A stretch of 63,229 bases of DNA, counting the filler, from Rhabdomonas costata (lineage: Eukaryota): assembly GCA_019059605.1 (NCBI GenBank). It is 39 parts of 39 records of this genome, joined end to end, with 100 filler letters (N's around TTAATTAATTAA, not from the genome) between each part and the next. Parts side by side here need not be neighbours in the genome. Positions count along the whole stretch, not along the records: positions 14,628 to 16,152 come from JAHMHO010013832.1; 38 more parts are not named here. One strand, written 5' to 3'. A model generated the notes under the pieces. That model did no database searches, was not told the origin of the DNA, and was given only the letters and a program-made list of their open reading frames with translations. The position numbers and the translations under genes were made by a program. Positions 1-63,229 of the stretch are shown here, piece by piece; positions within the stretch are counted from its first letter, which is position 1; the number at the start of each line of letters is the position of its first letter.

Positions 1-37
1 CAGTGCCGTGTATTTTCCCACATTTATTTGATGCTAG

Positions 38-175
38 GTGGGCATGCTGTTGAACATGAACGCGGGAAAGCTGACCTTCTACATCGATCGCAAGAAGTTT
101 GAGGCGTTTGTCTTCGGGGGTCTTCCAAGAGAGCCTCTGCACTTGTTCGCTGCGCTTCGCTCCAAAGGAACTAAG
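38..175 (+). CDS. Internal exon, C-terminal part of a SPRY/B30.2 domain
   Basis: Bounded by AG (36-37) and GT (176-177). Reads VGMLLNMNAGKLTFYIDRKKFEAFVFGGLPREPLHLFAAL, matching the SPRY pattern vGvlLd.d.G.LtFy.ng......f..lp..plyp.vsl. Confidence 0.65.
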
Positions 176-1525
176 GTGCGGAACGTTTGTGAACCTTTCT
201 CACTCGCGCATGCTGTGCATCTTGCCATCTTCTAGAGCGCAGAGTACTTCCCCGACGATTTTGGATGGGTGCCGTCGTACGGCATCGCTCATTCCAGTTT
301 GGGGTGAGATTCTCAGAATTCGTGGGGGTACTGATTGGGTGTAGGCTGGAGGTTGAAGGGAGCCTGTGGTGATGCGCCAGAGAATGACCCTGCACGCTCA
401 CCGTGGGTGGAACGTGGGTGGGCGTCCTGGAAACCCGGCCTGATATTCAGGCCTCATATTTTGTGCGCTCTGCTATGGCTGTTTCTCAGGTTGTAATCCA
501 CCCTGAGGCTCGGGCACCTATTTAGTAAAAATGAGATGTCTGTGCAAGGGTAAAGGCGAGCCTTCTGGAAAAAAAAGTGTTATAGCGTTTCTTTTTGTTT
601 GAAAGTCCCTGCTGTACATAGCATGTGCTTCATCCTCTTTCCTGCGAGGAACCCCCAGCTTAGTTGCCCACGAGCAGGGACATTTTTTTTTGGCATTGAG
701 CTTCGCCTTAGCCTTGGGCTTTGCACAACCCTGTTGCTTCTTGCCACCCTGGCTTTTACCTTTTCAACCTTAGTTTTGCTCTTTTCCGAGTTCTCGTGAT
801 ACCGTCCGATGAACAGCCCCGCTGTAGTTGTCGTGGAAAGAAGGAGAGGAGAATGTGTGGTGGTTTTGTAGTAGCCTGACGCCCCCCACGTTGGCGGCCT
901 TTGTGGAAAAATGGGTCTACCGCTTTCTGGTGGCCCCCCACCCACTGGGGTGCCGAGCGCTTCTTGAATGTGCTCTTTTGCCCCTCACCCGGATGCGCAA
1001 TGGCACAAGCCCCCTTCGTTGATGTTTTTAGTCTGGTGGGACGGGATCCACCCCCTGTTCTCAGGACTCCTCCGGTTCTGTCTGAACGGAAGCTCTTCAG
1101 CTTTTTTTATTACCGTGACTCTCTTTTGCAGTCTTCCTGGGAATGCCCCCCCCCCCAAGGGATTGGCCGCATTCAGCATGTCAAGCAGTGCAGGATTTTT
1201 GCGAGCGGATGCAGGTGAATTATTCGATTTTGAATAAACTGACTCATCGGACGAATCGTGTGGTTGGAGTTGGCGGGTATTTACATTTGCATTGCTTTAT
1301 TTGTTGGCATGTAGCAACGGCAAAGTACATGGTCGCCTGCCGAAGCAAGCGTTGGCTTAAGGTTATCAAATAATTCTGGTGACGCCACCAAACCGCCATT
1401 TTGACTCACGGGAGCACGAAACCAAAACTATGTTTCGGAACCAACAAGTTGACACAAATCGAAGTTCACAAGGATGGGTTGTCTTCCTCGTGGTTGTCCC
1501 TCCCAAATTTAGCTCACACACCCCC

Positions 1526-1625
1526 NNNNNNNNNNNNNNNNNNNNNNNNNNNNNNNNNNNNNNNNNNNNTTAATTAATTAANNNNNNNNNNNNNNNNNNN
1601 NNNNNNNNNNNNNNNNNNNNNNNNN
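1526..1625. other. Artificial contig spacer (first of 38, recurring about every 1.62 kb)
   Basis: 44 N + TTAATTAATTAA (stops in all six frames) + 44 N. It repeats throughout the window and separates contigs of about 1510-1530 bp. Confidence 0.99.
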
Positions 1626-4600
1626 GGTGGGGGGGGGCAGGAAGGTGAGTTCTTTGGGCTGTCCATCGCCCACAGAGGACGTTGAGGACAGAAGAAGAGT
1701 GAGTGAGAACGAAACTAGGAAGACAGTGTGGATACTCAGGATTCATACAAGGAAAAATGACAAGAACGGGTAGCCTGTGAGACCGGAAAGAGGTAAGAAC
1801 GCCTGAGAACGTGACATTGGACCGCTGAAAGGTCACAATGTCCCTTAAGAAATCAAAATTCAGGGGCATTTGGATTTTTGAGGATAAGACGTTAAATGTC
1901 TGGCACTGCCAGCGTTCAACACCCTTCGCAAAATAAATGCAAATCACCCCCAAGGTCGAAACCGCAAATTGGAGAGATGGCCGTAGGACGGCAGGAAAGG
2001 AGACGAAACCCCTATTACCACACGCCACAGTACCCGGAAGTACCCAAAACACACCACGAGGTTGAGCACTCTCTATGCTCGTTACAAACGGGGTGATTCG
2101 GGGCCTCGTATACTACCCACAGTTCCCACCCCTTCCGCAGCCCATCAGAAGGAGCTTGAGACGCCCCAGCTTGCCCCGCTTCTGGGGTGGCGGAGAACAC
2201 ATGGCTGCACCGTCCATGCCGCTGCCGCTGCCGCCGCCTGACTTGACGTTTAGGGGATGCTGCGGCGCAGGACTGAACTGCTTCGCAGGGTGATCTGGCG
2301 GAAACTCGCTCAGGCTGCGGAGGGAGGGTGCATTGGTGTGCGCAAGCAATCAATGGAAGTCTACTAGGGTCTCAAGGACTCACCACGCGTCCTTCGACCC
2401 TACTAACCATCCAAGGACTTATTATCATTATTATCATTATCCTCTCTCCCAGTTTCTCTGTCACATAACCCCACCGAATTTCGGTTGCTCTTCTCTTGTG
2501 CAGGAGGTTATGCGTTCCAGGATTGCTATTCTTCGCACCGCCCTCTACGCCTCTATCCCACTCACCACCTCTGAGCCACCTCCTCCCTGCAAGCTGCTTT
2601 GCCTTTTTTTCACCTCCTTTTCCGGCCGTATCCACTGCTTTTTGCACGCAGAATTGATCGATGTCAGTATCAGCAGGCGGATAGCATTTCATGTCTACAC
2701 ATATTTCTCCGCGAAGGAATTTTTTGCACCTGGGTATTCCCACCTACTCAGGATAAAGGCGGAATGGCATAGAACACCTCTTCCTGAGGGGGTCAGGATC
2801 CGGTATTGGGAAGAGGCACTGCTCAAACTTAACCACTTCGGCGTCGCGGGAGGCGGCAAAGCTCACGTGGAGTGATCGAGCAGGACTAGCCTTTCCTCTG
2901 GCCCACCTGCGTGGGGTGGACTGAGGGGTCTGCAGCTCGGTAGAGGGGCAGAATGACGGAGAGGAGCACAGGGAGGTACCCGAGACAACGCTCGCAGGGA
3001 GACTTAGGCTCGAGGCAAGGCCGGGGAGCACAGAGCCTTTCTTCGGGCCGCAGCTGCGCGGAGAGCCGCCGTTGAGCTTCGGGGAAAACACCGAGACTTG
3101 ACCACTGTAGTTCTTTGTAGTCTGAGCCCAAACACAGCATCATAAAAACANNNNNNNNNNNNNNNNNNNNNNNNNNNNNNNNNNNNNNNNNNNNTTAATT
3201 AATTAANNNNNNNNNNNNNNNNNNNNNNNNNNNNNNNNNNNNNNNNNNNNTTTTGGTGTGCGTGTGGGTTTGATGAGTGGTGTGGGTGTATTGCTGCTTG
3301 TTTTGGGTTTTATGTTTTTCTATGAGTTGAAAGTTCATGAGTGGTTTGTGGGCCTAGCTGTCCATATATGTGTGTGGGTTGTTTGGGAGATGTGGAATGT
3401 GCGCATGTTTTTGCGGTTATGGGATGTAATTGTGGTGTGCGTGGTGGTGTTGCGGATATAATGTGTGGAATTGGGGCTCAGAAGTTGGATATGTTTCTTT
3501 GGTTTGGTGTGGTGATGATGCGGTTGGTGATGGTTGGGTGTGTGCGTTGACAGATGGTGTTTTAGTGACGTCTTGTGCTTCGGTGGTTTTTGGTGATAGT
3601 TTTGCTTCCATATGTATTGATTGTGTGGATGTGTGTTCTATGGAGTGTGTGTGCTTACCCATGGGTTTCGTTGCTTGTCCATCTGTGATTACTACGTGTG
3701 GGTTTTGGTGTGCTATTGAGTGTGAGGTGTGTGCAGTGGTAGAGTGTGTGGTCTCCTGTGTTTTTGACTGTGGGTTGGGTGCTGGGTGTATTGACAAGGT
3801 GTATTCGTCAATTGCAACTTTTAGTGCCATTGTTACGTTGGGTTCTGCGATTCCTATGGTTACTTGGAGTGGGTGGTGTGTACAGGTGTATTGGTGTCTC
3901 ACTGCAGACTTGGGATTTGCTATCACAAGCCTTGAAGCCACAAGTAGTCACATTTGCGTACAATGATGCAGTGGCGTCTGCTTGCCAATGCTGCGCAGAA
4001 GTAAAGTGTGTTAGCACAAAGTGTTTTGCTAACACAAAATTAGCACATGAATCCTGAGCTTGCTGATTACTGATTGCAAACCACAGTTAATGGTATATTT
4101 GTAATCGGAGTGATAGATGGGATGCTCAATATTAGCAAAAAAAAATAAGAGTAATGGATGAATTATTTGAGAAGCTAACGCTGTTAGATCTACAAATGAT
4201 GCTAACATTGCCGGATTTCCTCAATCACAATACTATGTATTTTGCAACTACTACTGTTTTCTGTCAAAGAAACTAACACTTGCGTTTTGTTTTCTGAGTT
4301 GTCCAAACTTTGAATTTTTTGTTGAGGTAAAATATTAGTTTTAGCAAATTCTAATACTTTTATTTGCGCTTAAACTAAGCAAACATTTAAACACAGCCAT
4401 TCGTGAGCTTCAAACTGCTTCATTAGCTGAGAAATGATCACTGAAATGCAACCACGGCGCAAGTGTTTAATGAAGTTGAATGAGTTATAGTCTGTTACGA
4501 AAACAGCTTACACATATATCAGAGGTTTATTCCTAATTACTAAATGTCAGTGTGTGTTTTTAGTAGTATTGAACTAAATTCTTATTCACATTCATAAAAA

Positions 4601-6500
4601 TTTGCTAAACTGTACTTTAGACAAATTTATTTTGTTATGTGTGAGTTCATATATGTGCTCACCACATAAGGGTCTTGCTTATTTAAATTTCTACAAGGCA
4701 TGGCGTTTCAGCAGTCAGAAGACCAAAAGAACAAGAGTTAAAGTTACTTAATCAGCAAATATCCACACAAACACANNNNNNNNNNNNNNNNNNNNNNNNN
4801 NNNNNNNNNNNNNNNNNNNTTAATTAATTAANNNNNNNNNNNNNNNNNNNNNNNNNNNNNNNNNNNNNNNNNNNNCTGTAAGAAATGAAGAGGGTTGTTG
4901 TGTGCGATGAATTTCTTTTTGGCCCCCTCCCCCAGCCCATTCCCATGCCTTTCTCCGTGGCGCTAGCCGGGCGCTTCTGCTTGGCGGTGCAAAATCTTGC
5001 AATGAACACAGACCATCAACAGTCCAGTCCACTCCGCATCACAATGGAAAGCAGCGAAATTGCAGAGAGAGAGAGAGAGAGAGGAGAGAAACAGGAATGG
5101 AAGAATAGCAGGCTGCGAAGTGGAAATGTGTAGTCTGGGGGCACCTTTGGGCCGAAGAGCCTGCGCGAGAGGGTCAGGGGCACCTTTCTCTCTGTGTTAA
5201 ATTGTAAGGCCATTCAGGTTTCCGCACGCGACACTGACTGCCGTGATTTTGCTCCGCTCAGCCCTAAAACGTGCTCTAACTGCTCCGACAAAAGTCTCAC
5301 TGGAGCCTACTACTCTCTCATGATGTTATACAGAATAACGCTGTTAAACGGCCAAGGGATGAAATGGTGGAAGAGTGGGAGAGGTTTATGGCTGAGGGTG
5401 CACACAGACGTGCGCACAATCGCATGTACAAGCATACCAGACTCACACCACAGGCATACCCTGGGCCTCGGGACTGGGTGGGGTCCACACGAGGATCTCG
5501 AGCTGCTGGCCCTCAGCGATGACCACAGTGCGCTGCTCTGGGGCGGGGACGCCATGCGGAATCACCCCGAAGCGGCCTGGAGGCAGGCAAAAACACTTCA
5601 AGTGGCCGCAGCCGCTGATACAGGCTTGATGTGCAATGTATTTGCCTAAAAGCCCTCCTTGCCTCCTCGCGCACAGTTCTACACCGTCCCCTTTCAGCCA
5701 TATGAAGCAGACACGAATTTAAATTGCACAGTGCATGACGGCGGCGGCCTCCTTTACAGCCAGGACACAAAACATTCGCGACACCTCCAAAAAGCCGGCT
5801 CATCAGCCGAAGCAGCCGCCCCACAAGCAGCGCCATGCACAACATGAGCATCTGGGCGACCCCCCGAAGCTCTCGAGGGGAGGTCGTCATCTTTTCTCCA
5901 CAACAAGCGCAACACACCATCCCACTCAGCACTTCACACTGATACGGAAGGGGCAGAGGGAAGAAACAATTACATCGACACCACAAAAAACCCAGGAGTG
6001 GACTGGACATTCGCCCCGAGACCCCGCGAAAGTTTCCCTACCGGAACTCGAGTGTTCATACTCACACCAACCCGGGACATAACCACCACTGTTTCTTCCA
6101 TCGCCCGGGCAAAATTTCCTCGTATTGGATGTCATGCTGCTACTTCCCAGAGATGGACAGAGTGCACATGGTACGGCGAAATAAGGCAGTCACGGAGCGT
6201 TTTCCGAATATTTCACCGTGCGGGTTAATTGCGTGTTCCCACAATTTATGTTCCGTGCCCGCGGCGACAACAAAAAGGCAGCTGTTTGCCCGAAAAATTC
6301 ACGGCTACCCCGCGGAAAGTGGTGAGAAAGACCCGAGAAAAGCGCAATCGGCTCTTCCTCGGGTGTAAACAGACCTTTTTATGTTCATGGAAGCCGGGGT
6401 NNNNNNNNNNNNNNNNNNNNNNNNNNNNNNNNNNNNNNNNNNNNTTAATTAATTAANNNNNNNNNNNNNNNNNNNNNNNNNNNNNNNNNNNNNNNNNNNN

Positions 6501-6816
6501 GTTTTGGGTGGTAATTCAGCGGGGAGACGGAAACCCGGGCACAACCCTGCTCCACCAGAGTGCCCTGCACCCACTGCCCGTCATCGACAAGGACACGACG
6601 TAGCCGGGCATTTCCACGGGGGTCGTGACCTGCTAGAATAGCTGAGATGGGGCGGCCAAGAAGCAGGTTCCGCAGGACTGCTGGAGGGTTTAGGTCCGTG
6701 CCCACGACTTCAGCGGAGTGGGGCACGGTGATCCCGTCGAGGACGGCGAAAAACCGCAACGCGGGCAGCGCGGAGGGCTCGGCGTCGGAAACCCGCAACC
6801 GACCACGTTCGAAAAC
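6501..6816 (-). CDS. Exon encoding a staphylococcal-nuclease (SNase/Tudor-SN)-like domain, partial
   Basis: Follows a minus-strand CAG acceptor. Reads ...LDGITVP...LRNLLLGRPISAILAGHDPRGNARLRRVLVDDGQWVQGTLVEQGCARV, resembling SNase L.gI.aP...Lr.ll.gk.v.....D.yGR.l..v....g..v...Lv..G.A.v. Confidence 0.55.
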
Positions 6817-7758
6817 CTGAACACAGAAGTGGGAAGCAAAGTTGCCTTTCGGGAGTACTGCACAGAGCACGAATGATGCGCCGCATAAGGAATCCGGAAA
6901 AGGGTGCGCAGAGGATGGGTGCTTCCTTTCCTTCGGACCACACAAGGTAAAATGCATCAGCATCACTCGTTGCTTGCATGGACAGTAGGTGTGGTCTAGT
7001 TTCCACAACAAAAACCAAAATGATTGCTGGCGGCATTAAGAGGAGAAAAACGTGAAAAAAAATGAAAAAATTAGAAATGGCCACGGGATCGTTTACGTCG
7101 CGGTTTACGGTCTCCGAAACATTTCTATGTTTTGCCATCCAGTGGCAGTGGTGCGCTCCTGCCCATTGTATCGCAATCCGTCACCCTGGGACACATCGTG
7201 TTCGCAACCACCAGTCCTGGCAGGATCGAGCCATTAATACACACAGCCGCTCACCAGGAAGTCACTTGCGGGAAAACATATCGTCACTACAAAAAGGGAT
7301 AGTGTTTTCTTCATTGAATCCTGAGTGAAGCTGCAAAAGCAAAGGATGCACGCCCAAACCTCCTCCACGGTGTAGGAACGGGGTTTCGTCGTAGACCCAG
7401 GCGAGGAGAAAGAACCCTGTGTCTGCAGGCTGTACAGACCATCCCCCTGGAACTGTGTGGTGAGCTGGCTGAGCTGAAACACAAGCAAAGAAATTAAAGG
7501 AAAAATGGTTGCAAGAGACAAGTTGAAAGAGAATTTGGTTCATCAGAACGTCTTGGTTTCCAAGACGCCTGATGGCTGCACCGAAGCACACCCCGGGGCC
7601 TTTTGTACACACAAAAGAGCTTCCCAAGCAATGCGTCCTTGGGCCGTGAGGGGTCAGGATTTCCGCGGTTTTTTTTCGGCGTTTCGTGTCCCTTTTGCGT
7701 CGCGCCACATACAGCGGAAGGTGTAACGACAGCACACAACGAAGTAACAAAAAAAACA

Positions 7759-8016
7759 ACCCACGCCAAACGGGGCCAGGCAAATGGCTCGAGGCCATAC
7801 CATACAAAAGATATGGACAAACAACGAATGGCGCTGCTGTCGTTGCTCTGACTGTGCGCTAAGAGCCTGTAGCAAAGAAGAAATCACACCCACGCCAAAA
7901 GGGGCCAGGCAAATGGCTCGAGGCCATACCATACAAAAGATATGGACAAACAACGAATGGCGCTGCTGTCGTTGCTCTGACTGTGCGCTAAGAACCTGTA
8001 GCAAAGAAGAAATCAC
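7759..8016. repeat. Tandem duplication, 2 x 129 bp, near-identical
   Basis: 7759-7887 and 7888-8016 differ at only about 2 positions; located at the contig end. Confidence 0.95.
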
Positions 8017-8169
8017 CCCCCCACNNNNNNNNNNNNNNNNNNNNNNNNNNNNNNNNNNNNNNNNNNNNTTAATTAATTAANNNNNNNNNNNNNNNNNNNN
8101 NNNNNNNNNNNNNNNNNNNNNNNNGGAGGTGTGGGTATGGGTATGGTTACGTTGGGTCATGGTGGTGCT

Positions 8170-8530
8170 AGGGTGCGTAGGGTGGCTAGTGTTGGCGATG
8201 CAGGGGCTGTTGGTGGTGCGTTTGGTCCGTAGTCGGTGTCGTTGGGTGCTGCGTGTCGTACTTCGGTGTGGCTTTGGGTGTTGGATATGTGGTGCTTGTC
8301 GGTCTTCTGTCTGGAGGTCAACCATGTCGAGTCTCTGTAGTGGGTCCTTGTTGCTAGTTTCGTGGGTACGTTGGTGTGGTCCATGGGAGGTGCTGCTGCT
8401 TCAACTTCATCTGTTCAATCGGTATCGCAGTTGCTTGGTAGCCGGGTTTTGGGGCGTCAGGGTCATACATAGGGTGTGTTTGTTGCTGTTGCTGTAGGGG
8501 TATTGTATTCGTGCGTAGGGTGTCAGGATG
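8170..8530 (+). pseudogene. nad5: Heavily decayed mitochondrial nad5-like fragment
   Basis: Across frameshifts and in the correct order: GWLVLAMQG (~WLpdAMEGP), SVSQLLG (~STxSQLG) about 240 nt later, then GH...AVGVLYSCVGCQD (~H...GV.IH...G.QD). Confidence 0.4.
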
Positions 8531-9156
8531 TTGGGTTAGGGCGTTGTTGTGTGGGGTTTGTGCTGTCGTTGCTGTTGATGTTGCTGTGCTTGTTGTAGGC
8601 TACTGTTAACCATGCTCACTCTCAACCATGCCGTACCCGTCAACCATGCTCTCCGTCTCCTGTAGTTGTACCTGTGGCTGTGTCTGTACCTGTTCCTCTT
8701 ACTCTATACGTGTGTGTATCTGTTCTTGTTGTTACTCTGTGTGAACCTGTTGTTGTTAGTGCTTGTGCTGTGGAAGTGTTGTTGGGCTGATGGTATGCTG
8801 GTGTCAGGGTTCAGGGCTAATGTTATGCTGGTGTCTGGATCTTGGGCCAATCTCGTGCTGGGCTAATCTCATGCTGTTGTTCTTCTGCTTCGTGTTACGC
8901 GTAATGGTAGTGTTCGTGTTAGTGTTACTGTGCGAAGGTTTAGGGTTAGCGTTACTGGTAGTTTGGTTGTTGGTGCTTAGCGTTACCGTTACTGTTACTG
9001 TTGTTGTTGTTGTGCGTAGGATGATGGCTTGTTGTGTTGAGGCGAAGGGTTAGCGTGGTATCGTGTTGGTCGAAGCGTCGTTACTGTTAGGTCCGAGGGG
9101 TTGTGTTGTCATGCCTTGTGTTAGTGCTTGTCCTGTTGTGTGTCCACGTATCTGTA

Positions 9157-9458
9157 CAACCAGATCCCCACACCAATACACCAGATCGCACCACGAGACA
9201 ACGAAGAGCCATGCAACAAACAACGGATCATATGAGAATACACGCACATGAAGAACACAGAAGCACCATTCGCATGAAGACCGCACAACACCACCCCAGC
9301 ATCCAATTCCCAACCCACAGCCACCACACTCGAAAACGCTCGGCAGAAGGACAATACCAACACGCAAGCACAAACCCCGTAGCCAATTGCACACCCACAC
9401 ACATTCCCGCACAGAACCCCAATGACTAGCCTGGAGACAACAACGCCGTCGTACTATA
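9157..9458 (-). pseudogene. cob: Mitochondrial cytochrome b N-terminal fragment, with a frameshift and an in-frame TAG
   Basis: Reads YSTTALLSPG*SLGFCAGMCVGVQLATGFVLACWYCP, then after a frameshift AFSSVVAVGWELDAGVVLCGLHANGASVFFMCVYSHMIRCLLHGS...IWCIGVGIWL. The heme-ligand region HANGAS..F..vY.H is clear. Confidence 0.88.
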
Positions 9459-12182
9459 CGCCCTCTTAGATACTACTTGCAACACAGCGAAAGAACCCAG
9501 CAAACAACGGAACCTTGACCCCGAACCCCGAAACCCGAAGACAGAATGCCGAATGCCGATACGCCGATACCCTACGCTCCTCAACTCGCAGACACACATG
9601 CACCCAAGAACTCAACCCAACCCCGAAGACAGAAACCAATGGATAAGAACAATNNNNNNNNNNNNNNNNNNNNNNNNNNNNNNNNNNNNNNNNNNNNTTA
9701 ATTAATTAANNNNNNNNNNNNNNNNNNNNNNNNNNNNNNNNNNNNNNNNNNNNGGTGGTGTGTGTTTGCGTGTGTGCTTGTGCTGTCTTGGAGTGAGGAA
9801 GGTCCCTCCGTTGACCTTCCGGTGAGCGCAAGTCCACAGCGTTCACCTGTCGATAGGAATTTATGTACAGCCTTCAGTGCTTTCACGTTTGTGCGGACAC
9901 GTGTTGCTCAGGTATGCTTGTTATTCTGATTTTTGCGGAATAAAGATATCTTCTTGTGAATTGCCCCAGTCCTGAAAGTACCGCATGAAGGCTTTTGGCA
10001 GAAATTCGTTTCGAAGAGGAAAACAAGGGCACGCTGCACACCCCTTTCATTTGATCTGAACGAGTATTTACTACACGCATTGACAGTCCTTTCTCTTATC
10101 GCTGTTCTGTGGGTTCTACCAGGTGGGCCTAGCTAGCCTCTGCAGCCGGCCTCTGGAACCTCATCAATCGTCGCGAACCTCATTGGAAATGTGGAGGGAG
10201 GCGGAGTGGGACCACTTATTTCGGCCCAAAACCTCGCCCCATTCGCTGGGTGACATCCGCGGTGGTCACTCCCGGACCGGACCGGACCGGACCAAACAGG
10301 AGACCTAACATTGACCTCAGATCCTGAGCTGGAATGATGGGTTGGGGCTCAAATTTGGTGGTATGGTAGTACTCCTGGGATGATTTGGTTGGCCGCTTCC
10401 CGGCTTCCGAATCCTAATCTACGCCGAGATATGGCCCCATCAACTCCTTTCACTCGAAAAACCCTCTAACGAAATGCACTTTTGGCCAAATGACCTTTCC
10501 GGCCATTCCCACGTGAGCATTGCTACGTTTTTCCATGCACAATACCCGTTGTCTTTTTCGGGCTTTTCTTCCTGCTTTTGGTTTCCTTTGGTACCGCTTT
10601 TCACCAGCGGACAATTCGACTTGTTATGAAATTTTCTACCCCATTAGACCAAAACTGCATGAATCTATGCATGAATAATTGGAAACCCCCTTTTGCAAGA
10701 CCAAAACCCCCATCCCCGCAAAACTACCGAATTCGATCAAAAACTTAGGCCAATGAATTATTGTAAATATTTCCCATTCTTTTCATGCAAATTCGCCTTC
10801 CTTTTCCAAGTTTTCAAACTTTACTCCAACCTCTCAATTTCCTTTTCCTAATCCAAAAGGAACACTCGTTGCAATGTGTTTTTTGTTCCATCTAACGCTT
10901 TTATTTTGGGATTGGGGAAGGACTTTTAACTAAATTTCCACCGAAATCAGCAAAGTATTTTATAAAGTGCGTTAGTTTCAGTAAACCGGTCCCCCCGCCA
11001 ACACGAGGTTCGGAAAACCGAGCCCGATCATTTGGCTGGGCTTTGTTTTTCTCGTTATTTGCGCCTTTTGTTGGAGTAGCCGCGGGTCAGCAAAAAACCG
11101 CGAGCGGGGGAGGGGTCCCTGCGAGCGCCAAAAAAACGTGTACTCCACTAAAACGCCCACAAAAGCAAAATCCCGACCCTTCCTCTTCTACCCCAACCGG
11201 ACCAGTTGCCAGCTTCCAGCCTAGCCAGGTTGGCGGCTTACCGGGCCAAGGGTGCACCCTTTTGACCGCGTCCATGGTNNNNNNNNNNNNNNNNNNNNNN
11301 NNNNNNNNNNNNNNNNNNNNNNTTAATTAATTAANNNNNNNNNNNNNNNNNNNNNNNNNNNNNNNNNNNNNNNNNNNNTTTTGTTTTGTTTTGATTCATT
11401 GTGTGCCTGTGAGTTGCTCTCCTGCTTGCTCGCCTCAGGTGGTGTGTGGAATATGTATTCTGCCCGAGGGGAGCATTTCTTCACCTACACAAACAGCACA
11501 CATCAGCGGATTGATCTTCGAACTACACAGGCTCTCGAGGGCTGGATAACCTTCGCTTGCCTTTGGATGGTTCGGTTGCCTGTTGCGGTGCATTGCTTTC
11601 TTGGAGGTTCTCCCGAATAGGTCGGATCGTGCGCGTGCGAGCATCGCCGCGCTGACACCTGATTAGTTCTGCCCAGACTAGTTGACCTGTTAGTTCTTTG
11701 CTGTAGGTGAGTAGCAAAAGAGCTCAATGTGGCCTATCACGCAGCTTCAATGATGCGTATCGAGATAGGCTACGCCAACAGTTCGGTTGCGGGCAACGAA
11801 AGGCGAAAAGCGATGCTTGAATTTCCAATCCAATGAACATGGAATGATGGAAAATTTTCGCTGGTAAGGACATAAAACATAGATATGGGAGCTCCAAGGG
11901 TTTTTACTGTCGCATTCGGCAACCAGAGTATTCGTCTCTCCTGCGGATGAGTTTGGACCCGGTGGCATCGCATTAATTTGTGCCTTTGTTTTCATGGAAA
12001 TGTGCCTGCCCAAAACTATGTCATTCTATGCTGGCCTGGAAAACTCGCTTAATTTCATGCCATTATTCAATCAATGCCCAGAGGGAATTTTCAGTCTTCT
12101 GTTGTTTGTCAGTGCTCCGATTTCCTGTATTGTGGTGTTGTTTTCTTAACCGTCGTTAGATCCGTGAGCAGTCCAGATCACA

Positions 12183-12684
12183 ATGCCCGAGCAGGTTGGG
12201 CTGCTGGGGTGCGGGAAGATGGGTGCGGAGGTGGCGAGGCACCTGAATAACCTGATGAAGTCCGAAGGGCAGCACCTCCTGATCTACAACCGCACGACAG
12301 ACACACCCACCGTGCGGAGCCTTCAGGGTCTCTCTCTGTCCCTATCTTTTTCTGATATACTCCTTGATATGGCCGATATGCTTTGGTTTTGCGAAGTCTT
12401 CAGGAAATAAACAGATTCAATTTTGAAAATTTTGAAGAAGGAAGGCAGCGACGAGCTTGCAGTGTATGTCCCTGTTTGCCTGCTCCCACGGGGTTGGAAT
12501 TGGTCCGGAGATATCCCGCCACACTTGTGTGCGGGGGTTGGCGTTTGTGTGCTTCTTTGTGGGTTTTGCAGACGAAGGGGCGGTGCTGTGCTCGTCTCCG
12601 GCGGATTTGGCATCTAAGTGCACCCTGATGTTTAGCCTGCTGGCCCACGACAAGGCAGCTCTTGATGTTGCTGCTGGGGACAAT
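12183..12684 (+). CDS. Beta-hydroxyacid dehydrogenase (3-hydroxyisobutyrate/6PGD NAD-binding family), exons 12183-12327 and 12572-12684, 3' partial
   Basis: MPEQVGLLGCGKMGAEVARHL...IYNRT (Rossmann GxGxMG, YNRT) joins through a GT-AG intron to DEGAVLCSSPADLASKCTLMFSLLAHDKAALDV. Confidence 0.85.
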
Positions 12685-14637
12685 GTACATCCTCCCTCTT
12701 TTGTGACTTGTGTGACTTTCTCCCGCGAGATGTTTCTGATTTCCGTGTTACGGCGGCGGCTTTCTGGTTTGCAAGGGGTACGTTGGGGCTGCAGGTCCAA
12801 TGCCCTTTCTTGGAGGATCCTGCACGAATAACAAGTCATTAAACATCCGTTCTGGAGGAGGGCGGGATTTGTACAAGCAAAGAGAATAGGCGACCACAAC
12901 AANNNNNNNNNNNNNNNNNNNNNNNNNNNNNNNNNNNNNNNNNNNNTTAATTAATTAANNNNNNNNNNNNNNNNNNNNNNNNNNNNNNNNNNNNNNNNNN
13001 NNATGTGGTGGTGTCCCTCACCAGGAAGAGGACGAAGAAGTTGAGAGATGTCGAATAGATCTGAGGATGGAGGCAGGATCGCGGTAGGAGTAAGTAAGTG
13101 AGTGAGTGAAAGAGTAAGTAAGTGTGTGTGCGTGTGTGCGTGCGTGTGCACGTGCGTGGAATATCCACGTGATCGATGCGTCTAGGTTCTGTGTTTGGCT
13201 TAGTGGTTTTCTTAAGATGTCGAAGAGCACAGGCTTGCGGACTTCATGGACGACTTTTGGATGGCCGGCTGAGAATGGCCTTCGTCCGTTTGAAAGGCCT
13301 TTTTCTTTTTGAGCTCAAACTTACGGCTTCCAGATACGAGAAGATGATGTATCCAGGAGTCTTCGTTCGTTGTGTTTGCAGTTAACCTCCGCCTCCCAGC
13401 TTGCCTTCTCAGTACGGCGTTCAAGATCAATTATTGCGCGAAAGGACCTTCCTGAGTAGGCCTGCTACGTGTATGTGTTTCCAGATTTCATTTTTTTTTT
13501 TGCAAAGAACCAGAAACCGGCCGTACATCTTGCTATTTTGCTTCATGTGCAAGTTTGCTGTTTCTTTTGGCAGTCTCTTGACAGGGCTGGAGCCAGCATC
13601 CACAATCCCTGTGTGGTGTTCAATACCACGCCCTGCTTCGAGGTGGATTTAGGGCTCACATATGGGATACTCTGCCTCCGCCGCATGGCTGCGGAGGGCA
13701 GCCCATATAGGAGGCATTGCACAGGATGAGCGTAAGACATCCTTGAACGCGTGCTACACAGTGGGGGGGAGGACCCCGGTGTTCTCGAAGCTGAGCTATT
13801 CGGGCGAGTTCGGGGGAGAAAGGGTGAACCCCATCCCCCAGTTCTCTACCTCATCGCTGCACTTCGGGAAGAACGCAAAACACGAACCCCACACAGATGC
13901 ATTGTTCACCACAGTGCTCAGTCCTACTGTGCCATACACAGTTAGGACTTGTGTGACTCAACAAGGCAGAAAAAAAGGACAAAAAAGAGGGAGAAATTCG
14001 TCAGGGTGACGGAGTCGCCCAACTCTCTGTTCCCAAGGAAGGCAAGAAAAAGGGTCAGTGCAAGAGCACTGGGGTGTTGCGCGCCCAGTGGAGCAAGACT
14101 CCCCTGGGCGTCCCCCCCAGACTCCGTCACCCCAGGGGACACAGAAACAAAAGTGAGCAAGTATGCCTCCCCCGACCGTTGCCGATCCTCTCTCCAGAGG
14201 AAAGTGGAAAGGCGGGCCTGGGTACAGGCCAGAAAAATAGACACGGACGCGCACACGCGAACCGCAGACACACACCAAATACCAAGATCGAGCATTTCAA
14301 AATTGCCTGTTCAGGTGTGCCCCTCCATCTTTTTAAGTGGGCCCTTTAAAAAACGGCCAGAGAAAAAGGGAGAAGGGAGCTTAACGATTTCATACACTGC
14401 AAGGCGGTGCTGGAAACGGTCAGGAAAAAGGCATAGAACAATGGGAGTGAGAAGTTGTCCTCCAGAGTGCAAGGAGGCCGAGGTCACACGACACCATAAG
14501 AGGGGGTCATCTGCTTGCCAACCAAAANNNNNNNNNNNNNNNNNNNNNNNNNNNNNNNNNNNNNNNNNNNNTTAATTAATTAANNNNNNNNNNNNNNNNN
14601 NNNNNNNNNNNNNNNNNNNNNNNNNNNTGTGGTTGTG

Positions 14638-15270
14638 GATAGGAACTATGGGTCGTGTGTGTAGGACGGTATGCTTGGTGGTGATCCAGTTTTGTAGCAG
14701 CATCTCTTTTGGTTATTTGTGCATACTGAAGGATAGATAGTTATCTTACACATCTTTGGCTTGGTGTCGGGTTCTTTGCGCTATGTGTCTGGACGTGAGG
14801 GTATGGTGTACTGTATGTCTGCTATCGGGGGTTTCGGCTTCTGCGTATGGGCTCATCACATGGTTATCGTTGGGCTGTATGTGTATTCTTGTGCTTAGTT
14901 TAGTGCTGCGACTTCTGTGGTGTCGATTCATACTTCTGTCAAGGTGTTTGTAGTTGGAATCTCTCCTATGTTTTCCTGCTCCTATTGGTTCTGCTGCTGT
15001 GTGGTCGTTCTTGGCTTTCTTGGTGTGCTTTACTTCGGGTGGATTTACGTGTTTTGTGCTGTCTTTTGCTTCCTTGGACATCACTCTACATGATAACTAG
15101 TTTGTTGTTGCTCACTTTCATACGGTGCTTTCGTTGGAGCTGTGTTTGGAATGTTTGTTGCGTTGCCTGGGTTTTTGTTTAGTGTGTCGATCTGTGATGG
15201 TGCTGCTGTGCTTCAAGCGTTTCTGTTGACTCCTGGTGCTTTTCTGGTGTTCGGTTCTATGTATTTCGCG
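14638..15270 (+). pseudogene. cox1: Mitochondrial cytochrome c oxidase subunit 1 internal fragment (euglenid-like), with 6 in-frame TAGs, 2 frameshifts and block deletions
   Basis: Reads DRNYGSCV*DGMLGGDPVL*QHLFWLFVHTEG*IVILHIFGLVS...GREGMVYCMSAIG..G..VWAHHMVIVGLYVYSCA*FSAATSVVSIHTSVKVF / *L...[44 protein letters not shown] / GAVFGMFVA...GAFLVFGSMYFA. Cox1 motifs appear in the expected order. Confidence 0.97.
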
Positions 15271-15424
15271 TTGTCTTCCTCTTGTCTCCGTGTGTATGTT
15301 CTATGGTAGTAGTCTGTGTGGTAACGGTGTACTGTGTGACCGATGGTGGTTTATGCTGTGTGCTCACTCCCATGGTTGAGCTGCTGCTTGTTGGGGCTCT
15401 GGTTGTGGAGTTACGAGTGCTGTG

Positions 15425-15640
15425 GACCCAAGGCCATTGTGTGAGTGCTTGTGCTGTCAGCCTTTGCAGTTAGTTGGTAGTGGTGGCCGTTGTTTGTACA
15501 TGGCATCTACTCTATCCTGGTGATTGCATCTGTTCATGGTGAGTACGTTGGTAGTGGTGACGATGGTTTTGGTGTACCGGTTGGGCATCCCATTCATTAA
15601 TCTGCTGTCAGTGGAAGGGCTTTGCGGTGTGGCTGGAGGT
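15425..15640 (+). pseudogene. Possible decayed mitochondrial nad4-like fragment
   Basis: QGHCVSACAV (~GH.lsSa.mF), then in a shifted frame with TGA=Trp, GGRCLY...LVYRLGIPFINLLSVEGL (~N.g.Pf..lf.vE). Weak match; it sits next to the cox1 fragment. Confidence 0.33.
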
Positions 15641-18600
15641 ATCGGTGCTTACCCTACACTCAACCTCTTGTACATGCCTTGGCTTCCATCTCACGTGCGT
15701 ATCATTCTACTAGTGTGTACCTTGTGTGGAGAGAGTGTACCGGTAGTAGGGTGTTGGCATCATAGCGTATGGCATGTTGGCATCTCAGTCTTTCGATCCC
15801 CTCCCATACCATCACTGACTCAGGGAGTGAAAGTACCCCCTTGCTTTTACACTTGAAGGCATAGAAGTACGAAGCATGGTTCTGAGCGTAGCGAATAAGC
15901 CATGCGTAGTAGAGGGTAAAGGGCATCTGCGATAGGTGATGTAGAGAACTGGTTGGAATGCTTACACCATATGCCTAACTCACCAACATTACCAGCAACG
16001 TCCCTTCCTCCACAACAGCCACTCAAACCACCACAATGCCACCACTCCACCATCACACCATCAGCACTACACTATCACTCCCTCACCACTACCAACACAC
16101 CTCCAACAACATGGCACAGGAATCGGAGACACACACCATCCTAACAAACACCNNNNNNNNNNNNNNNNNNNNNNNNNNNNNNNNNNNNNNNNNNNNTTAA
16201 TTAATTAANNNNNNNNNNNNNNNNNNNNNNNNNNNNNNNNNNNNNNNNNNNNCATATACGAGCGGGAGGGGGGGGGGAGGCACAACACTTTATAAACCAC
16301 AAAGCAAATCGGGGCAAAATAGTGTAAGGGGGCGTTAACCAGCTTCATGCAGGACCAAAGAACTCTTATTGCACCTTTCTAGAGTTTTTTTTCACGGTCG
16401 TAGTTGTTGCGGTGCCATAATTGGGAACTTCTTGCTGGGCTTCAGCAGCCAAATGACACCGGTTTACACCAGGGGCGGAGGCGAGCGCTGCGGAGTGGCC
16501 CCAGCGGGCGGCGGAAGCGGGGACGTTGCATACCGTAGAACCGTACACCGCTAAACCGCACCGCGAAAACGTTGATGCAGTGTACCACACACCGCCGCCA
16601 GCTCGTATAGTGGTGCTGTAGCGTTTAACGCCCAACCCACTAAAAATTTTTGTGTGTGGAGAAAAGTGTTTGCTTCATTCCGCTGTCTAGAGAAGTTGCG
16701 AGAACCCCGCTAGGGAAGCCAACTACCGCTGAACGAAACATGTCAGCAAGTCACTCTAGAGCCCTGGGAGCACAACGCACATAGAAGCCACTTCTTTTCA
16801 AACAAAAAGAAGCTTTTCGGGCGTTGCCTTTGAACCCACAGGTGGCTTCTAAAAGTATCGCTAAGCCACAAACCAGTAGCAGTAGCTAGGCATCCGAGAC
16901 TCTTCGCGGACAAGGTGGAGCAGCATCTTGGTTCCGCAGAAGCAGCTCACCCCCCACTGCTGCGTGAACTGGTCCTGTTGCGGGGGGCAGGCCAGCCCGT
17001 CAAAGGCCATATCCTCCAGCGCTGCATGGGCAACGACCCCATCAATCAAACAAAAACGGGAAAGGAATGACAAATATTCTAATAGCCAGCACGGGCGACT
17101 AAACGGACCACGAGCGCAGGTTCATCCCTTTGCTTTCCACAAAACAAATGCATCACGTGCCCATGCAAAAGATACAGAGAGCTACCGCATTTTCCGCCGT
17201 ATGCAGCTGCACTTTTGAAATGCACTTCCATATGGACCCGCATCCAGTTTTCTGTCTCAAATTCAATATTTGGGGACCAGAGCTTCGGCAGAAGCAAACA
17301 CACGCACATGACGCTTTGCAAAATTGCTGTCGTGTGCAAGTTTTTGTGTTTAGCTGGGGATATTCCTTTTTGCCGTTTTGTGCTCGCGTCGCGAGCGCGC
17401 TTGACGAAAGTACTATGTAATACCACAAAAGGGACGAGAACGATGAAACGATGGAGGACCTGGAATCATAATTCCAGATGATTGCGAGTCCCACACATAT
17501 ACGAGAGAAACAATTTTTCTGATCCGCACGTTCTTCCGCATCTCACTTTTGTTTCTTCTCTGTCCGAAGTTAAATAACGCGGAACAGTGAAGCAAACCCC
17601 GGCAACCAGCAGGGGGGCTGAAACCTGCAGCGATGTTGCAGTCCATTGGCCAGCACCACCCATGCTCAGCCCCTCCAGAGACTGGCCCTGTGGCTGCAGG
17701 GGAAGAGGCCGTCATAGCCTCTCGCAACGCACTGGCAGCCCTCAAAGTGCTCCACCTGCCCCCCCGTCCCCCCCCANNNNNNNNNNNNNNNNNNNNNNNN
17801 NNNNNNNNNNNNNNNNNNNNTTAATTAATTAANNNNNNNNNNNNNNNNNNNNNNNNNNNNNNNNNNNNNNNNNNNNTGTGTTTTGTCAGAAACCAAATAA
17901 TATATTTTGATTGCTTATCTTTATTTTGGATCAACCCTCCCCCAAACTCCTCAACGGATGTGTGCCGTTCACCCATCGAAATCTTATTCGGACACATCTG
18001 GTACATTTACGACCTACATGCTGCTCTTTTTGAGGCTGTTCGTGCTGTTCCTTCCATTTTGTAATTGCCGCTATGTAAGCCGCGTAAAGCGAGGAATCTG
18101 ATGTTTTTTCCGGCTCAATGAGTCGTTGGCTATACATGGAGAAAACCGATGTTGCCGGTTATTGAGTTTGCAGGTGTTTGCAAAGCCTCCGCAAAGTGAG
18201 CTGCGCACAGCGAGGGTTATGCGCAAGCTGTTCATGTGAGAATGTGTTCCTCTGTGTTTTCAGGACTGTTGTCGTGTCCATAGTCTCCATCTAGAATTTA
18301 TTTTTCCTTCCGTTCTTCGTATATTGCCTTACAGGGGACAAGTGAAACAACTTAATCTCCCAGTCAAGCGAGTTATAAATTGGGCCGCTGACTTTCCTTG
18401 TTTTGTTGCAAAAAACGCCACGTTTCTCTCACCACTAAGCTGCTTGCTCAGATAACAGAACAAACAAGCTGTGCAGCCAATGCAATGTGATATACTGGCG
18501 GAACAGCAGATGTTTTCCTAGCGCAGTGCCCGACAGCCCAGCAGCATCTCATGAGCATTTGGAATACTAATACAGGCAGCCACGCTCAGGAGTTAAGTTG

Positions 18601-21163
18601 GAAAGATCCACAGTTTCGTGCCTACACATGCAACTCGGATATCCCTCCTTTGATCCTGGAATTCTAGATCAGTAAATAGCAGCTGATGTTGCATGACGTG
18701 TTGGCCATCCAGTGCGCACTCATCGCTTTGGGATAGAATGTCATTTGGATATTCCAGAGTGACATTGAGTTTGATTCAAGTTTGATTCAAATGATCTTTT
18801 GCCAGCAAATCAAGAACACGTTTCTACATCACACATATGAGTGGCGTTTGATTGAAGAGACAGACAACTGGACCATGAGAGACGGTTGTCCGAAGTTCCA
18901 ATCCACAGTGCAGACATACAATATGTTCATACTAGTGCAGCTTCACACATCATTGGCGCTGAACATGATCGACTGACTGAACTACAACCTTCATCTGAAG
19001 GTAGTGGGAATCCCACTCTACAACAGTATCCGAATGTTGCGCAGGCTGCTTGCGCACAGTTCGCGTCGCCACCAGTGGCTCAATGGCATCAAACAATGCA
19101 TTTGGACACGTTGAGGCACTAATCGCTCTGTTCCACAACAATAGGTTTCAGTACAATGCCTTCTCTGGAAGACCCGTCGAGCGAACATTGGGTATGAGCT
19201 GCTCTCATTACAGTGATGTTGCGCAGGGTCTTCATCGTGCAGCGAGATCGCGAGTCTCGACGCATATCGGCAGAGCTACATGAAGCTAGAAGAGCATGTG
19301 GATCGTGGCTTCTCCTCCAACTCTTCTGTCTCCTCTAAGAGCTCAGGAATATTATCAGCTAATTCGCCATATTCTTCTTATTCATGCAGAAAACACAAAC
19401 NNNNNNNNNNNNNNNNNNNNNNNNNNNNNNNNNNNNNNNNNNNNTTAATTAATTAANNNNNNNNNNNNNNNNNNNNNNNNNNNNNNNNNNNNNNNNNNNN
19501 GTGTTGGGTGTGTGTGGGTTTGTGGTTTTCGTGTTTCGGTTTCTGGATTTGGGTGTCGGAGTTGGAAATTCGGGTTCGGTCTTTGCTTTTGGGTTCGGCA
19601 TTCGGCATTCGCTTTCGGTTGGAACACAGGCTCTCTTTGCATCGGCTATCCGGTATTCGGTTTCGGTTTCTCTCGGTCGCTTCGGGGACTCTATGCGCAT
19701 ATTTGAAAGAGCAGTGGGCACTGGCATAACCCCGTATTCGTACGAACCCAGCCGGAAGTATCACCGTGGTTTAGGGGGTGGAACGCCAGTGACGTAGTGA
19801 TGAACGGATTTAGTAGGCAGATTACCCATGTAGCTGGATTTCGTTTGTGTAGGACTTGATGGTGTTAGTGGTTCCATAGTGCTTGGGTTGGTCGGCGTAG
19901 CGGTTTCTGTCTCCGTCTCCGTTTCTGTGTCTGTGCCTCGGTAGTGCTTTCCCATCTCACCGGTTTCTATCGTTGTGTGGCCTTCCCAGGGATTCAGGGG
20001 TTCTATCTTTCGTCGTGTCTCTACGTCTCACATACCTCCGCGAGAGGACAGAGTTTACCAGACGCCTACTTTCACTATACGCGACTGCACGAGTACACCA
20101 AAGCACAGTTCAGGCCCCAGTACCATGCGTAGAAGAGGTTCCGCATGCGAAGTTGAGGTGACCGCACTGATGAGTGAGGTGGTATCTTTTGTGGTGTCTT
20201 TTCCTTTCGTAAATCTGTGAATTGCATGCAGATTTTTTTGCGCAAAAATATTGATGATGAGAATGTAAGTTTTGAGTTTTGGGTCTTTTGTCCTGTGTAC
20301 ACAGAGGATGTGCTTCAGGGTGCGCGCACACTCATTTGGATGCATCGGGCACTGCCGTTCAGTCCTTCCGAGCGCGGGGGGCATCGCACCCCGCATTCCT
20401 GCTCAGGGAACACACCTGCTCCTCGAACAACCGGAATTAAGACAAAAATTGTCGAAATGGCAGAAATATAAATAAAAAACGCCAAGCAGCGCGTCACGTT
20501 AAAGCTGCGGCGGGCTTTAAACACTGGACGATGTGACCCTTGTCGGCGGCATTGCATTAGTCTGAGAATTCCGATTCTGTGGGCACGCTCACAGGTGTGG
20601 AAGTCCCTGCCGTGGATGCGGGCTTCGCTCGAGAGAAAGGCGCCGCAGTGGCCCCTGTTCCTCAGAAGGGGCCCGAAACCTCCCTGCGCGCTGCCCAAGG
20701 GAAGGTACACTTCTCTTTTGTTGTGTCGTCGTGTTTAGTCTGTTTGGTGACTGCCCGCACACAAACACGCAATCTGAAGGCCGCTCAATAGTGCTCAATA
20801 GTGCTCGGCCGCGCCTCGGACTGGCCTTTACACCTAAATCTATTCAATTTTGTTCTAAAAGGGGTCACGGAAGCAGCAGCAATTTTTCATCGTCCAATGA
20901 TCTACGTCGCGGGGAAGCCGAGAAGCACACACAGAGAGAGACAGGAAGGTCACGGAGGGCGTGCGTCCACTTCGCACCTGGTTCCGATTTTCGCCCCGAA
21001 ATAATTGGAATATCACAGGCANNNNNNNNNNNNNNNNNNNNNNNNNNNNNNNNNNNNNNNNNNNNTTAATTAATTAANNNNNNNNNNNNNNNNNNNNNNN
21101 NNNNNNNNNNNNNNNNNNNNNTTCTGGATTCGTAGGGTTGGGGCTGTGAATTTGTGGGCGTAG

Positions 21164-21615
21164 CATTCGGTGTTGGAGATGTTGTGGACGGTGGTGCCTG
21201 TTGCGTTTTTTTATTTGTGGTTGGTGCATGGGGTGGCTACGTTGTATGAGGTTACGGGTGGTGTAAATATGGTCTTCTATGGTCGTCTTTTTGTGGGTCT
21301 GTTGCTTCTGTGGTGGTTCATCAATGGTATTGGGAGCTGAAAGGTGTGAATTATCAGTTGGTTGGCAGTGGCGCGTTGGATCTGGTTATGGTGCGTATAT
21401 TGCTTTGGTATCAGCCCTTGTTTGTCGCGTTTGGTTCCTCAGTTTGTCTAGCGGTTTCTAGAGTGGTAGCAGTTGCCTGTCTTGGTGTGAAGTTTGATGC
21501 CGTTCATGGCCGCGTTTCTCGGGTGTGTGTGGTTAGTTCTTCGGTTAGTGCGCTGAGATTTTTGGTCCTACTTTCTGTACGGCTTTGCGCGCACAAGTTC
21601 GTATACATTTGTTAG
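21164..21615 (+). pseudogene. cox2: Mitochondrial cytochrome c oxidase subunit 2 fragment, frameshifted, CuA motifs damaged
   Basis: HSVLEMLWTVVPVAF...TLYE (LE..WT..P helix), then after a frameshift VVVHQWYW...LGVKFDAVHGRV. The DVxHS and CxExC motifs cannot be read. Confidence 0.9.
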
Positions 21616-23286
21616 CATTCTGTCTCCTTCAATTACAGCTAACGTAATGGAATGGTCCATAGGAGGATGCCGAATGACACAGTGGCCACAGAGGGTGACG
21701 TGGAGAACACTCACTGCTAAATCACCATCAAACACATCTTCCACCATTGGGAGAGTGGCAACCGCACATCTTCAGGTGTTGGAATGGGACGATGATGGAG
21801 CGGGTTGTTAGAGAGACGCTGAGATGCACCATGAAACCTTGCTGATGGCTGAGCTGAGACACCCGCTGCACATCGACCTCCAGACCGACTGGGAGTGATA
21901 GTGGAGAGTGACACCTGCTACACCGTTGGTGGTGAGTGGGGACAGAGAGTGAGACCAACGTGAGACAAACGCGCCACTCACTCTAACCATATACCACCAC
22001 CACAGAAGATAGGATATCTACTCCTACTGAGGTTGTTGAGAGATGGCAGCAACCGCATGTCAGAGGGTGAGAGCATGCCTCTATGTTAGAGTTGATGCAA
22101 TGCCAAGCTGAGGACATGATGGGTGTATGGAGTGGCGGTGGATGCAAGATAATGGTGGGACACTGGAGTCTATGGTTAGTGTCATCGGGTATGCTTTTAC
22201 TGCGTGAGCCCCAAACACTTGTGCAGAGATTTTGAACTGGACAACACTCCAGAAGCTCTAAAGCCACACAGTACAGCAACACACAACATGCACTTACCAA
22301 GCACTTAACTTACCAAGCACTTAACTTAACAAGCACTACCAACATCCTTACATCCAACCACCATGAGGCCAGCAATCCACACATCGTATCACTCGACACC
22401 ATATGACACTGACACACACAAAGCACTAACAAAGCACTACAGACAGAGAGCATGGTTGCAGGGAGCATGGTTGAGACGGACAGCAACACCAACACCACAC
22501 TATAGTCAAGGTGACGTACACACTCTACTACTAGGGTAAACCACGCCTAGGTTGGAGAGGAGATGACAATATGCCCTAAGCTAGGATGACAACACCCTAC
22601 TACCGATACACTCTGTAGCACAATACTACACAAGTTACACAACACCNNNNNNNNNNNNNNNNNNNNNNNNNNNNNNNNNNNNNNNNNNNNTTAATTAATT
22701 AANNNNNNNNNNNNNNNNNNNNNNNNNNNNNNNNNNNNNNNNNNNNGGTTGGTGTTTTCTGGTGTTACTTCCCCTGCCACTGCGGCACATCCGTAACTCC
22801 AGAGTCCTGCTCTGCTAGTGATCCGGTGCTTTTCCTTCGGCCATGCCGATGCTGTCATCTCACTAACGGCTCTTTCATCGGCTGCAGGCTTTCTCAATCT
22901 TTCTATTGTACCGATAGAGCCCATTCTGTTTTCGTCCGAGTGAGGGAGTGGTTTTGTCCATTGAGAAGAGGGGAAGCCGCTCAAGTCATGGCTGCCGAGC
23001 AGTCTGAGCCAAATCAGGTTGTCGTACTGCACGCTTTCACACGGCTCTGTTCCCTTCCCTCGCCTCGCGCATTAAGGTGAACCTCGCCAACACCCTTCTC
23101 CTGTAGACCCTGTCCTGCATACTATTCCGAGCACCCTCCACTCCCTGGTCCTGTGATAGACTGGACCTTTTCAATCGGGGACCGCCCTCGCGTTCTGGTG
23201 AAGGGTAAAGCCGGTAGCAGAGAGCTTCATCACAATGCACTTTTTCGCCATCTTTGGAGGTGTTTTGGCTGGTGGGATGCGTTCGG

Positions 23287-23805
23287 ATGCAGTTTGAGCA
23301 AGCCTTGCTGACCGCGGCGCAAGTCATCGAGGATCAGATCGATGACCGCCTACATGAGCTGGGTTGTTTTCATCCCCTTCCCGTCCACTTGTGTGGCATT
23401 TTGTTGGTTTTGTTGGTATGGCACAGACAAAAAGCTCGGTGTCCAGTCCTTGTGGTAATGTTCTGGTTGTATGGTTTGCGTGTTGACCGAACCGAAATGT
23501 TTCCAGCGTTTTGGTGTGAAGCGCTTGCCGTTCAAAACCGTTCCGTAAAACTACCCATACGGAAGGGGTGCACATAACACGCGTGAATGAAGGCAAAGCC
23601 CCCCCCTCCCCGCACCAGAAGTCCTCAAGTGCTAAAAATGCTAAAAGGTGTCGGACCCTATTCTGACAAGAAGTCGGTCCATGTTAGGTGGGTTTACTTT
23701 GTTTTTTAGATAAGGTTGATGATGACGAGTTGGTGCGTCTGCGCGAGAAGAGAGTGCAGCAGATGAAGCAGGACCAGGAGCGCCGCACCCAATACCTCGC
23801 CGCGG
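23287..23805 (+). CDS. TXNDC9: Thioredoxin-domain protein 9 / phosducin-like protein 3, N-terminal exons 23287-23362 and 23710-23805
   Basis: MQFEQALLTAAQVIEDQIDDRLHEL|DKVDDDELVRLREKRVQQMKQDQERRTQYLAAG matches the PhLP3 N-terminal helix leading to ..wl..GHG.Y. The intron is GT-AG, phase 1. Confidence 0.85.
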
Positions 23806-24629
23806 GTATGGCACAGAATGCACACCTGCGTGAGCACAAGGGTGGGAAAGTGCTGTTTACAGCATTCCCCGATGCTGATGGACGAATGGGATGCTTGAGC
23901 CTTGCTAAGGTTGCTTTCTCCCGTACATCAACCTCTTTTGGGTCTTAGAAACCGTCGTGGGTTGGGGTCATGCTGCATAATTTCGTAGCGTATGTGCGAC
24001 ACAACAGAGGTTATTTTTTCCAAGGAGACATGTCACAGTAGGTGGACGAGCCTTGCATCTTGTGGGGTCCGAGGGGAGGGGTCCCCAAAAGACATTAGTG
24101 CCTGTGATGTAGCGTTTTTCTGCCATGAGACCCGGACCTGCAGGCGGAGATTCCTGTCCCAGTGTGACGTGCTTCGCATGTGTAATGGGGACCCACTTTC
24201 TTGTCGTCCATCTTTTTGGACACGTCACCAGTTCTGTCTCTTTTCTCACCCTTTATTTTTCGGTCCTAACNNNNNNNNNNNNNNNNNNNNNNNNNNNNNN
24301 NNNNNNNNNNNNNNTTAATTAATTAANNNNNNNNNNNNNNNNNNNNNNNNNNNNNNNNNNNNNNNNNNNNTTGTGGTGTAGCGACTCGATGGCAAAGTCG
24401 GAGTTTGTGAACACCTTGCTGAACCTGCGAATCAGGTTGCGAAACGCACATTATGCCTCTATGTGTGGCTCGAGGTTTTTGGGGAGGCACAACCCGGATG
24501 ATGGAAACCCGGAGTAGGGTTTCCATCATATGGCAATGCATTCCAAATGCAAAACCATCAGACAGTGAAAGGGGAATGGTCAGCTTTTAAAAAAGAAAAA
24601 AGAAAAAAAGAAGGCTCAAGATCTCGGTC

Positions 24630-25783
24630 ATCCCTGCATTTCGTGTGTGTGTAACTCCGCAATATACCGGCTGTCGACGCTCTCCGCCACGGCCAGAGCA
24701 GAGGGGTCCACGGAGTGCTCCAGCTCCCACAGGGCCTGCGGGTCGTTCTTCCCGGCAAGCGCCAGCTCCATCCGGGCCAGCCTGTGCTGCCGTTTCTGCT
24801 CCCGGGCGGCCCGCTCCAGGGCTTTGCGGCGCTTTGCGGCGATCTTGCGCTTCATCTTTCCCGTCAGCTTGGAGGGATCATGCTCCGCCCCACCCTCCTC
24901 TGAGATCCACAGGCAAAAGGGGGAGGTGGATGACCGGTGTTGCTTGGCACCGGGGGCGCGATAAATTCTGTTCTGCAGGCAGCTGTATTTACTTGACTGT
25001 GCTTAAGCGCAATGCAACAGGCAGTGAATAAGTGTACAAAATCAGAGGAATCTCCCCCCATAAAAGCAAAAGCCAACAAAGTCAAGCGGAAAAACACATA
25101 CACACTATTAGTTGGGGGGCCCTGACGTACACAGCCATACCACCGGGCTTGCCCAGGGACGGCACGTTCTGGCGCGTCTCCAGGGCGAACATCTTGGAGC
25201 CCTCCATAACCCTCCTGAGCTCCTCTGTGTTGTCGTCCGTGCCCGCGGCCCGGGCCTTGGCCTCCTTCGCCAACAGCCGGTGCTCCCGGCTCCTCTGCTT
25301 GCGGCGCTGGTTGCGCTTCAGCCGCGCCCGGTCCCACTCCGTGGCCTCCGCAGAGCTGGCCAGCTTCCTGAGATGGCCCTGCAGATCCTTTCGGGTGGGC
25401 CCAAGCACCATCGTGGATTCCATATCCGCCTCCGCCTCGGGAGACTTCTTGTGCTGTGTGGAGCCTCCTCCTTCGCCTCCCCCCTGCCCTTCATCGGCCG
25501 CGCCTTCCTCCTCCTCCATGACGTCGATATGCTCGCTGGCCTGCGACTCAGAGGCATCGGAGTCTTCCCCTGTCCCTGCATTGCTCTGGTCCTCAGCCTC
25601 CTCCTCGCCACCACCATCGCCATCGGCGTCACTGTCCTCGTCCTCTCCTCCCACTGTGGCACATTCCAGCAGCTTGCGGTACCGCTCTCGAGCCTGGGAC
25701 ATTTCGGAAGGAAACAACCTACCAATCCCTGCAGTCACCTCCACAAAATCACGAGTGAATTCTTGGGCTGTCACTAAGGGCAC
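24630..25783 (-). CDS. Hypothetical acidic/coiled-coil protein, two probable exons (~25125-25783 and ~24630-24865)
   Basis: GC-rich open frames of about 230 and 75 codons with E/D-rich and K/R-rich helical segments, separated by AT-richer intron-like DNA. No family recognised. Confidence 0.5.
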
Positions 25784-26314
25784 ACAATAACTTGCAGGTC
25801 AAGCAGTGGTTCCGGTTAACAACCCGCGATGGTTGCAATGAGGGCGTCAAGACGTAAACCCAACTTTCAGAGCCAAAAACATAGACCACACACCNNNNNN
25901 NNNNNNNNNNNNNNNNNNNNNNNNNNNNNNNNNNNNNNTTAATTAATTAANNNNNNNNNNNNNNNNNNNNNNNNNNNNNNNNNNNNNNNNNNNNGGTTTG
26001 GGGGGGGGCGAACGAGTGAACGAGCGAGCGCGTGGCGGCCCCATGGATGCAGTGTGTTGTTCAGCGCGGAGGATTTGTCTACTCTGTCGGATGAGTCCAA
26101 GGGATGGGGGTGGTAGGTCGCATCTCTGTTGTGAGTTGCTAGTCTTCACCGGAACCGGGGTTTGTCTCGTCCCTTTGTCCCGTGCCTTTTAAAAGAGACA
26201 GATGGCCAAAAGCGAACTCACAGCAGACTTCAGCCTTAGTTTTCTTCTGAGGATTGTGTTTGGTCTTTGCCGTTGTGGTCGAATCCGACGTAGCCCTGGA
26301 TTTTTTCATTTTAG

Positions 26315-26518
26315 ATTCGGCAGCTCGAGCACGAAAAGGAGGACCTCCTGCGGCAAGTCCAGGAGCTTAACAACAAGTGCGACAGCATCGAGAAGCGAGA
26401 AATCGAGCGCCGGCAAACGGACGAGAAGAAGCACCAGGAGGAGGTCGCCTTCCTGCGGAAGGCCAACCAGCAGCTCACCACTCAACTGCAGACCATCCTG
26501 GGCACTAACAAGAAGTAA
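26315..26518 (+). CDS. DNALI1: Axonemal inner-arm dynein light intermediate chain p28, terminal exon
   Basis: After a TTTTAG acceptor, reads IRQLEHEKEDLLRQVQELNNKCDSIEKREIERRQTDEKKHQEEVAFLRKANQQLTTQLQTILGTNKK*. This closely matches the p28/DNALI1 C-terminus (KCea.EKRE.ERRq.eEKKH.EEi.FLkr.NqQL). The frame is absent from the ORF track. Confidence 0.93.
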   Translation: MRQLEHEKEDLLRQVQELNNKCDSIEKREIERRQTDEKKHQEEVAFLRKANQQLTTQLQTILGTNKK

Positions 26519-27618
26519 AAAGAAACAGAGGGCACCAGTTCTCGCTTGCCCTTCAACGCTTTTAGCGGTCCCATTGCTGTCTGTCGCATGTGCTGTGCTG
26601 CTACTGCGTTGGCCTCTTTCTCTGCATGCTTGTGGAAAGTGGGGGTTCGAATTTCCGAATTTCCGCCGTTTGTTCCCTAATCTGGGGTGGTGGTGTAGTT
26701 CCGCAACTTACTCCACACGACATTAATTTATCGTGAAAGTCTTATTTTAAAAGTAATGTGCCCATTGAGCCTTGCTGCAGCTCTTCAGATACACTCTTCA
26801 GACTAACCAAGCTTGGAACGCCCCAGCGCCCCAGCGCCCGCAGGCTGGACTCTGATACCCAGATATTGGTTAACGAACGTGAACCACAGGGTTCACGGGG
26901 GGGGGGGGGGTCGAGTTTTAGCTTAACCGCACTAATGAGGGCAGTGGGTAAAGCATGGGAGAATGGGACCCACGGGTCGTTTGCCCCTTTCCTGTGTGTA
27001 CCTGTGCATCGTTTCACTGAGTGCAGTGGTCCAGTCAGCTTTTCCACCGCTGACCGAAGTAGAGAATGGTAGTGCCTGGAAATACTTTTTTGTGCATGTG
27101 TGTGAGAGCCACCTTTTCCTCGTTCTGTGCCTTCCGTGCCTGCGTTACAAATTGTTTGCTTACCAGTGAAACCTTTCCGCGTTGCTTTGGAAAGAGGCGG
27201 TTGCTCTGTTTGCAGCGAGTTGATCTCACATCCAAAATGTTCACTCTGGTAACAGTATTGGTGTAGTTGTGAGGAGGTTAAAGAAGAAGGCAGAAAGCAG
27301 GGTGCGAAAGATAGATGAAAGGAACATAAGTCGCTTGCCTACAACGCGTGAAGCCTTTCCCCCGGCAAGGCACTCAACTCCCGACGCTCTGGTCGAAGAA
27401 AAGGGAAAAGGCTTCGGTCAAGACAGTGGTGTTTCAATGATGGTAGGAAATCAAGTTCGTTTTGGTTTTTATCCTCATTTCCTATCATCATCATCATTTA
27501 ATGCCCCCACCCAACCCCNNNNNNNNNNNNNNNNNNNNNNNNNNNNNNNNNNNNNNNNNNNNTTAATTAATTAANNNNNNNNNNNNNNNNNNNNNNNNNN
27601 NNNNNNNNNNNNNNNNNN

Positions 27619-29142
27619 GCCGACCATACCATACAGACGGCCCCACCTTTGTTCACCCACCCCAGACAGGGCAATGGGCACAGTTTAGAGAACGGCTGTC
27701 GCCTTGGTGTTGGATGATGTGGTGTAGGTCTGGTGTAGGTCGGACACCGTTGGAAGGGAGAATCGCCGTGTGCATTGTTTTGGGGTTTCTTGACGGAGCG
27801 CGAGCTTCGGGGCCACTTGGATCTTCACGATCTTCTTCGCGATCCGCAGCGGAGGGGAGAAGCTTCTTGATGTGTGAAGAAGGCGGGTGAGAAGCTCCAC
27901 CGTTGGAGAAGTTCCACGAGAAAGTTGGTGCTGAATCGCTCCTATGGAAAACTGCTGCGACGAAATTGCCCAATGCTCAAATTTCCTAATTCACAAACTG
28001 TTGCCGGTGCCCGGGGCAGTGCGAGTGAAACGCCCGCCTGGAGCTGGAGGCGCATTCCCCTCTTTGTGTTTGAAAAACGCGGGCTGGCGTTTTTCTTCTG
28101 CAGAGAAAAAAAGAAAACTTGCGTTCTAATAAGCTCGCAACTGCTTCAGAAAATACATTCGTAAGCTAAGAATATGTGGTTCCCCTTAGGCTCGGCTGCC
28201 AAACTTTAGTCCCCTGTTCGAACTTTTTCAGGGAAACCTTGCTCTTTTTTTGTGCAGTGGGGCCCCATCGGAGCTGCAAACACGGCCGAGCGAAACCCCG
28301 CCTCCCTCCCCCGCTTCCCAAGTTTCAGAGTTTTATCACCGAAGTTCGCTGGATTCAAATTGCATGAACCCGCACGTGTACTTTTTGGGGAACGTGTGGG
28401 AATAGGGATGTCCGTGTCCTTACTCCTTGCGCGCTCAGGATTCCAAGCAGCGCACCCCTGCCTACTGTGCCGCTGAGACCGGGAAGTTTGAGTTCCTGGA
28501 GATGCTTGTGCCCCGAGCGAAGGAGCTGGGCCTGGACCTCTCCCTGGCCAGTGACCCCTCATGCGGCCAAAACACTGTGCTTCACGTCGCCCTGCAGAAG
28601 GGAGCTTCCGTTGCGCTTCTGCTGAGCCTGATCACCGCGGGGGCCCCTGTGAACGCGCAGGCATGATGGCACACACACGCGCACGCACATTCCGCCATCG
28701 CTGCTTCCCTTTCCCAGGGATTAACTTTTTGGCACGCCTTAGCGTTTTGAGCTCAACACAAAAACCACAGTACCATATTTGGTTTGTGTGAGGGGGAAGG
28801 GGGTGTAGTGGCGCGAATGGGCCGCGATCAATGGCAGTGGCCGCAAAAAAACCCCGTCCCCACTGTTGCCGTACACTTCCCGTGGAGCTGATGGATGTCT
28901 CCCCCGGCGTACGCCTTGGCAGGCAGCATCGCATCTCCTGGAAGAGAGGAGAAGTGTAGCGGCTGTAGGGGGGGTGGGAGTGTGGCCATGCCCATAATCT
29001 TTCAGTCATAAGACAGCCGACCATACCATACAGACGGCCCCACCTTTGTTCACCCACCCCAGACAGGGCGATGGGCACAGTTTAGAGAACGGCTGTCGCC
29101 TTGGTGTTAGATGATGTGGTGTAGGTCTGGTGAAGGTCGGAC
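27619..29142. repeat. Contig with 127-bp direct terminal repeats (27619-27745 and 29016-29142); unit length 1397 bp
   Basis: The two ends are identical over exactly 127 bp except for 3 mismatches. Confidence 0.95.
28439..28660 (+). CDS. Ankyrin-repeat exon (about 2 repeats), phase 0-0
   Basis: DSKQRTPAYCAAETGKFEFLEMLV...GQNTVLHVALQKGASVALLLSLITAGAPVNAQ. CAG acceptor; probable GC donor (CAG|GCATGA). Confidence 0.85.
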
Positions 29143-30181
29143 NNNNNNNNNNNNNNNNNNNNNNNNNNNNNNNNNNNNNNNNNNNNTTAATTAATTAANN
29201 NNNNNNNNNNNNNNNNNNNNNNNNNNNNNNNNNNNNNNNNNNTGTGGTTGTGTAGTTCGAGGCATAAACTGGTTTACATTTTTAGAGTCGATATTCTTTG
29301 GGTCGATCACCCCTTCAAACGCTCTAGGGCGGTGTGCCATTCACCCGCCCAGGTCCCCATCCGTCACATTCGTTAGATTCCAGTGGTTTATGGGGATTGG
29401 TGGTGCAAAGTACAAAGGCTCAGCACCGAGCCGAAAAGATTCGTGAGAGCAAAAAAGGCACACAAAGGAGGCGCCTCAAAGGAGTGCATTTCTTAACTGG
29501 CTCTTGTCTATGCTGTCATTTTTGGTCATTTGGACCCTCCCACACGTGTGACTGCAACTTCGAAGAGCTCAGCGCATACAAATAGAATTTGATGTATCCG
29601 AAGCAATGCTTGCACAAATTCTAGCTCGACAGACTCCATAGACCATTCGAGTGGAACTATTCAACCCATCGCCGCTGATACAGAAGACGAGCAACAAAAC
29701 CCAGGCAAGCCGCCAGCACAGCAACAACTGCGAAGTCGGCAGAGCCAGGGAAAGGGGGGCACACAAAATTGAACTACAAGAGGAATGCCTGATTGGGAAG
29801 CACAAAGTTCTATGGCAAACCTCACAACCACCGCTGCAACACCTGTCGCAACCAGCCAGCAAAAAGAACCCGGAAGAATGAAGGTGAATGGGAAAAGTTG
29901 CCAGTATGATATAGTAAGTGGCGGGGCCTACACAACGCAGACACACACACACACAGAGAAAGAGGACGAGTAAGGAGAGAGGAGAGGGGGGCGTCAAAGC
30001 AGAGTATCGTGGGAGCGAGGGGCACAAGAACTCTCGGCAGCTTGTACACACAATACAACGCATCCACGCACAAACAACAAAAGTAAGGAGCTTGGCAGGT
30101 GGCATCTCGCGCGGTGCAGGACACGCGTGAAGAACATGAGGACCCCCCCTCCTCCCCCAAGTCATCACCATGAAGTGTGAC

Positions 30182-30746
30182 CAGGAACGCGAGGGAAGAG
30201 TGGTGGGCGAACCTCACCTGCTTCGTATCCGCTGAGAACAGCCGCAAAGTCACGGCATCGCTCTCAAGCACTATAAAACAACCTGCAAACTCACAGAACC
30301 ACACAAACGGCACCCAGCACGGCAGGCACGGCACGAAATCATTGGGCTGCGTGAAAGCAGCGTGGAGGGGTGAGGAAGGATACAGGAGGACGAATCGAGG
30401 ACGTTCAAGCCCCCCCATAAAAGGCAAAGGGAAGGAAGGGGAGCCCGGGTCATCGGGTAGGCTCCCGGGACGCAGACTAGAGCCGAGCCGACAGCACACA
30501 ACTCCAAATGGAACTCCGGAGGAGTGTCGGGGGCAGGCCACGGGACTTTCAGGTACGGGGCTCTGAAGGTGCCCGTGGTCGAATAAGAAAGCACTGTCGT
30601 TGGCTGAGGAGGCATCTTTTCTAGGAGCAACGCCGGACTGCAACTAGGCTTCGTTCAGGGCAGGAACGCGAGGGAAGAGTGGTGGGCGAACCTCACCTGC
30701 TTCGTATCCGCTGAGAACAGCCGCAAAGTCACGGCATCGCTCTCAA
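30182..30746. repeat. 86-bp exact direct repeat (30182-30267 and 30661-30746)
   Basis: CAGGAACGCGAGGGAAGAG...GCTCTCAA occurs twice, 479 bp apart; the second copy runs to the contig end. Confidence 0.9.
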
Positions 30747-30861
30747 ACACAAANNNNNNNNNNNNNNNNNNNNNNNNNNNNNNNNNNNNNNNNNNNNTTA
30801 ATTAATTAANNNNNNNNNNNNNNNNNNNNNNNNNNNNNNNNNNNNNNNNNNNNTTGTTTGC

Positions 30862-31307
30862 AAAGGGACGGAGCAGCCCGTCACCTCGGAGGTCATCAAG
30901 CACTGCAGGGCGGTGCAGCCCCAGATCGAGGCTCTTGCGCAGCACTCCTTCTCCACATACGAGCCGGTGACCTACCGCGCTCAGTTGGTGAATGGGGTGA
31001 ACTACCTGGCCAAGGTTTGTGTGTATGGGTGGGTTGCGACGTCGAAATGTTTTGGTTACGCCACCCCCCTGCGTACAATATCCCCTGCTTTGTGCTCTAC
31101 AACAATCGCTGCTACAACCTTCATGTCCAATGCTCTCTCGCTTCACAAGCAGGTGTGTGAGAGCATGTTATACGGGGCCTCTCTCAGGTGCAGGTGGGGC
31201 CCGCGGCGTTCGTTCACATTCGGTTCTATGTCTCCCTCGATGGGACCCTCACCGCAGTGACTGTGCAGGAGAACCACACCCTCACGGACGCCCTGGTGCC
31301 CTTCTGA
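30862..31307 (+). CDS. Stefin (type 1 cystatin) cysteine-protease inhibitor, exons 30862-31014 and 31188-31307, 5' partial
   Basis: KGTEQPVTSEVIKHCRAVQPQIE...FSTYEPVTYRAQLVNGVNYLAK|VQVGPAAFVHIRFYVSL...LTDALVPF*. Has the QxVxG motif, NY..KV.V, HxR and the stefin C-terminal D.L..F. Confidence 0.9.
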
Positions 31308-32494
31308 GACCCCATGTTCCCACCGTGTACACCATCGCTTGGCTCCTCTCCCTGGTAAACTCTGCGGTATAATTGCATTTGATTTCCTACCCTTCCCGAC
31401 AGTGTTTTGGCTGCCTACGGGCCCCTTGCTCTCCTAGAAAGTGGGGCCCACTGCATTTTTGAAACCCATTCCTCGTTCCCACTCACCCGCCCACTCACGC
31501 TGTCCCTGTTACTGCGTCCCAGCGCCTTGGTTCTACGAGGTTCACACAGTTTGCATTGCGCCATTCCCTCTTTTGCTGTCCACAACCACCCACCCCCTCT
31601 GGGCACCACGGCATGTGGGGATGAGTGAGTGAGTGGGCAACGCTCCCTCCCCACTCGCGCCTTCCAGCCTTGGGATTGCTCTTGAAATGGTGGGTATGTA
31701 ATGTCTGCGTTCATAGAAGAGATACTTTCCTCCTGCAATGTCTTCACAACTCAAACTTTGCCTTTATCATGTGCTGCATTTGTGGGTTATGTGAGCTTGA
31801 TGTTGGTTCTGCTTTGGACGACCAGCTGCATTTGAGTTTTCGCAGAACCGATATGTAACTGTGACCTGTTTAACGCTCACAACATCTGAAAGACTGCAGT
31901 GATCAGTGAATTGTGTACCCCCCCTACTCGGAAATGGTACTGTGTAGTGTAGGCACAGTTTACAAGCGACAATGCCAACCCAGAGAGACATACAAAGTAG
32001 TTCTGTCCGGGACTCAGCCCCTGCTCAACCGCACCCTTCATCAACATGGACCGAATCGGTTGTCCAGTAATTCAAAACACGCGATTTTAAAGCTTGACTT
32101 TGGTTCAAAATTTCTCGATTTTTTTACCCTCACCAGTCAAAATTTGCACCCCCTTTGTGGCCACGTCCCCTTTCCGGGACGGCGACATAGAGTCGGCGGG
32201 GGGAGGGGCTCAGGCCAACAACAAAAGTCTGCGGTTACCCAGCCGACCTGTCAAAATGAAAACGGCCCAAAATCCAATAAAGGACAAAATTCGAGAAAGG
32301 ACAAAATTCGAAAGAAGACAAAATTCAACGAAGGACTGCGTCCAAGGAAGACAAACTTCGGAAGGACCAACCCACAANNNNNNNNNNNNNNNNNNNNNNN
32401 NNNNNNNNNNNNNNNNNNNNNTTAATTAATTAANNNNNNNNNNNNNNNNNNNNNNNNNNNNNNNNNNNNNNNNNNNNTGTTTTTTGGACTCAAA

Positions 32495-33220
32495 TTGTGA
32501 AGCCAAATCTGTCTCTACTAAGATCGTAACAATGGAGCAGACATGGAGGTTGATCATGTGGCACCAGTGCAACTAGTCCCGGATTAAACTCCGAAAAACT
32601 CCACATATAGCCTCGTCAAACAAATGTCCGTGGTGGGTTTCGAATCCACGGATCCCACTCAGTCTCTACTGATACTGTAATATGTGTGTGACCCGTGGTG
32701 GTAATCATGTGACGTCAATGCAAAGAGTCGCTGATTCAACTCCGACACTTCACATATAGCCTCTTCACACAAATGTCCGGGGTGTGATTTGAATCCATGG
32801 AGATCACCCAGTCTGTATTAATTATGTAATAATGGAGCATACTTATGGGTGTGTAATAATGTGGCACCCTTGCCAAGAGTCGCGGGTTCAACTCAGACAC
32901 TCACCATATTGCCTAGATTTTGGAATTTCCGGGGTGGTATTCTAATCTAGGTAGCCGACTTAGTCTCTACTAATGTAATAAGGATGCACAATTAGGTGGG
33001 GTGTAAGTATGTGGAAAAACTTGCCAAAAATAGCTGGTTCAACTACAAAACTCCGCGCATAGCCTCTTCACACAAACAGATGGAGTAAGATTCGAATACA
33101 TGGAGCCAACTCAGTCTCTACTAAGATTGTAAAAAGGAGGTACACATGGGGATAAGTATGTGTCACTTACGCCAAGAGTCACGGGTTCAACTCCGTGACT
33201 CACCATATCGCCTCGTCCCA
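32495..33220. repeat. Degenerate tandem repeat, ~150-bp unit, about 5 copies, with tRNA T-arm-like motifs
   Basis: CAGTCTCTACT-like anchors recur at about 32510, 32660, 32810, 32961 and 33112. Units carry variants of GGTTCAACTC on + and GGATTCGAA-like motifs on -. Confidence 0.85.
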
Positions 33221-35503
33221 CGGAATCACAGGTTATTGAGGTTTATTTCTAAGCAAGAGCTTGGTGCGACAGTATGGAGGAGAGTTTCAGAGAGTTTTAG
33301 TGAAGAGCTGATTAAATATCTTTGCAGACCGCAGTTCGAAGTCCACCATAGTGGTCTCTTGATGCATTTCGAGTGCATTTTGAAAACCTTCTACACGGTG
33401 TGGGGGATGAGAAATGTTCACAGTATGATGCCTGAAGAAATGTAATGTTGCGTCTAACTGTGTAAAGATCCATTTGTCCAGTTTGGTTTTGAAGAAGAAG
33501 TTTTTATAGCGATTTGTTACAATTTGATTGTGAAACCTTGAATTGACATGATTTCTTCATAGAGACATCATCAGCTACCGATGTATTTTACTGTAGATGA
33601 GTGGGATACAGGGTCATTTGACCATAATGATTTTGCTTTTTAGTGGAGTCCTTAGATTTTCAATGTTAATATTTTCACGGTTTGCCATGTGTGTAATTGC
33701 TGGAAGTTTATGACGTGATATTCTATCAGATTTAGCTGCCGTAGTAAGCTTTGTGCCTTGTATGCTTTCATGTTGCCTTTTCCATGAATCCTGGTTCTCC
33801 TTGGGCTGCTGAATTATCTCTATGCATTGGATGCACCCACCAATGTGATGCAGAGCTAAAGTGTGCTCTCTCGTCGTTGAGATCGACTACATACTGCTTC
33901 AAGGTGCAGCAACAGTTTACCACACTACAACGTTGGTTTATCCAGGAGTGTTTACCAACCACGCGCTGAGCTGCTTCTTTCATCTTCAAGACACAAACAC
34001 ANNNNNNNNNNNNNNNNNNNNNNNNNNNNNNNNNNNNNNNNNNNNTTAATTAATTAANNNNNNNNNNNNNNNNNNNNNNNNNNNNNNNNNNNNNNNNNNN
34101 NTGTGGTGGGTGTGGTTGGGGGTGGGGGTTATACATATTTATTATTTGCAAATTGGCGACCCCTCATTGGGGTCCCTCCAGGTCGAGGGGTTATGAATAG
34201 TTATTAACAGATGTGGGAAGAAAGCAGGACGGTGTAAGTCGTCGGGGCACCAACGCGCGGAGGAGGCCAGACGTGCGGGGCTGTATGCGCACAGGCGGAG
34301 AACCACAGACGTGAAAGGGAAGGGAACTTGTCATATTCCAACCCCTCCCTCTCCCTCTCGCTCGTGCTCACAACCTGTCGTAATGTGTTCTTGGTTGTTG
34401 CTTGGGTTCAGGCTGTGGTGGCTCAACGGGGCGCATCCGCATCTGGGAGAAGAGTTCCGAAGACGGATCGCCGGGGCAGAGCAAGCCCGCAGCCACCGAT
34501 GGAGCTGTTCCCCCGATGGCCCGATGGTGCGCCACCAGCAGCGGCTCCCCAACCAGCAGCGGCCCCGGTTTCTGCAACAGTCCGGGTCCCCAAGGCGTTG
34601 ACGAGAAACAGGAAATGGGAGGACAGGTCAGGCACATGGGGGCGAATCCGGTCTAATTCGAAGCGGATCCTGCAACGAGCTGCTGAAAATTGCACTGGTG
34701 CACGCTCCCGCGTCGCAAAAGACGTAACTGCAAACCCCAATACTGCCGACAACCTCTCTTAAATAGGGAAGTCCGAATGCTCTCACCTCGCGTCTCGTTC
34801 TTTCCTTCGTGCTTCCCATTTCAGCCCACTCGAAGGTCACGCATATTCAGCTTAAAGCAGTGCCAGCTCAACAGGCCTCCGGCGCCTAGTCGGCCGTGGG
34901 GGCTTGCGCTCGCAAGGACCCAAAGACAAAGTCAAGGAATGGGCACAAATGATAATTCAAGTGGACGTGAACAGAACCTCTCCCAATTGCCGTATCTCAC
35001 TGAAGTGCTCGTGATTCAGTCCAATTTCAAACCCTTTCTCTGGCGCGTGGGGGTGGTTCCCTCGTCTCACTTTGGACATGTTGGCATCTTTTTGCGCTTT
35101 GGTGTGTTTGCGTCTCTGCGTGCCCTCCTCCCGATTTACGGGGTAGGGCGGCCGTTCCCATAGTGTCTGCGCCCACTTGACCTAAATGAAGACCACTTGC
35201 TGAGCGGTCAAATAGCCCTGTCGCCGGTTTGAGCGCCCCAACACACACAACACTCGAAAAGAGGCGGATGTCCACAACCAATATCATCTCTTTGCCTTTT
35301 TTAAAACCAAAGTTTTTGGCAAGATTACTTTGGGTTGGCAGCAGGTAGAATTTGCCAAACTTCTAGCCGCCCACATCTCGCCTGACCGTGACCTTTTCCC
35401 CCAATCTTGCATTCTCCAGATAGCCGCTCCCTTCTGATTTTAGTCTATACAGCTCCGCAGAAAATCTCGCCGCGTAAACTCATTATTTTCTTCTTCTCAG
35501 TTA

Positions 35504-35621
35504 TTTTGTTCAGCACTGAATCTCCAGTTCTCTGATGTAAAAAAGTGGGTTTAAATTATACGTCGCACATAGTATCCTAATTTTTTACATCAGAGAACTG
35601 GAGATTCAGTGCTGAACAAAA
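35504..35621. repeat. Perfect inverted repeat with 41-bp arms at the contig end
   Basis: 35504-35544 is the exact reverse complement of 35581-35621. Confidence 0.95.
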
Positions 35622-36859
35622 CACCNNNNNNNNNNNNNNNNNNNNNNNNNNNNNNNNNNNNNNNNNNNNTTAATTAATTAANNNNNNNNNNNNNNNNNNN
35701 NNNNNNNNNNNNNNNNNNNNNNNNNGGTTGTGGTGTTCTCTCCGTGCGGATCTTGTTCTGCTTGTGCCGCTCATAGTCCGAGAGCTTCTCCCCGACCTAA
35801 ATTGAGTGATTGTGTGTGTGGAGGGGAAATCGCCGGATAAGAGAGTAGTGGAAGGATTTACAAAAGCAAAGGTCGATTCAAAAGTACTAGTGACAATCAC
35901 GCAAATGTCCATTGTCAAACGTGCTCCACCTGGAACCGCCGCACAAAAGACAGATGAGGCAGGCAGAAAAAGTACTAGTAATGCAATTGGAAAATGGGGT
36001 CACCACACCAGCGGACGAGCCTCCCTAAACCTCACATGAAGCAGCGAGTGAATCGCAGTTCATTCTTGAGCGATGTGCAAAGGAGAGAACACCACAATTT
36101 CTAAATTGCTTGACCACTCGACCGGCACTGTGGGGTCATCCTTATGAAGATCCCTGACGAACAATACGCATCAAGGAACACAGAGTTTTTGGAGGTTTTC
36201 CAATGCCGTCAACCCAACTTCGCAGAAAGAAGCAGTGGTAAGTAACCGAAAAAGAACACCCCAAAGCCGGCGGAATCGCAGCTCAACCCAGAACAGTGGA
36301 CATGCCCCCCAAAACACACCCCACCCCTCGGCAAAGCTCAGAACACATCCACGCACGGACGTACCCTCAGCGGGGGCAGAGCCTCGGAGGGGGGCTCCTC
36401 GTCAGAGTCGTAGACCTGGTCTGCCTTCTCCCCCATCGCCGCCGCCGGGGTGACCTCGTCGCCGCGGATGTCCTCAACGTACTTCACAGGCTTCGCCACA
36501 CCGTTGGGCAGGACCTCAAACCGGAACCCCGACAAGGGCCACACCTGTGCACCCCCCCAAGATGGAAGATATTTTAGGCAAAAGGGGTTGGCATGTGTGT
36601 GTGGGGGGGCTTCGCTCCCCCTCCCCCCCAGCAACTTCCTGGGGTTAGGACGCGTTGTTTCTGAGACTTTACCTATGTTTTCTTTGTGGGGATGATGTGA
36701 GGCTGCGGGTGTTTTTACAGCAATTCCTCTGGGCCCATCTGCATAAGGTATGCCAAATATTTCTCATGACCCATGATCATCCTTTCACTATGGCTGGACA
36801 GCGGCACGCGCACGGCGTGGCATTACGTGACTGTATCTTGACTGCGCTTCAGAATGCCT

Positions 36860-37022
36860 GGAGGGCAGGTTCGGACCTAGATTGTGGTAGAGCATCCCCA
36901 GAAGCAGCCCAAGGGCAACGGTAATCAGAAGGTGAGCCATCACAAGCGCCGGGTTTCGTGTGAACCACAGCGCGGCCCGAGGAAACAGCACTCCCAGCTG
37001 AGTCCCCACGCTGGGCAGGAAC
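36860..37022 (-). CDS. ABCG (White/PDR-type) transporter exon, start of the ABC-2 membrane domain
   Basis: PSVGTQLGVLFPRAALWFTRNPALVMAHLLITVALGLLLGMLYHNL matches s...Q...L..R......RnP........tv..gll.G.ly..l. A further GC-rich exon lies at about 36364-36543 (-). Confidence 0.7.
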
Positions 37023-37660
37023 CTTAGAACGAGGGGCAGCCAAAACACATGCGCATTCCAGAACAAGGAACAATACGCTTCTCACAACGACCCGGAACGA
37101 CCCGCAGGCTCATTTAGGTTCGGCACCGCCGTATCCAGGGTATAGGATCTGGCCGTAACCTTGCAACAACACTGGAAAGCCCCGTATGGAAGTGCATCGC
37201 AACTGCCATTTCCATGGCAAGAAACACGCACCAAAACCGCAAACCACACNNNNNNNNNNNNNNNNNNNNNNNNNNNNNNNNNNNNNNNNNNNNTTAATTA
37301 ATTAANNNNNNNNNNNNNNNNNNNNNNNNNNNNNNNNNNNNNNNNNNNNGTGTGGTTGTGAGCGCCGTGTTTCCTTTTTGCAGATAAGACTGGAACTCTG
37401 ACCAAAAACGAGGTACTGCGTGTTTAGCTGCCTGCGCGCACTGCATTTGCTTTGTGCGACTCACTTGAAAAAAGAATACGATCGAATGAGTACTTTGTAC
37501 CTGGAATCGTGGTGAGGGTTCAATTAAAGCACACAATCATTGTTATTGGTACGACAGTTGTTCAGTTGATGATACCTTTCCGTTAAGTGCCCACTCCATT
37601 CCTCCCCTTCTTGGGCCGCAGCCTTTTCAGCATCTCTTACGGGTTCCTTATGGGTTGCAG

Positions 37661-38504
37661 ATGACCGTGGTGCAGGGCTGGATCGCAGGGGTTCCCTTTG
37701 TGCTGGCCGAGACGGGGATCCAGCCTGCAGACAACACCGTGGTAGTGCTGCGACGCGACCACCCCCGGCCTGCAGGCGTCGACGATAGTGTGCTGGAAAA
37801 CTTGGGTATGTGTGCCTGGATATGTGTGTCAAACAATTTGAAACTGTGAGTAGAAGGAGATTACTTGACGATCCCATGCAAAAAGAGAGGTGAAGCAGTG
37901 GCCATCGAGCTCGCTGGAACTGCAGTTTAATTCGCCATTCCCCAAGATCTCATTGTTAAAGTGTGTATCTGTGCGGGCGGAAACGTCTGTCAAACCAGCA
38001 CCCTCATGAGTCACCAGAATCGGACAAATCCTTACCCATAATCATTTAAACCGAGATTTCCGCAAGAACGGGGGCAAGGACAGAGATTAGAGCTGGGCCG
38101 GGGTTGGAAATGAGAAGTGAAGCCCAGACACTAAGGCGATCTCAAAATAGCACTCACACACACAGTGCGAAAACGAAACGAACTCGAAACTCTCCCTGAG
38201 TGCTTGTGTGCGAATTGGAGGCGGGCGGTTTTCGGGGGCTCCAGTTTGGGGGATTAGCCTGAACAGCACGGCGGAGGAGAAGGCGGACTCCGACGGCCGC
38301 ACGTTCTGGGTGGGCAACAAGACGGAGTTCGGGCTGCTGGGGTTTGTGAAATTCATGGACTACAGCTTTACAGAGCGCCGCGAGAGCGTCAGCCCAGAGA
38401 ACCGCCGGACCTTCCCGTTCTCCTCCGCCCGCAAGAGGATGACCACCGCCGTCCGCACCAGCACGGGCGCCGTGCTGTGCTACGTCAAGGGAGCCTCAGA
38501 AATG
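37661..38504 (+). CDS. P2B-type (PMCA-like) Ca2+-transporting P-type ATPase, exons 37661-37805 and 38245-38504
   Basis: MTVVQGWIAG...|VWGISLNSTA...GNKTEFGLLGF...FPFSSARKRMTT...YVKGASEM contains the N-domain motifs GNKTE, FSSxRKRM and KGASE. GT-AG intron. Confidence 0.92.
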
Positions 38505-39361
38505 GTTTGCCTCCCTGTTCTCCCTGTATCAAAGGAACCATCATCACATCGTTCTCAGCCTCGGTCATTGGGTCTTATTTTCCATCCTCTTACTGGCCCA
38601 CAACCCTGTCCCCACATCCCACCACCATCGCACAAAACATACTCAAATGCGAACAAACAGACACAAGTGTCCCTAAGTCAAAGAAGAAACCACGACCAAC
38701 TGCCCCTTGTCTGATCAAACCTCAGCGGGTTCGGAAGTGTACGCGCTCGCGCGCGCGCGCGCACACACACACACACACATAGCCTGCAGCGCAACCATGG
38801 ATTAACAATACGGCAACGCCTGCAGATACCGGCTCTTCCCAAGCCAAAAGCCGAAAATGGGAACAACACCACCNNNNNNNNNNNNNNNNNNNNNNNNNNN
38901 NNNNNNNNNNNNNNNNNTTAATTAATTAANNNNNNNNNNNNNNNNNNNNNNNNNNNNNNNNNNNNNNNNNNNNTTGTGTGGGGAGGCGGTAGTCGCACCC
39001 GCAATTCCCAACGAACACGCGGGCCGTGTTGATGCCAGTCCGTACCCTGACAACAAAGCAAATCCCCAGCTCAGTAGCAAAAAAGAACCGCGTTCATCGA
39101 TCATGGTGGCTTTGGGTGGAGCCCCTAAACCTGCTGCACACTCTGAATGAAAAAAACTCTTGTCGCAGGGGAGTTAGGGTTGGGATGCCGCTGTTGGCTT
39201 TCAGACCCCCTGGTGGCTCGATGGCGGCGGAGTGCAGTGTAGGGCCCTGCTGTCATAACACTTTCTTCCACGGGCCGTACACTGTTGGCATTGTTGGGCA
39301 CGTCCTATTGACATAATAACGCGGAAACAATCTCACAGCACAAAAGAGAGACCCAACAGAC

Positions 39362-39960
39362 TTTATTTCCATCATGGCCTCCGCGGACCACCGCTCGTTC
39401 AGCTTGACCAGGGCACCCTGCATTCTCAGCGCCGCTCGGCACGCCGCGGACCGGTGGCCTCGCAGTCGCAGGGGGGCATTCCAAAGCGCCATGATACAGT
39501 CCCCAATGAGCTGGGAAACAAGAAGAGGAAAACAGAAATGGTCCCAAACCTGCAAGAACCGGAAACCGAAGTTGACGCTGAAGCGAAAAGGGAGGGCATA
39601 TCTCGACGTCACCAAAAGTGCACAAGCAATGACACAAGGTATATCCAACCCAGTGAACAGCAAGGTACTTCGAGTTTATTGAAGAGTGAAAGTGATGAAA
39701 TGCGGCGTGTGTGAAAAAGCGCCACGAACACGGGGGGGGGGGAGCATAACGTAATATGTCGCCCCACAACCACGTGCCTGCCCATGTGCCCGGGCAACGA
39801 TAGAAAAAGTTTCAACCATAAACAAGCAAACAAAACCAACACCTCACCTTGTCAAGGATACCCCCAGTGCCCACAATCTCCTCGCACATTGCCTGGAAAA
39901 AATCCGCCATCAGGTTCACCAGCAGGTCAGTAGAAGTTGTCTCACATATGGATGTGAATC
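39362..39960 (-). CDS. Class III adenylate/guanylate cyclase catalytic domain, exons 39848-39960 and 39362-39510
   Basis: GFTSICE...LVNLMADFFQAMCEEIVGTGGILDK|LIGDCIMALWNAP....HRSAACRAALRMQ contains the GFT, G.lDK.iGD and A..AA..MQ motifs. Confidence 0.92.
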
Positions 39961-41909
39961 CTGCGAGCACACAACGCTGAAACTTGGCAAACACTCCACT
40001 TCCTTGGCTAACAGCACGTCGAGGCAACTCCAACCGATCAAACTCGTCTGTGCAAGTGCCGGGGTCACTGCTTTGCAACCATATCGCACATCAGTCAGGG
40101 GTGACCAAATTTTTTGTTTTAAGGTTTTTTTTGGGAAACAAATTTATTTTTTTTTACGTTTTGACTTAGACGATTTTCCAATGTCCGCAAAGTAAACACG
40201 AGGCTAATAAAACCACGGGAAAACAAAAATCAAAATGTGATGCAGATTAAAAGCGTTCACCCGGTCCCTCAGTCACAGGATACATGGCTTATATAGTGTT
40301 TGCGACATATCCGTGTGTTGCAAATGCTAGAAAAGCAACACCATGAACCAAAATTATTCGCTCCGGTATCATACAGGACACGGGAAATGTTTACAACAAT
40401 TTTGCATGAACACAAAACAACCTTACCAACAAGGTGAGCGGAGAAGCCAAAAACCTGAAAAAAAAACTCTACTGACCATGTCTGAGACCAAAAAACCNNN
40501 NNNNNNNNNNNNNNNNNNNNNNNNNNNNNNNNNNNNNNNNNTTAATTAATTAANNNNNNNNNNNNNNNNNNNNNNNNNNNNNNNNNNNNNNNNNNNNTTG
40601 TGGTGTTATGATACCCGTACCCCCGCCTCGCTTAGGTATTTTCCGAAAGTTTTTCATCTCTTCTCAATAGTGCACGTTTATAGTTAGTCACGATGGCCTA
40701 AACCAGGTTCATCTTCCAGAGTACGGCCCGGGGCGGCTGCACGACTAATTGAACTGTTGTCGAACGCGACCACGTGGGACAGAACAGCCGTTCAAAAGAA
40801 GCACTGGTGACAGAGGATAGGAAAGAAAATCGTTGAAACGTGGGGATGAAGAGAAGAACCGTCTTGAGCACTGTTCGTTGAGGGTGTCTCGGCGACCCTC
40901 AGGCCGCATCGCACATTCTACGCAGTTGTCTTGGGGCCCGAAGCGCAGCGGTATATTCGCATATTCGTAGGCTTGCCCGTAAGCAGAACATGCGCCTTTG
41001 GAGCCCGTCTCCGAGAGACTGTGGAAGCGCCTTTCGGGGCTGAAGCCTCAGCATGAAGGCAGGATGGGGAAAAAGCAACCTGACCGGTGTAACTTTTGAA
41101 AATTAAAACCTGCTGGGTCGAAAAGTTTTCATTTGGAATCGAAACAAAAACGCCAAAAAGCGCACCAAACAACGACTGCGAATATAGTTTAATTTTTCCG
41201 GGCAGTTGTCTTTTCACGATAGAAACGGCGATGTCAAAACCGAGAGCCAGCCCAGGGGAACTAACACGTCCTAAACTTTTCGGGTACATTTTTTATACAT
41301 TTCCCTCCAAAAAGGCGAGATTGCAAAAAAAAAAAAGAGAGAGAGAGAGAGTTTCCTGAGGAAATTCGGGACTAATTCATCTTTTCTTTTGTGAAATTAT
41401 ACAAAAATAAGCGCTTTCAGCAGAACCGGACCCTCAGAAGCTGCAAGTGAAAGTGCTTTTGCACCTTTCGCCCCCTGCTTGATTTCTGGGAATCACGGGC
41501 AGGTAAACAGGGTCATTCGGTTTGTTTTCTTTCTGTTGCGTTACTGTTGACAATTGTTGTAGCTGAGGTTCCCGTTGCAGCACTGCTTGCAGCGCGCAAG
41601 ATCAGACTCTGGCTCGGTGAAGCTCCTGCGGGCCTTGCGTGGCAGCAACTCGATATCGCATTACGCTTCTTTTTCACTTCCTGCAGAACCTGAGAGCCGA
41701 CAGGAACGCCGAGTACAGTGTTTCTCTCTGACACCCTCGGAACCCTTCTGCAGATCCTGGCTGTTTCTTTCACAGAAAGAACCTTGCACTTCATAGTATT
41801 CATTCAAGGAAAGGCTCAAAGTTCTGACCTGCGAGGTGTGCATTTTCTGACAACCAATACTGCAAGTCGAGTCCAGTCTGCTCCAACAGGGCCACCTCAT
41901 GGTCGCCTC

Positions 41910-42060
41910 AATCAGCAACGGCCCCAGCGCGTCTCCCTGTTGCACACCTCTCGTTGACTCCACTCGAAAATCGTCACAGAAAACCACCTTAGGAACCGAG
42001 TAGCACGCGGAAGAAAAAGGGAACAAAGAAGGCAACTCCATATTTATTGAACGCATTTTT
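41910..42060 (-). mobile_element. Decayed non-LTR retrotransposon reverse transcriptase fragment (CRE/SLACS/R2-like motif)
   Basis: LPSLFPFSSACYS....RVESTRGVQQGDALGPLL, matching the RT motif GVqQGDpLgPLLF. The frame degrades afterwards. Confidence 0.75.
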
Positions 42061-45000
42061 CTCAGCCTGCTTGAGTTCTTGTTTGAAGTCTGGGGCGAGA
42101 ACCCAAGGTCACACAAACACCNNNNNNNNNNNNNNNNNNNNNNNNNNNNNNNNNNNNNNNNNNNNTTAATTAATTAANNNNNNNNNNNNNNNNNNNNNNN
42201 NNNNNNNNNNNNNNNNNNNNNCCTGTGTATCGGTGTCCTTCATGTCTCCTTTCCGACAGTCCGCACCGGAGCACCTGCTGCCTGGGGAGATGGCTTCCGC
42301 CCCCGCTTGGCGGACAGCCCGGCGCCTTACTACTTTGCAACCGCAACCCCAATCCCTGGTATCCTGGGCCGCGACTTTTTCGTTTCCCTCACGTTTTTGA
42401 GCATGCCCTTGCGGAGTTTGCCTCCGTGTGTTTTTTTGGTGGGGGGGGGGTTCTTCCCTTCCTTCCCGTTCCGTTCCGTTCTACCCCAACCCGTCCTTGT
42501 GCTGTTGTCCTTGTTATTCATGGGTTGCGTTGCAACCAATCGGGAGCCCTTAAACCCATTCACCCATCATCATATAGCCCGTCAAACAACCTACAGCTGT
42601 CTTAAATGGGGTTTGGTTCTGAATGCCTGACCCGCTTCTCCGGAACAGAGGAAATATTCTCAGCCGTGGCGAACGTTTAATGATTTCTCAAAGTAGCATC
42701 TGCCCACGCCATAGCAGGCAGCAACCTGCACCAGCGGTATTGGTCCCCGGGTCCCCAGGGTGCCCCATTGGGTTAACCCCATGTGTCACCCTGAGAAACT
42801 CCCGAGAAAAACTCGGGAAAACCACTTTGGGCGAAAGTGGTGCTCCTAATCAATCCTTTCCAACAAACGGAGATGCACCCCCTGGTGGCCATTCGGCATC
42901 CTGTCGTGACTTAAGGGCAGCGTATCACCCGAATTATATTTTTGAGGGCCCAAGATCCAATGAAAGGCGAGATACGAGCGAGGCCCGGGGGGACCATTTC
43001 GACGTTTCCTAGTGCTGCAGCCCACAACGATTCGGGTGCAATTTGCGGAGTAGGGCATACGAGGGCAGGCGAGGGCTGCCGGAGGACTTCAGGGAGTAGC
43101 CACGCTCCACCGCCGTGGGGTTTTTCAGAGCCCGCTGCGCCCGAACCCCATGGGGAGGCTGCATAAGGAGCTGGAGGCGAGCCGGAGGGAGGTGGCTGAG
43201 CTGCAGAAGGCTTGGGCCGAGAAAGAGGCGGAGCTCCGACAGTCCCTCGCCCGCAGGACGGTTGGTGTCCCTCACACACACACATCTTTGGCTTTTGTTG
43301 GTTCTCATCCTGTATCTTTTTCTCAGCATCAGAATCCTCTTCCTCATTGACATCCTCGTCATTCTCGCCGCCGCCGCTGCTGCCGCCGTCACCATCGCGA
43401 TCAATATTATAATCATCGTGTTGTCGTCCTCATTGTTATCCTCCTCATCATCATCGTCACAACCACCGTCGTCGCCGCCGTCATTATCATCATCATTCGA
43501 GCCTTCTGGACGGTAAGCGAGCTGAGTCATCCCATGGTTTGACTCTTGTCCCATAAATGCACAGGGCAAATTTTTAGGCAGAGAGGAGAGGGAGAGAGAG
43601 AGCGGATGAGGCAGCCCCGGAGCTGAGTCGTAGGTTGCCAGAACATCAATCAGGACAGTGACCAGGGCGATAGTAGAGACTTTCTCTCTTCATGAAGGCA
43701 TCGTTCATGGAAGGAAACAACCACCCCCCCAAACACACCCACCACNNNNNNNNNNNNNNNNNNNNNNNNNNNNNNNNNNNNNNNNNNNNTTAATTAATTA
43801 ANNNNNNNNNNNNNNNNNNNNNNNNNNNNNNNNNNNNNNNNNNNNCGAGAGGCGAAACAGGCCTGGGATCTTTTGTATAATAATAAAATTTGCTATCGAC
43901 GGTCCCAGCTCCAGCTCCCGAGTCGGTCAGGGTCCCCTAAATTCAGCGATTCCATGAAAGTTAAAATAATTTTTTTCAAAGTTATGAAATTTATGAAACT
44001 AATGAAACGTCAGTGACGCCGGTCCCCCCACTCCCCAATAGAAAACTGGCATGACTTGCCGGGGGTGTTGCCCTTGCTGAACAGCCGGTTTCCCCTTCCG
44101 GCCCTAAGGTGAGAGGGACAGCTGCCTAAACAGTCGGAAGACGTCACAACAAAAGCTACGCGTTGACCTCATTTGGCAAAACCTCGCACGCCTTAGCACG
44201 GCCGTGCTCGCTTTTTTATTTTCTCGAGTTCGACCATGTTTGACTGAATGACACTGAAGACCATGGTAACTCCCAGCCATTCATGGTAGGGAGGGAAGGT
44301 GTGGATATGGCAAAGGTGGGGTGTGGGTAAAACACGGGAGTGGGGTGGCTCCGACCGCACCACGTCCAGCCTTCGCAAATAATTCAATCCCTCACGGAGA
44401 GTTAGAGACTTAGGGGACAAAGCAGAGGTCCACTGAAGGGGCAAGCGCTTGCATTGGGTTGGTTTTTTGTTTCCGCCTAAAGTCTGCGCATCACAGCATC
44501 GTCCATGGTCACTCGGGAAAATGTTGTCTTGAAAACACTACGGTCTATTTGACCTCAAGACAAAAACGCAAACAAAGACCCCGATTATGCCATCGAAGAC
44601 AAAACCATTTTAAAACGGTAATGAACAAAAAAACAACTCCCGAAACGCAATGTGTCCGGTCCTCGCATCCTCAGGCTGGGTACCCCACCGCGTCCCGTGG
44701 CGGCTCTTTCCTGCACATGTTTTCATTTCACTTGTTTGATCTGCAGACCGGACGCAGCGCAACACGTATCACCAGAAAAGGGAGTGTTCCTAAGAGAAAA
44801 TGCTCGGCCAAATGGTGCGAGGCAGCAGAAAAGGCCAGAGGATATAATGGAAACCCATCCAAAACGAGCGATGGTCTCCCCGCCCAATGGAAGACAAGGA
44901 GATTCCTCGCAAGAAAAGGAAGCCGACAACTTCCACAAAATCCAAGTTGGTTCGGACAGTTGCCTTCATACGACCACCTCACACCATTCGGATACCTCAA

Positions 45001-46319
45001 AATGCTTGGGGAGGCAGCACACAGATGCGCAAGTTTGACGCTGACGCCAATGCTCTGCTCCGGAATTTAGTAGGTAACCGATAACTTAACACTGGAACGC
45101 CGCCTCCCTTCCATCCTGGGCCCCTGGGAATCGGACCCGGAAGGTCTCAGTCACCGTTCCATCGTTTCAGGACCTTACCGCTAATTGATAGGTTCCGGAT
45201 ACAGAGAGGAAAGTGAGCAGCTGTAAATCAATGCACGGATCAGAAAGAGCACAACCAACACGGGCCACCCCTCCCATTGACACACACGCGTACAGTCAAC
45301 CGGCACACGCGCAAAAGGCCCAAAGTCAAAGCTTGTTGGGGAAGCAAGGCGAGCCAGGTCACACCAACANNNNNNNNNNNNNNNNNNNNNNNNNNNNNNN
45401 NNNNNNNNNNNNNTTAATTAATTAANNNNNNNNNNNNNNNNNNNNNNNNNNNNNNNNNNNNNNNNNNNNTTTGTTGGTTGTGTTTGGTTTGTGTGTGGAG
45501 CAACCGCTATCAACGAGGCTTCTGTATGCTTTGAATTTTGCGCCATCTTTGCGCGCAAAATTTGATACAATGGGCCTTGACATTGTAGCTACCTACGCGA
45601 ATGATTGGCTACACAAAATCGGATATTAAATGTTTCTAAAGACAACGTTGTAGCGTCCCGTGTCGGATAAGTTTTTTTACCTGAGTTTGTACTGGTTGCA
45701 ATACTGCATAAGCCGCGTGGTATGATTACCGGCAGGTTCGCGGCCTCGCATTCGATTTTCGAAAAAGTGAATTCGGCATGTACGTGACAAATTCTCAAGA
45801 AGTCGCAAATCTGGATGAGACAATCGTCGAAAAATCGAGACAATGTCATAAATGGTTGGATTTTGCGTGGAATTGCAGTTTGAATGCTTTGTGTACTCTG
45901 CATACATCCTTATACTACTGATGACATCTGCTGAAGTATTACGCATGATTAATATAGCAATCTGTGCTTTAAGAAAGAATTAATTTCAGTGCTGTCTTCT
46001 TATAACGTTGGAAGGCTATCCGCAAGCAACCTTCCGCGCTCATGACGTTGGATTCCCTGCAAGCTACTGGCGCACGATGAGGGATCTACGAAAGCAACCT
46101 CCCGCGGTCACAAAAACTGTGCACTAGTCTTCCGGATGTTTGCACTCGCATATGGGGTCGCATAACTGAACGTCTCTGAATGTCTCTTCAAGATTATTAG
46201 CGGAACGGTGTTTGAAACACTTGGTCAAACTTGCACGTTACTTGCGCTGGCTGGGGTCCTCCCTGTGGCTGAAGCGGGCCTCTTGGGTGGTGCGGGAGTG
46301 GCCCTGTCTCCTTCCACCA

Positions 46320-46844
46320 CTAGTTTGACTGATCCACACTCTTTTGATTCTCTCCCGGACCCTTAGGCACACTGCTCTGGACCACGTCTGCCTTAGCCAA
46401 CTCGCAGTCTCTGTAGAAATGATTAGAACTTCCGCAATATAAACAGACTCTGGAGGGGATCAACGGCTTCGAGTCTTCCAAACTTGACCTTGCAAATGGC
46501 GACGGACGACTACTCTTAGTCCCCTGTAAAGTTGGGCTTGACGGTCGAGTCAAGGAATCTTCTCTCCTTGGGAACGAGAGAATTCTTGGCCTTCCACTTC
46601 GGGCTGGTGACGGTGATCGGTAATAACCTCGTCCGTTTCCCATGTAACACCGACCTCAAAACAGCGACATTCCTCTGCCTTGATTCGGCCTTCTTTCTGT
46701 AGAAGGGGTGCGCGCCACGTTGAACTGATGAAGTGGTGGGGTGGAAAACATCACTGAACTCGCTAGCACTGTTGTGGCTAGTGTCGTAGACGCCGACATA
46801 TCAAGAAGATTCGAATTCCTCCGCAACATGCTCACATCTGACAC
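46320..46844 (-). mobile_element. Gag-like remnant with a CCHC zinc knuckle (retrotransposon), interrupted by stops
   Basis: S/P/R-rich frame containing CLYCGSSNHFYRDC (C-x2-C-x4-H-x4-C), with an in-frame TGA at 46656-46658. Confidence 0.6.
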
Positions 46845-47101
46845 CCATCTTAAAGCTGTGGATGTGGCACCGGCTGCACTACGCTCTCCCGACGTCAGTA
46901 ATGCCGTACTCCCAGAAAACGGGGTGTACCCGTATCGTATCGTCTAAGTCCATTGACGTGCCCCCCGTCGCTATGCTTCTCTGAACACACCACNNNNNNN
47001 NNNNNNNNNNNNNNNNNNNNNNNNNNNNNNNNNNNNNTTAATTAATTAANNNNNNNNNNNNNNNNNNNNNNNNNNNNNNNNNNNNNNNNNNNNTGTGTGT
47101 G

Positions 47102-47224
47102 GTAATATTAGCATGTGAGACATGTATAGATAAAAAAGAATATGGAACTGATTTTTATTGTGTTAATTGTCAAATATGTAAAGAAGAAGTAGTAACAGTA
47201 AAACAACTTTTTTATGTAAATTAA
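47102..47224 (+). CDS. C-terminus of a RING-type zinc-finger protein (5' truncated), virus-like AT-rich DNA
   Basis: VILACETCIDKKEYGTDFYCVNCQICKEEVVTVKQLFYVN* has CxxC...CxxC followed by a ..v..v..lf tail, like the last two Cys pairs of a RING domain. Confidence 0.55.
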   Translation, partial: VILACETCIDKKEYGTDFYCVNCQICKEEVVTVKQLFYVN

Positions 47225-47225
47225 A

Positions 47226-47256
47226 TTTTTTATTATTATGATTTAATAATAAAAAA
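47226..47256. terminator. AT-rich hairpin just downstream of the RING-like gene's stop codon
   Basis: TTTTTTATTATTA / TAATAATAAAAAA, a perfect 13-bp stem with a 5-nt loop. Confidence 0.55.
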
Positions 47257-47261
47257 ATTGA
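47254..47261 (+). promoter_or_regulatory. AAAATTGA, Mimiviridae-type early promoter motif
   Basis: Exact octamer about 100 nt upstream of ATG 47360, in AT-rich intergenic DNA. Confidence 0.55.
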
Positions 47262-47359
47262 AAAATAAAAATACTGCACAATATACATACAACAACATAA
47301 GCAGATTCCTTTGGAACCAAAAAGCTCTTTTTGTCCAAGCCTTAGCAAATCGTAACGAG

Positions 47360-48178
47360 ATGTCGTCTTCTCTGCCAGAGATTGCCCCAGCCCCAACTGC
47401 TGTCTTTTCTTTGCGTCAATCGCGAACTATGGACCGACCTCAACAAATCCGAGATTTGAGCATAGCCAGTACAGTTAGCACAAACAGTAATGTATCACGT
47501 GCGTCTACGACAATTAGACATAAGCGCTTGTTGTCGAGAAAACAGATTACCGACAATTACATTGACGTAAAAATGGACACTAAAACACTTATTAAACAAA
47601 AAGAACAGAAGATTTATGAGCTATTTGGGGAAGTAAAATCTACCAACGGTCAAAACTTCGGATTTTACTTGACGTTAACCGCTTTGATTAGATACTACAA
47701 CAAGTTTGTGAAGACTTGTGGAGTTACATCCTTTTTCGAGTATGATATGGGACCAGAAGAACAGCTAACTTTTGTTGGGCACGACGATTTTAACAACGTG
47801 TTTGACAAAATCAAGAATCTGTTTAGCAGCATTGAGAGTGATGGAAAATTAAATCCTTTCACAAAGATTGTTATCATGACAGAAGCAATCTATGCAGCTT
47901 ACTGCCAACAATCGCGCGAGAAGGAGCGATCACGTCCTAATCCACGGCCTCGTTTCCCACAACATGAATCGTCTCCAACAGCAACTTATCAAACACCGGT
48001 CGAAGAAATCACAGCTATTGCAAGAGAACCACGAGCCGAGACTCGTGGTTTTGCAGTACTAGAGCGCGATGACAGCCTCCGACGAGATTCAGAACAAATG
48101 ATGGCTCGAACAAGGCGCCAGAGAGATAGACATGGGCCATGCACTTATAAACCTCCCATGTCTGCGTCGTCTAATTAG
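47360..48178 (+). CDS. Intronless hypothetical protein (272 aa), probable giant-virus ORFan
   Basis: Longest clean ORF in the window, ATG 47360 to TAG 48178, with no introns, flanked by the motif and hairpins. No family recognised. Confidence 0.75.
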   Translation: MSSSLPEIAPAPTAVFSLRQSRTMDRPQQIRDLSIASTVSTNSNVSRASTTIRHKRLLSRKQITDNYIDVKMDTKTLIKQKEQKIYELFGEVKSTNGQNFGFYLTLTALIRYYNKFVKTCGVTSFFEYDMGPEEQLTFVGHDDFNNVFDKIKNLFSSIESDGKLNPFTKIVIMTEAIYAAYCQQSREKERSRPNPRPRFPQHESSPTATYQTPVEEITAIAREPRAETRGFAVLERDDSLRRDSEQMMARTRRQRDRHGPCTYKPPMSASSN

Positions 48179-48231
48179 GCAATCTGCTTCTTTGCGACAG
48201 TCAGTCCATTTATATAGCAGGCCCGACTGAC

Positions 48232-48274
48232 TCTTTTTTGAAAAAACTAAATTATTTTATTTTTTCAAAAAAGA
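48232..48274. terminator. Perfect 15-bp hairpin between convergent genes (Mimivirus-type 3'-end hairpin)
   Basis: TCTTTTTTGAAAAAA (48232-46) / TTTTTTCAAAAAAGA (48260-74), 13-nt loop, between the stop codons at 48178 (+) and 48276 (-). Confidence 0.7.
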
Positions 48275-48275
48275 T

Positions 48276-48557
48276 TTATATACCTGATATTTTATCAAAT
48301 ATACAACCAATTTCTTTTCTATTAAATACACATCCTGAACCAAACATTGTAGAACGTAATTTGTCACGTAATGGTTCATATGGTAATTTTGGTAAATCGT
48401 CTTTGTCATAATTATTTTCACGTTGAATTGTACATTCTGGTAAACTACGATCAGTCATTATAAACTCATCTGTAAAATTCCAAATCCAATTATGAGAACA
48501 ACAATTACGTTCTTTACATGAAAATAAGAAATTAGGTTGATTACAAATTGGCGGCAT
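48276..48557 (-). CDS. AT-rich hypothetical protein, probably only the C-terminal part
   Basis: 93-codon open frame in very AT-rich DNA, convergent on the hairpin. Its 5' side is cut off by a fold-back at the contig end. Confidence 0.55.
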   Translation of the reverse strand: MPPICNQPNFLFSCKERNCCSHNWIWNFTDEFIMTDRSLPECTIQRENNYDKDDLPKLPYEPLRDKLRSTMFGSGCVFNRKEIGCIFDKISGI

Positions 48558-48611
48558 AGTTGGATTTGGAATTTTACAGATGAGTTTATAATGACTGATC
48601 GTAGTTTACCA
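48438..48611. repeat. Perfect inverted repeat with 52-bp arms at the contig end
   Basis: 48438-48489 is the reverse complement of 48560-48611. Confidence 0.95.
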
Positions 48612-50348
48612 CAACCCNNNNNNNNNNNNNNNNNNNNNNNNNNNNNNNNNNNNNNNNNNNNTTAATTAATTAANNNNNNNNNNNNNNNNNNNNNNNNNNN
48701 NNNNNNNNNNNNNNNNNCTCCTATGAACCAACTGCAGACCCGCAGGTGCTGTGGCTAAGTGCGGCGGACCCCCGGACCGGTTCACTCCAGTCTTCATCCT
48801 CCTCAAGCTAAGCATCGAGCCCCATACCCCCCGCTGTCACCAAGACCCTCTCCAGCGCCTCCTGGCCTCTCACTCGGCGTGGAGTCCCACACAGTCTCTG
48901 GGGCCGCTAAGCAGGAGCACCTCCACCGCATACGCTCTCTGCCGTACCTCCAACACCACTGTGTCCACATGTTTTTGTGGTTGTATCGGGAAAATTAGAG
49001 AAACGCTGCGAACGAACGGAACGCAGGCCCATCAACCTGTAAAAAAATGGCATACCAACCAAAAGCCAACGCATCTTCTACAATCGGGACTCAACCTTTT
49101 GTTCGAAAATCATATCGGGACAATTTACATGGAATACCCGGTATATGTGGCTTGTGTACTTGATTGTCTACATGAGGCACCCTCCAAACTTCTTAAGAAG
49201 GATATGGCTGCACCGGCGAGGAAAATCAAGCAAGCCGATGTGTCATTCGGGTGAGCCTGTGAGATCAGGCAGGAAAAATCGCATTCAAAGAACGTGGGAG
49301 TATTTAGTTAGTGACAAGCCTCTTTGTGCATGAGTGCGAGAGCGAGATAGAAGCGGGCACCTTTCTCCAGCACTCGATTGGCATGTCCTTGTCCACAAGG
49401 CGGCTTACTGGGCATGCTGCACCTCTGAGGAAGGGCTGAAAACTACTTGGCATGGGGACGGCATAACTGCCAGGCCTCTGTGTTCCTCTCTGCCTCTCTG
49501 GTTTCAGGTTGAGCAGGAAAAATCCTGAGCGTGCTTCCCTGCTGCACCAGTGGTTCAAAGAAAAAAAGGAAAACCGGCAAGAAAGGGCAGCAAAAAGTCG
49601 ACCTGCAGTGCACATGATTTATTTCTCGACCCATCAAAAGCAAAAGCCATTCTTTCATTTCTGTGAACCACAAAATCCATAATCAATTTCAAAGCGGCAT
49701 AGTCAACGCGCTAAAGAAATGACTTTGTGTGTGTCTGTGTGTGCGTGTGGCGTTTTATGGCTCAAGCACAAAGTCTGACATGGTGAATGCCAACGCTGAG
49801 TTATGGGGGACCTTTCTTTCAATGGCGTAAAGAACGGAGTAAAAATGGTCAACGGATGCTGCAAATAATTCCCGGTGTCAAAGGAGGTTTTTGCCATTGC
49901 TCCAGGCAATGAGCACCCATTTCTGTTCCAGGAAAGTGACCTCTTCGTACCGTCAGCATGCTACCACCGAGGGTTCAGGTGTCCCATCCCTCTCTTCGAG
50001 AATACACACCATGAAAACTGCACAGGAAAAATCCCAATGGGATCCAAGGCAAGCAACGCAGCACGCAATAATTGTTGCACACACATTTTTCTTTTGCCAA
50101 AGTCAGGTGCGATTACGTCCGGTACTTCCCCTCGTAAACTGAGAACGAGCTAAATTCTGCCCGGCTCTCCTTCGTCTGCTGCGCAAACACTGTCTTCCCC
50201 ATACCTTCCAATCGTTGCTTATGAGAGGAATCAACACACACNNNNNNNNNNNNNNNNNNNNNNNNNNNNNNNNNNNNNNNNNNNNTTAATTAATTAANNN
50301 NNNNNNNNNNNNNNNNNNNNNNNNNNNNNNNNNNNNNNNNNTTTTTGG

Positions 50349-50493
50349 GGTACATCCCATTGTTGGTCACAGGTCATAGCTTGTAGAATGTGTAGTGTCG
50401 CTCAGAACGGTGACACAACAGAGTACAACGTACGTTCTAAGCGACACTACACATTCTACAAGCTATGACCTGTGACCAACAATGGGATGTACC
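50349..50493. repeat. Inverted repeat with ~61-bp arms at the contig start
   Basis: 50349-50409 matches the reverse complement of 50433-50493 with one mismatch. Confidence 0.95.
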
Positions 50494-52046
50494 GCAGAAA
50501 TCCAATGAAATCCAATGTTGTTCTCTCTCCTGGGAAAGGGAAAGTTGGGGTTGACGGAAGCAAACCCTACTGCTGCACGAACTTTGCCGGCCTTTTTTCG
50601 GGTCATTCAAAAACTTATGCCGCCGGAAGATTCATGGGAACGTTATTTCCGCTTTCCTTCTACGTATTACTCCTGACCCTCATCAAGTCCTTATCTTTCC
50701 TCGGTTTCATGTTATTGTTGTATATATTTATATTGCGGAAAAGTTAATGATTTAGTCTCTGATCCCAAGACGTGTAAAAAATTTACCTTTACCAGCTATT
50801 TACGCAGGGCAAGTAATTGTCCTACTTGTATTGGGTACCTGAGGCACTGCTCGGTCCACACACCATGGTTGTTCTCTCAGGGTGCATCCTTGGTGTAGGT
50901 TGGGTAGTACCACGCCGAGAGCACAACACCCCTTTCCCTGAACTTCAAATCGCCACCTCCTGTCCTGTGGGGTCCCCAGGCGCTTGAATTCGCAGAAGCT
51001 GAGATCCTCCTGCTGCGGCTGTTAACGCCTGGCTCCAAAGTGCTGGTGAAACTCGGGGGCCTTGGCACCCCACTTTGGTGCACGTTGCGGCATTCGCGTC
51101 CTCGAGCCTCTGTGACACCACAGGGTACTCTCCGGTTGGGGAGGCCGCACCACCAGACCACGCTTTCTGGGAGTCTCTGACATGCTTCCAGCACCCTGGG
51201 GGGCAGTTTTTTTTGACCCAGTGGCTCTTCGTGGACTCGTAACCAGCCGCAGCGTGAACAGTAAGTGGGTGGCTAAAAGAGGCAGAGGGTACAGCGTTTA
51301 ACCCGAACCCGAACCTACGACCGGGAACCTTGCGCGGTGGTTTACTGGCCCCCTGCTTTGTAGAATTGTACGTAGTGTCCGTTGCTTGTCCACTTTTGAG
51401 TGTGAGATTCTTTACATAAATAAATTTTTGTCGTGGAAGGAAAACATGAAGAAAAAGAGAGGAGAAACGTGTATAGTGGATGTGCCTTGTTGAAAAGGCA
51501 ACAAAATATACTGTGTTGTGTGGAGTATAATGGAAAATACGATTAGACGATGAATGCAATGCAGCGTGCCAGCCCGAAGGGAACCAGGACAACCGGCTCG
51601 CACGACGGAGGCCTTCATGTTGCACCCCGGTGGCAATGCGCACCCGCTCAGCCGGAGTGTCGGGCCCTCTGCGAGGCAGCTGGGTCAGGACGGCTCCGGG
51701 GCAGCAAGTGCAAGAGTCCCAAGAAGCGCAGTAATACGAGAGTTGCTGCAGGTCCTCCGCGTTGGCGCAGTGAACGCAGTTGGGGGAGGCTGTTCAGTAT
51801 TCCAATTGAAAGTTTCAAATTTGCTACTCTCGTTTCAGTCTTTGTTGTTTGCTTTCCTACAAAACNNNNNNNNNNNNNNNNNNNNNNNNNNNNNNNNNNN
51901 NNNNNNNNNTTAATTAATTAANNNNNNNNNNNNNNNNNNNNNNNNNNNNNNNNNNNNNNNNNNNNCGCCACCGCTCTCACCATCTGCTTCTCAGCAAACG
52001 CTGCCACACTCCCGGAAGCTTGCCACCCGCCGGGCTGCCCCCACAG

Positions 52047-52769
52047 AGCCTGACGGCCGGCATGGCCTGGTCACCGCCGTGGCCACCGCGGACAGTTACA
52101 AGTTTCGGCAGCTGAAGAGGTTCTTCCAGCCCGCCCGCGGCGAGATCCTGGTGAGCGCCAGTCGTGGCTGTCAACCCCCCCCCCACACACACACACAAAT
52201 ACACACACGTACTGATCCCTCTCCTGGGTTCCTGGCAATTTCAGGGAGTGCCTGCAAATTCGCAGCATGCGCCTTCCACGTTCACGTGGTCAGAGCGTGC
52301 AGATTTTGTCCGCGCCACTTCAGAATGAAAGGATCGAAGTGCAGTCAGGTGTTTTCTCAGTCTTTTCGCTAAGTGGTGAAAAACTGTCTTTCATCAGCAG
52401 TCGCGCTTTTGTTTCTTTTTTCACTGCGCCTTCCTTTTCAAAAATTCTAAATTCTTTCGGGATGATGGGCATTTCTTCGCTTGGGCGCCGTTTTTTTAAT
52501 GGTTGTGGAAGTTGAGCAATCATTTTGCATTCTCCCTTCGGCCACTATACTCCCCTGAGCGGGGGGGGGGAGATAAGTTGGATTCTGCTGTGGTGGGATG
52601 GACTCCGTGGTTTTCCAGGTGGGTATTTTCCCCCTGGGGTGGCCCGCAGGACAGCTCCGATGTGGCCTATGTGGTTTTTCCGGCGTACGGCAGCGAGGAA
52701 GAGACCTCCGTGTTCTTCTTCCCGTACGGGGTCACCGTGTGGTGGGGCTCGGAGTACGTCGGCCGGCAG
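52047..52769 (+). CDS. RMD1/RMND1 (DUF155) family protein, exons ~52047-52150 and 52650-52769
   Basis: VTAVATADSYKFRQLKRFF...|DSSDVAYVVF...SVFFFPYGVTVWWG matches .tAy.tA.sY.l..L..fl and vfiF.yGvvVfWg. Confidence 0.7.
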
Positions 52770-54699
52770 GTGATTCCCCCCGTGCGAGAGCATCAGCGCA
52801 TGGAATAATGATGCCGTGGGGAGGGGCAACTGGAAGAAAACGTCCGCCTCCCGATGGTTATGGGCCGGATGTTTTCATTTGAATCTATTGGGCTGATGGG
52901 CTGATTCGCTTTTGTGGACTGCCCGCAAAATCGCCTTGAGGAGCGGCAGCAGCTGGCTTAATTTGCGTGGGTGACCGCAGACAATGAGGCGCTTTGGTTC
53001 ACTTAGGGACAATTTGTATTTTTCCCTGTGCGAACACAGAAAGGAACCACGCAGAGAAGATGAGAGCTTGGACGAAAATCCTGATGATCTAAGACGCACA
53101 CAGTGTGGGTGCTCGCACGCATCCTCTTGCACACAACTGCTTGATGTCCTGGAGTTTCCACGTATATGCTTAAATTATTCAGCGGAGCGCACCTATGTCG
53201 TCAATCGCTTTGTGTTCAGGTTCTCAGTCAGCTTAAACCCTTCGAGATTAAGCCCGAGAAGGAGATCGACTTTGAGCGCTGCACCTTTGCTTACGGTGCA
53301 GGGACCTCCGTATGCCACTGTCGTTTTCCGCTGCTTCTTTGACTAGGCTGATGGATTGGAATTTATCCCCCCACGAACCTCATGCGCCCGCCTTGTTTAA
53401 AGAAACGGAACTTCCGCGCAAGATGGCACCGGCGACCCGATGACCTCTCGGCCTAGTGTAGAGCACTCAAAGAAGACCCCCACAAACCNNNNNNNNNNNN
53501 NNNNNNNNNNNNNNNNNNNNNNNNNNNNNNNNTTAATTAATTAANNNNNNNNNNNNNNNNNNNNNNNNNNNNNNNNNNNNNNNNNNNNTTCCTCTCGCCA
53601 ACAGTCCAGCCGTATGAACACCCTTTTCTCGTCCAATTTATCCGTGGGTTTGAAATCTATCTTCCGACCACTTTTTCAATCAGTATAATCTTCCAACTCG
53701 CTCACCTCCGCTCCTCTCTCAGCAGCGGTTCTCATCATATTTATCCGAGCGGTTGGGATCCGAAACGGAAAGTCTGGCTTTATATGGCCTCTTTCCACAC
53801 TTTTAACTTGCGCAGGGGGTGCAGCTATGGAAGACTGCACCGGCCGTCCTCTCTTTAACGCTCTGCCCCGTCTCGAGTCCTCATCTATTCCTTCTGGATC
53901 ATCTTCCCAATGGTCTCGAAGAGAGTCGTACTGGGACACTACCGCTGTCAGATCGATAAATTTATCTGATGGTCCCCCCGGTCCTTCATTTTCCGGATCT
54001 AGACCTTCTTTCCGGATCTAGACTTTCACCTTGGGTTGGTTCATCATCCCCTCCTGACATATCCATCATACCACCTGGCGGCCCGGTGTCGCTCCGGCTG
54101 TGTCCGTACCCTCTTCATCTCCATCTTCTTGTGGGGATGAGTGGTCACCTCTGTCTTCCTTGTCGTCCCTTGTCGAGTCATCCACGTGGAAAAGATACGA
54201 TCCACGTGGTGCGCTCTCTATCCACTCTTTATCCGTGACCATCCTCGATACAAACACACGTTTCCTTGGTAGCAGCGTGGACCTGTCATTATATCCATCG
54301 GGATACACCACTACGTCAGCAAAAGTGTATGGTATGGTTGTCCGTATATCCGCAACGTTTTTGTCCGTGTCCACCTGGTATATCCCGTCCAGCCTCCCGT
54401 GGACTTTCAAGGCCACTTCCTTAGACAAAAACCCCGACTAAATCCACGATTCAAGCACGTACTCACGCGTATATCTGGCCAATCCCACTGGATATTCGTA
54501 AAGTTTTGGGTCATCATACTAACCTCTGACCCTACACAAGCTCATTCTCTTCATTCTCTTTGACAAACTTCAACTTGTTCCTCACAATATCCACCGTTAT
54601 TGCAAACCTGAAGAGCCACTGGTACAGGGGCTAATTTATCGGTTCGCGCTCTTCATAACGTTCCAGGGCTAAAATTCACTCTCCCTGGAAACTTTCCGC

Positions 54700-55108
54700 T
54701 TTTTTTATTCAGCCTCTGGTATAGCACTCGCAACGCCTCGACGTGCGCTTCTAACGTGTCCGTGTGTACCAATATATCATCCACGTACGCCCCCGTTGTC
54801 TCACAAAGGTCTTCCAGAATGCAATCCATCGTCCGCTGAAATGTAGCTGGGGCGTTACACAAACCGAACGGCATCACCAGAAACTGGTAGGCCCTGTACT
54901 TCGTCTTAAATGCCGTCCGCTCCACGTGCTTTGGATGTATCCTAATCTGGTGAAATCCTGCGTTCTAAAACCATTTAGCTTTGCCTGCGTGATCAATTAT
55001 CTCGTCTATCCGTGGCATGGGGTACGAATCCGTGACAGTAATTGCATTTAGCGGTCTGTAGTCCACACACAGTCTCAATTTACCGTTGGCTTTTGGCACG
55101 AACAACAC
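54700..55108 (-). mobile_element. Ty3/gypsy LTR-retrotransposon reverse transcriptase, pseudogenised fragment
   Basis: VLFVPKANGKLRLCVDYRPLNAIT..D.YPMPRIDE...WF*NAGFHQIRI....KT....YQFLVMPFGLCNAPATFQR...AYVDDIL. The SKIDL segment is deleted or replaced by a stop. Confidence 0.95.
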
Positions 55109-55523
55109 CCAANNNNNNNNNNNNNNNNNNNNNNNNNNNNNNNNNNNNNNNNNNNNTTAATTAATTAANNNNNNNNNNNNNNNNNNNNNNNNNNNNNNNN
55201 NNNNNNNNNNNNTGTTGGGTGTGTGTGGGGTTTGTTGCGGATTGATATTTCTAAATATCCCACCTACTCCGACCGATCTTCCCTCTTAAGCCACCGGATA
55301 TCATACATGTTGTACTGTAGTGCTAGCTCCAGAAGTCCTCCAGACAGAGAGGCAATTAGCCTACACGGGTAATTGAAGGCGGTCGTGATAATCATCTGGC
55401 ATTGTCCACGGTACGGTCCCAACTGTGCCAATAGGATGAATGCTAGGAGGAAAAGGGGTTTTGGTATGATAAATCAAGCATCCGGATTATTAGCTAAGTT
55501 TATATACGCTCAGCACCCTTGGC

Positions 55524-55610
55524 GCCCGCGTGGCGGAACGGTAGACGCTACGGACTTAAAATCCGTTGGGAGTTGATCCTGTGCCGGTTCGAGTCCGGCC
55601 GCGGGTACCA
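55524..55610 (+). tRNA. trnL: tRNA-Leu(TAA), bacterial type, CCA encoded, no intron
   Basis: Acceptor stem GCCCGCG/CGCGGGT, anticodon arm ACGGA-CTTAAAA-TCCGT, long variable arm, GGTTCGAGTCC, ends ACCA. Confidence 0.95.
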
Positions 55611-55617
55611 TCAAAGG

Positions 55618-55689
55618 GGCTCGGTAGCTCAGTGGTAGAGCACCAGACTGAAAATCTGGGTGTCGCCGGTCCGATTCCGGCTCGAGCCA
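55618..55689 (+). tRNA. trnF: tRNA-Phe(GAA), bacterial type, atypical T-loop
   Basis: Acceptor stem GGCTCGG/TCGAGCC, TAGCTCAGTGGTAGAGC, anticodon arm CCAGA-CTGAAAA-TCTGG. The T-loop reads TCCGATT rather than TTCGA, and the 3' end reads ACCT. Confidence 0.9.
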
Positions 55690-55711
55690 CCTCTTCAATT
55701 ACCTTCGCAAC

Positions 55712-55999
55712 ATGACAGAGCTAAGTGAAGCTGTAGAGAGCTTACTACAAAAACGATTGCAACCCCAAAAACTAGAAGTCCGCATGCGTTCTTCTCAAGA
55801 CCAAGATGAGAAGTTGTCGCACGACAGATACGTAAATATATACATAGTATCTGAGCACTTTGCTGGTTTGTCTGTAGTAGGAAGACATAAAAAAGTCTTT
55901 TCCATCATTGAAAAAATGATAGGAGAGCTGCAGGGCCTCACCATCACTACAAAAACTCCGAAAGAGGAATCCGAGCATTCCTCAGCCAGCGCACCATAG
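55712..55999 (+). CDS. bolA: BolA family protein
   Basis: L.P.KLEV...IYIVSEHFAGLSVVGRHKKVF.II......QGLTITTKTPKE matches the BolA pattern iVS..F.G....RH..V...iHAl.i.t.Tp.E. Confidence 0.85.
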   Translation: MTELSEAVESLLQKRLQPQKLEVRMRSSQDQDEKLSHDRYVNIYIVSEHFAGLSVVGRHKKVFSIIEKMIGELQGLTITTKTPKEESEHSSASAP

Positions 56000-56269
56000 C
56001 ACAACCCTGCGAGCTATAGATCCATACCAATGCACCCTATATCGGTGCTAGCGGCCCGGAAAACTTTCATCTGTATGGTAGAATCTCCGCGAGCCAAGTT
56101 GGCGACTTATCCTGATTTTTGCCAACAAGCAAGGGAAGTCGGTAGGCTAAATGTACTGGACTTACGACATGAGAAACCGGGTTGTGCCGCATGGCCAAGA
56201 CACCAAAAGCGCAAGCAGGGCAGTAGGTTTATCATTGGTTCAGAGACTTCTCACGCAGGAAGAAAGAAG

Positions 56270-56736
56270 ATGGACAGCACAAAAGAAATCCTGGATGAAT
56301 TAAATGATAAGGGGGCCAAGTCGCTCCAAGTACTCAAAGACTAGCTAGCCGGCATCAGAACAGATAGAGCATCTCCATCTTTCTTGGGCGGAGTCATAGT
56401 AGTCTTAGATGGCGACAATAAGGTACCAATTAACAAGCTCGCCAGCATAACCACTTCAGGACCAAGGATACTGAAAGTAAAACCTTTCGATAGCCACCAC
56501 CTCAAACCCATTGCGAAAGCCATTATGTCAGCGGATTTGGGTGTAAATCCTATGGAAGGTGGTGAAGGAACACTAAGTATAGAAATTCCACACCTGAGCC
56601 AAGATAGGCGAAAACAGCTCGTGAAGATAGCACGCAAGCACACGGAAGAAACAAAGCAGACTATGAGAAACCTAAGGCATACAGCAATAGAGAAAGTTAA
56701 GAATTTGACGAAACAAAAGCTCCTATCCAAACCACA
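56270..56736 (+). pseudogene. frr: Ribosome recycling factor, 3' truncated by the contig end, in-frame TAG at codon 25 (56342-56344)
   Basis: AGGA RBS-like site, then MDSTKEILDELNDKGAKSLQVLKD*LAGIRTDRASPSFL...VPINKLASI...LKVKPFD...KAIMSADLGVNP...IPHLSQDRRKQLVK.A...EE.K..MRNLR. Confidence 0.9.
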
Positions 56737-56909
56737 NNNNNNNNNNNNNNNNNNNNNNNNNNNNNNNNNNNNNNNNNNNNTTAATTAATTAANNNNNNNN
56801 NNNNNNNNNNNNNNNNNNNNNNNNNNNNNNNNNNNNGGTGTTTGGGATTGGGCGGCGTTGGCGGTGGCGGAGGGGCGGCGGCCGATCCAGGAGTGGGCAG
56901 GAAGAGCGG

Positions 56910-58110
56910 GGTGCATCCATCGCTGCAGCTGATCCTCAAGAAGACGTCGTTGATCTGGTCCACGGAAAAGGGCGCCGACCACAGCGCCGCAGTATCGGCC
57001 AGCGTCACACACACAGAGTTCTCCTTCGCCAGCCCCGCGTGCAGGGAGACGTGCTGCCTGTGTGGAGGGGCGTGCAGCGGCGAGTGTGCGAGCCACAGGA
57101 AGCACTTTGGGTAGCACCCTCACCAACATTATAACCAACATTATGGCCAACGTTTGCAGGTCATACAATATAGCCAACCAATTTTCCCAGGGGAATCAGA
57201 TAGAAGGTGTTCCGAGGTCACAGAGAAATATTTCAACGCTCCGGAACCTGGGATCTCATCACGTCCATTAAAAAACAGCAGATGGTCGTGGTGGGAAGGA
57301 TACCCCTCGGCCAGTTCAATGTTGGAGCCCCGCACCCCAAGCTGTTTCAACCGCAGCGGGTGGTCCGTGCGGTTGGTCAGCACCCACCGTGGCGAGAACC
57401 TCAGCAGGCGGGTCAGGGAGGCCACCGCCGCGCCCGCGCCGGTGGAGTTGCCCGCGAACTCAACGCTTACGGAAACGCTGCGTTGCAGTTCCGTGCCGTG
57501 GAGGGAGCAGCTCACAATTCCGCTGGTGCCCACCGTGGATACCGAGACGTGCTCGCTCCAAAGCGTGCCACTGCCAATCTGCGGACCCACACACGTGTGC
57601 CTCAAGGTATTGAGGAAAAGGCAGACACATGCGAAGTGGGCAAGAAAATCGCTGTGAGATGTTCGATCTACCACGGACATGAAGTGGTTACAGAAACTGT
57701 GCTGCATTAAAACCAACGTCAAAACAAAGATGTCCGGGCCCGTGCACATTCAAAAACAAAAGGGAGGTGATGACTTCGATGGGGTCAGGTGGTCAAGGAT
57801 GGAGATGGAGAGAGAGAATATCTGACCAGAAGGTACAGCCGGAGCTCCGAACCCACCCTGGGGTCGCCCTGCTCGGGAAAGGGTGAGAGCAGGAAGGGTC
57901 CACCACCACGCCCGCCCGTGCCGACGCTCCACGGCGGGACCCCTTCCAGGGGCTGCCCCGCAAGGCTGTCGTCCTGCTCGGGCTCCCCCCAGTCCGTGAG
58001 GCTGAGGCGAAGCGCGAACTCCGTCTCGTTGATAACCCAATACGGGCAGTACACTACCACGTGATCCGCGCTGATGTACCGCAGCTTCAGGAACAGCGGG
58101 TTGGCTGAGC
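56910..58110 (-). CDS. VPS13: VPS13-family protein, VAB (SHR-binding) domain, three exons (~57830-58110, ~57270-57585, ~56910-57060)
   Basis: VVVYCPYWVINETEFAL..., LWSEHVSVSTVGTSG...LTRLLRFSPRWVLTNRT, and LWSAPFSVDQI match the VPS13 VAB motifs (PYw..N.T; WS..fs.d.vG; Tk.v.f.P.f.l.N; WS.pF.id). Confidence 0.75.
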
Positions 58111-59637
58111 CAGCCCATTCCCACACGAACCCCAAGAACCGAAAAATGCAACACCATCCCCTGCTAAAGCTTTCGTCTTTCCTCCTTAAAAAAAGAAAGT
58201 GACCAATAAAAAACGCCGACTCGGGCGTGCACGAGCTTTACGAAGACACCAAGAAGAAAGAGCGCACCAACCCTGACCCAATAGATCAACCACGATATGC
58301 CCTTTTCGGTTCTCTCGCACAAGCACAAACAATCTGAAGTAAAAATGCTCACCCCACAANNNNNNNNNNNNNNNNNNNNNNNNNNNNNNNNNNNNNNNNN
58401 NNNTTAATTAATTAANNNNNNNNNNNNNNNNNNNNNNNNNNNNNNNNNNNNNNNNNNNNAGTACTTACACTGCAGCATGCTCAAACTTATGCTTTATTGG
58501 AAACCTGGGGCTAGAGCAGAAGTAACACCAAAAACATATAAGGAGACAAGCGCAGCGAATACCATCGAACTCCAAAATTCACAGACCACACAATAAAACA
58601 TCTCCGAAGGTGTTCAATTCCCAAAACGGCAAAAAGCACAAACGCCTCATAGCGGCAGAAAACAAGAATCACCAACAAGAAAGGGTGGGCACCACAAACA
58701 CAGTACTATTCACAGTACTATTGGGAAGAATTTATAGTGCAGCAAAATGGGGTGGGCAGCACCGGTCTAATCTAAAGGCGTTGCTGTGCCAGCACATCAC
58801 TCTACAGCTGCGCTGCGGACAATTCCTGCCCTCTACCGCTGAACCTCCTGTACCTCGGGGTTGGCTCACTGACTCTTTGCCCTGGAGCACCTGCGAGTGT
58901 TGTCGATTCCGGTTGGTGGTAGCATAACGGCTCTGATTTCTTGCGAAGCTGGATGGTACTCGCTTGTACCTCCGCGCACTGGGACCTTCTCTACGCGGGT
59001 TCGTTCTGGGTGCTCCTCCCTCGGGTGCACAAAGGGACACCATTGGAAATTGATGCCGTCCCACACCAACATCGCACTCCTGGGGCACACGTGCTCGTCT
59101 TCCACCTCCTTTCGGCTGCGGCTTTCATGTCTTGCTCCCGGGGGTCCCTTTCCTGCCGTCGGCCTCTCCTGCTCTGCGTCTCTGTTTTCCTTGGATGCTC
59201 CATACTTGATCCCGGCAGCCGTCTTTCCGCATCCCTTGTCTGGCTCCCTATCCCTCGGCTCCTCTCTCTCACGTTAAATGCCTCTCTCTCTCACACTCCC
59301 GTTGCTGTTGCACTCTCTCTGGCGGTGCTTCCTTCGAATGACGACTTTGTTTGTTTGGCGCGTGCTGTCCCCATTTCGGCTTTTCTCTCATCCTCCTTCA
59401 CCCGCGGAGGACCTGGGGTTGATTCTTTCTGGTCATCGCTGGCCCTTGTGGAGGGCCCCTGGGGTAAATACCCCTACTCCCTCCGAAGCGAGAAACCTCC
59501 TGAAAATCATATGGATCCCGAAACTCAGCCCAAAAGCTTAACGGGGACCGAGATGTTGGAGGGAAACCATCAAGTTGCAGATTGGGCACACACACAATGG
59601 GAGGAAATAAAACACACAAACGCGCCAGACCGCGAAC

Positions 59638-59853
59638 CTTGATCGCGTTGCTTAACAGCTTCAGTAAGACCTGCCGCAGCCGCCCAGAGTCCGCCACACA
59701 AACCCGCGGCACCGTGGAGCTGATCCAGGGAACAAGCTCCAGGCCCTTGGTCTCTGCCTTCATCAGAACAATCTCCTGGGTACGGTCGATGCAGTCGTGC
59801 AGGCCAAACGGGCGTTTACCCAGCACGAGCATCCCGCTCTGAATCTTCGAGAA
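59638..59853 (-). CDS. Sensor histidine kinase exon (HisKA-HATPase junction, hybrid type)
   Basis: Phase-0 exon reading FSKIQSGMLVLGKRPFGL......A..KGLEL...VPRVCVADSGRLRQVLLKLLSNAIK (dfSKIeaG...D..RLrQvl.NLlsNAiK). Confidence 0.88.
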
Positions 59854-60611
59854 CTGCGGTGAGGCAGCGGCAGAATAATTTGAACAAAGACTGAAAAATG
59901 ACTGGATTCCTGCCTACAACGATTATTTTGTCAGGCTGCGGTGAGATTCGCTGAAGACAACAATTTAGACACCCACCCCCACCNNNNNNNNNNNNNNNNN
60001 NNNNNNNNNNNNNNNNNNNNNNNNNNNTTAATTAATTAANNNNNNNNNNNNNNNNNNNNNNNNNNNNNNNNNNNNNNNNNNNNGTTTTTGTTGTCCGCTC
60101 ATTCCCACTTGTCCTGTGTTTCGTTCATTTTGCCCAGTGTATCCCCTTCCGCGCGACCTTTCACTCAGCCAACAATGCATGCAAGACCCCCTATTCTCAA
60201 TTGTTCACCTTCCGTTTCCAATGCACTTATGTACTATGTACTTACACCGTCCGCTGCTTCGTTCTTTCCCTTATCTTGATAACATTACTTTTTTTGTGCG
60301 GGACAGTGGACGCTTGCTGACATTGATGGCTCATACTAAGTTGTTCTTGATTTGTTTTCTTTACAAAAGGTTACGGTTTAAAGTGTTGGAGTTATTTCTT
60401 ATCGTAACTGATCGTATGCGCGTGTAACGCTGCGATGCTATGTTATTTTTTTCACATTTTTTGGCGAACCCATCATTGGGGTGGGGTCTCCCTCCGGGTC
60501 GCTTAATTCATCTATTGTTGTCTCCAGTGCTGAGCTAAATGTTGTTTCATCGTGCTCCCAAACGTGCTGCTGGAAGTAATACAAGGATTTTCTTTGGATT
60601 TCCGTGCACAG

Positions 60612-60920
60612 TCACTGCCTGCAACATTTCGGTCAGCGGGGAAACCGGGTACGGCTCCTATGTCAATGGGTTGTACTTGGTGCGCGGAGTTTGGCGCGAC
60701 CGGCCGTTTTACTACTGCGGCGCAAAGGGAATGTATCTGTATTTCCTCGCCGGCCGAGGGTGGATGATTTATATTGTCCTGGGCTCCTCCGCCCACTACG
60801 CTTGGAATTCCCAGGACGTTTCTACTGCAGATCAGATTTCAGCGCCTTGGAATGTGCCTACTATTGCGGTGAACTTCGACGATGCCTTTACGGACCCGCT
60901 CATTCGGACTCAATGTGCAA
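60612..60920 (+). CDS. Symmetric phase-1 exon encoding a ~100-aa aromatic-rich, probably extracellular domain
   Basis: 309-nt exon bounded by CAG and GT, reading C.ISVSG...VNGLY..RGVWRDRPFYYC...MYLYF...GWMI..VLG.....W...D.LI..QC. Confidence 0.55.
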
Positions 60921-61714
60921 GTGTGTTTAATTGTGCGCATGTGTGCATGGGTGCGTGGGCTTGTGTGCTGTGCGCTTCCGAATCTTGTGCCTCCGTATTT
61001 TGTAGCACTGTTGAAAATGGGCGAACTGGTTAATCACTGCTGGCTAACAGTGCGACAGGTACTCGATGAAATCGTAAAAAAAATTTCTCGCTTCCATGCC
61101 CTTCATCACCTGATCTCTGTCTGACCTCCAAACCGACACAATGTTTTTGTCAACAACAACGTTTTCCCAAATGGATAAAACGACGCTATTTAAAGGCTAC
61201 GGAGACTACATCAATTGAAATGGGAAAACTTTCTTTTGGATAGAACCTCCACCCCATTGGTGCACAATTAGTTGCTGCATGACGTGAATGTGAATGGGAC
61301 AAGATGCAGACCCAGCGTCCGCATCAAGGCAAGGGAAGGGAAATGGGCGCAAGAACCAAACAAGATGTAACAGCAGTGAAGGAAACGTGAGGTGGAGAAG
61401 TGGGAGGGCTTCCAGCTGGTTACGTTGGCAAAACCAGAATGCATGGGAAACTTGCGGTGGTGGCGGTGCACTGGGAAAGGAATGCGCGGACGCACATTTA
61501 ATGGGTGAAGTAAACGAAACAGAATTCAGGTGGGAGTCGGAAGAAAAGTGGAACTGAAAAACAAGCAGACCCCCCATAAGGTTAAGGTTTTCATTCACAC
61601 ACACACNNNNNNNNNNNNNNNNNNNNNNNNNNNNNNNNNNNNNNNNNNNNTTAATTAATTAANNNNNNNNNNNNNNNNNNNNNNNNNNNNNNNNNNNNNN
61701 NNNNNNGTGGGTTG

Positions 61715-61850
61715 GGTTCGAAGTATGTGTGAAGGGTGCCGAGGCCATCCCAGCGGCCCCACAAGGCAATGTAGGGCAGAGAGGCACCGAGCTGGAGAAG
61801 GGTGGTGGCTCCAGCCGGGCGGAAGCCGTGCCACGTGAAGGCGGTGCAAA
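61715..61850 (-). mobile_element. Tyrosine recombinase C-terminal catalytic segment (DIRS/Ngaro-like retroelement remnant)
   Basis: FTWHGFRPAGATTLLQLGASLPYIALWGRWDGLGTLHTY has H-x-x-R, GAT, GRW and the catalytic Tyr in YR spacing. The upstream part of the contig is frameshifted. Confidence 0.8.
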
Positions 61851-63229
61851 GATGCAAGGGATGAGGGCGCGGGTGTGTTGGCCTCGTGAAACTCGTTCAA
61901 AACCCACCCCCGGAAGACGAGGACACATTCATCCAGACCCGCATGCAGCGCCCTCCCACAGCGCTGTCCATCCAAAACGGGTTGGGCCCCGTCGGGTGCG
62001 CGGTCCGCTGAGCTGTGGAACTCTCCGTTTGCCCTTTCACATTCCGGCCCACCTCCCAACAACCCCCCGGCACTCGCCCGCTGGCCTTTCTTCACCCTTT
62101 TTTTTGCCCTGCTTTGCCGAGCCGTGCTGCTCGAAGCCTCACCGCATCCCTTGGGATCTGCATCTATTTTTGGTCCATCGCTCTACCCTCGCTCCACCCT
62201 CTGTCTCTGGTTCCTTCACGCTTCAGACCTCAGGAGAGCCCACCGAAGGTTTCTATCTATGGCGTGGGAGGCCGTACAGGTGCTGGACTCGGGCTAGGGA
62301 ATACTTGCCACCGGGCGGCTGCCCTTCGGCTGGACCTGGTCTTTGCCCATTCCTATGTCCACTCTCTTCTTGCACCTCTCCGCTTCCCTCCGTGTTTCAA
62401 TTTATTGACGATCTTCTTCTCTGCCACCCCGACCCTTTCTTTCTGTACTCTTTATGCCGCATTTCTGCTTGAAAAAGCGGCTTTCTGCTGAATGACAAGA
62501 GCATTTTCACACCCACACCAACATTGGAATGACTGGGAAAAATTCTTCAAACCTCTCTCATGCGAATCAATGCCAATCAATCCTTCCGCGTCGCAACCCT
62601 CTTTTCTTCCCTCGCTGATACCTTTCTCCGCCCGCTCACACGCCGCCGCTTGCTCCGCACGCTGGGTTTCATCCAATTGCTTGCTCGGCCGGCCGGAAGT
62701 TGGAATCTTCCTGGCCCCCCTTTACTCTCTCGTTCAACGCTCGCGAGTGCCTCGCTACTTTCCTTTACCACTTTTGGAAGCCCCTCTTACAGTGTCTCTT
62801 GCTCTGTTCACTTCCTGCCAGTACGCGTTCCCCTCCTCACCCTCTCATTTTTCCTCCCATATTTGTGGACGCCGCTCCGACTATCCCCTCTTTCGGGTTG
62901 GCACCAATCAACACCTTCGCCATCTTAACTCTGTCCGGACAACAGAATGGGTCTGTAGCCAGAACCAGGCGGAACTTTATGTTACGTAAGTTCAGCCATC
63001 TGTGCTTAATCACGGACTTCACTGCGGCATACTTCGCGATCCTCATCGCACCTCCTCTCGCCACCACTCTTGCGCCTACTCCGTCGCATCTGGCGCACCG
63101 CACACCAGTATCGCCTTGGTCTTGCCCTGGCTCTTGTTTCTTCGGAAGATAACGCAGCAGATGCGGCCTCTCGCATACACATCTTTCCTCCTGCGCATCC
63201 AATCTCACTGCACTCACGCGTCCCTTCAA

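Follow-up and report, generated by a model that had tools for sequence, protein, structure and literature searches.

The closest described system is that of Rhabdomonas costata itself, whose mitochondrial cox1, cox2, cob and nad4 are described as using a code in which UAG specifies Tyr and UGA specifies Trp (Soukal et al. 2021, PMC8219788). According to that description, translation of these genes with UGA as Trp still gave numerous UAG stops at the places where other euglenozoans have Tyr; no sign of RNA editing is reported in it, the set of tyrosyl-tRNA synthetases is described as unusual, and the curated mitochondrial records are given as GenBank MW837143-MW837146 (PMC8219788). This paper was the only relevant full-text match on UAG as Tyr in euglenids or Rhabdomonas, and the claim of the first-pass annotation of the DNA analysed here, that such a code had gone unreported in Euglenozoa, falls with it, the code having been published for R. 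costata in 2021 (PMC8219788). The same publication cites earlier cases of UAG as Tyr for Labyrinthulea and for the sponge Clathrina clathrus, the latter also with UGA as Trp (PMC8219788). In the mitochondria of Clathrina clathrus and of some Labyrinthulea the codon-to-Tyr reassignment is identical, but the lineages are unrelated and the origins independent.

A second point of reference is the mtDNA of Euglena gracilis, which is made up, in its published description, of small linear molecules that hold numerous gene fragments and pseudogenes, and in which neither tRNA genes nor editing are reported (PMC4700960). All of its protein genes are said there to occur also as scattered short fragments or pseudogenes (Spencer and Gray 2011; Dobakova et al. 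2015, PMC4700960), and the DNA studied here is similar in that pieces of cox1, of cob (two pieces, on opposite strands) and of cox2 lie on 3 of 39 contigs. Nonetheless, the two differ in composition (approximately 25% G+C in E. gracilis mtDNA, PMC4700960, versus approximately 48% G+C with a strong G+T skew in the present fragments), in the code, which in E. gracilis is described as departing from the standard one only by UGA as Trp (PMC8219788), and in sequence, since E. gracilis Cox1 scores 600 bits against the closest intact relative of our cox1 fragment (P0125) and is clearly different from it. The likeness to the published R. costata genes is closer: these are euglenid, have UAG in frame where Tyr is conserved in cox1, cox2 and cob, and come from short contigs of a very fragmented assembly. 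They are, however, curated and complete, whereas the cox1 copy described below is a frameshifted pseudogene, the comparison being made through the published description. Both the code variant and a fragment-rich architecture are already known and in print.

The window, that is, the whole stretch of DNA that was analysed (63,229 bases), is not one locus, but 39 contigs of 1511-1529 bp each, joined by linkers of the form N44-TTAATTAATTAA-N44. Most of these contigs have a near-even base composition, and 4 of the 39 (those starting at 3251, 8125, 14628 and 21122) begin with a G+T-rich part (70-80%). Recognisable mitochondrial gene pieces were found on three of these four, namely cox1, cob and cox2 (Table 1). 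In the cox1-bearing contig the G+T content stays at 70-72% up to about position 15500 and then falls to about 50%, the final 300 bp being C+A-rich. A 55-bp repeat is common to the cox1-bearing and the cox2-bearing contigs, in both cases outside their G+T-rich parts. The remaining G+T-rich start, at 3251-3800 (75-80% G+T), holds long open frames with no Pfam match, and its only similarity is a non-significant one (E 0.55) to the cox3-like tail of a relative from public assemblies (P0130); it may be yet another piece of a mitochondrial gene, in divergent form.

Table 1. Mitochondrial gene pieces, in-frame TAG codons and related features (coordinates along the window)
Feature	Position	Strand	Details
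cob C-terminal fragment	8185..8502	+	opposite strand to the N-terminal fragment; contig 8125-9653
cob N-terminal fragment	9154..9500	-	residues ~13-125 of P0128; one frameshift near 9332
cox1-bearing contig	14628..16152	.	1525 bp, tenth of 39
cox1 pseudogene, first stretch	14629..14949	+	P0125 residues 207-318
TAG at Tyr218	14662..14664	+	Tyr in 79/108 and Phe in 28 full-length Cox1 sequences
TAG at Tyr229 (DPVLYQHLFW)	14695..14697	+	Tyr in 108/108 Cox1 sequences
TAG at Tyr242 (HPEVY)	14734..14736	+	Tyr in 108/108 Cox1 sequences
TAG at Tyr301 (RAYF)	14896..14898	+	Tyr in 108/108 Cox1 sequences
cox1 pseudogene, middle stretch, shifted frame	14951..15135	+	residues 320-380
TAG at Tyr320 (KVFSYL)	14951..14953	+	after frameshift
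TAG at Tyr369 (LHDTYFVV)	15098..15100	+	P0125 alignment
cox1 pseudogene, last recognisable stretch, first frame again	15136..15264	+	residues 381-427
55-bp repeat	15732..15786	+	87% identical to 22560-22614, reverse orientation
cox2 fragment, second transmembrane helix region	21122..21280	+	contig start

The rest of the window gave little that could be assigned. None of ten long ORFs analysed matched a Pfam family, save for a below-threshold match to PBECR4, a phage-type nuclease domain, in a 317-codon open frame at 47225-48178 of an A+T-richer contig (E 1.2e-4, 22.9 bits, cut-off 27). The regions 3251-3900, 8500-9150, 15600-16152 (minus strand) and 21122-21700 were likewise without a Pfam family, eight ORFs of the window were absent from the protein collection by exact look-up, and two clade-specific degenerate patterns had no match in genome contigs or viral contigs. 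A scan with Rfam returned neither rRNA nor SL RNA in the window, and the published spliced-leader motif of R. costata had no match at up to 3 mismatches in the 63 kb, an absence that is uninformative either way. The only tRNAs of the window, tRNA-Leu(UAA) at 55524-55610 and tRNA-Phe(GAA) at 55618-55691, lie 7 bp apart on a contig (55213-56736) unrelated to the cox1, cob and cox2 fragments. ORFs resembling BolA and a ribosome-recycling factor, recognised by eye, stand 3' of this pair, and the contig has a bacterial or organellar look, because its gene density is unlike that of the other contigs; it may be a contaminant.

The cox1 fragment was placed by a frameshift-aware alignment to P0125 (495 aa), which covers residues 207-427 over positions 14629-15264, so that the contig begins inside the gene. 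Its reading frame is discontinuous, with two frameshifts: the middle stretch is entered by the loss of 2 nt at 14950 and left by the loss of 1 nt near 15134-15136. Along the resulting path of 211 codons there are six stop triplets, all of them TAG and all at Tyr positions of P0125, and neither TAA nor TGA occurs, which agrees with what had been noticed in the first pass, both as to the position of the six TAGs and as to the absence of TAA from the recognisable cox1 frames. By comparison, the other two phases of the same stretch contain 4 TAG, 6 TGA and 1 TAA. The Tyr of HPEVY, which had been called invariant, proved to be so across the full-length Cox1 sequences compared. One of the six requires a caveat, since reading the TAG at 14951 entails the frame change already implied in the first pass, with one stray G at 14950, and the alternative offered by the frameshift aligner at this point is GTA with a 1-nt skip. 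Elsewhere in the fragment Tyr is encoded in the ordinary way at two positions, by TAT at 14647 and by TAC at 14809. The similarity is gone 3' of residue 427, where frame 1 holds two consecutive TAGs (15307, 15310), a TAA (15322) and a TGA (15337), and no intact gene end is found within the window.

As for its origin, the resemblance to E. gracilis Cox1, suggested by a few motifs in the first-pass annotation, was borne out. The closest PDB match of the fragment is 8iuf_C1 (109 bits, against 100.5 for the next), and the distance is larger when P0125 is used in its place (600 bits for the same chain and 415 for the next one); a study of the respiratory chain of Euglena gracilis cites the entry 8IUF. 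At the level of sequence similarity, this confirms a euglenid-type cox1, closer to that of Euglena than to those of other lineages.

The other two genes follow the same rule with one exception. In the N-terminal piece of cob, the TAG at 9428-9426 (minus strand) aligns to Tyr33 of the Cob reference P0128, while Tyr23, Tyr57 and Tyr97 are encoded by TAT; in the C-terminal piece, the TAG at 8338 corresponds to Tyr within "ESLYWVL", the one at 8230 to a non-Tyr residue in a poorly conserved variable loop, and the one at 8439 lies past the reliable alignment. The cox2 piece has its TAG (21161-21163) at the Tyr of "IYH" in 8iuf_C2, the Cox2 of Euglena gracilis. The TAGs at 9428 and 21161, which had been thought to fit the same code, do so, and the opposite outcome, TAGs at random residues of the other fragments, is not what is found: taking cox1, cob and cox2 together, 9 of the 10 alignable TAGs stand at a Tyr of the nearest reference, 8230 being the exception. 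This correspondence between TAG and Tyr is a direct observation. No UGA read as Trp occurs in the alignable parts, where all 11 Trp codons are TGG; two in-frame TGAs (21338 and 21347, within 21338-21349), which would be Trp under the euglenozoan code, lie 3' of the cox2 fragment, where the similarity has already faded and nothing is aligned. On the contig 8125-9653 the C-terminal (plus) and N-terminal (minus) pieces of cob face each other, an arrangement due either to a rearranged fragment or to a chimera of assembly or amplification.

The cox1 copy is dead, that is, non-functional, as judged from its two frameshifts and from changes at 9 of 51 near-invariant columns, defined as those conserved in at least 97% of 108 full-length Cox1 sequences. 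Among these references, 92 of the 108 have no change at such columns and the maximum is 3. Relative to P0125, the codons for residues 255-262 and 392-394 are missing, and several conserved motifs are altered (HPEVY to HTEG followed by TAG, ILP to ILH, GLDVD to GLYVY and IPT to IHT), although the metal-ligand His residues of HxExY, WAHH and HFH are retained. A functional cox1 disguised by sequencing errors is ruled out by these same two features, the number of altered invariant columns and the frameshifts.

Taken as a whole, the contig 14628-16152 carries the distal half of a dead, euglenid-type cox1, and its TAGs most probably go back to a mitochondrial gene in which UAG stood for Tyr, having come down from it as sense codons. 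The TAG-bearing copies within the window are all broken. The top database matches are Cox1 sequences from metagenome and run assemblies (with P0125 as query against metagenome contigs, those among the matches listed were distant Cox1 loci of at most 48% identity, L001-L080, and were not used). Some of these relatives have intact cox1 ORFs free of TAG: P0125 and P0002 (495 aa each) and P0130 (1127 aa), one of which may belong to the organism of the window. P0130, on a contig of 7073 bp, is a single stop-free ORF that spans cox1, cob and a cox3-like region; stops are evidently very rare in this G+T-rich mtDNA, and in that frame gene ends are unmarked.

Other relatives are truncated, and the place of truncation is informative. 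For 12 truncated ORFs that share 75% identity or more with P0125 or P0128 and are aligned to their last residue (P0131, P0132 and P0141, truncated and with diverged tails, being left out), 8 end directly before a Tyr position (binomial P 1.6e-8), 3 before Cys and 1 before Gly; these relatives are known from their ORF ends, not from their DNA, and some of the ends may be contig ends. Two of them, P0157 and P0124, have no changes at the near-invariant columns they cover (0 of 47 and 0 of 22), end before Tyr, and share lineage-specific residues with the copy in the window ("CMSAIG", "GLDVDS"). Because of the unchanged conserved columns, they have the look of functional genes broken off at Tyr positions. 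Of the positions that are TAG in the window, five are Tyr in P0157; P0124 ends at Tyr320, where P0157 has Tyr; this switching between Tyr and stop among P0157, P0124 and the window is the flipping expected of synonymous codons. The pattern suggests that the UAG-as-Tyr trait extends to other relatives represented in public assemblies of metagenomes and runs. The three ends just before a Cys position (P0129, P0139 and P0137; 3 of 12, P 0.005 by chance) may reflect in-frame TGA at Cys or Trp sites, and for P0139 at least a contig end is unlikely, because it lies on a contig of 13.5 kb.

These relatives also give rise to a more novel reading, which we regard as somewhat unlikely: the window would come not from R. 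costata but from a different member of a broader euglenid group whose mtDNA is G+T-rich and in which UAG as Tyr is general and the use of TAG swings widely among close relatives. The contrast in TAG use fits such a picture, P0125 and P0130 being TAG-free over 495 to 1127 codons, whereas P0157, P0124 and P0126 break at one or two Tyr positions. If this were true, stop-codon capture could be followed in the group along a natural gradient. An improbable option is that the fragment stems from an organism other than the main one of the assembly, for instance from another euglenid in the culture or sample, which would then be the owner of the TAG code. The assembly does not appear to be pure, given the bacterial or organellar type of at least one contig (55213-56736), and public assemblies contain several cox1 variants that are closely related. 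However, 4 of the 39 contigs have a like G+T-rich composition and two of them share a repeat, which points to an abundant repeated component rather than to a trace contaminant; moreover, a foreign origin would alter the owner of the code and not the way in which it is read.

Quite improbable, too, is that the TAGs are the product of ordinary decay, in which a cox1 resembling P0125, using the standard code or one with only UGA as Trp, lost its function and then accumulated nonsense mutations. Such decay would accommodate the evident degeneration of the copy, the bias of its substitutions towards G and T, and the existence of intact relatives free of TAG. Its quantitative expectation can nonetheless be calculated from the substitution spectrum, for which mutations were derived by parsimony with P0125 and P0128 taking the place of the ancestor. 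Over 363 aligned codons, 107 differ, 80 of them by single-step changes, and G>T, C>T, C>A, T>G and C>G are prominent in the resulting spectrum. Under it, 0.48 Tyr-to-TAG events are expected, against 7 counted (8 with that at 14951; Poisson P 7.7e-7 for at least 7), while for other nonsense codons, such as those from TCG to TAG or GGA to TGA, the expectation is 3.74 and the count is zero (P 0.024). Put differently, Tyr-to-TAG makes up only 11% of the nonsense mutations that decay should produce, and every one observed is of that type. Furthermore, the pattern recurs in cob, in cox2 and in the ORF ends of relatives that look intact. The excess over decay is thus established, random decay is rejected on it, and the original view that the TAGs are not its product stands.

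The codon usage of the fragments agrees with this. At fourfold-degenerate sites (n=137), G and T dominate (G 49, T 66, A 11, C 11), and the proportions of TAG, TAT and TAC at Tyr positions roughly track those of G, T and C at these sites; if TAG is Tyr, the fourfold-site bias leads one to expect mostly TAT and TAG there. TAG occupies more than half of the Tyr positions in the fragments of the window, and no position that is Tyr in the references has changed to another amino acid in cox1 or cob, save for the alternative GTA reading at Tyr320. From the excess over decay, this bias and the ORF ends of the relatives, the proposal that a functional ancestor decoded UAG as Tyr gains support, and we infer from sequence data that UAG was actually translated in this way.

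Finally, RNA editing would have TAG, and perhaps other odd codons and the frameshifts, present in the DNA and corrected to Tyr in the transcripts ahead of translation, as happens in the mitochondria of dinoflagellates or other euglenozoans; mitochondrial RNA editing is described as heavy in kinetoplastids and diplonemids and the fragment does need base changes and frame corrections to make sense, but turning TAG into TAY demands a G-to-pyrimidine change, which is not, to our knowledge, among the editing types of Euglenozoa (U insertion or deletion, C-to-U and A-to-I). Editing is rejected as highly improbable on this requirement, on the published accounts, which report no sign of it in the mitochondria of E. 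gracilis (PMC4700960) or R. costata (PMC8219788), and on the relatives with intact conserved residues, which still break at Tyr positions.

Returning to the reading of the TAGs as inherited sense codons, a plausible sequence of events can be outlined. This mtDNA has a strong preference for T and G at third codon positions, and such a preference, together with UAG as Tyr, makes TAG a common Tyr codon beside TAT. The codon would be read by a tRNA-Tyr, most simply a nuclear-encoded and imported one with a CUA anticodon; import is proposed because the mtDNA of E. gracilis has no tRNA genes, and such a tRNA is probably what the system uses. In parallel, the mitochondrial release factor would no longer recognise UAG, leaving UAA as the sole stop. 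The cox1 copy would have lost its function later, through the two frameshifts and the replacements of near-invariant residues, and its presence among fragments of cob and cox2 is what might be expected of a fragment-rich, recombining mtDNA resembling that of E. gracilis.

The copy could equally be a nuclear insert of such fragment-rich mtDNA. Like known NUMTs, it is a dead piece of an organellar gene adjoining sequence of other composition; unlike them, its contig shares the 55-bp repeat with another fragment-bearing contig. The switch in composition within contigs and the shared repeat are compatible with either the mitochondrial or the nuclear compartment.

Organelles seldom reassign stop codons, and the cases in which they do illustrate how a genetic code can be altered. 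The UAG-as-Tyr code of euglenid mitochondria is real and unusual, but has been in print since 2021, and the window does not add a new kind of system. What it does add is that a dead copy of a gene still records the code of its parent, as well as a quantitative test of decay that separates inherited sense TAGs from nonsense mutations. For the annotation of such assemblies, euglenid mitochondrial contigs need to be translated with UAG as Tyr and UGA as Trp, since otherwise their genes will be split at Tyr positions.

Follow-up and report, generated by a model that had tools for sequence, protein, structure and literature searches.

A decayed cox1 copy in Rhabdomonas costata and its G:C>T:A-rich pattern of change

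Results

Broken mitochondrial genes among the contigs

The window (the whole stretch of DNA analysed, 63,229 nt) consists of 39 unrelated contigs of about 1.52 kb each with N-linkers between them. Broken mitochondrial genes were found on three of the 39 contigs: cox1 on contig 10 (14628-16152, ~1.5 kb), cob on contig 6 and cox2 on contig 14 (Table 1). When all six frames of contig 10 were searched against Pfam, COX1 was matched in two of them (E=5.6e-12 and 5.9e-9) and no other family was found. A frameshift-aware alignment places residues 207-427 of P0124, an intact full-length cox1 of 495 amino acids, at 14629-15264 across two frames, with identity at 156 of 208 aligned codons. G and T together make up ~70% of the coding strand, and the G+C content is ~48%.

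The closest proteins are intact cox1 sequences of euglenid type, with P0001 at 75% identity and P0124 and P0129 as cluster members; the nearest named match, that of Dinema validum, is 60% identical. P0129 is a product of 1127 amino acids on a 7-kb contig, where cox1, cob and a cox3-like part share one stop-free open frame; in P0011, cox1 and cox2 are likewise joined in one open frame. The top PDB match of P0124 was chain C1 of 8IUF (E=4e-179; runner-up, 5e-123), which we take to be from Euglena gracilis. In a metagenome scan with P0001 for intact DNA of close relatives, the best 80 of 598 loci were general cox1 sequences at 37-52% identity, and blastn of those 80 loci gave matches of merely 55-115 nt at 71-80%. 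Scans with lineage-specific patterns returned no match in viral contigs and none in genome contigs. Intact genes were seen in relatives only, and since the closest intact protein is just 75% identical, we infer the ancestral codons of the cox1 copy.

In-frame TAG stands for Tyr. All eight aligned TAG codons (cox1 and cob together) stand opposite Tyr, and TAG fills eight of the 13 Tyr columns that have a codon; TAG is thus placed only at conserved Tyr columns, as a UAG=Tyr code predicts. The aligned cox1 frame contains no TGA and no TAA. We rejected an origin of TAG from TAT through T>G damage, since the remaining two-codon amino acids have not moved in parallel: codons for His, Phe, Cys, Asp and Asn are not shifted to a G ending. 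A mitochondrial code with UAG=Tyr and UGA=Trp has been published for Rhabdomonas costata, and the available text of that report describes cox1, cox2 and cob as complete genes in the DNA assembly and gives no sign that they are edited (PMC8219788).

Table 1. Features of the window discussed in the text (coordinates along the whole window).
Feature	Start	End	Strand	Evidence and remarks
3' piece of cob	8209	8367	+	Contig 6, as the 5' part, on the opposite strand: scrambled arrangement
Broken 5' part of cob	9154	9500	-	Pfam cytochrome b, contig 6; frameshift near 9335; R>W, R>C
G/T-only run at start of contig 10	14628	14638	+	Probably primer-derived
Decayed 3' half of euglenid mitochondrial cox1	14638	15264	+	Pfam COX1, frameshift alignment; residues 210-427 of P0124
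Lesion cluster around HPEVY motif: G>V 14719, P>T 14725, V>G 14731, P>H 14749	14719	14751	+	Columns conserved in 38/38 references
15-nt in-frame deletion: five codons, residues 257-261 of P0124	14778	14779	+	Placement approximate
Lesions D>Y 14878, D>Y 14884, R>C 14890, P>H 14929	14878	14931	+	Invariant columns
2-nt deletion (frameshift) at invariant Ser319	14950	14950	+	Ser in 38/38; frameshift alignment; placement approximate
G>C 15050 (G353C) and L>F 15053 within 10-nt G/T-only run	15049	15058	+	
1-nt deletion (frameshift) at Leu381, back to first frame	15134	15135	+	Placement approximate
9-nt in-frame deletion, residues 391-393	15162	15163	+	Placement approximate
G+T-rich, mitochondrial-looking DNA replacing last ~68 cox1 codons	15265	15627	+	G+T 0.66-0.72
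55-nt non-coding element in contig 10	15732	15786	+	87% identical to 22560-22614 (-), cox2-bearing contig 14
Broken cox2: frameshifts, G>V, P>H, C>F	21125	21566	+	Weak Pfam COX2, contig 14
Diverged ~151-nt tandem array (control, not part of a gene)	32490	33221	+	Contig 21; 4 whole and 2 partial units

Lesions in the cox1 copy

We compared the copy with 38 intact cox1 references, leaving out P0008 and P0023, which are not euglenid-like (at most 51% identity), and called a column invariant where at least 95% of the references agree; 72 aligned columns qualify. Codons at gaps and frameshifts were dropped before counting, and three Val codons opposite L207-L209, in the primer-like start of contig 10, were excluded from every count. 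Twelve of the 72 invariant codons are altered, each by a single base: eight by G:C>T:A (four G>T and four C>A), three by C>T and one by T>G. Besides the clusters listed in Table 1, these lesions include T>N at 15095 and the C>T-type changes P>S at 15256 and H>Y at 15262. The His and Tyr of the HPEVY motif are retained, the Tyr encoded by TAG, and His ligand motifs and TAG-Tyr codons are likewise kept in the aligned part of cox1.

The original prediction named ten altered cox1 codons, and all ten lie exactly where it put them. Nine are real lesions in columns conserved in 38/38 references; the tenth, F>V at 14863, proved to be no lesion, and Val occupies this column also in the closest intact relatives P0124, P0129 and P0002 (3/38 references). 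The accompanying estimate of about three C>T changes is matched by R>C 14890, P>S 15256 and H>Y 15262, with S>F 15065 (C>T) added only when the threshold is lowered to 85%. The missing multi-codon blocks and 1-2 nt indels were found as well, all four indels being deletions (15, 2, 1 and 9 nt).

The alignment stops at 15264, and the last ~68 cox1 codons were not found in the remainder of contig 10. The G+T-rich DNA in their place was tried as cox3, and this candidate was dropped, with a score of 49 against 54 for the control and no PDB match. Another piece of mitochondrial-looking DNA lies at the start of contig 3 (3251-3900), where G+T reaches 79% and the sequence is joined to A+T-rich DNA; Pfam and PDB searches of this piece were without match, and its sole cox1-like match was weak (E=0.007).

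The cox1 copy thus combines the marks of a pseudogene: it is frameshifted, truncated and shortened by deletions, and it has lost invariant residues. Measured against its relatives, replacement changes amount to about 7 per 100 replacement sites (dN-like 0.07). The lack of a TAA stop in the aligned part and the lineage-specific Val among the ten named examples would also suit a working, very divergent cox1, with odd residues that are lineage-specific and frameshifts that are sequencing errors. However, in a leave-one-out comparison over the 38 references, 30 intact genes show no departure in invariant columns, six show one and two show four, against 12 in the copy, and a working gene is also hard to reconcile with two frameshifts, the loss of two blocks and the lack of a 3' end. 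This explanation is already largely refuted and has only a slender chance of being correct.

Broken cob and cox2 copies

Over 8125-9653, short tandem repeats and G+T-rich DNA lie between the two cob pieces. Two of 30 invariant cob columns are altered, neither by G:C>T:A; cob references beyond P0216 were left out of this count. Two cob changes had been put forward as part of the same pattern. The change given as RGL>RCL is R>C (TGC at 9285), a C>T transition, and the supposed P>T is lineage-wide, the Thr of YSTT being common to 28-30 of 35 references. For cox2 the original prediction fared better: G>V at 21316 (G in four of five references) and P>H at 21505 were borne out, as judged against only 3-5 distant references. 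A further change, C>F at 21561, was also seen, and all three are of the G:C>T:A class; other differing cox2 columns are mixed or misaligned. No DVLHS motif is recognisable in this copy, and none of 485 candidates passed E<=0.001 in a search for cox2 homologues. Because only 3-5 distant references were at hand, cox2 was left out of the statistics.

Spectrum of changes

Since counting replacement changes alone favours transversions, changes were weighted by replacement opportunity at the 72 codons. Of these opportunities 17.6% are G:C>T:A, as against 8/12 of the changes (P=2.3e-4; 0.0014 when corrected for six classes) and about 9/16 at the 85% threshold (P=0.0015). Eleven of the 12 changes start from G:C, where 51% would be expected (P=0.004). 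The excess of G:C>T:A over C>T in cox1 (8 vs 3) is not significant (P=0.17; P=0.27 with cob added), and A:T>C:G, that is T>G, accounts for one change in 12. Of the G:C>T:A / T>G bias originally proposed, the first half is therefore real and the second comes down to that single event.

Two controls are independent of codons. The 55-nt non-coding element that contig 10 shares with the cox2-bearing contig differs between its two copies at seven sites, and G<->T or A<->C accounts for five of these (P=0.045). A second shared element, of 39 nt, links the cob contig (8620-8658) with the cox2 contig (22441-22476) at 82% identity (E=5e-4). The tandem array on contig 21 is without mitochondrial features, and it may not be of the same organism, because the window includes at least one bacterial-type contig (contig 35). 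In the array we counted departures from the majority base, leaving out columns with gaps or without a majority base. The 94 departures comprise 29 G:C>T:A, 24 G:C>A:T, 4 G:C>C:G, 15 A:T>G:C, 12 A:T>T:A and 10 A:T>C:G, so that G:C>T:A stands at 29/94 against 17% expected (P=6e-4, with units that are not independent of one another). Here too, G:C>T:A does not differ significantly from C>T (P=0.29). The cox1 copy is richer in G:C>T:A than rates in the array predict (8/12 vs 33%, P=0.016; with cob, 8/14, P=0.05). By eye, some motifs of the array resemble a tRNA T-loop; ARAGORN and Rfam made no call over 32490-33221.

Because the shared element (5/7) and the array (29/94) show similar patterns, the G:C>T:A bias looks like a property of unselected DNA. 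G:C>T:A is enriched on both strands, as expected where MutM/MutY-type repair of 8-oxoG is lost, with G>T and C>A at 4:4 in cox1 and 13:16 in the array. The A:T>C:G enrichment that loss of MutT would bring was not seen in cox1 (1/12) or in the array (10/94, not above the other A:T classes, 12 and 15). The pattern shown is thus one of G:C loss with transversions at least as common as transitions, and not a combined 8-oxoG/8-oxo-dGTP signature, because A:T>C:G is a single event in cox1 and the excess over C>T is not significant. As a cause, 8-oxoG is suggested by the class of change only, and the 8-oxo-dGTP half of the original proposal found no support in either count.

Contig ends and amplification

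At the 5' end, 26 of 39 contigs begin with a G/T-only run of at least six bases, and 32 of 39 end with a C/A-only run. Such runs are expected from amplification with G/T primers, which is probably their origin. Near-perfect inverted repeats at contig ends (35504-35621, 48435-48614 and 50342-50500), probably fold-back amplification products, were seen in contigs 22, 30 and 32; fold-backs and near-perfect repeats at contig ends were not taken as mutation controls.

These features bring into play an artefact of whole-genome amplification or assembly, through primer misincorporation, oxidation during preparation or chimeric joins. Most contig ends indeed carry primer-like runs, three contigs hold fold-back inverted repeats, G353C lies inside a 10-nt G/T run, and amplification could have produced the join after 15264 as a chimera. 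However, only one of the 12 changes falls within a G/T-only or C/A-only run of seven or more, the region has no C/A-only run of six to explain the four C>A changes, and the changes are 92 to more than 600 nt from the contig start. Without G353C, G:C>T:A still makes up 7/11 changes (P=9e-4). A single consensus carries G>T and C>A in equal number (4:4), both fixed, unlike what damage to a single template strand should leave, and damage would be expected to yield neither 9- and 15-nt in-frame deletions nor differences between tandem units. K-primer misincorporation, which the original prediction named as a possible refutation, explains at most one of the 12 invariant-site changes (G353C), and an artefact is very improbable as the source of the pattern.

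Other contigs hold genes of different kinds. Contig 35 (55213-56736), probably a bacterial contaminant, encodes BolA and a ribosome recycling factor as well as tRNA-Leu(TAA) and tRNA-Phe(GAA). A fragment at 38151-38711 matches a P-type cation ATPase domain (E=1.2e-12), and an A+T-rich contig has an open frame of 317 codons at 47225-48175 that matches the PBECR4 nuclease family only weakly (E=1.2e-4, under the cut-off).

Editing as an alternative

The more exciting alternative originally raised was a cryptogene whose transcripts an unknown editing system would mend through transversions and insertions. Sister groups do edit their mitochondrial RNA (PMC4700960, PMC12699882), and the retained His ligand motifs and TAG-Tyr codons of the aligned cox1 would fit a gene still in use. 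Repair of the 12 changes, however, would need four U>G, four A>C, three U>C and one G>U conversions, and none of the 12 is of the C-to-U, A-to-I or G-to-A types described for diplonemids in the available text of PMC12699882. U insertion alone could not restore the invariant Ser319 from a lone G, nor could it restore missing blocks whose conserved residues include His and Tyr, and ~68 C-terminal codons are absent. Non-coding DNA carries the same bias. With none of the 12 repairs of a known euglenozoan type, and with complete, unedited genes reported in two euglenids (PMC4700960, PMC8219788, as far as their available text goes), this alternative is unsupported, and we give it almost no credence.

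Discussion

The sequence on contig 10 is very probably a rearranged copy of a working euglenid mitochondrial cox1, in which TAG stood for Tyr, that has decayed without selection. This is also how the original prediction preferred to see it: unselected gene copies with a G:C>T:A-rich spectrum are supported by the 12 invariant-site lesions, the deletions and the broken cob and cox2. A piece of a working cox1 would first have undergone duplication or rearrangement and come to lie beside other DNA of mitochondrial type; this shows in homology that ends inside the contig at 15264 and in a non-coding element shared with the cox2 contig. Freed from selection, the copy would then have gathered its ~7 replacement changes per 100 replacement sites and its four deletions. 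These changes would follow the background pattern of unselected DNA, in which G:C pairs are lost on both strands and G>T/C>A loss is at least as frequent as C>T. The pattern is seen in cox1, with echoes in cox2, in the shared element and in the array but none in cob. The underlying chemistry would probably be unrepaired 8-oxoguanine together with cytosine deamination. Judging from relatives and the literature, the copy itself presumably makes no protein, and an intact copy elsewhere would do the work.

Where the decayed copy resides is a more evenly balanced matter. We lean slightly towards a mitochondrial pool of gene fragments, rather than a nuclear NUMT, as its location. A mitochondrial pool fits because cob is scrambled, non-coding pieces are shared, and three of 39 contigs carry broken mitochondrial genes; nuclear copies fit because a non-mitochondrial array has a similar spectrum.

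The spectrum had been described as unusual, which is overstated, because G:C>T:A and C>T are common sources of the A/T bias of eukaryotes (PMC6330053). According to the same source, in the part available, oxidised guanine is the usual origin of G:C>T:A and, with deamination, of this general bias. Laboratory lines of Caenorhabditis elegans show more of these changes in their mitochondrial DNA than are found in the wild (PMC12958816, available text). In the literature searched, which leaves out most subscription journals, no paper dealt with the mutation spectrum of euglenids or with their 8-oxoG repair, and within that literature such a pattern is seen in a euglenid for the first time here.

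A bolder reading is that the lineage has lost or weakened its 8-oxoguanine repair (OGG1/MutY type), so that its unselected DNA, whether of mitochondrial origin or otherwise, decays with G:C>T:A as the foremost change. This is hinted at because G:C>T:A leads in cox1, cox2, the shared element and the array. R. costata is a facultative anaerobe with the same code, and its predicted mitochondrial proteome in the supplement of that report (PMC8219788, in the part available) has no entry for oxoguanine, MutY, OGG1, 8-oxo or MutT and a single glycosylase (endonuclease III), which is a weak hint in the same direction because the table covers the predicted mitochondrial proteome only. We consider repair loss unlikely. 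If true, it would make dead mitochondrial copies the record for a first spontaneous mutation spectrum of a heterotrophic euglenid.

Dead mitochondrial gene copies in Euglena are already known, and the code with TAG for Tyr has been published. Should the spectrum hold across the many copies of this genome, an under-sampled group would gain a measured mutation bias, and a testable question would arise on oxidative DNA repair in a facultatively anaerobic protist. Contigs of this kind mimic RNA editing, and both cox1 barcodes and the inference of genetic codes can be corrupted by them.

Nuclear copies of mitochondrial DNA (NUMTs) show single-base decay of invariant residues, a deletion bias and a mitochondrial code frozen in. 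The cox1 copy resembles them in its single-base decay, deletion bias and frozen mitochondrial code, and in having a spectrum like that of non-mitochondrial repeats; Pfam searches of the six frames of contig 10 brought up no flanking nuclear gene that would mark a nuclear location. The mitochondrial DNA of Euglena gracilis, in the available text of the reports on it, holds pseudogenes and fragments beside full-length genes and no editing (PMC4700960), and it shares with our contigs broken, scrambled cox1, cox2 and cob and common non-coding pieces (PMC4700960, PMC8130358). The E. gracilis lineage also has full-length, unedited genes (PMC4700960, PMC8130358). Unlike that of E. gracilis, the DNA described here, which is only putatively located in the mitochondrion, has a G+T-rich coding strand, TAG for Tyr and a piece of ~630 nt with many point lesions.

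The contigs resemble the heterotrophic euglenid R. costata, as described in the available text of PMC8219788, in placing TAG where Tyr is conserved in cox1 and cob; the cox1 copy is broken, unlike the complete, unedited genes of that report. In mutation pattern, the copy is like A/T-biased spontaneous mutation (PMC6330053, in the part available), with changes mostly from G:C, G:C>T:A and C>T in the lead and G:C>C:G rare, and unlike the full 8-oxo signature, as neither the cox1 copy nor the array has a matching excess of A:T>C:G. With the editing systems of kinetoplastids and diplonemids it has in common the phylum and a DNA that, as it stands, encodes no working protein. Unlike the U-indel editing of kinetoplastids and the C-to-U, A-to-I and U-appendage editing of diplonemids, as covered in the available text of PMC4700960 and PMC12699882, its restoration would take transversions, U>C changes and blocks of mixed bases.
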